17,080 bases of DNA from an uncultured archaeon. Lineage in GTDB: Archaea > Altiarchaeota > Altiarchaeia > IMC4 > SCGC-AAA252-I15. Below, one piece after another: positions 1-17,080 of this stretch. A program made the position numbers and the translations under genes. The stretch's first letter is position 1. The number at the start of each line of letters is the position of its first letter. The DNA is taken from NCBI GenBank assembly GCA_964587725.1, contig CAZPLO010000001.1, positions 236,377 to 253,456 of the forward strand. The letters are read 5' to 3'. Under the pieces are notes generated by a model, which made no database searches, was not told the origin of the DNA, and saw nothing but the letters and a program-made list of their open reading frames with translations.

Positions 1-13
1 TTAGGCACTACAT
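1..13 (-). repeat. TGTAGTGCCTAAC-family repeat copy (truncated by window edge)
   Basis: Plus strand TTAGGCACTACAT is identical to 492-504. On the minus strand it contains the last codon and the TAG stop of the GNAT gene. Confidence 0.85.
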
Positions 14-451
14 TATTTTCTTTTCGAGTCTTTTTTTTATCGTGTGATACCCCTGGAACCCATATAGCTTCTTTGCAGGAGTATTTGCCTCCAGGACGTG
101 AAGCTGCATGACCTTTATGTCTTTTTCACGGAAGTGCTCCTCGAGTTTTTCCAGCAGCAGTCTGCCGTATCCTTTTCTCCTATGTTCCGGTTTGACTTGG
201 AGATCCCGGACGTAACCCAACGTTACTCCATGTTCGATACGCATGTCACCCCAGATGAAACCGCATACTTCACCCTCCGGGGGGGAAACCACATATAGTC
301 TATGTTCCTGTACAACCATAGCCTCCAACAGTTGTTGTCTGAATTCTTTCTTGTCAAAATTCTCGAGAGGGTAGTATTCGCACACGTACTCCTCCTCCAT
401 CTCAACCAACGCACCCAGATCTCCCTTTTCAACCCCCCTAACAACAGCCAT
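8..451 (-). CDS. GNAT family N-acetyltransferase
   Basis: 147 aa; acetyl-CoA binding motif A (LQVKPEHRRKGYGRLLL) and C-terminal N-x-x-A-x-x-L-Y-x-x-x-G-Y (NTPAKKLYGFQGY). Confidence 0.9.
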   Translation of the reverse strand: MAVVRGVEKGDLGALVEMEEEYVCEYYPLENFDKKEFRQQLLEAMVVQEHRLYVVSPPEGEVCGFIWGDMRIEHGVTLGYVRDLQVKPEHRRKGYGRLLLEKLEEHFREKDIKVMQLHVLEANTPAKKLYGFQGYHTIKKRLEKKIM

Positions 452-490
452 TACTGAATATGGGGGATGGTTTCAAAATAAACACCAAAA

Positions 491-514
491 GTTAGGCACT
501 ACATATCTGCGGGG
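491..514 (-). repeat. 24-bp copy of the TGTAGTGCCTAAC-family repeat
   Basis: GTTAGGCACTACATATCTGCGGGG is the exact reverse complement of 5776-5799. Confidence 0.9.
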
Positions 515-557
515 TGGTGGCAGCAAGCGTGTGATAAGAAAAAGAGAGAAATGTGCC

Positions 558-758
558 TTACTTCGGCACCATCTTTATTGCTTCTGTCGGGCAGGATGTG
601 ACGCATGCCCCGCATTCGATGCACGCGTCCCTGTTTTTCACAATAGACTTCTTCCCAGCGTCGGTGTCCCTCATCTCGTAGACGTTTGGGCTAGCAGGGC
701 ACACACTCACGCACGCCCCGCATCCTATGCATTTTTCAGCGTTCACTTCCGTTGGCAT
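558..758 (-). CDS. 2[4Fe-4S] dicluster ferredoxin
   Basis: 66 aa with two CxxCxxCxxxCP motifs (CIGCGACVSVCP, CIECGACVTSCP); GAGGT RBS upstream; T-rich tract after the stop. Confidence 0.95.
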   Translation of the reverse strand: MPTEVNAEKCIGCGACVSVCPASPNVYEMRDTDAGKKSIVKNRDACIECGACVTSCPTEAIKMVPK

Positions 759-855
759 CTTAGTTTACCTCATATGTTTTACGGTGGCCTTAGAAATAGG
801 TAGGAAATAGTATAAAAGTAAGAAAGTAAGGTGGTTGGGGGGAGGTATAAAGAGC

Positions 856-1650
856 CTACCATCTCCCTCTTTCAACCCCCTTCTTCGCCTCGATTATCTC
901 CACGCCCGTGGGTTCAGAATCAGACCACATCTCCGATATCTCAACCGCCCTGCGCAGGTAATCAGGGTCTTCCGCTATCGAGTACTTCCCGTACGCGGAA
1001 TGCGACTTGAGCTTCTCCATCAATTTCACCACATCGACGCGGGTGTCCACGCAGCCGTCCCGCTCCAACGTAATGCCCTGCACAGGCAGGCCATAAGACG
1101 CCATCTTGGCGGTGCCCTCCTTAACCTCCATGTTGCAGCCCACACCCAGTATAGCCTTCGGACGGTATTTGCTGACCATCCTCTTGATGAGTGAGCTGCC
1201 GGGTGCTATGAAGAATTTGTAGCCCAACTGCTCCGCCACCTCCTTGATCATCCCTATGCCGCAGCGGCCGCAGTTCAGACACTTGATGCCCTCGGGCGTC
1301 AGCGGCGCCGGGCACTGCGGGTTCCGGAGACACTGCGGTAGGAATACGGCGCGGTTCACGTACGGGGTCTTTTCGAACTGCCTCTTGTATAGGCGGTTCC
1401 TCACCTCAACCATCATGTGCGGAACAATATCCTCCTCCACCCGCAGCATCCACAGAAGATACCTTATCGGCGTCTCCAACAGGTTCAGTATGAACAACGT
1501 CACTCCCGGGATGAGTATCTGCCTGGTCTTGAAGAATATGAGAGCCAGCGCTATCCCCACCACAGTCAAAACCAGCGCCAGCAAGGCGCCCACGATAAGC
1601 AGCGCACCAACCACAAACCCCAGGCCGGTGGCCAATCCTCCGAGTTCCAT
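856..1650 (-). CDS. DUF116 family membrane-anchored Cys-rich protein
   Basis: N-terminal hydrophobic helix, then FLPQCLRxxxCPA...CxxCGxC, APGSS, GVGC and GCxxT motifs as recalled for DUF116; TATA-like TATTTAAA at 1679-1686. Confidence 0.8.
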   Translation of the reverse strand: MELGGLATGLGFVVGALLIVGALLALVLTVVGIALALIFFKTRQILIPGVTLFILNLLETPIRYLLWMLRVEEDIVPHMMVEVRNRLYKRQFEKTPYVNRAVFLPQCLRNPQCPAPLTPEGIKCLNCGRCGIGMIKEVAEQLGYKFFIAPGSSLIKRMVSKYRPKAILGVGCNMEVKEGTAKMASYGLPVQGITLERDGCVDTRVDVVKLMEKLKSHSAYGKYSIAEDPDYLRRAVEISEMWSDSEPTGVEIIEAKKGVERGRW

Positions 1651-1729
1651 TTCCAGGTTTAAGATAGCTGAGAGGGGGTTTAAATATGATGATTTTATTG
1701 GGTTTTAGTAGTCTACAGGCCGCACACGT

Positions 1730-2305
1730 TCAGTAGTCTATCCCGTATCTGGAACGCACACCTTTGGTGAAGGGGTGTTTCACCTTCTTCATCACCGTAA
1801 CATAGTCGGCCGCATCCATTATCTCCTTGGGGGCATCCCTACCCGTCAATATCAGCTCTACCGACGGCTTCCGCGACTTAATCAGCTTCATCACCTTGGA
1901 CACGGTAGTCAGCCGGCGGCTTAACGCATTGTTCACCTCGTCCAGGATGACGACATCGTATTTTCCTAATTTCACAACCTTCTCGGCCACCTCCAAAGCC
2001 TCCGCTACTTTTTCCTTCTCCTCCTTCCTTGTGAGAAAACAGTCTTTGCAGTTGCCGCAGTCCATGTTTCCCTTACGCATTTCCTCACTGTATGGGCAGG
2101 GTTTCCCGAACTGCTTTACCTTGAAGTCTGGCAGCGTGCCGGCGGCCACTACCTCCCCCGCAATCTTCCCCCCCTTCAGAAACTGTATCATGTACACTGA
2201 GAACCCGTGCCCGACAGCCCTCAAACCCAATCCAACCGCCGCCGTGGTCTTCCCTTTTCCGTCGCCTGTGTAGACGTGGACCAGGCCATTCCTTTTCCCG
2301 GCCAT
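1730..2305 (-). CDS. cobO: ATP:cob(I)alamin adenosyltransferase, CobA/CobO/BtuR family
   Basis: YTGDGKGKTTAA P-loop, QFLKG, ILDEVN, ELILTGR, ADYVT and KHPF...GIDY. Start moved to ATG 2305, 1 nt after the nrdJ stop; the longer ORF-track start overlaps nrdJ. Confidence 0.92.
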   Translation of the reverse strand: MAGKRNGLVHVYTGDGKGKTTAAVGLGLRAVGHGFSVYMIQFLKGGKIAGEVVAAGTLPDFKVKQFGKPCPYSEEMRKGNMDCGNCKDCFLTRKEEKEKVAEALEVAEKVVKLGKYDVVILDEVNNALSRRLTTVSKVMKLIKSRKPSVELILTGRDAPKEIMDAADYVTVMKKVKHPFTKGVRSRYGIDY

Positions 2306-2306
2306 T

Positions 2307-4436
2307 TTACCATACACTGCAGACGGAGTAGCCGCAGCTGTGGCAGGTGCTGCATCCCTCCTCATACGTCAGCACGCCACCGCATTCGGGGCATTTACTG
2401 CCTCCCTCCGCCTTCTTGACCGACTCTATGTTCAGCACCTGGTTGCTGCGGCTGCCGTCCCTATATATCGTCACCCCCTTACAACCCAGTCGATAAGCTA
2501 ATAGATACACCTGCTCCACGTCGTCTGTGGTGGCGTGGTTGGGGAAGTTAACGGTCTTCGACACCGCGTTGTCCACGTGCTCCTGGAATGCGGCCTGCAT
2601 CCTAGCGTGCCACTCCGGCGTGATGTCGTGGGCGGTCACAAACACCCCCCTCACATCTTCTGGAATCTCCTCGATGTCCTGTATGCTGCCGCGCTTCGCA
2701 ATCTTCCTCATCAACTCATCACTGTAGAAGTTGCGTTCCCGAGCCACCTGCTCGAATAGGGGGTTAACCTCCACCATCTCCGTGTTGTCCAAAATGTTCC
2801 TGATGAAGGATATGGCGAACAGCGGCTCTATGCCGCCGGACGCGTTGGCTATGATGCTTATGGTGCCGGTGGGGGCGATGGTGGTTGTGGTAGCGTTCCT
2901 TAGGGTATTGTATCCCCTCTTGGGCCAGATGCTTTTCTTGAAGTTGGGGAAGCTCCCGCGATTCTTCGCCAACTCCACAGACGCCTTCTTTGACTCCTCG
3001 TCTATGAATGTCATAACCTCCTTTCCCTTCTCCGTCGCCTCGTCGCTGTTATATGGTATCCCAAGTTTTATCAGCATGTCCGCGAACCCCATCACACCCA
3101 GCCCGATCTTCCGGTTGGCCCGCACCATGTCGGTTATCTTGTCCAACGGGAACTTGCTCATGTCTATGACGTTGTCGAGGAAGTGCAAGGCGGAGTGAAC
3201 AACCTTCCCCAGTCGTTTGTAGTTTATCCTCCCGTCCTCAACCATCAACCCCAGGTTAATGCTGCCAAGGTTGCACGCCTCATACGGCAACAATGGCTGT
3301 TCCCCGCATGGATTTGTCGACTCTATCTCCCCCATATCGGGTGTGGGGTTGTCGCGGTTTATGCGATCTAGGAAGACTATCCCGGGTTCGCCGTTCTTCC
3401 ACGCCATGGTTACGATGAGGTCGAATACTGTGCGGGCGTTTATCCTGTTAACAACCCTCTTGGTTTTCGGGTTAAGGAGGTTGTATTCGCGGTTCTCCTC
3501 CACGGCCTTCATAAAGTCTTCCGTCAACCCCACGGATATGTTGAAGTTGTTGAGGACGTCCTCCTTCTCCTTCGCCACTATGAAGTCCATGACGTCAGGG
3601 TGGTCCACCCGCAAAATAGCCATGTTGGCGCCGCGGCGGGTGCCTCCCTGCTTTATCACTTCAGTGGCGGCGTTGAACACGTTCATGAACGACAGTGGCC
3701 CCGAGGCGACGCCGGAGGTTGATGCTACGATGTCCCCTTTAGGCCGGAGGCGGCTGAAGCTGAACCCGGTGCCTCCGCCACTCTTGTGTATCAGCGCCGT
3801 GTTTTTGATGGCCTCGAATATACTCTCCATACTGTCGTCCACAGGTAGCACGAAACATGCTGACAGCTGTTGGAGTTCGCGGCCGGCGTTCATCAGCGTG
3901 GGGCTGTTGGGTATGAACTCCATCGACGACATCATGTTGTAGAATTCACGGGCTGTCTTCTTCACGTCAGCTTTCTTGTCGTATAATGCGTCGGCTTGGG
4001 CTATGTTTTTCGCAACCCTCTGCAGCATCTGCTTCGGGGTTTCTATGACCCTGCCTGTGCCGTCTTTTATGAGATACCGTCTCTCCAAGACCTTGACTGC
4101 GTTCAGCGACAGCTTGAGTTCGTCGTCGACACCCATCATGCTCTTAGCCTCGCGTATCTTCTTCCGTTCCTCGCGATAGAGTATGTACGCTTTCGCCACT
4201 TCCGGGTCGGCGTCGTTAATAAGCGTCTCCTCCACCACATCCTGGACGTCTTCAACGGTCGGGGTCTTGCTCCTGTATCTTCTGTTAAGGACCTTCACGA
4301 CTTTGCCGGCGAGTTTCTCCGCTTCCTCCCCGTCTTTGCCGTCTACGGCTTCAACGGCCTTGTGTATGGCCGCATACACTTTTTTCCTGTTGAACTTCAC
4401 TACCCTGCCGTCGCGTTTTTTTATCTTAGAAACCAT
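2307..4436 (-). CDS. nrdJ: Adenosylcobalamin-dependent (class II) ribonucleotide reductase with N-terminal ATP-cone and C-terminal Zn-ribbon
   Basis: ATP-cone ([17 protein letters not shown]), [16 protein letters not shown], catalytic [24 protein letters not shown]-terminal CPECG...[13 protein letters not shown]; adjacent to cobO with no NrdB in the window; no intein evident. ATG 4436 chosen; TTG 4445 is an alternative start. Confidence 0.93.
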
Positions 4437-4501
4437 GTCAGCCAACGTCTGTGTTCAAGGGTAGGTTATTTGATTCCGATAATAAATAAATGGGGCCCGT
4501 C

Positions 4502-4720
4502 TCAAACAGCCTCAACCTTCTTGACCCCATCCACCTCCTTCTTCAGCACCTGTTCGATGCCGTGTTGGAGGGTCATCTGGCTCATGGGGCATCCGTGGCA
4601 TGCGCCCTTCAACCGGACCTTGACTACTCCGTCTTCGACGTCGACGAGTTCGACGTCCCCGCCGTCCATCTGGAGCATGGGCCGTATCTTCTCCAAGGCC
4701 TTTTCAACCTCTTCTTTCAT
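4502..4720 (-). CDS. NifU C-terminal (Nfu-like) Fe-S cluster carrier
   Basis: 72 aa; IRPxLQxDGGDVELV...LKGACHGCP with a CxxC motif. Confidence 0.93.
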   Translation of the reverse strand: MKEEVEKALEKIRPMLQMDGGDVELVDVEDGVVKVRLKGACHGCPMSQMTLQHGIEQVLKKEVDGVKKVEAV

Positions 4721-4731
4721 GGTTGCTTCTA

Positions 4732-5643
4732 TTATAACACAGCCTTTATTAAGGGCAGTATAAGTGTCGCGTCTCCGTGTGCTGTGACTGTCCTACCCCC
4801 CTCGGTTATCTTCCCCCAACTCTTCGCTTCGCGGGGGTGCGCCCCCGACAGACTGCCATCGTATTCCTGCGCGGTGGTCACGTATACTGCGTAGTCGAGG
4901 CCCCCCCGCATCAAATTGGCGCCTATGAGGTGGTGTTTGCTTATGCCGCCGCCGAGTATTATGCCCCCTGTTTTCTCGGCTTCGAACACAATGTCTGCGA
5001 GTTTTTTCAGGTCTTCTGCCGGGTTCAGGATGAATTCGGGGTGGTCTTGCCGGTAGAAGAACAGGTGCATGCCTATGGCGGAGTCTATGAGGCCTGGGCT
5101 GAATACGGGCACCTTTTTCCTGTGGCATGTCGCGAGGAATGATTCCTGGGGGAGGATGGTGCCGAGGTGGCTGTTGAGGTCTGAGGGTGTGAACACAGGC
5201 GACCTCGCGTGCACTTCGTCAAACACCCTCTTCATCTTCTTCTCCAGGAACAGGTATCTGCTGTTGGGTGCGAGTATGTTCCCTATCCTGTTCACACCCT
5301 TTTTATGAAGCCGCACGTCGTCTTCGTTGAATGAGCCCAGTTGGTAGGTCCTGTAGGATTTTATGATGTCGTGGTCTATGCTGCCGCCGGTTGTTATGAC
5401 TGCTTCCACAAACCCGTCGTCCACCAATTGCGTTAGTATTCCGCGCAGCCCCGACGCCATCATGTTGGCTGTGAAGGTGAGGAACACGGTCGCTTCCTGT
5501 TTGCGCATCTCTTTGATGACTTCTGCGGCCTCCGCCACATTACTGGCCTGAAAACCCGCAGTGCCTAACTTCCTGACTAGGGATTTTGCTGATTCTTTCC
5601 TCCCGATTCTAATATCCTTGACCGTGTTTTTCTTGCCCGGCAT
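4732..5643 (-). CDS. dys: Deoxyhypusine synthase
   Basis: GFQA, TANMMASGLR, NRIGN, GGGISKH and YDGSLSGA-x-P-x-EAxSWGK with the catalytic Lys; TTTAAA about 25 nt upstream. Confidence 0.95.
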   Translation of the reverse strand: MPGKKNTVKDIRIGRKESAKSLVRKLGTAGFQASNVAEAAEVIKEMRKQEATVFLTFTANMMASGLRGILTQLVDDGFVEAVITTGGSIDHDIIKSYRTYQLGSFNEDDVRLHKKGVNRIGNILAPNSRYLFLEKKMKRVFDEVHARSPVFTPSDLNSHLGTILPQESFLATCHRKKVPVFSPGLIDSAIGMHLFFYRQDHPEFILNPAEDLKKLADIVFEAEKTGGIILGGGISKHHLIGANLMRGGLDYAVYVTTAQEYDGSLSGAHPREAKSWGKITEGGRTVTAHGDATLILPLIKAVL

Positions 5644-5710
5644 TTTTTTAAATAATCCAAACTTTCCTTTAAACTGTTTACAGGTTTGTTTAAAAGGTTT
5701 AAAGTACTGG

Positions 5711-5799
5711 TGTAGTGCCTAACTTTGTCTTGGGTATGGGCTGTAGTGCCTAACCACAGGATATGTGGTGCCTACCCCCGCAGATATGTAGTGCCTAAC
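5711..5799 (+). repeat. Cluster of four direct repeats of TGT(A/G)GTGCCTA(A/C)C
   Basis: Copies start at 5711, 5742, 5764 (degenerate TGTGGTGCCTACC) and 5787; spacings are 31, 22 and 23 nt. Confidence 0.9.
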
Positions 5800-5858
5800 C
5801 ACCCATGGGGGTGTGCCGCATACTCTGGTTTTACTGTGCCCCCCCGGGGTGCATATCC

Positions 5859-5916
5859 TTGATGTGGCGGACCTTTGGTCCGACACGTGTCCGAACCGTT
5901 GGTTCGGTCACATCAA
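5859..5916. other. Multi-branched palindromic element
   Basis: Outer TTGATGTG(G)/(T)CACATCAA encloses CGGACC-TTT-GGTCCG, the palindrome ACACGTGT and CCGAACC-GTT-GGTTCGG, with no unassigned bases. Confidence 0.8.
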
Positions 5917-5937
5917 CCCTTTTGTTAAAACGGTTGT

Positions 5938-5950
5938 TGTAGTGCCTAAC
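5938..5950 (+). repeat. TGTAGTGCCTAAC repeat copy
   Basis: Exact 13-bp match to the copies at 5711, 5742 and 5787. Confidence 0.9.
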
Positions 5951-5973
5951 CCTGGGTGTCTGCCCCCAACCAC

Positions 5974-6783
5974 TCACCCTACTTTCACCCGGCCGCATAC
6001 CTTCTTAAGCACTGCTATGGCGCTTAAGCACGCCAGATACGAGGTTTTGGGGTTGGTGGGTGACGGAACGTTGGATGTTGTTGTCGTGAGTTCGCCGAAG
6101 GGGCCTTTGGCGGTTATGGTGTGGGTGTTGGTTTCCGCGGCGGGGTCGGCTATTATCCTGACCGTGGCGGGCTTGCCTGCTGCGATGGAGGCGATAGCTG
6201 AGACGTTGATGTTGCGTTGGAACAGTTTAACGGCGTCTCCCGCGCCGCCTTCGAAGACAACAGTCGGCTCCGACACAGCTGAAACATCAACCCCCCTATC
6301 CCGGAGGTATGGTATCCCCTTCAAACCGGCAGGTGGCTTGGTGGTGGTGAGGGTTACTTCTTCGACGCCTGCCACGGAAGCCGCCAGCAACCCGTCCACG
6401 CCAGCTAACGCCCCGGACGGCAGATAAAGGGTGGCTGAACCACTTTCGGCGGCATCTTTCACGGCGTCCATCACCACCTCATCCAACAATGCCCCCACGC
6501 TCATCACCAATAAGTCTTTCCCAGCAGTCAGAACCTTAGTGGCGTATTCTCTGACGGCGTCCTGACTCGCAGCCTCCACAACGAAGTCGCAGGAATCGAG
6601 GAGTTCATCGAATGAGGGGGCTACTGCAGGGGGGGTTTGTAGGCTGACGGCCAGTTTCTCCGCTTTCTCACCATCCACGTCGTACACTGAGGCCAGTTCC
6701 CCCCTTATTTCCCCGGAGTCGAAGGCTTCGGCTATGGTTGTGCCCATGGCGCCGCAGCCGATTAAGCCAAACCGGGGGGTCAT
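5974..6783 (-). CDS. nadX: L-aspartate dehydrogenase (de novo NAD biosynthesis)
   Basis: GLIGCGAMG Rossmann motif, VEAASQDAV, MSVGAL, PSGALAGVD, NINVS, NTH and NPKTSYLA. Start moved to ATG 6783 (GAGGGG RBS; avoids overlap with the radical SAM gene); 269 aa. Confidence 0.92.
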   Translation of the reverse strand: MTPRFGLIGCGAMGTTIAEAFDSGEIRGELASVYDVDGEKAEKLAVSLQTPPAVAPSFDELLDSCDFVVEAASQDAVREYATKVLTAGKDLLVMSVGALLDEVVMDAVKDAAESGSATLYLPSGALAGVDGLLAASVAGVEEVTLTTTKPPAGLKGIPYLRDRGVDVSAVSEPTVVFEGGAGDAVKLFQRNINVSAIASIAAGKPATVRIIADPAAETNTHTITAKGPFGELTTTTSNVPSPTNPKTSYLACLSAIAVLKKVCGRVKVG

Positions 6784-6823
6784 CACATGTCCCCCCTCAG
6801 GTCGAAGCGGGTCATGTGTTCTA

Positions 6824-8176
6824 TTAAGATGGTTCACGTAAAAAGGGCTCAAGGATATGGTATGCGGCGTCTTTCATGGTGTTTGACAGGTCGCCTGGGT
6901 TTCTGGCGCCCGCCAGTCGCCGCAGTATCCTGCCTGGTTTCCGGTGGAACCTCATCATCTCATCGGAACACCGTGTGATAATCTCTTCCTCCGTGAATCC
7001 GTCGGGCACATAATGCGGTATCCCTGCCCGCCCCAGCATGTACTCGACCCAGGCGCTGGGGCTTACCCTGCCTTCAGTAACCGCGGTATCCATGAGGGGT
7101 GAGCCGGGGTAGACTGTGGTGGGGAAGTACAGCGCCTCGTCGGGGCCGAGCGAATCTATGAACTCGACCGTAGCGTCCATGTCGTCTTCGGTTTCACCCG
7201 GCAGACCCAGCATAGCATACGCCCGGGTATCCACGCCCGCGTCCCTGCAGGCGTTGAAGGCCTTCCTGATTCCGCCGTCCGGCACCTTCTTCCCAACACG
7301 GTACCGTATTTCCTCCACTCCGGATTCCACTCCGAAGCTGATGTGCCTGCACCCCATGTCGGCGAAATACTGTATCAACGTTGAGTCCACGAGGTCTGCG
7401 CGGGTGGTGCACGCCCATGAGAGGGAGTACTGGTTCATGATATCTGCCAACCCTCTGGCGTATTCACGGTCCAGAGTGAACACGTCGTCTGTGAAGTCGA
7501 TGTCCGCAGGATGTTCTTCTTCAACCAGTTCCCGTATTTCTCCTTCGACGTTTTCCAGGCTCCTCATCCGGTATCCTGTCCCGCAGAGGCTGCAGTACGC
7601 GCACGTGAACGGGCACCCCCGCGACGCCAACACCGGCGTGAAACGGTATCTGCCGGTGAACCGGTGGCGCGCCGGGTTCGGGAGACTGTTGAGGTCTTCC
7701 ACGACGCCGCAGCGGATGATGTCCTGGTTGACTGATCGGCCTTTAATCACGTTCACACAGTAGTCTGCGAAACAGTATTCACTTTCGCCTGTGAACAACA
7801 CGTCAGCTCCCAGGAGCTTGGAGGATGCGGGGTCTGCCGTCACATGCGGACCGCCGCAGGCCACCGTAATACCGGAATCCACCCCTCTCCCCCCCACTTC
7901 CTGTATTAATTTGTACACGTACCTGATGCTGGGGCTGGACACAGTAAACCCCAAAATGGAGGGGGTCTGTTCGAGTATTACGTCCGCCGCTTCGGAGACA
8001 TCCAAGTCACCTATGTTACAGTCCAGAACACCTACGGAAACCCCATTTTCCTCCAGCATAGAGGCCATATAGGCGGTTCCCAGCGGCATTGACGTGTAGT
8101 ATCTGCCGCATCTGACCGGCGGGTGCTCATACGGCGGGTACACCAACAGCACAGACGGGTGAATACTGGAAGTCAC
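6824..8176 (-). CDS. Cobalamin-binding radical SAM protein (class B methyltransferase-like)
   Basis: N-terminal B12-binding region (VLLVYPP...PLGTAYMAS...GGPHVT...GESE), SRGCPFTCAYC (CxxxCxxC) and GVESG. Start moved to GTG 8176, just after the upstream stop. Confidence 0.88.
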   Translation of the reverse strand: MTSSIHPSVLLVYPPYEHPPVRCGRYYTSMPLGTAYMASMLEENGVSVGVLDCNIGDLDVSEAADVILEQTPSILGFTVSSPSIRYVYKLIQEVGGRGVDSGITVACGGPHVTADPASSKLLGADVLFTGESEYCFADYCVNVIKGRSVNQDIIRCGVVEDLNSLPNPARHRFTGRYRFTPVLASRGCPFTCAYCSLCGTGYRMRSLENVEGEIRELVEEEHPADIDFTDDVFTLDREYARGLADIMNQYSLSWACTTRADLVDSTLIQYFADMGCRHISFGVESGVEEIRYRVGKKVPDGGIRKAFNACRDAGVDTRAYAMLGLPGETEDDMDATVEFIDSLGPDEALYFPTTVYPGSPLMDTAVTEGRVSPSAWVEYMLGRAGIPHYVPDGFTEEEIITRCSDEMMRFHRKPGRILRRLAGARNPGDLSNTMKDAAYHILEPFLREPS

Positions 8177-8181
8177 CCCCC

Positions 8182-9648
8182 TCACCCGTAGCTTTTGTCT
8201 GCCCTGTCCCTGCTCGAAACCGCGGCGTGGTCTTTCTCCAAACCCCGCCACACGCTTCCGTAGCGTTCCTGAAGCTGATGCTCTATGGTTTTGGACTCCC
8301 GGAGGCTCTTCTCAACGTGCCAGATCTCTATGTACTCGCATCCCTCCACCACGGCGAGGTCGCCGGCCATACGTACCACCCCCCCGAGGTCCCTTAAACG
8401 GAGTGTCAGCGAGTTGCGTGCCCCGTCTATGTTCTTTGCCCTTTCCCGCGCCTCCTCTACGACTGCCCCCACCACCTCCGGCGTCGCATGGGGTATGCGT
8501 CCGTCGGACGCTATCTCCTGCGCGATGAACTGCAGCATCTTATCCCTGTTCGCTTCGGTGTCGGGCATTGCAGTCTCCAGCAGTATCTCGTAGCCGTTGC
8601 CGACTATGCGTGACCGCAGAGGCGGCAGTATCCTGCTGACGTCGCTGATGTTGCATGCTCCCACGAACAAAAAGTCGCAGGGCACGTCCCTAACCTTAAC
8701 CGACGCCCCCGCGCTCTGCGGGTTCCTGCCGGTGATGGGGAACCGTTTCTCCTGCATCGCAGTCAAAATATAGTTTTGGAGGTTGTCGAGGTGCGGGAGC
8801 TCGTCCACGAACAAAACCCCCTCATGTGCTTCGTGCACCGCCCCAGGGATGACACGCAGGTAAGCTGGCGTTCCTATTTCAGGGTGGCTGCCGTACGGGT
8901 CGTGCCGGACATCACCCAGCAGTTCGGTTTCGGTTGCTCCGCTGGTGTGGACGAAGTTCTTCCGGTCTAATGGGACTATCACATTCCTCTTCTCACGTTC
9001 GTTCAGTCTCCGGATGTTCTCCAGCGCCTGCTGGTCGAGCACTCGCACGTGTCCGTCGCCGGTCCTCTGGTAGACGACGGTTTCCTCGCGGCCGCCGGCG
9101 CCTATCCTGGACGTCTGAACCTCCGTTTCAGGCTTCACGGGTCCGACCTCGAAGACGTCGTTGAGCATGTTGTTGACGGGGTTCTGGCGTCTGCTTCTCA
9201 CAAGCCTGCTGTATTTGCTGGACCCGCACTGCGGGCACGTAATGTATTCCACGCCGCTGAGGGTCCCGCATGTGCTGCACCTGAACCCCAGGCGCTCCGC
9301 CACGAAAGACGGTATGTCCACGGGATCCATGGTTTTCCCGTAAGCAGGCCCGTCTTCGTCTCCGAGACCTTCAATCTCCCTCCTAGCGGATACCTCCACC
9401 ATCGGTTGGTTAGGGTTCTTAGGGTTATGCAGCACGCTTATCTGCTGCTGCGGAGGCTGCAGATGGTATGCTAGTGCCTGGGCGAGCATGCTCTTCCCCA
9501 CCCCCGGCGGCCCCACCAGCAGAAGGTTACGTCTCTGCCGCACAGCCACCTTCACCTTCTCCACCGCGCTGTCCTGCCCGATAATCCGCTTCATCGGATC
9601 CCCAGGCACCACTACGTCGGCGGTGGAGTCGATATCCTCTAAACTCAT
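8182..9648 (-). CDS. LonB-related AAA+ ATPase lacking the Ser-Lys protease domain
   Basis: IIGQDSAV, Walker A GPPGVGKS, LLGDVRHDPY, GAVHEAHEGVLFVDE (Walker B), LRSRI Arg finger, LTLRLRDLGG; the protein ends at 488 aa with no Lon_C domain. Confidence 0.85.
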   Translation of the reverse strand: MSLEDIDSTADVVVPGDPMKRIIGQDSAVEKVKVAVRQRRNLLLVGPPGVGKSMLAQALAYHLQPPQQQISVLHNPKNPNQPMVEVSARREIEGLGDEDGPAYGKTMDPVDIPSFVAERLGFRCSTCGTLSGVEYITCPQCGSSKYSRLVRSRRQNPVNNMLNDVFEVGPVKPETEVQTSRIGAGGREETVVYQRTGDGHVRVLDQQALENIRRLNEREKRNVIVPLDRKNFVHTSGATETELLGDVRHDPYGSHPEIGTPAYLRVIPGAVHEAHEGVLFVDELPHLDNLQNYILTAMQEKRFPITGRNPQSAGASVKVRDVPCDFLFVGACNISDVSRILPPLRSRIVGNGYEILLETAMPDTEANRDKMLQFIAQEIASDGRIPHATPEVVGAVVEEARERAKNIDGARNSLTLRLRDLGGVVRMAGDLAVVEGCEYIEIWHVEKSLRESKTIEHQLQERYGSVWRGLEKDHAAVSSRDRADKSYG

Positions 9649-9676
9649 CTTCGTGTTAATAACTGTAGGTTAGCGT

Positions 9677-9714
9677 AAAAAAAGAAGAGCCGTGGCGTGC
9701 CCTCCGGGCACGCC
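9677..9714 (-). terminator. Hairpin plus T-tract downstream of dnaG
   Basis: Minus strand GGCGTGCCC-GGA-GGGCACGCC (9-bp perfect stem, 9694-9714), followed by ACGGCTCTTCTTTTTTT. Confidence 0.6.
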
Positions 9715-9723
9715 CATTATCAT

Positions 9724-10863
9724 TCAGCTGGGTGTGGCCTGCTCGGTCATCAACGTGATGCCGTGGGTTTTCTTAATGTCCGCGGCCTTGTTCACGCCGA
9801 CAAGCGTCTTCGCGCCGGCTTTGTTGGCGCTGTCCACCAGCCGCTGGGTTATTATCCCGTCCAACACCACATGCGTGGGCTTGACCTTGCCGAGCGTGTT
9901 TATCAAATCCTTTATCTCTATCTCGGCTATCAACTTCATGTCCTTGTCGAACAGGCGTGCTCCGAGCTTGCCCTTCACCTTGGAGAGTTCGTCGTGCAGC
10001 GAAGACGGGTCCGCCTCCGCGGTTTCGACGCCCTCCTTTTTCCGGCCGTTCTTGGCCTGGTCGGTGGGCATCTTCTTCCTCAACCCCATGATAACCTCTT
10101 TTTTGCCGAGGTCCTCGACCTCCTTACCCTTAGGGGCTCTGGCCACATAGTCGATGTCGGCGACCTGCATCAGCTCCTTCAGTATCATGTCGCCTCCGCG
10201 GTCTCCGTCCACGAACGCTATGGTGGTCTTGCTCCTGCTCAGCTCCGAAATCGTCTTGGGGACGTTTGTGCCTCCTATTGCAACAGCGTTTTTGATGCCG
10301 CATTTAAGCAGGTTCAATACGTCCGCCCGGCCCTCAACCAGTATCACGGAATCCGACTCCTTGATTGCAGGGCCCGCCGACAACCCCTTATACGTGGTTA
10401 TCTCGCTCAACTGGACGCTCTTCTTGACTTCGTCCACCAACTCCATGCTCTCCGGGATTTCATCGTCCATCAACCGCTTAAGTATTTCTTTGGCGCGGTC
10501 GACCATCACCTTCCTCTTGCTGGTGCGCGCATCCACGACGTTCGTCACCTTGATTCGGGCGTTGCACGGGCCGACCCTGTCCACCGCCTCTATTGTGGCG
10601 GCGATGATGGAGGTCTCGACCATGTCGAGGCTTGACGGCACCACTATGGTGCCGTTGGATTTCCCGCTCCTGGTCTTGATGTCAACCTCTATCCTGCCTA
10701 TCCTGCCCGTCTTCTGCAGGTCTCTGAGTTCGAGTTCCTCCCCCAGGAGGCCTTCGGACTGTCCGAACAATGCTCCCACGACGTCCGGTTTCTCCACGAC
10801 GCCGTCTATCGTTATCTCCGCGTATATGTTGTACTTCACCGTATCTGCTGGTGCTTTAGCCAT
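9724..10863 (-). CDS. dnaG: Archaeal DnaG (TOPRIM protein, exosome-associated in characterised archaea)
   Basis: GVVEKPDVVGALFGQSEGLLG...LRDLQKTGRIGRI, VDRVGP, TOPRIM VEGRADV and DGDRGG, VLDGIITQRL; GAGGTGA RBS. Confidence 0.95.
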   Translation of the reverse strand: MAKAPADTVKYNIYAEITIDGVVEKPDVVGALFGQSEGLLGEELELRDLQKTGRIGRIEVDIKTRSGKSNGTIVVPSSLDMVETSIIAATIEAVDRVGPCNARIKVTNVVDARTSKRKVMVDRAKEILKRLMDDEIPESMELVDEVKKSVQLSEITTYKGLSAGPAIKESDSVILVEGRADVLNLLKCGIKNAVAIGGTNVPKTISELSRSKTTIAFVDGDRGGDMILKELMQVADIDYVARAPKGKEVEDLGKKEVIMGLRKKMPTDQAKNGRKKEGVETAEADPSSLHDELSKVKGKLGARLFDKDMKLIAEIEIKDLINTLGKVKPTHVVLDGIITQRLVDSANKAGAKTLVGVNKAADIKKTHGITLMTEQATPS

Positions 10864-11008
10864 ATTGATTCACCTCTTGTTTTTTCTTTTGGCTCACTGT
10901 GTCAAGAAACCGCACATACTTTCCCACATGTCTCTGTGCTTCCACTGCAGTCTGTCTGTGAAATCGACTGTGAACGTGAAACTCTTGACGTGTGAACGTA
11001 AGCTTCAT
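10856..11008 (-). CDS. Possible 50-aa small protein / uORF upstream of dnaG
   Basis: Hand-translated MKLTFTRQEFHVHSRFHRQTAVEAQRHVGKYVRFLDTVSQKKKQEVNQYG*. It fills the gap, starts about 20 nt after a TATA box and its end overlaps the dnaG start. No recognisable motif. Confidence 0.3.
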   Translation of the reverse strand: MKLTFTRQEFHVHSRFHRQTAVEAQRHVGKYVRFLDTVSQKKKQEVNQYG

Positions 11009-11022
11009 ATTTTACGCAATCA

Positions 11023-11038
11023 TGGCTTATATAAGCCA
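11023..11038. promoter_or_regulatory. 16-bp perfect palindrome centred on a TATA box
   Basis: TGGCTTATATAAGCCA, immediately after the DUF167 stop and upstream of dnaG. Confidence 0.55.
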
Positions 11039-11039
11039 A

Positions 11040-11330
11040 TCACTCGCCCGATGCCGCCAAACCCTCTAGAACGGACTCCACAGACCCCATATCATTGTCC
11101 CGGACCAACACGGTCTTACGCCGGCTCCGGTGCCCCGCGACTATTTCACAGGCGCCGAAGCAGGGTTTCAGGAGTTTCAGCAGAGCCCGGTTGGCTTTCC
11201 CCTTCTCGGGGGGTGCGGTCACCTTTGCCTTCAAGACACCATCAATGTACTCTAGACTGTCTGCTTTAGCTGACGGCGTGACGCGCACATTCAACAGGAC
11301 TCCCTCTCCGGAGGCTCTGGCGGCTGACAC
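11040..11330 (-). CDS. DUF167 / UPF0235 (YggU-like) protein
   Basis: VRVTPSAK...LKAKVTAPPEKGKANRAL...IVAGHRSRRK; GTG start. Confidence 0.9.
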   Translation of the reverse strand: MSAARASGEGVLLNVRVTPSAKADSLEYIDGVLKAKVTAPPEKGKANRALLKLLKPCFGACEIVAGHRSRRKTVLVRDNDMGSVESVLEGLAASGE

Positions 11331-11335
11331 ACTCC

Positions 11336-11599
11336 CTACACCGAATTGGCGCGTATGACCTCGTCCAGTATCCGCAGGAATGTGTTCTGCTGCTCCTCCG
11401 TCAACGTCACGCGGCCGCCGTCTTCTATGCGGAGGTCGTTGTTGTCCGCAACCACGACCAACGCCCTTGAAACCGGCACACCGAATATCTTCTGGAGTTC
11501 AGCGTTATCGTTCAAGTCGCTTATTATGTTGTCCAATACGTCCATGAAAATCCCGACACGTTCGGGATTCACCCCTTCTGGTGTTTCGTTTTCACCCAT
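11336..11599 (-). CDS. Hypothetical acidic protein (87 aa)
   Basis: GAGGTGA RBS, co-oriented with neighbours, 5 nt from the DUF167 gene; no motif recognised. Confidence 0.8.
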   Translation of the reverse strand: MGENETPEGVNPERVGIFMDVLDNIISDLNDNAELQKIFGVPVSRALVVVADNNDLRIEDGGRVTLTEEQQNTFLRILDEVIRANSV

Positions 11600-11675
11600 A
11601 GTGTTTCACCTCGAAATTTCGAACCTGAAAAAAGGTAAGAATATATTGGATTACCCTCTTTTAAAAGGCACGGCC

Positions 11676-12758
11676 CTACGTCACCAGCTCCTGTATTCTG
11701 TCCTGTTTCACCGCCTCCTTAACCTCCCTCGCAATCCTTTTGCCCATGTACATTGGTTCGCCGTACATTAGGTAGGTGTAGGGGCTGTACCCTATCAGGG
11801 CGTTGCATCCTGCCACAATCCGCGACGATATCTCGAACGCTATGATGTCGAGGTTTTCGGTTATTATAGTCTCTAGGCAGAAAGGCCCCAAAGCGCCGGG
11901 GGGGGCTATCCTCTTGCTCTCCGCCACAATCATGTCCCCTATCTCATACACCTCATCCAACAGACTTTCCCTCAGAACCATGGGGAAGTTTCCGACGATG
12001 GTGAACGACGGGCTTATGTCCTGCGCTATCTGCTCCGGCACAGGTATCCTGAACACGCCATCCACGCTGCTTTCATACCGTTTGTCGACCCCCAGGAACT
12101 CTGTCTCCCCCTTCAGGGGGCTGTGGAAGTAGTGCGGGTAAACGTTGACGCCGATGATGTACTCCTGGATATACGGGTGTTTGGCCTCCTCCTCCGTAAT
12201 AAGCTTCCGCTTCAGCATCAGCTTCATTTTTTTCCTGTAGGCTGCCTCGCCGTCCACGACGAAATAGCCTTTCCCACCCTTGGCTCCCGGGAATTTCACG
12301 AACGCCAGCCCCTCAATCTGCTCCGGCGACTCATAGATCCTCGGCACCTTCAATCCCGCGCCGCGCAGCCAGTCGTGCTGTTTAATCCGCGATGTCTCCA
12401 CCTCAAGGAGCTTCCGGTTCCCCATCACCGGCACCATGAACTCCTCCATCCTCTCCTGAGGTATGTAGGCGTTGAAGCTGCCGTGCGGTATGATGACGCT
12501 GTTCAACCCCCTAAGCTTCTCCTCCACCTCGTCGGAGGTTATGTCCTCCATCCGGTCGACGATTATGAACTCGTCAGCCAGATTATACCTCCTGTAAAGT
12601 CGGTCGCGGCCTTTGGTTGCGACGCACACGGTCCTGAAGCCCTCCTCCTTCGCGCCCTTAAATATGTTCAGTGCGCTGTGACTTCCGATTGTCGCAATGG
12701 AAATCCGTCCAGAATCGTATCCCGCCAGAATATCGCGTATTTTCCCTACACCAACCAT
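11676..12758 (-). CDS. purP: Formate--AICAR ligase PurP (ATP-grasp)
   Basis: IATIGSHSALNIFKGAKEEGF, IPHGSF, GAKGGKGYF, GPFCLET, FEISSRIVAG, MGKRIAREV. Confidence 0.9.
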   Translation of the reverse strand: MVGVGKIRDILAGYDSGRISIATIGSHSALNIFKGAKEEGFRTVCVATKGRDRLYRRYNLADEFIIVDRMEDITSDEVEEKLRGLNSVIIPHGSFNAYIPQERMEEFMVPVMGNRKLLEVETSRIKQHDWLRGAGLKVPRIYESPEQIEGLAFVKFPGAKGGKGYFVVDGEAAYRKKMKLMLKRKLITEEEAKHPYIQEYIIGVNVYPHYFHSPLKGETEFLGVDKRYESSVDGVFRIPVPEQIAQDISPSFTIVGNFPMVLRESLLDEVYEIGDMIVAESKRIAPPGALGPFCLETIITENLDIIAFEISSRIVAGCNALIGYSPYTYLMYGEPMYMGKRIAREVKEAVKQDRIQELVT

Positions 12759-12789
12759 AACCTATTATTGAAAAAAAGGTTTAAATACG

Positions 12790-13941
12790 CTACGTCACAA
12801 TCTCCTCTACGCGGCTATGTTCCACGGCCTCGCGCATCATCTTGGCGGTCCTGCGGCCGGTGCTCATCTCCCGCCTCCACAGGGTGTTCCCGTAGGGGTG
12901 GCCGACGCTCATGTGCACGTTAGTGCCTCCGCCGATGCGGGGGGCGACGTCGTATATGAAAAAGTTCAGGTCCTTGTCGACGCAGGTCTGCAGGCAGAAC
13001 GCGCCTATGATGCCCGGCTTATAGTGTTTCTGCGTTGCCTCCACCCACTTCTCCGCAAGGCCGAACGCCTTCTCCAGCAACGATTCGCGGAGGGTGGCGC
13101 TGTTGTGGCCGCATACAGTATATTCGGGCAGCCGCTGCCGTTCATTCAACGTCATCTGCTGCTGCGCCGGCAGCCGGACGTGGCCGTCGAGACTGGATTC
13201 GAAGCGCCAGTCCACACCCAGCAGCTCAATCTTCGGCAGCTCCTCCTCCAACGGGTTGTAGAAGAAGTCCAGGTTGAATACCGGCCCCACAATGTACCGT
13301 TCAATCCTCGCAACAGCCAGCGCCTCCTCGGTTATCACGCCCTGATTCAGCAGCTCCCCCGCCTTCTCCTCGTACTCCTGTTGGCTGGCGGCGGTGAAGA
13401 ACCCCCGCTCCAGCTTCTTCTCGGCGTGGTGGAGTTTCACCATCACCAGCCCGTCTATGTCCCCTGGATTAACCTCCTCGGGGTACGGTAGCCCCGCCTT
13501 ATTCAAGAGCCAGTAGTAGTTTTTCTTCCCCCCCCGTTCCTCACTCCTCAGCATGTTCCTGGAACCCACCAGCGGAACCTTGAAACCGTCTTCTATGACG
13601 TCGAGGCTGACGTATGATGTGAATGCGCGGTTGGGTATGAACAGCACATTATCCTTCCGCATAGCCTCCTGCTCCCCATCAGAAACAATCTCGTCGAATC
13701 TTTCGTAGACTTTGCATTCGTCGACGCACCCCCTGACCACGTCACCCTTAACCCTCCTGCTTCTGAAGTATTGGGCGTACGTCTTCTCCCTACCCCTCCT
13801 ACAATACAACACGGTGTTGAACCCTTCGGCCGCCGCCCCGTCGGCCGCGTCCAACGCGGAATGGGATGCGAGCACACCAGCCTTAACATTCTTCAGGTCG
13901 TACTCTTCGACCACATCCGCTATCTCGTCTCTCCCAATCAT
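12790..13941 (-). CDS. PurP-like paralogue (second archaeal PurP subfamily)
   Basis: VLASHSALDAADGA, IPNRAF, KKLERGFF in place of the GGKG loop, GAFCLQ, DVAPRIGGGTN, MSTGRR. Confidence 0.88.
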   Translation of the reverse strand: MIGRDEIADVVEEYDLKNVKAGVLASHSALDAADGAAAEGFNTVLYCRRGREKTYAQYFRSRRVKGDVVRGCVDECKVYERFDEIVSDGEQEAMRKDNVLFIPNRAFTSYVSLDVIEDGFKVPLVGSRNMLRSEERGGKKNYYWLLNKAGLPYPEEVNPGDIDGLVMVKLHHAEKKLERGFFTAASQQEYEEKAGELLNQGVITEEALAVARIERYIVGPVFNLDFFYNPLEEELPKIELLGVDWRFESSLDGHVRLPAQQQMTLNERQRLPEYTVCGHNSATLRESLLEKAFGLAEKWVEATQKHYKPGIIGAFCLQTCVDKDLNFFIYDVAPRIGGGTNVHMSVGHPYGNTLWRREMSTGRRTAKMMREAVEHSRVEEIVT

Positions 13942-13972
13942 GGTATACTATGTGTCGGGTGTTAAATAAAAT

Positions 13973-16090
13973 CTACCCTGAGGCACCCATTTCAGCGAGC
14001 TGCTCCCGTATCTGCCTGGCATTCTGGTCGTTCGGCGCCAGCTCCAAGTACGTCCTCCACGCATCCGCAGCACCCCCATAGTCTCCGGAGTTATAGTATA
14101 TTACCCCCAGGTTCAGGTACGCCATCGCATACTCCGGGTCCTCCGACACGATAAGGGTGTACTGTTCCGCCGCGTCGTTTAGTCTGCCCTCCGTCATCAG
14201 CAGCCCCGCCAGGTTGAACCGCGCCCTCAGGTACGTGGGGTCTATCTTCAACGCATTCATGTAGTGTCGCCGGGCGTTCTCCCGCTCCCCCAGCAGGGCG
14301 TAGGCGTATCCGAGGTTGTTCTGTGCCTTGGCATTCCGGGGGTTCTCAGAGAGAACGCTCTTGAACTCATCCACCGCACCCCGGTAGTCACCTTCAGCCA
14401 ACAGGAGGTTCCCGATGTCGTACCTCACACCCATGTCATACGGCAGCATGGTCTTCAGTTCCTCCAGCAGCTTCAGGGCCCTGTTCCGGTCGCCGTCGAG
14501 GTAGTGTTCGGCGAGGCGTGTATAGTAGATGGCTTTGATGTTGCGGGACATGTAGTCCAAGTGTATGGTGGTGTCCCATATCTGACGGTAATCATACGGG
14601 CTCCAGTAATCCCTGTCAGGCAACCCCTCACCCTCCTCAACAACCAGGTATACGAGGCCGGTCTGCTCCAGCCTGTAACCCGGCAACGCCACGTTCTCCC
14701 TGGTTGTGTAGTACACCGGCCTGCCTTCTTCAACGACCTCCAACTCCACCTCCCTCCTCCGCGCCTCGTGTTCCGCGGGCTCTAAAGTTACATAGTCTAT
14801 GCCGTATAATTCATGGCTGAGTATGCCGCCGCGCTCATACAACGTCACGTCCGGCCGCACACCCTCGACATACAGTAAGTAGCTGAGCGGCAGCACCGTG
14901 TTGTCCCCTTCAGCGAATATCACCGCATCCTCCTCCACGGTCTTGAGGATGTTCATGCCGTAGTCATACGCCAGCAGGTTCCTGCTGCGGTCGCTGACGC
15001 CATAATTCGAAGCCAACACGATGAGCACGGCGACGATGACACCCGCCTCCTTCATCCACCGGAAACTATTCAGCCAACTGAAAACCTCCTTTAATCCGAA
15101 ACCCCCCCACACGCCCAACACTATTATGCTGGGTATGCTGAACGTCGTAGCCTCCAACGGCGCGTTGTTGAGGAATAATGCGTACACCAGGTCCGCGGCC
15201 ACCATCAATATCGTGTAATTGAGCAGCTTCCTCTTCCCGCCGCCGTGCGAGTATAAACCCCCCGCCACCAATGCGCCGGCCAGCGAATACTGCCGGAGGT
15301 AGTGGAAGATTAAACCACTTAACCTGCCAATCAACTCCCCTGTCGTCAACGTCAAAACGTATGTTTGGCGGTGTACGAACCCAGTGACATGGTTTATGAA
15401 CCTGCCAGGTGTGCCGGGGTCCCCCCAGTTATATGCGGGGTTTCTGGACGCCGCCAACGGGATATACAGGTAGAGGAGCAGCGGCGCTGCAAAATAGGCG
15501 GCGGCCTTCTCCAAGTCGACCTTCTTCAGCTCGTCGTCCCTGTCCGCACTCACCAGGTAAGCGAAGGCCGGCGCATACAGTATGGCGGATACGTGGTTTG
15601 TCAACGCCAGTCCGTAGGCGGCGGCAAACATCAGCAGCAGCCCCGGGGTTTTCTCCTCACGCCACTTCAACGCCAGCAGCAGAAGCACCGCCGTGAAGAA
15701 TCCGTTCATCATGTACGCTTCCGCCACCGTGGCCTGGTCCCACACGGCGGTGGAGAAGGCAACCATCAACCCCGCTCCAGCACCCGCCTTCCAAGACTTC
15801 GTAAGCAGATGAACTATCACGCACACGACCACCGCGGTCGCGGCAGCAAACAACGCACTCATCAGATTGTACCTGTAGGCTACACCCCCCACAGGAATGA
15901 ACGAAAACACCTTGCCCAACAGCATATACAGCGGATACCCGGTGGGATGGGACACCCCCAGCGTGTAAGACGCGGTTATGAAGTCCCCGCTGTCGCCTCC
16001 GTAGACTGTCGGGCACAGCGTCACCAGATACACGATTGCCGCCGCCGCGAACACGAAGCCGACGGCCAGTTTGCTTTCACCGACTTCCAT
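13973..16090 (-). CDS. DUF2723 (TMEM260-like) polytopic membrane glycosyltransferase with C-terminal TPR repeats
   Basis: GDSGDF...LGVSHPTGYPLY, QATVAEAY, TNH, NWGDP, GDNT motifs; many hydrophobic helices; several TPR units (AQNNLGYAY, ARFNLAGLL, AYLNLGVIY). Confidence 0.85.
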   Translation of the reverse strand: MEVGESKLAVGFVFAAAAIVYLVTLCPTVYGGDSGDFITASYTLGVSHPTGYPLYMLLGKVFSFIPVGGVAYRYNLMSALFAAATAVVVCVIVHLLTKSWKAGAGAGLMVAFSTAVWDQATVAEAYMMNGFFTAVLLLLALKWREEKTPGLLLMFAAAYGLALTNHVSAILYAPAFAYLVSADRDDELKKVDLEKAAAYFAAPLLLYLYIPLAASRNPAYNWGDPGTPGRFINHVTGFVHRQTYVLTLTTGELIGRLSGLIFHYLRQYSLAGALVAGGLYSHGGGKRKLLNYTILMVAADLVYALFLNNAPLEATTFSIPSIIVLGVWGGFGLKEVFSWLNSFRWMKEAGVIVAVLIVLASNYGVSDRSRNLLAYDYGMNILKTVEEDAVIFAEGDNTVLPLSYLLYVEGVRPDVTLYERGGILSHELYGIDYVTLEPAEHEARRREVELEVVEEGRPVYYTTRENVALPGYRLEQTGLVYLVVEEGEGLPDRDYWSPYDYRQIWDTTIHLDYMSRNIKAIYYTRLAEHYLDGDRNRALKLLEELKTMLPYDMGVRYDIGNLLLAEGDYRGAVDEFKSVLSENPRNAKAQNNLGYAYALLGERENARRHYMNALKIDPTYLRARFNLAGLLMTEGRLNDAAEQYTLIVSEDPEYAMAYLNLGVIYYNSGDYGGAADAWRTYLELAPNDQNARQIREQLAEMGASG

Positions 16091-16114
16091 CTTTAAAGGA
16101 TAAAAACTAGGGGG

Positions 16115-16312
16115 TTAAATCTCCCAGGAAGACTTGTTTTTGTTCAAAATAGTCCTGCCCCGCTTAATCTTCTCCACGTCCTGAGGCCGCCTCACATCAA
16201 TGCCGTCATGGAACTCGCGGTTCAGATGCTGCGCCAGCTCCACCGCACCCATCCTCAGCTTGTTGGCTGTTATGAAACGCAGCTCAGGGTAAGTCCACAT
16301 CCGGTCCGCCAT
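16115..16312 (-). CDS. Small basic protein, possible Myb/HTH-like DNA-binding fold
   Basis: 65 aa from ATG 16312, about 25 nt after TTATTTAA; WTxxE...ELAxxLNxxF...R pattern. The fold assignment is tentative. Confidence 0.65.
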   Translation of the reverse strand: MADRMWTYPELRFITANKLRMGAVELAQHLNREFHDGIDVRRPQDVEKIKRGRTILNKNKSSWEI

Positions 16313-16433
16313 TGACAAAAACATAGGATGAAAGGGTTAAATAATGAATAACGCCGACCCAACCCCCATTCAACAAAACCAGAAACTATTGAAAAATTAA
16401 ACCAAAAAATAACAATATTTTCAAAAAGAAACC

Positions 16434-16457
16434 GAACAATGTTTTTAAACAGTGTTC
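16434..16457 (+). promoter_or_regulatory. TATA box embedded in an imperfect inverted repeat
   Basis: GAACA-A-TGTTT-TT-AAACA-G-TGTTC; the TTTTAAA lies about 22 nt upstream of ATG 16471. Confidence 0.5.
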
Positions 16458-16470
16458 ACAATATTAAACT

Positions 16471-16638
16471 ATGCGTCCCGTATGCGACTTCTGCAACACC
16501 AAACTGGAAGACAAACTCTCGAAAATCATAGACCACCTTAAAACCTGCGAGGCAGCCCCATTCCACGAAATAGAAGACGAACTCGAGAAGTCCATGGCGG
16601 TCCAAACCCACATCCTAAAGAAACTACGCGAAGACTAA
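16471..16638 (+). CDS. 55-aa C2HC zinc-finger protein (not in the ORF track)
   Basis: Hand-translated MRPVCDFCNTKLEDKLSKIIDHLKTCEAAPFHEIEDELEKSMAVQTHILKKLRED*; C-x2-C-x13-H-x3-C; TATA box upstream and T-rich tract after the stop. Confidence 0.75.
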   Translation: MRPVCDFCNTKLEDKLSKIIDHLKTCEAAPFHEIEDELEKSMAVQTHILKKLRED

Positions 16639-16772
16639 ATTCTTTTATTCCCCACTTACCTACTAATATAAGCGTTTTTCAAGTCTGTATAGCCCATCAC
16701 ATCCACATTTGAGAATGCAACCACAACCATGCACCAGCTCCATGCTGGGAAGGAGCCTTCACGTTCACCTAT

Positions 16773-16950
16773 GGGCCTGTAGCCTAGCGGATAAGGCGAC
16801 AGCCTTCTAAGAACCGTCACGCCGGTTCACGGGCGAAGCGGGTGCCACAGCCGAGACATTCGTCTCACCTGTGGAACACACTACCAAGCCGCCCGCACAC
16901 TATGGTTCGAAGGAAGCTGTAGATCGTGGGTTCGAATCCCACCAGGCCCG
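16773..16950 (+). tRNA. tRNA-Arg(TCT) with canonical 37/38 intron; exons 16773-16809 and 16915-16950; CCA not encoded
   Basis: Acceptor GGGCCTG/CAGGCCC+G, D-arm GCCT..AGGC, anticodon stem ACAGC/GCTGT with TCT at 16806-16808, T-arm GTGGG-TTCGAAT-CCCAC. Confidence 0.95.
16810..16914 (+). other. 105-nt BHB tRNA intron
   Basis: Strict bulge-helix-bulge: ACAGC-CTTC-TA^A-GAACC pairs with GGTTC-GAAG-GA^A-GCTGT. Confidence 0.92.
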
Positions 16951-16963
16951 AAAACACAGTCTA

Positions 16964-17044
16964 AGATCGTGGGTTCGAACGCCGTCCCCAAAGGGGACGG
17001 CGCGCCAAAACAGCCCCGCTGTTTTGTGCGTCCCACCAGGCCCG
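16964..17044 (+). repeat. Duplicated tRNA-Arg 3' end interrupted by a 51-nt double-hairpin insert
   Basis: AGATCGTGGGTTCGAA (16964-16979) plus TCCCACCAGGCCCG (17031-17044) together equal tRNA 16921-16950 exactly; the insert is 16980-17030. Confidence 0.92.
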
Positions 17045-17080
17045 AATTGTTGAATGTATGTCAGACCAGCTTTATTTATT

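Follow-up and report, generated by a model that had tools for sequence, protein, structure and literature searches.

A canonical-position intron in an altiarchaeal tRNA-Arg(TCT) gene with a predicted copy of a lineage-restricted repeat that also flanks other RNA genes

Archaeal tRNA introns span 11-129 nt, with medians of 12-25 nt, in the available part of a review of the subject (PMC4090602), and the locus described here raises the question of what makes up an intron of 105 nt in a tRNA-Arg(TCT) gene of an uncultured altiarchaeal organism, and how that intron came to be. The stretch of DNA that was analysed (17,080 nt, hereafter the window) is the final 17 kb of contig C1 of a 1.56-Mb genome in 48 contigs (G000). 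By Rfam, the sole RNA gene in the window is a tRNA (RF00005, 16773-16950, 56.3 bits) with approximately 107 nt inserted in its anticodon loop, and ARAGORN, when run with its intron option, called tRNA-Arg(tct) with a 105-nt intron, intron(38,105). These two results confirm an earlier note on this DNA, which had described a tRNA-Arg(TCT) with a 105-nt intron at 16810..16914. ARAGORN at default settings detected no tRNA in the window, and an Rfam search of the window at a permissive E-value returned, besides the tRNA, noise only; the Rfam search that the note had called for returned no family other than tRNA. The sequence outside the insert scores as a tRNA, and the insert separates its positions 37 and 38, the placement of a canonical archaeal bulge-helix-bulge (BHB) intron. 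Also in agreement with that note, which had reported no RTGATGA or CTGA box, CTGA and TGATGA are both absent from 16810-16914, and there was no Rfam snoRNA match; the intron does not qualify as a C/D box RNA. In contigs of four DNA runs, possibly the source samples, no allele without the intron or the module within it was found, and in each run a single contig, free of joints and indels, covers the stretch completely. As judged from its sequence, the tRNA-Arg(TCT) gene is functional, and its intron is a genuine one at the canonical position that is predicted to be excised. The features of the locus are listed in Table 1.

Table 1. Features of the tRNA-Arg(TCT) gene, its intron and the partial tRNA copy that follows it (positions are those of the window).
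Feature	Position	Strand	Evidence
tRNA-Arg(TCT) 5' exon, positions 1-37	16773..16809	+	Rfam RF00005, 56.3 bits; ARAGORN intron option
105-nt intron at the canonical 37/38 site, bounded by a bulge-helix-bulge	16810..16914	+	Rfam, ARAGORN, folding
Class B copy: P1 hairpin, conserved joiner, P2 hairpin, 3' ACACTA motif	16810..16883	+	Model R1, 65.4 bits, E 4.8e-14
P1 hairpin: GAACCG, loop TCACGC, CGGTTC; contains the proximal GGTTC	16811..16828	+	Covaries over 36 copies; occupancy here 0.002
Conserved single-stranded joiner ACGGGCGAAGCGG	16829..16841	+	Invariant or near-invariant columns of alignment A1
P2 hairpin, extended here by an inner GAGAC-ATTC-GTCTC stem-loop	16842..16877	+	Folding; covariation
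Intron 3' part: CGCCCGC strand of the long-range helix, distal GGTTC (16904-08), GAAG strand of the central helix, GA of the 3' bulge	16884..16914	+	Folding; homologous to the 3' part of the G020 intron
tRNA-Arg(TCT) 3' exon, discriminator G at its end	16915..16950	+	Rfam, ARAGORN
Exact repeat of 16921-16936: variable region, T-stem 5' strand and TTCGAA of the tRNA	16964..16979	+	Sequence comparison
Class A insert of 51 nt with two hairpins, right after TTCGAA in the T-loop (59/60) of the partial tRNA copy	16980..17030	+	8-instance alignment, nhmmer
Exact repeat of 16937-16952: tRNA 3' end from T60 through the discriminator, and 2 nt beyond	17031..17046	+	Sequence comparison

The splice motif was then read from the sequence and from predicted folds. 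In the canonical register, the anticodon stem ACAGC/GCTGT is followed by the central helix CTTC(16804-07):GAAG(16909-12), the bulges TA|A and GA|A, and the outer helix GAACC(16811-15):GGTTC(16904-08), which employs the distal of two GGTTC copies; a 4-bp helix between two 3-nt bulges (TAA and GAA), with a helix on each side, is hence present. The unconstrained fold of the whole precursor (-80.2 kcal/mol) contained the cloverleaf and the splice-motif arrangement with the distal GGTTC, and in the minimum-free-energy fold the outer helix is 7 bp long (GAACCGT:ATGGTTC, 16811-17:16902-08). The anticodon arm together with the intron folded at -51.8 kcal/mol, a z-score of -5.36 compared to 200 shuffles, none of which was as stable; enforcing the textbook register gave -48.1 kcal/mol, a cost of 3.7 kcal/mol, as the free minimum slides the central helix by 1 nt. 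The earlier note had also described a long interior hairpin, and two of its helices, CCACAG/CTGTGG and GAGAC-ATTC-GTCTC, are present in the minimum-free-energy fold; however, the basal helix in that fold is GCGGGTG(16838-44):CGCCCGC(16890-96), and not the CGGGCG/CGCCCG pairing proposed. The genome encodes its own splicing endonuclease, EndA, in a single gene (170 aa, PF01974/PF02778), for which the best solved relative is 1a79 (full length, E 4e-39) and the nearest database homologues, at 62-86% identity, carry the source names Altiarchaeota or Altiarchaeales. This EndA resembles the homotetrameric type. A strict homotetrameric EndA requires the canonical motif. In the proposed course of events, the pre-tRNA would adopt the cloverleaf, with the anticodon stem extended by the 4-bp CTTC:GAAG helix between the two 3-nt bulges and then by GAACCGT:ATGGTTC with the distal GGTTC, each bulge would be cleaved by EndA, and ligation would join the exons.

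The interior of the intron matches sequences found elsewhere in the lineage. When relatives were searched with BLAST, the first 31 nt of the intron were 97% identical to a non-intron sequence of G010 that begins 2 nt past the 3' end of a tRNA-Gly(TCC), which lends independent support to assigning the intron to a repeat designated class B; another class B copy directly follows a C/D box sRNA. From seven aligned instances, the class B consensus is a 6-bp P1 hairpin with the loop TCACGC(C) or CTCGCT, the joiner ACRNGCGNRGCG, a variable P2 hairpin and GCACT, about 60 nt in all. The intron copy scored 65.4 bits against a covariance model of the repeat (R1) and ranked fifth best of 36 matches, although it is one of the seven seed sequences of R1 and its match is partly by construction; with this score 16810-16883 belongs to class B, and the earlier suggestion of a structured element sheltering in the intron holds. 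At E <= 0.01, R1 matched eight copies in G000, and matches were found in 18 of the 21 family genomes and in 10 of 11 genera. Across the order, with G000 excluded and at E <= 1e-4, matches occurred in 14 of 20 genomes of f1, 4 of 22 of f5 and the one genome of f7, and in none of four other families. Over the 36 copies, 98.5% of the cells were paired compared to 80.5% in shuffles, and 46 double-sided changes were counted compared to 11.9, in an alignment that was fitted to the structure of the model and is biased towards pairing to that extent; none of 500 shuffles matched either value, and sliding the partners lowered pairing to 17-32%. The two outer pairs of P2 covary, being AU in 20 copies and GC in 14. 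P1 and the joiner (ACGGGCG.AGCG...) occur as one unit outside introns, for example at L012 and L140 in G010, and in three or four class B copies, the orthologous G020 intron among them, the P1 loop is itself enlarged by an insert of about 49 nt. By sequence and predicted structure, class B is a lineage-restricted repeat, and the first 74 nt of the intron (16810-16883) represent one complete copy.

Class B was also compared with RNA motifs and families already described. An H/ACA motif consists of a pseudouridylation pocket, a K-turn or K-loop in the upper stem, and ACA after the lower stem; by eye, P2 of the intron is without tandem G.A pairs and P2 of other copies ends in plain tetraloops, and there was no Rfam match. 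At the gathering score, Rfam returned nothing in the class B-bearing locus C1:97300-98100, and it missed the long-intron tRNAs on C12 and C22. A possible pseudoknot of the P1 loop with the joiner was weighed by eye and dropped, as covariation of the two loop types with the joiner is inconsistent.

To place the intron among its relatives, the orthologous genes were examined. The tRNA-Arg(TCT) orthologue was located in 15 of 21 family genomes, nine of which have no intron (G002, G003, G004, G005, G008, G012, G013, G017 and G018) and six of which do: G000 (105 nt), G001 (79 nt), G011 (32 nt), G014 (201 nt), G020 (141 nt) and G016 (about 197 nt, a length implied by exons on two contigs that overlap by 73 nt). 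The G020 gene is labelled Gly(tcc) by ARAGORN, and its anticodon loop reads as in G000. Three orthologues of another family contain no intron. A metagenome scan with the exon end and the intron start yielded 12 loci, one a chance match and 11 intron-bearing variants, eight of them with called introns of 55-201 nt. The introns share their ends, beginning with (A/C)GA(A/G)(C/T)C and finishing with the matching strand and GAAG-like nucleotides, and their interiors differ. Among the Arg(TCT) introns, class B is present in G000 and G020 only; these two introns are homologous over their full length, and other members of both genera are without this intron. Another hairpin module is found in two introns of G001, those of Arg(TCT) and Glu, and in that of Arg(TCG) in G000. 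These observations fit a conserved intron frame whose interior may have been remodelled by hairpin modules. The general idea of remodelling in the earlier note is borne out to the extent that a conserved frame holds changed interiors, but the specific 80-nt insertion that it proposed is not.

That insertion was derived from the two copies of GGTTC, at 16824-16828 and 16904-16908, which face a single GAACC at 16811. According to the earlier note, an ancestral 25-nt intron, A-GAACCG-TCACGC-CGGTTC-GAAG-GA, had received an 80-nt hairpin insertion (16829-16908) that duplicated the 5-bp target GGTTC. Its coordinates and arithmetic are correct, in that deleting 16829-16908 leaves 25 nt with the splice motif intact; furthermore, a proximal GAACC-loop-GGTTC hairpin together with a distal GGTTC is likewise found in the orthologues of G020 and G016, nested insertions of about 49 nt into the P1 loop are seen in other class B copies, and G011 has a short 32-nt intron of similar layout. 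Even so, we consider this origin improbable. The proposed junction, 16828/16829, lies between P1 and the joiner, and the hairpin and its 3' sequence are contiguous in non-intron copies, so that the junction would split a single unit. BLAST found no second copy of 16829-16908 in the genome, where a search for the insert had been proposed, and the short form of about 25 nt that was predicted for relatives did not appear: no form of 25 nt or less occurs among 17 intron-bearing orthologues, three of them without a called length, and the shortest is 32 nt, with 9 of the 15 family orthologues intron-less. The repeat of GGTTC is itself expected by chance, since seven pairs of repeated 5-mers are counted in the intron and 6.1 on average in 2000 shuffles, of which 99% contain at least one; what makes it notable is only that GAACC is complementary to both copies and that the layout recurs in the G020 and G016 orthologues. 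A transposon or MITE with a target-site duplication was rejected, given that 16829-16908 has no other copy, that the junction lies inside the repeat, and that a 5-nt repeat is expected by chance. The proximal GGTTC is the 3' strand of the module's own hairpin, and the distal GGTTC is part of the conserved intron frame. A second proposal built on the same two copies, that the proximal hairpin sequesters GAACC, blocks the outer helix and gates tRNA maturation, is very hard to credit. Pairing of GAACC with either GGTTC is possible on paper, as had been stated, the proximal hairpin would be transcribed first, and the two-GGTTC layout recurs in three orthologues. In the predicted equilibrium ensemble, however, the competition is one-sided, with the distal GGTTC paired at P = 0.998 and the proximal hairpin formed at P = 0.002; enforcing P1 costs 4.5 kcal/mol, and P1 is not the best fold even within the first 52 nt. 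Because of these values, a thermodynamic splicing switch is unsupported, and the hairpin is a generic class B feature that is also present in copies unrelated to splicing.

The genomic contexts of class B were assigned by manual reading of the flanks of 33 copies and of the eight G000 copies, and the remainder were not placed in a class. About eight copies lie 0-3 nt after the discriminator of an intact tRNA, four follow a duplicated tRNA 3' end, and about seven follow a tRNA 5' fragment of 11-26 nt and are themselves followed by an A-rich spacer and a complete tRNA. Two copies are within canonical introns (Arg(TCT) of G000 and tRNA-Arg(GCG) of G020, L198), two are inside a hairpin of a larger RNA, and one follows a C/D sRNA, as does the G000 copy at C9:32409. 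The orthologous C/D sRNA had a BLAST match in 13 of 21 family genomes, and a box-motif regular expression placed it in 10; downstream of the sRNA in these 10 genomes were class B (2/10), a different, A/T-rich hairpin module (2/10), or other unrelated sequence (6/10). The tRNA-Glu loci of the congeners G000 and G001 also differ, with an upstream 5' fragment of 26 nt versus 15 nt, differing modules behind it, and differing introns, and an 81-nt unit ending in a tRNA 3' end is present in one versus two copies in two metagenome contigs (L212 versus L214). Because of this turnover at individual loci and the copies at junctions of partial duplications, the data point to mobility or recombination at the DNA level. 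Class B and its sister modules occupy the discarded parts of stable-RNA genes (introns, leaders and trailers) in this family, which is probably altiarchaeal.

Downstream of the tRNA-Arg(TCT) gene, the window contains a second module in a related setting. A partial second copy of the tRNA begins 13 nt beyond the gene, at 16964, and is interrupted by a class A insert. In an 8-instance alignment and by nhmmer, class A has four instances in G000 (Arg, Phe, Asp and Ser), all within partial tRNA copies, and it was also found in G001, G012 and G018. That class A might be a spliced T-loop intron was rejected, given that it occurs in partial gene copies only, that no bulge-helix-bulge is apparent by eye, and that the EndA resembles the strict homotetrameric type. 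Copies of tRNA 3' ends (14-23 nt, in most cases running from the T-loop to the discriminator) lie at most 350 nt downstream of 12 of the 21 G000 tRNAs examined, and copies of tRNA 5' ends (12-33 nt) lie upstream of 6 of the 21. Most tRNA genes of this genome are thus accompanied by copies of their own ends. Several of the 3' copies are preceded by the complementary strand, which would give an acceptor/T-arm-like minihelix with a large loop (by eye at Val, Gly, Thr, Ser and L212). It should be noted that 20 tRNAs passed Rfam in the genome, which is 92% complete. The window ends at the contig end, where contig C18 overlaps by 55 nt and continues into an ordinary, housekeeping-looking gene, with no large island. 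In G001, the tRNA-Arg(TCT) gene and the displaced fragment are separated by a 3-kb piece, which contains an unknown ORF and a Fic/DOC gene but no integrase.

The genome and its relatives were also searched for enzymes that could move such modules. In the search for such enzymes, neither RVT_1 nor the Y1 transposase (Y1_Tnp) gave a match, and Cas1 was present in only 2 of 21 family genomes. A check for insertion of the integrase type found the direct repeat of the tRNA end, no integrase nearby, and a single match to the tyrosine recombinase family (Phage_integrase, PF00589) in the genome, on C27. Searches of viral contigs with two class B patterns gave 0 matches. An insertion of the IS200/IS605 type was set aside, as the sequences 5' of the copies share no target motif and no Y1 transposase was found, and a casposon-like mechanism was set aside as well, as the lengths of the duplications vary and Cas1 is rare.

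At a probability of roughly 0.6, the locus is best explained as an ordinary spliced intron that carries a passenger copy of a mobile or recombination-prone module, and the module would be tolerated because the conserved ends of the intron still form the splice motif around it. In a different explanation, class B would be a functional small RNA that is released by RNase Z from trailers, by RNase P from leaders, or by EndA from introns, in which case the intron copy would yield a stable, probably circular, 105-nt RNA in parallel to the C/D guide of tRNA-Trp. The strong covariation in both hairpins and the conserved unpaired joiner are what such an RNA would display; every assigned copy is located in a transcribed, discarded part of a precursor and starts 0-3 nt past the mature 3' end of the upstream RNA, the family is kept in 10 of 11 genera, and the intron is far more structured than its shuffles (z = -5.36). 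Nonetheless, a functional RNA is unlikely in our judgement, as occupancy of the loci is unconserved (class B at 2 of 10 orthologous sRNA loci, and Glu loci that differ between congeners), unrelated modules occupy the same places, no Rfam match except tRNA, no C/D boxes and, by eye, no K-turn were found, and many copies are located where partial gene duplications join, a sign of rearrangement at the DNA level. Several observations count against a passenger: compensatory changes in both hairpins together with the conserved unpaired joiner are also expected of a functional RNA, the class B copies of G000 are diverged rather than near-identical, which gives no sign of a recent burst, and the searches for a mobilising enzyme, for the module in viral contigs and for an allele without intron or module in the four DNA runs yielded none. 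A bolder form of the passenger reading can be offered tentatively, namely that class B and its sister modules might be new, tiny, non-autonomous mobile elements targeting stable-RNA genes in Altiarchaeota. As part of the same conjecture, and just as tentatively, these elements might insert into tRNA and sRNA genes, either at a mature end or in a loop; how they survive is a similarly speculative matter, and could be through a gene-end duplication long enough to restore the gene or, at 37/38, as a spliceable intron or part of one.

Several known systems resemble this locus in part. As in canonical BHB introns at 37/38, the position, the 4-bp central helix, the two 3-nt bulges and the single EndA gene are the same, but 105 nt is long by the figures in the available part of the review (PMC4090602), and the interior here is a repeat shared with non-intron sites. 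The euryarchaeal tRNA-Trp introns with C/D guides, as outlined in that part of the review (PMC4090602), are likewise long and contain a structured passenger that splicing can release; however, the intron described here has no C/D boxes and no Rfam snoRNA match, and its passenger is multi-copy and occupies leaders and trailers as well. Intron transposition in Thermoproteales (Fujishima et al. 2010), as relayed in the same portion of the review (PMC4090602), placed near-identical introns in different isoacceptors, and the presence of class B in both Arg(TCT) and Arg(GCG) introns is similar, as is that of the other hairpin module in introns of Arg(TCT), Glu and Arg(TCG). The differences are that the lineage is another one, that the EndA here is homotetrameric-like, and that the modules also occur outside introns beside tRNAs, a C/D sRNA and other RNAs. 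Integrative elements of the SSV/pNOB8 type, and the Caldiarchaeum model in the available text of Sugahara et al. 2012 (PMC3293823), involve a rebuilt tRNA gene together with a direct repeat of the gene end. The exact repeat of the 3' end (17031-17046) behind an intact tRNA, tRNA 5' fragments upstream of other tRNAs, and the 3-kb piece in G001 are all in keeping with such elements as that text portrays them, whereas the intervening pieces in G000 are only about 60-150 nt long, have no adjacent integrase, and come with duplications of 12 to 33 nt. With an interior made of a lineage-specific covarying repeat that also flanks other RNA genes, the locus varies a theme already known for archaeal tRNA introns, whose sequences can be shared or transposed. 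In the available portions of the literature on Altiarchaeota with tRNA introns or tRNA-gene repeats, no account of such modules was found, and a 2026 preprint on Asgard tRNA introns, in the part available, closes with the words "how they arrive remains open".

Taken together, one covarying module is found in three settings, namely in canonical introns, after the mature 3' ends of tRNAs and sRNAs, and at junctions of partial tRNA duplications, with turnover between congeners, and this makes the lineage a concrete, countable system for the gain or expansion of introns and for the fragmentation of tRNA genes. If class B and its sister modules are indeed mobile elements of the kind tentatively proposed above, then the copies of tRNA ends, several of which fold as mimics of an acceptor/T-arm minihelix, would belong to the mechanism, and the tRNA-Arg(TCT) locus would be a case of archaeal tRNA intron gain and enlargement caught in the act.

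Duplicated tRNA ends were found across the source genome (G000): genome-wide, in 12 of the 21 tRNA genes examined the 3' end recurs, exactly or nearly so, no more than 350 nt downstream, and a copy of the 5' end is present upstream of six of the 21, with some of these duplicated ends forming tandem arrays. In the window itself, a partial tRNA-Arg copy directly follows the tRNA-Arg gene, and its T-loop is split by class A, a 51-nt insert with two hairpins and the layout CG-hairpin-CGCGCC-hairpin-GAGCG-like. Class A occurs only in partial tRNA copies, with four such sites in G000 and further ones in the congener G001 and in two other compared genomes, G012 and G018. Array copy number also varies in the tRNA-Arg(TCT) flank; an 81-nt unit with the tRNA-Arg(TCT) 3' end as its terminus is present once in L212 and twice in L214, two near-identical metagenome contigs.

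Features of the window, of G000 contigs (C-numbers) and of loci from compared genomes or metagenome contigs (L-numbers)
Feature	Location	Strand	Remark
DUF1246/DUF1297 protein gene	window 12790-13941	-	neighbour of tRNA-Arg; PurP-like
TMEM260-like protein gene (705 aa, TPR repeats)	window 13973-16090	-	neighbour of tRNA-Arg
Second, partial copy of tRNA-Arg 3' part	window 16951-17046		directly 3' of tRNA-Arg gene
tRNA-end duplications (examples)	C1:144681-145260; C1:103880-104130; C10:12159-12250; C22:2700-3020		G000
Minihelix-like 3'-end copies	C2:41482-41565; C1:145065-145200; C23 downstream of 399; L212/L214		
Class B with ~49-nt P1-loop insertion	C1:97440-97640; C9:32364-32480; L188; L007		
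C/D box sRNA	C9:32309-32363; orthologues L217-L228		

Because the contig ends, at the window's 3' edge (17026-17080), in an overlap of exactly 55 nt with the start of another G000 contig (C18:1-55), the assembly break at this point is a graph artefact; the locus runs on into C18. The DUF1246/DUF1297 and TMEM260-like neighbours seem to have no connection to the intron finding. At the corresponding locus of G001 (L147, G001:C3:487800-491400), the displaced 3' fragment of tRNA-Arg(TCT) lies 3 kb away from the gene. The 3-kb piece between them codes for a Fic/DOC protein, which carries a winged helix at its C-terminus, and for a 491-aa ORF that matched no Pfam family; it contains no integrase.

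The class B repeat was also observed in other settings. Several copies hold in their P1 loop a second-order insertion of ~49 nt with two small hairpins, and the element at C1:97440 is flanked by a 17-nt direct repeat (GTGGTGGCGGCCTGTAG), with RNA-like sequence downstream. The C/D box sRNA is kept in most genera of the family, and the variable sequence directly 3' of its D box is home to class B or other hairpin modules. Class B was further seen at L177 (G008) and L180 (G012), where a larger RNA encloses it in one of its hairpins (GGGCTCCAG ... CTGGAGCGC); the position of class B there is identical in these two genera. On C22, a tandem class B/leader array lies upstream of tRNA-Arg(TCG); a run of N (masked sequence) falls within it at ~2740-2840.

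Upstream of many duplicated tRNA 3' ends lies a complementary strand, and the two together make an acceptor/T-arm-like minihelix. The enlarged loop of these minihelices includes (A/G)TAAGCGAG...GAGCGG, and in one diverged copy of a Thr tRNA 3' end both strands have changed while the minihelix pairing is kept.

Follow-up and report, generated by a model that had tools for sequence, protein, structure and literature searches.

Why should a tRNA gene be followed by a second copy of its own 3' end, and why should that copy be split in the T-loop by two hairpins? The question is raised by a locus at the end of the window, which is the whole stretch of DNA analysed here, namely the final 17,080 nt of contig C1 in a metagenome bin of an uncultured archaeon (48 contigs, 1.56 Mb, about 57% G+C; completeness 92%, contamination 1%; G000 below). 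The features of the locus are as follows.

16773..16950, plus strand: tRNA-Arg(UCU) gene (Rfam RF00005, 56.3 bits, E 3e-11), with G73 at 16950.
16773-16809, 16810-16914 and 16915-16950, plus strand: exon 1, intron (105 nt) and exon 2 of this gene.
16921..16952, plus strand: repeat copy 1, comprising variable loop, T-arm, acceptor 3' strand, discriminator and 2 extra bases; it belongs to the working tRNA.
16953..16963, plus strand: non-repeated spacer of 11 nt (13 nt counting from the tRNA end).
16964..16979, plus strand: left half of the orphan copy, with variable loop, T-stem 5' strand and T-loop 54-59; 16/16 identity to 16921-16936.
16980..17002, plus strand: hairpin 1, folding into a perfect 10-bp stem with a 3-nt loop.
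17003..17030, plus strand: hairpin 2, 12 bp with one bulged T, abutting hairpin 1; 45.6 bits to model R1 (see below).
17031..17046, plus strand: right half of the orphan copy, with T-loop 60, T-stem 3' strand, acceptor 3' strand, discriminator and 2 bases; 16/16 identity to 16937-16952.
17047..17080, plus strand: original downstream flank, T-rich at its end, running into contig C18.

The tRNA-Arg gene was called by aragorn -i (anticodon tct, intron (38,105)); default ARAGORN, which was run without the intron option, called zero tRNAs within the window. By hand reading of the sequence, the intron lies at position 37/38 in a textbook bulge-helix-bulge (BHB) motif, with two 3-nt bulges, a central helix of 4 bp and flanking helices. 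Behind the gene, the block of 32 nt at 16921-16952 recurs with zero mismatches as 16964-16979 plus 17031-17046 (16 + 16 nt). This orphan copy lacks tRNA positions 1-43, and the intact tRNA-Arg lies 13 nt upstream. Its halves are separated by an insert of 51 nt (16980-17030) between T-loop positions 59 and 60; the junction position is unambiguous (not shiftable), no target duplication flanks the insert, and the insert is made entirely of the two hairpins. An earlier description of this build, made from the sequence alone (the sequence-only reading), was correct in every detail checked, the exact repeat 13 nt past the tRNA measuring 32 nt against the 30 nt given there. Its remark that there is no good BHB at the insert was upheld by hand: where the central helix would be, 3 of 4 pairs can form, two of them wobble, next to a U-U mismatch, and an inner helix is lacking. 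The apparent echo that it saw in the spacer, of the anticodon arm, is also present, as 10 matching bases with a 3-nt gap.

When folded, 16951-17046 reached -43.6 kcal/mol, compared with -28.1 +/- 3.7 in 200 shuffles (z -4.2), none of which was as good, and in the minimum free energy fold of the orphan copy the T-stem is closed over both hairpins. Hairpin 1 has no further copy in G000 by BLAST; hairpin 2 is identical at 31/34 bases to a copy behind tRNA-Phe on contig C10. On the downstream side, C1 stops 34 nt past the orphan copy, and its final 55 nt are the opening 55 nt of C18. A mobility gene to the right of the window had been suggested as a thing to look for; C18 opens instead with a serine hydroxymethyltransferase (SHMT) gene, which is a housekeeping gene. 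The nearest named relative of this SHMT gene is in a bin labelled Candidatus Altiarchaeota (75% identity), and the taxon label rests on that one match.

The duplication of tRNA ends is recurrent in G000. Among 26 tRNAs predicted by aragorn, the last 13 nt (up to 1 mismatch) were repeated within 400 nt downstream in 11 and upstream in none (0/26), while the first 13 nt were repeated upstream in 4/26 and downstream in 0/26. Since a copy with up to 1 mismatch within 400 nt downstream was found for 11 of 3000 random 13-mers of G000, chance is excluded as the source of the tRNA 3' repeats. The copies stop at the mature tRNA ends or within 2-3 nt of them, and their other edge is in the T-loop or the D-loop. 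Elsewhere in G000, distant copies of tRNA ends were represented only by chance matches in coding DNA and by similarities between isoacceptors. The sequence-only reading had staked itself on such recurrence, and the scan of all tRNA loci bears it out: four orphan copies in G000 hold T-loop double hairpins, and the structure is not unique, since related inserts exist in G000 and in its relatives.

In type B orphans (Arg, Phe, Asp, Ser-UGA), the T-stem 5' strand is kept and a double hairpin lies in the T-loop; all orphans of G000 that bear the T-stem 5' strand hold the double hairpin (4/4). At the tRNA-Phe locus on C10, for example, the tRNA is followed by a 6-nt spacer, the T-stem 5' strand with six T-loop bases, two hairpins, the remainder of the T-arm, and the acceptor 3' strand, and the BLAST match to hairpin 2 is located 44 nt behind the tRNA. 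Type A orphans (Val, Gly twice, Ser-GGA twice, and others) start within the T-loop and are preceded by other hairpin modules, in some cases together with a segment complementary to the orphan copy. Units behind different tRNAs on C3 and C16 share 90% identity over 81 nt, each with its own tRNA's tail. Therefore, the inserts appear to move or to be exchanged, with the tail coming from the host locus. Orphan copies are mostly identical to their own tRNA, though tRNA-Arg varies between genomes. In several cases, among them tRNA-Gly, Met, and Ser(GGA), oligo-T lies behind the last copy instead of behind the tRNA.

Twelve loci of related genomes were fetched by homology to tRNA-Arg, not to the hairpins. 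The tRNA was found by aragorn in 11 of them, 7 of which have a terminal copy, and the inserts at tRNA-Arg differ in kind between genera. In G001, a genome of the same genus, the same tRNA-Arg and its type B orphan copy are 2.9 kb apart, and the cargo between them encodes an uncharacterised 491-aa protein and a SoFic-type Fic protein (PADLOC E 9e-99). In G007 and G013, the tRNA and the orphan copy enclose 0.6 kb with a 154-aa ORF and 1.1 kb with an Mrr_N protein, respectively; no integrase was found in the three cargo islets. Relative to SHMT and the upstream gene, the tRNA-Arg cassette has opposite orientations in G000 and G001, and in G001 a tRNA 5' fragment, split in the D-loop, is present directly upstream of the gene. 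Since cargo is held between the copies in G001, G007, and G013, the tRNA and its orphan tail are, judged by sequence organisation, the frame of small variable islets, an apparent integration signature at tRNA genes. The window is such a frame with almost nothing inside, the spacer at 16953-16963 being the sole DNA where relatives hold cargo. The earlier objection that attachment-site (att) pairs usually enclose kilobases falls away, as the pairs of relatives enclose 0.6-2.9 kb.

To follow hairpin 2 across genomes, a covariance model (R1) was built from 12 copies, in which 9/12 pairs show compensatory change. In G000, the model found 4 sites, all in type B orphan T-loops; at E up to 0.001 it had 1-18 hits per genome in 29/61 related genomes, among them 17/20 genomes of the same family, and it was found in 0/12 genomes of two other families of the class. 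In relatives (29/61 genomes with hits), hairpin 2 is mostly present at tRNA genes. The contexts were read at 30 loci in relatives, and among the sampled loci the T-loop site is shared by double hairpins at at least 12 loci in at least 9 genomes. Orphan T-loops with hairpins are present behind intact tRNAs in G002, G005, G010, G012, G018, and G004, with two identical tandem units of 101 nt in G018 and tandem units in G004, and they are present far from their own tRNA in G001 and G007. Hairpins are also located in orphan D-loops of 5' copies (G012, G013, G027), inside long predicted anticodon-loop introns (G022, G015), and at loci with no tRNA in sight (e.g. G008, G011, G016, G020). In G012, a near-full second copy of tRNA-Gly has its D-loop and its T-loop each occupied by double hairpins. 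The closeness to tRNAs varies: 7/18 hairpin hits of G022 are within 150 nt of a detected tRNA, with 2 more in a predicted intron, and in the complete genome G026, 0/14 hits are within 1 kb of the 22 tRNAs detected with Rfam.

The copy at tRNA-Phe of G000 and that at tRNA-Gly of G012 are identical at 52/56 bases, although they come from different genera and different tRNAs. The opposite strand of hairpin 1 of the Phe unit scores 44 bits with the hairpin-2 model; therefore, the Phe hairpins form a mirror pair. A single base is bulged in every hairpin unit, and in mirror pairs the bulges lie on opposite sides. A strict regular expression (T-loop, then a CGC...GCG frame) found the Arg and Phe units alone, the Asp and Ser units starting differently, and a naive scan of G000 for two adjacent hairpins returned 518 pairs that were mostly spurious. 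The left flanks of the inserts all end in A (TTCGAA, TTCAAA, GGTTA, and others), with no fixed word established. Whether the double hairpin always lies in the loop of a larger stem was also considered, and the result was null (5.83 bp vs 5.83 bp in the control). Single cases in G008, G003, G011, and G016 look like hairpins in the loop of a larger stem. A segment upstream of the orphan copy pairs with it over at least 7 bp in 9/32 units; this pairing is weak, since the longest helix averaged 6.1 bp compared with 5.6 bp when permuted, and the observed value was just below the maximum of 200 permutations (6.16).

The units fold alike on both strands. Among 26 units, the fold energy was lower for the sense strand in 14 (Wilcoxon p 0.64), and the units have 79 G-U pairs in sense compared with 92 in antisense. 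Equal folding of both strands, the mirror pairs, and the conserved stem sequence suggest that the hairpins resemble DNA palindromes that may be recognised by a protein, and an RNA-only structure has no support from strand folding. For the same reason, the idea that the orphan copy serves as an alternative 3' strand affecting tRNA processing, which had been raised in the sequence-only reading, found no support.

As to enzymes, one tyrosine recombinase gene was found in G000 (PF00589, 488 aa), 1.2 kb from another tRNA on C27; it adjoins a HATPase/DUF4325 pair, and the island continues over contigs C45 and C23. No relatives of this recombinase were found in viral contigs, the 96-nt unit had no match in phage records by blastn, and no integrase was found in or beside any unit examined. 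No HUH/Y1 transposase and no reverse transcriptase were found in the 92%-complete G000. Y1 genes are present in 9/29 hairpin-bearing genomes and in 12/32 hairpin-free genomes (61 in total). Therefore, since no Y1 gene was found in G000 and Y1 is unlinked to the hairpins over the 61 genomes, mobilisation of the REP/RAYT type is not supported, nor, as judged from Y1, is that of the IS200/IS605 type, and the HUH partner suggested earlier is likewise without support. In their form, the units do resemble the bacterial REP/BIME repeats that go with RAYT (Y1) proteins: they are short, GC-clamped, imperfect palindromes with one bulged base giving polarity, they are multi-copy at low to moderate number and frequently arranged as inverted mirror pairs, and they lie in non-coding DNA with compensatory changes in the stems. 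They differ in that co-occurrence with Y1 is lacking, that tRNA loops and flanks are strongly preferred, that the host is an archaeon, and that the end motifs are unlike the GTAG and CGTC tags named in the REP literature (PMC3733652).

Overall, the stretch is most likely a DNA-level footprint of mobile DNA and not a working gene, and no host function is proposed for the orphan copy. The best explanation, which is put forward tentatively and at somewhat less than an even chance, is a cargo-less tRNA-end duplication of the integrase type, the orphan T-loop of which houses a lineage-wide palindromic double-hairpin repeat. In a first step, a site-specific recombination of the integrase type in the end of tRNA-Arg would have created the pair of direct repeats. 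The proximal copy would complete the working tRNA, and the distal orphan would keep the original flank and the T-rich terminator; between the copies, 11-13 nt would be left in G000, where the equivalent pairs of relatives enclose small cargo islets. In a second step, the recurrence of which is seen at many loci and the mechanism of which is conjectural, the orphan T-loop would have come to hold a member of the palindromic repeat family. The double hairpins would sit only in harmless tRNA loops, namely orphan T-loops, orphan D-loops, and long anticodon-loop introns. The conservation of sequence and pairing, the mirror pairs, and the alike folding on both strands suggest that the hairpin unit is recognised by a protein on DNA, and that it may spread or be exchanged between tRNA loci. 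The earlier proposal of a minimal tRNA-targeting element or scar goes in the right direction, since duplicated tRNA ends with hairpin inserts form a recurring family; the HUH/Y1 partner suggested along with it is not supported.

A close known counterpart is found in the attL/attR duplications of tRNA gene ends that go with integration by tyrosine recombinases (SSV-type, pTN3-type, and bacterial islands). The identity blocks of attachment sites stop at or near mature tRNA ends. Here, too, a tRNA segment is directly repeated up to the mature end, with the gene completed by the proximal copy and the former flank retained beside the distal one; in relatives, cargo including a defence gene lies between the copies, an inversion has taken place at the tRNA locus, and 3' as well as 5' parts of tRNAs serve. 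The pTN3 integrase has a site at tRNA positions 2-44 and inverts DNA between tRNA genes (PMC5495485). The likeness ends where foreign DNA with a recombinase gene would be expected between the repeats: 11-13 nt are found here and integrase-free cargo in relatives, with no integrase in or beside the units. Two further differences from att duplications are that a single recombinase gene stands against 11 affected tRNAs out of 26, and that hairpins split the orphan T-loop.

Further observations count against the favoured explanation. The orphan tails are mostly still identical to their tRNAs, where old dead scars would differ; therefore, recent events, gene conversion, or selection are called for. 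The double hairpin in 4/4 of the T-stem-bearing orphans is odd for a later, independent insertion, and the pairing of upstream segments with the orphan copy is unpredicted by an attachment-site scar. No excision or empty-site variant was found in the contigs of four metagenome runs, although contigs drop rare variants. The reading as a dead scar is strained by the tail identity, the constant place in the T-loop, and the hairpins in all four T-stem-bearing orphans. Therefore, three rivals stay alive: the orphan arm as an active attachment site, as a relic of intron loss, or as part of a co-transcribed RNA.

In the first of these, which is considered unlikely but deserves to be kept, the orphan T-arm with its hairpins would itself do the work in a miniature non-autonomous integrative unit; when the DNA is single-stranded or extruded, it would fold into a three-way junction that the T-stem closes. 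A recombinase supplied in trans would use this mimic of the T-arm as its attachment site, and the unit would integrate, duplicate in tandem, and gain cargo, in analogy to integron attC sites and folded phage dif-like sites. Since attC sites have extrahelical bases, the single bulged base of each hairpin unit and the mirror arrangement recall them. The same T-loop place at no fewer than 12 loci in no fewer than 9 genomes, the hairpins in every T-stem-bearing orphan of G000, the orphan copies kept identical to the tRNA, the two exact 101-nt tandem units of G018 and the tandem units of G004, the variable size of the cargo between tRNA and unit, and the conservation of the stem sequence across genera are all in line with such a unit. 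However, no excised or empty form was present in the contigs of the four runs, no recombinase is linked to the units, and one enzyme would need to accept many different tRNA ends. Hairpins are also located in D-loops, in introns, and away from tRNAs, as in G026, and neither a match to phage records nor a counterpart of the integrase in viral contigs was found.

An equally low probability is given to a reading in which the double hairpin is an archaeal mobile palindrome that targets the single-stranded T-, D-, and anticodon loops of tRNA genes. A hairpin landing beside a splice motif would persist as part of an intron, and elsewhere it would survive only in orphan gene ends; the tRNA-end duplications would be a by-product of, or a rescue from, this hairpin traffic. 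If this were true, the gain of a tRNA intron would be caught in the act, and a vehicle for the arrival of archaeal tRNA introns would be at hand. The route by which introns arrive is described as open in a 2026 preprint on Asgard tRNA introns (10.64898/2026.10.13.758758).

A relic of intron loss is rather improbable. According to this scheme, the T-loop once held an old double-hairpin intron, an intron-free 3' part was written in upstream through RNA-templated or cDNA-mediated repair or conversion, and the old exon was left behind as a relic; 5' copies ending in the D-loop would be the mirror case. The boundaries of the pieces fit this scheme, since D-loop and T-loop delimit the orphan pieces and the intact copy runs to the mature tRNA ends. 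The same hairpin modules are present inside predicted anticodon-loop introns, which would be real introns; a working tRNA with a D-loop intron exists in G000 (tRNA-Leu on C9); and the near-full tRNA-Gly copy of G012 has double hairpins in both loops. By hand reading, in most T-loop copies the end of hairpin 2 could pair with T-loop 54-57, leaving two 3-nt bulges at the junctions, so that a relaxed splice motif is conceivable in most copies other than that of the window. On the other hand, the window copy has the U-U mismatch in its would-be central helix and no inner helix, and the D-loop case of G012 is without any BHB. No reverse transcriptase was found in the 92%-complete bin, the intact copy is not followed by CCA, and tRNA-Arg retains its 105-nt intron, so that the replacement would have been confined to the last 30 nt. 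In G000, a search for tRNAs whose sole copy has a split T-loop turned up nothing but one false positive in a coding sequence; only about 28 tRNAs with an intact T-arm are detectable in this bin, and some tRNAs are possibly hidden or unassembled. Cargo genes between tRNA and orphan copy are not expected either. The units share with non-canonical archaeal BHB introns the insertion in a tRNA loop at 59/60, the modules inside predicted anticodon-loop introns of relatives, and a lineage with D-loop introns, but the interrupted copy is not a gene, it has no proper BHB, and the hairpins are alike on both strands.

Less probable again is a co-transcribed functional RNA, in which a single transcript would run from the tRNA through the unit to the T-rich stretch that follows the orphan copy. 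In it, the orphan 3' strand and T-stem would then provide a tRNA-like end for a small structured RNA; alternatively, the orphan strand would compete for the 5' acceptor strand and so modulate tRNA maturation, or the orphan 3' strand and T-stem would act as a terminator hairpin. T-rich stretches do follow the last copy and not the tRNA at several loci, a model of a 274-nt transcript pairs the tRNA 5' acceptor strand with the orphan 3' strand (z -7.8), 9/12 pairs of hairpin 2 show compensatory changes, and the identity of orphan and tRNA is kept across genomes. Small RNAs linked to tRNAs are known elsewhere. Nevertheless, as expected of DNA palindromes, there is no strand bias in fold energy or in G-U pairs, and a search of Rfam 15 with the window and 10 sister loci (E up to 5) returned tRNA matches only, with no match to another RNA family. 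From genus to genus, one and the same tRNA has inserts of different kinds, protein-coding cargo can intervene between tRNA and unit, and the alternative acceptor pairing would presumably harm tRNA maturation.

The weakest rival, an assembly artefact in which the tRNA 3' end of one strain variant was joined to that of another at a contig end, has in its favour that the structure lies 34 nt from the end of C1 in a 48-contig metagenome bin, and is very unlikely because contigs from four runs carry 16300-17080 whole. In each of these runs, Logan contigs cover this range in one contig with no joints, with 0 differences in three runs and 2 in the fourth, and three runs extend beyond 17080. The four runs belong to one microbial-mat study, and one of them is possibly the source sample of the bin. 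These independent k=31 contigs hold the identical structure and read through into its flanks, and they support the junctions, against the artefact that the sequence-only reading named as fatal. Away from contig ends, the same build recurs behind tRNA-Phe, Asp, and Ser, and 8 other genomes have it too; the break of C1 corresponds to a branching after 17080 in a single run (X1).

The double hairpins have a further parallel outside the archaea. The term 'double-hairpin elements' is already in use in the literature. Mitochondrial hairpin elements are small, mobile-looking inverted repeats that form hairpins, double hairpins, and more elaborate structures, and they spread into intergenic DNA, rRNA genes, and the vicinity of tRNA genes; a fixed site in a duplicated T-loop is not reported in the portion of that work consulted (PMC2800124). 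These elements are organellar, however, and the likeness is one of description, with no sequence relation expected. Overall, the unit combines known kinds of DNA, namely attachment-site duplications and hairpin repeats of REP-like or mitochondrial style. No published description of tRNA-end duplications with T-loop hairpins was found for archaea or for Altiarchaeota, in a literature search in which subscription journals were thinly covered.

Mobile DNA classically lands in transfer RNA genes, and in archaea these genes are well known for unusual interruptions; in this one uncultured order, the two meet. The locus in the window is the visible tip of a lineage-wide phenomenon, in which nearly half of the detectable tRNA genes of G000 are flanked by orphan copies of their own ends, and a conserved palindromic double hairpin occupies tRNA loops wherever this is harmless. 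If the hairpins are mobile and loop-seeking, they would offer a natural system for the study of insertions into tRNA genes, possibly including introns; if the units are folded attachment sites, they would represent a new form of integrase substrate.

Split tRNA genes offer a last comparison. Split and tri-split tRNA genes are present in Nanoarchaeum and Caldivirga, and a free-standing 3' piece of a tRNA is common to them and to the locus described here. In contrast to them, this piece has no complementary leader and no BHB at the junction, and it duplicates part of an intact neighbour. As a candidate, the 3' half of a split tRNA was rejected: the spacer has no complement to a 5'-half trailer, and no partner was found in G000 by BLAST. 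Units of this kind also confuse tRNA finders and could be misread as split or intron-bearing tRNAs. They break assemblies as well, and several contigs of the bin end at tRNAs.

A hairpin module stands at the start of the 105-nt intron in tRNA-Arg(UCU) and is also present on both sides of tRNA-Gly(GCC) in the same Altiarchaeota genome (G000), close to the tRNA on contig C22, and behind tRNAs in two relatives, G018 and G002. Therefore, the introns and the tRNA flanks have building blocks in common. The features of G000 concerned here and below are as follows (C, contig of G000):

Window 16810-16914: tRNA-Arg(UCU) intron, with the hairpin module at its start
C1:144690-144736: copy of the intron module in front of tRNA-Gly(GCC)
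C1:145008 onward: copy of the intron module behind tRNA-Gly(GCC)
C1:144784: 5'-end copy of tRNA-Gly(GCC)
C2:41281: 5'-end copy of tRNA-Val(UAC)
C27:12574: 5'-end copy of the C27 tRNA
Window 5700-6000 (minus strand): a 13-14-nt word (GGTTAGGCACTACA-like) that occurs five times at intervals, next to a hairpin module
C9:41549-41730: tRNA-Leu with two introns, in the D-loop and the anticodon loop
Window 17026-17080: contig overlap, equal to C18:1-55
C27:12695 to contig end, C45, then C23:1-500: island of about 8.7 kb, beginning at a tRNA

Duplication is also seen at the 5' end of tRNAs. The copies of the Gly, Val, and C27 tRNAs span tRNA positions 1 to 15-23, with the end point in the D-loop, and the intact genes follow 120-150 nt downstream. 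Orphan copies, the extra pieces of a tRNA end beside an intact gene, flank both tRNA-Gly(GCC) and tRNA-Val(UAC) on both sides, and the upstream units of tRNA-Gly and the C27 tRNA terminate in a short stretch that repeats the acceptor 3' strand. In the same-genus relative G001, the tRNA-Arg cassette (L014 / L124, G001:C3:487800-491500) is inverted with respect to the serine hydroxymethyltransferase gene and the upstream gene when compared with G000; it includes a 5' tRNA fragment interrupted in the D-loop, as well as an islet of 2.9 kb that carries a Fic gene of the SoFic type.

Four consecutive hairpins occupy an orphan T-loop in G010 (L139, G010:C96), and in G030 (L145, G030:C21) a double hairpin is embedded within another hairpin module, of the type common to units behind two different tRNAs on C3 and C16. 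Because of these two arrangements, nested or repeated insertion is suggested. The module at window 5700-6000 shows 79% identity over 73 nt with the trailer of tRNA-Ser(UGA) on C9; an Rfam search gave no match here.

The tRNA-Leu on C9 was not picked up by aragorn or by the Rfam search. Only about 28 intact T-arms were found in this bin, which is 92% complete; some of its tRNAs may therefore be hidden or missing from the assembly. A tRNA marks the start or the end of several contigs. Since exact 55-nt overlaps occur at 13 junctions between contigs of the bin, the contigs can be chained. The island runs through such overlaps from C27 via C45 as far as a tRNA on C23 in convergent orientation. It encodes a tyrosine recombinase of 488 aa that has a zinc ribbon, together with one HATPase_c and one DUF4325 protein.
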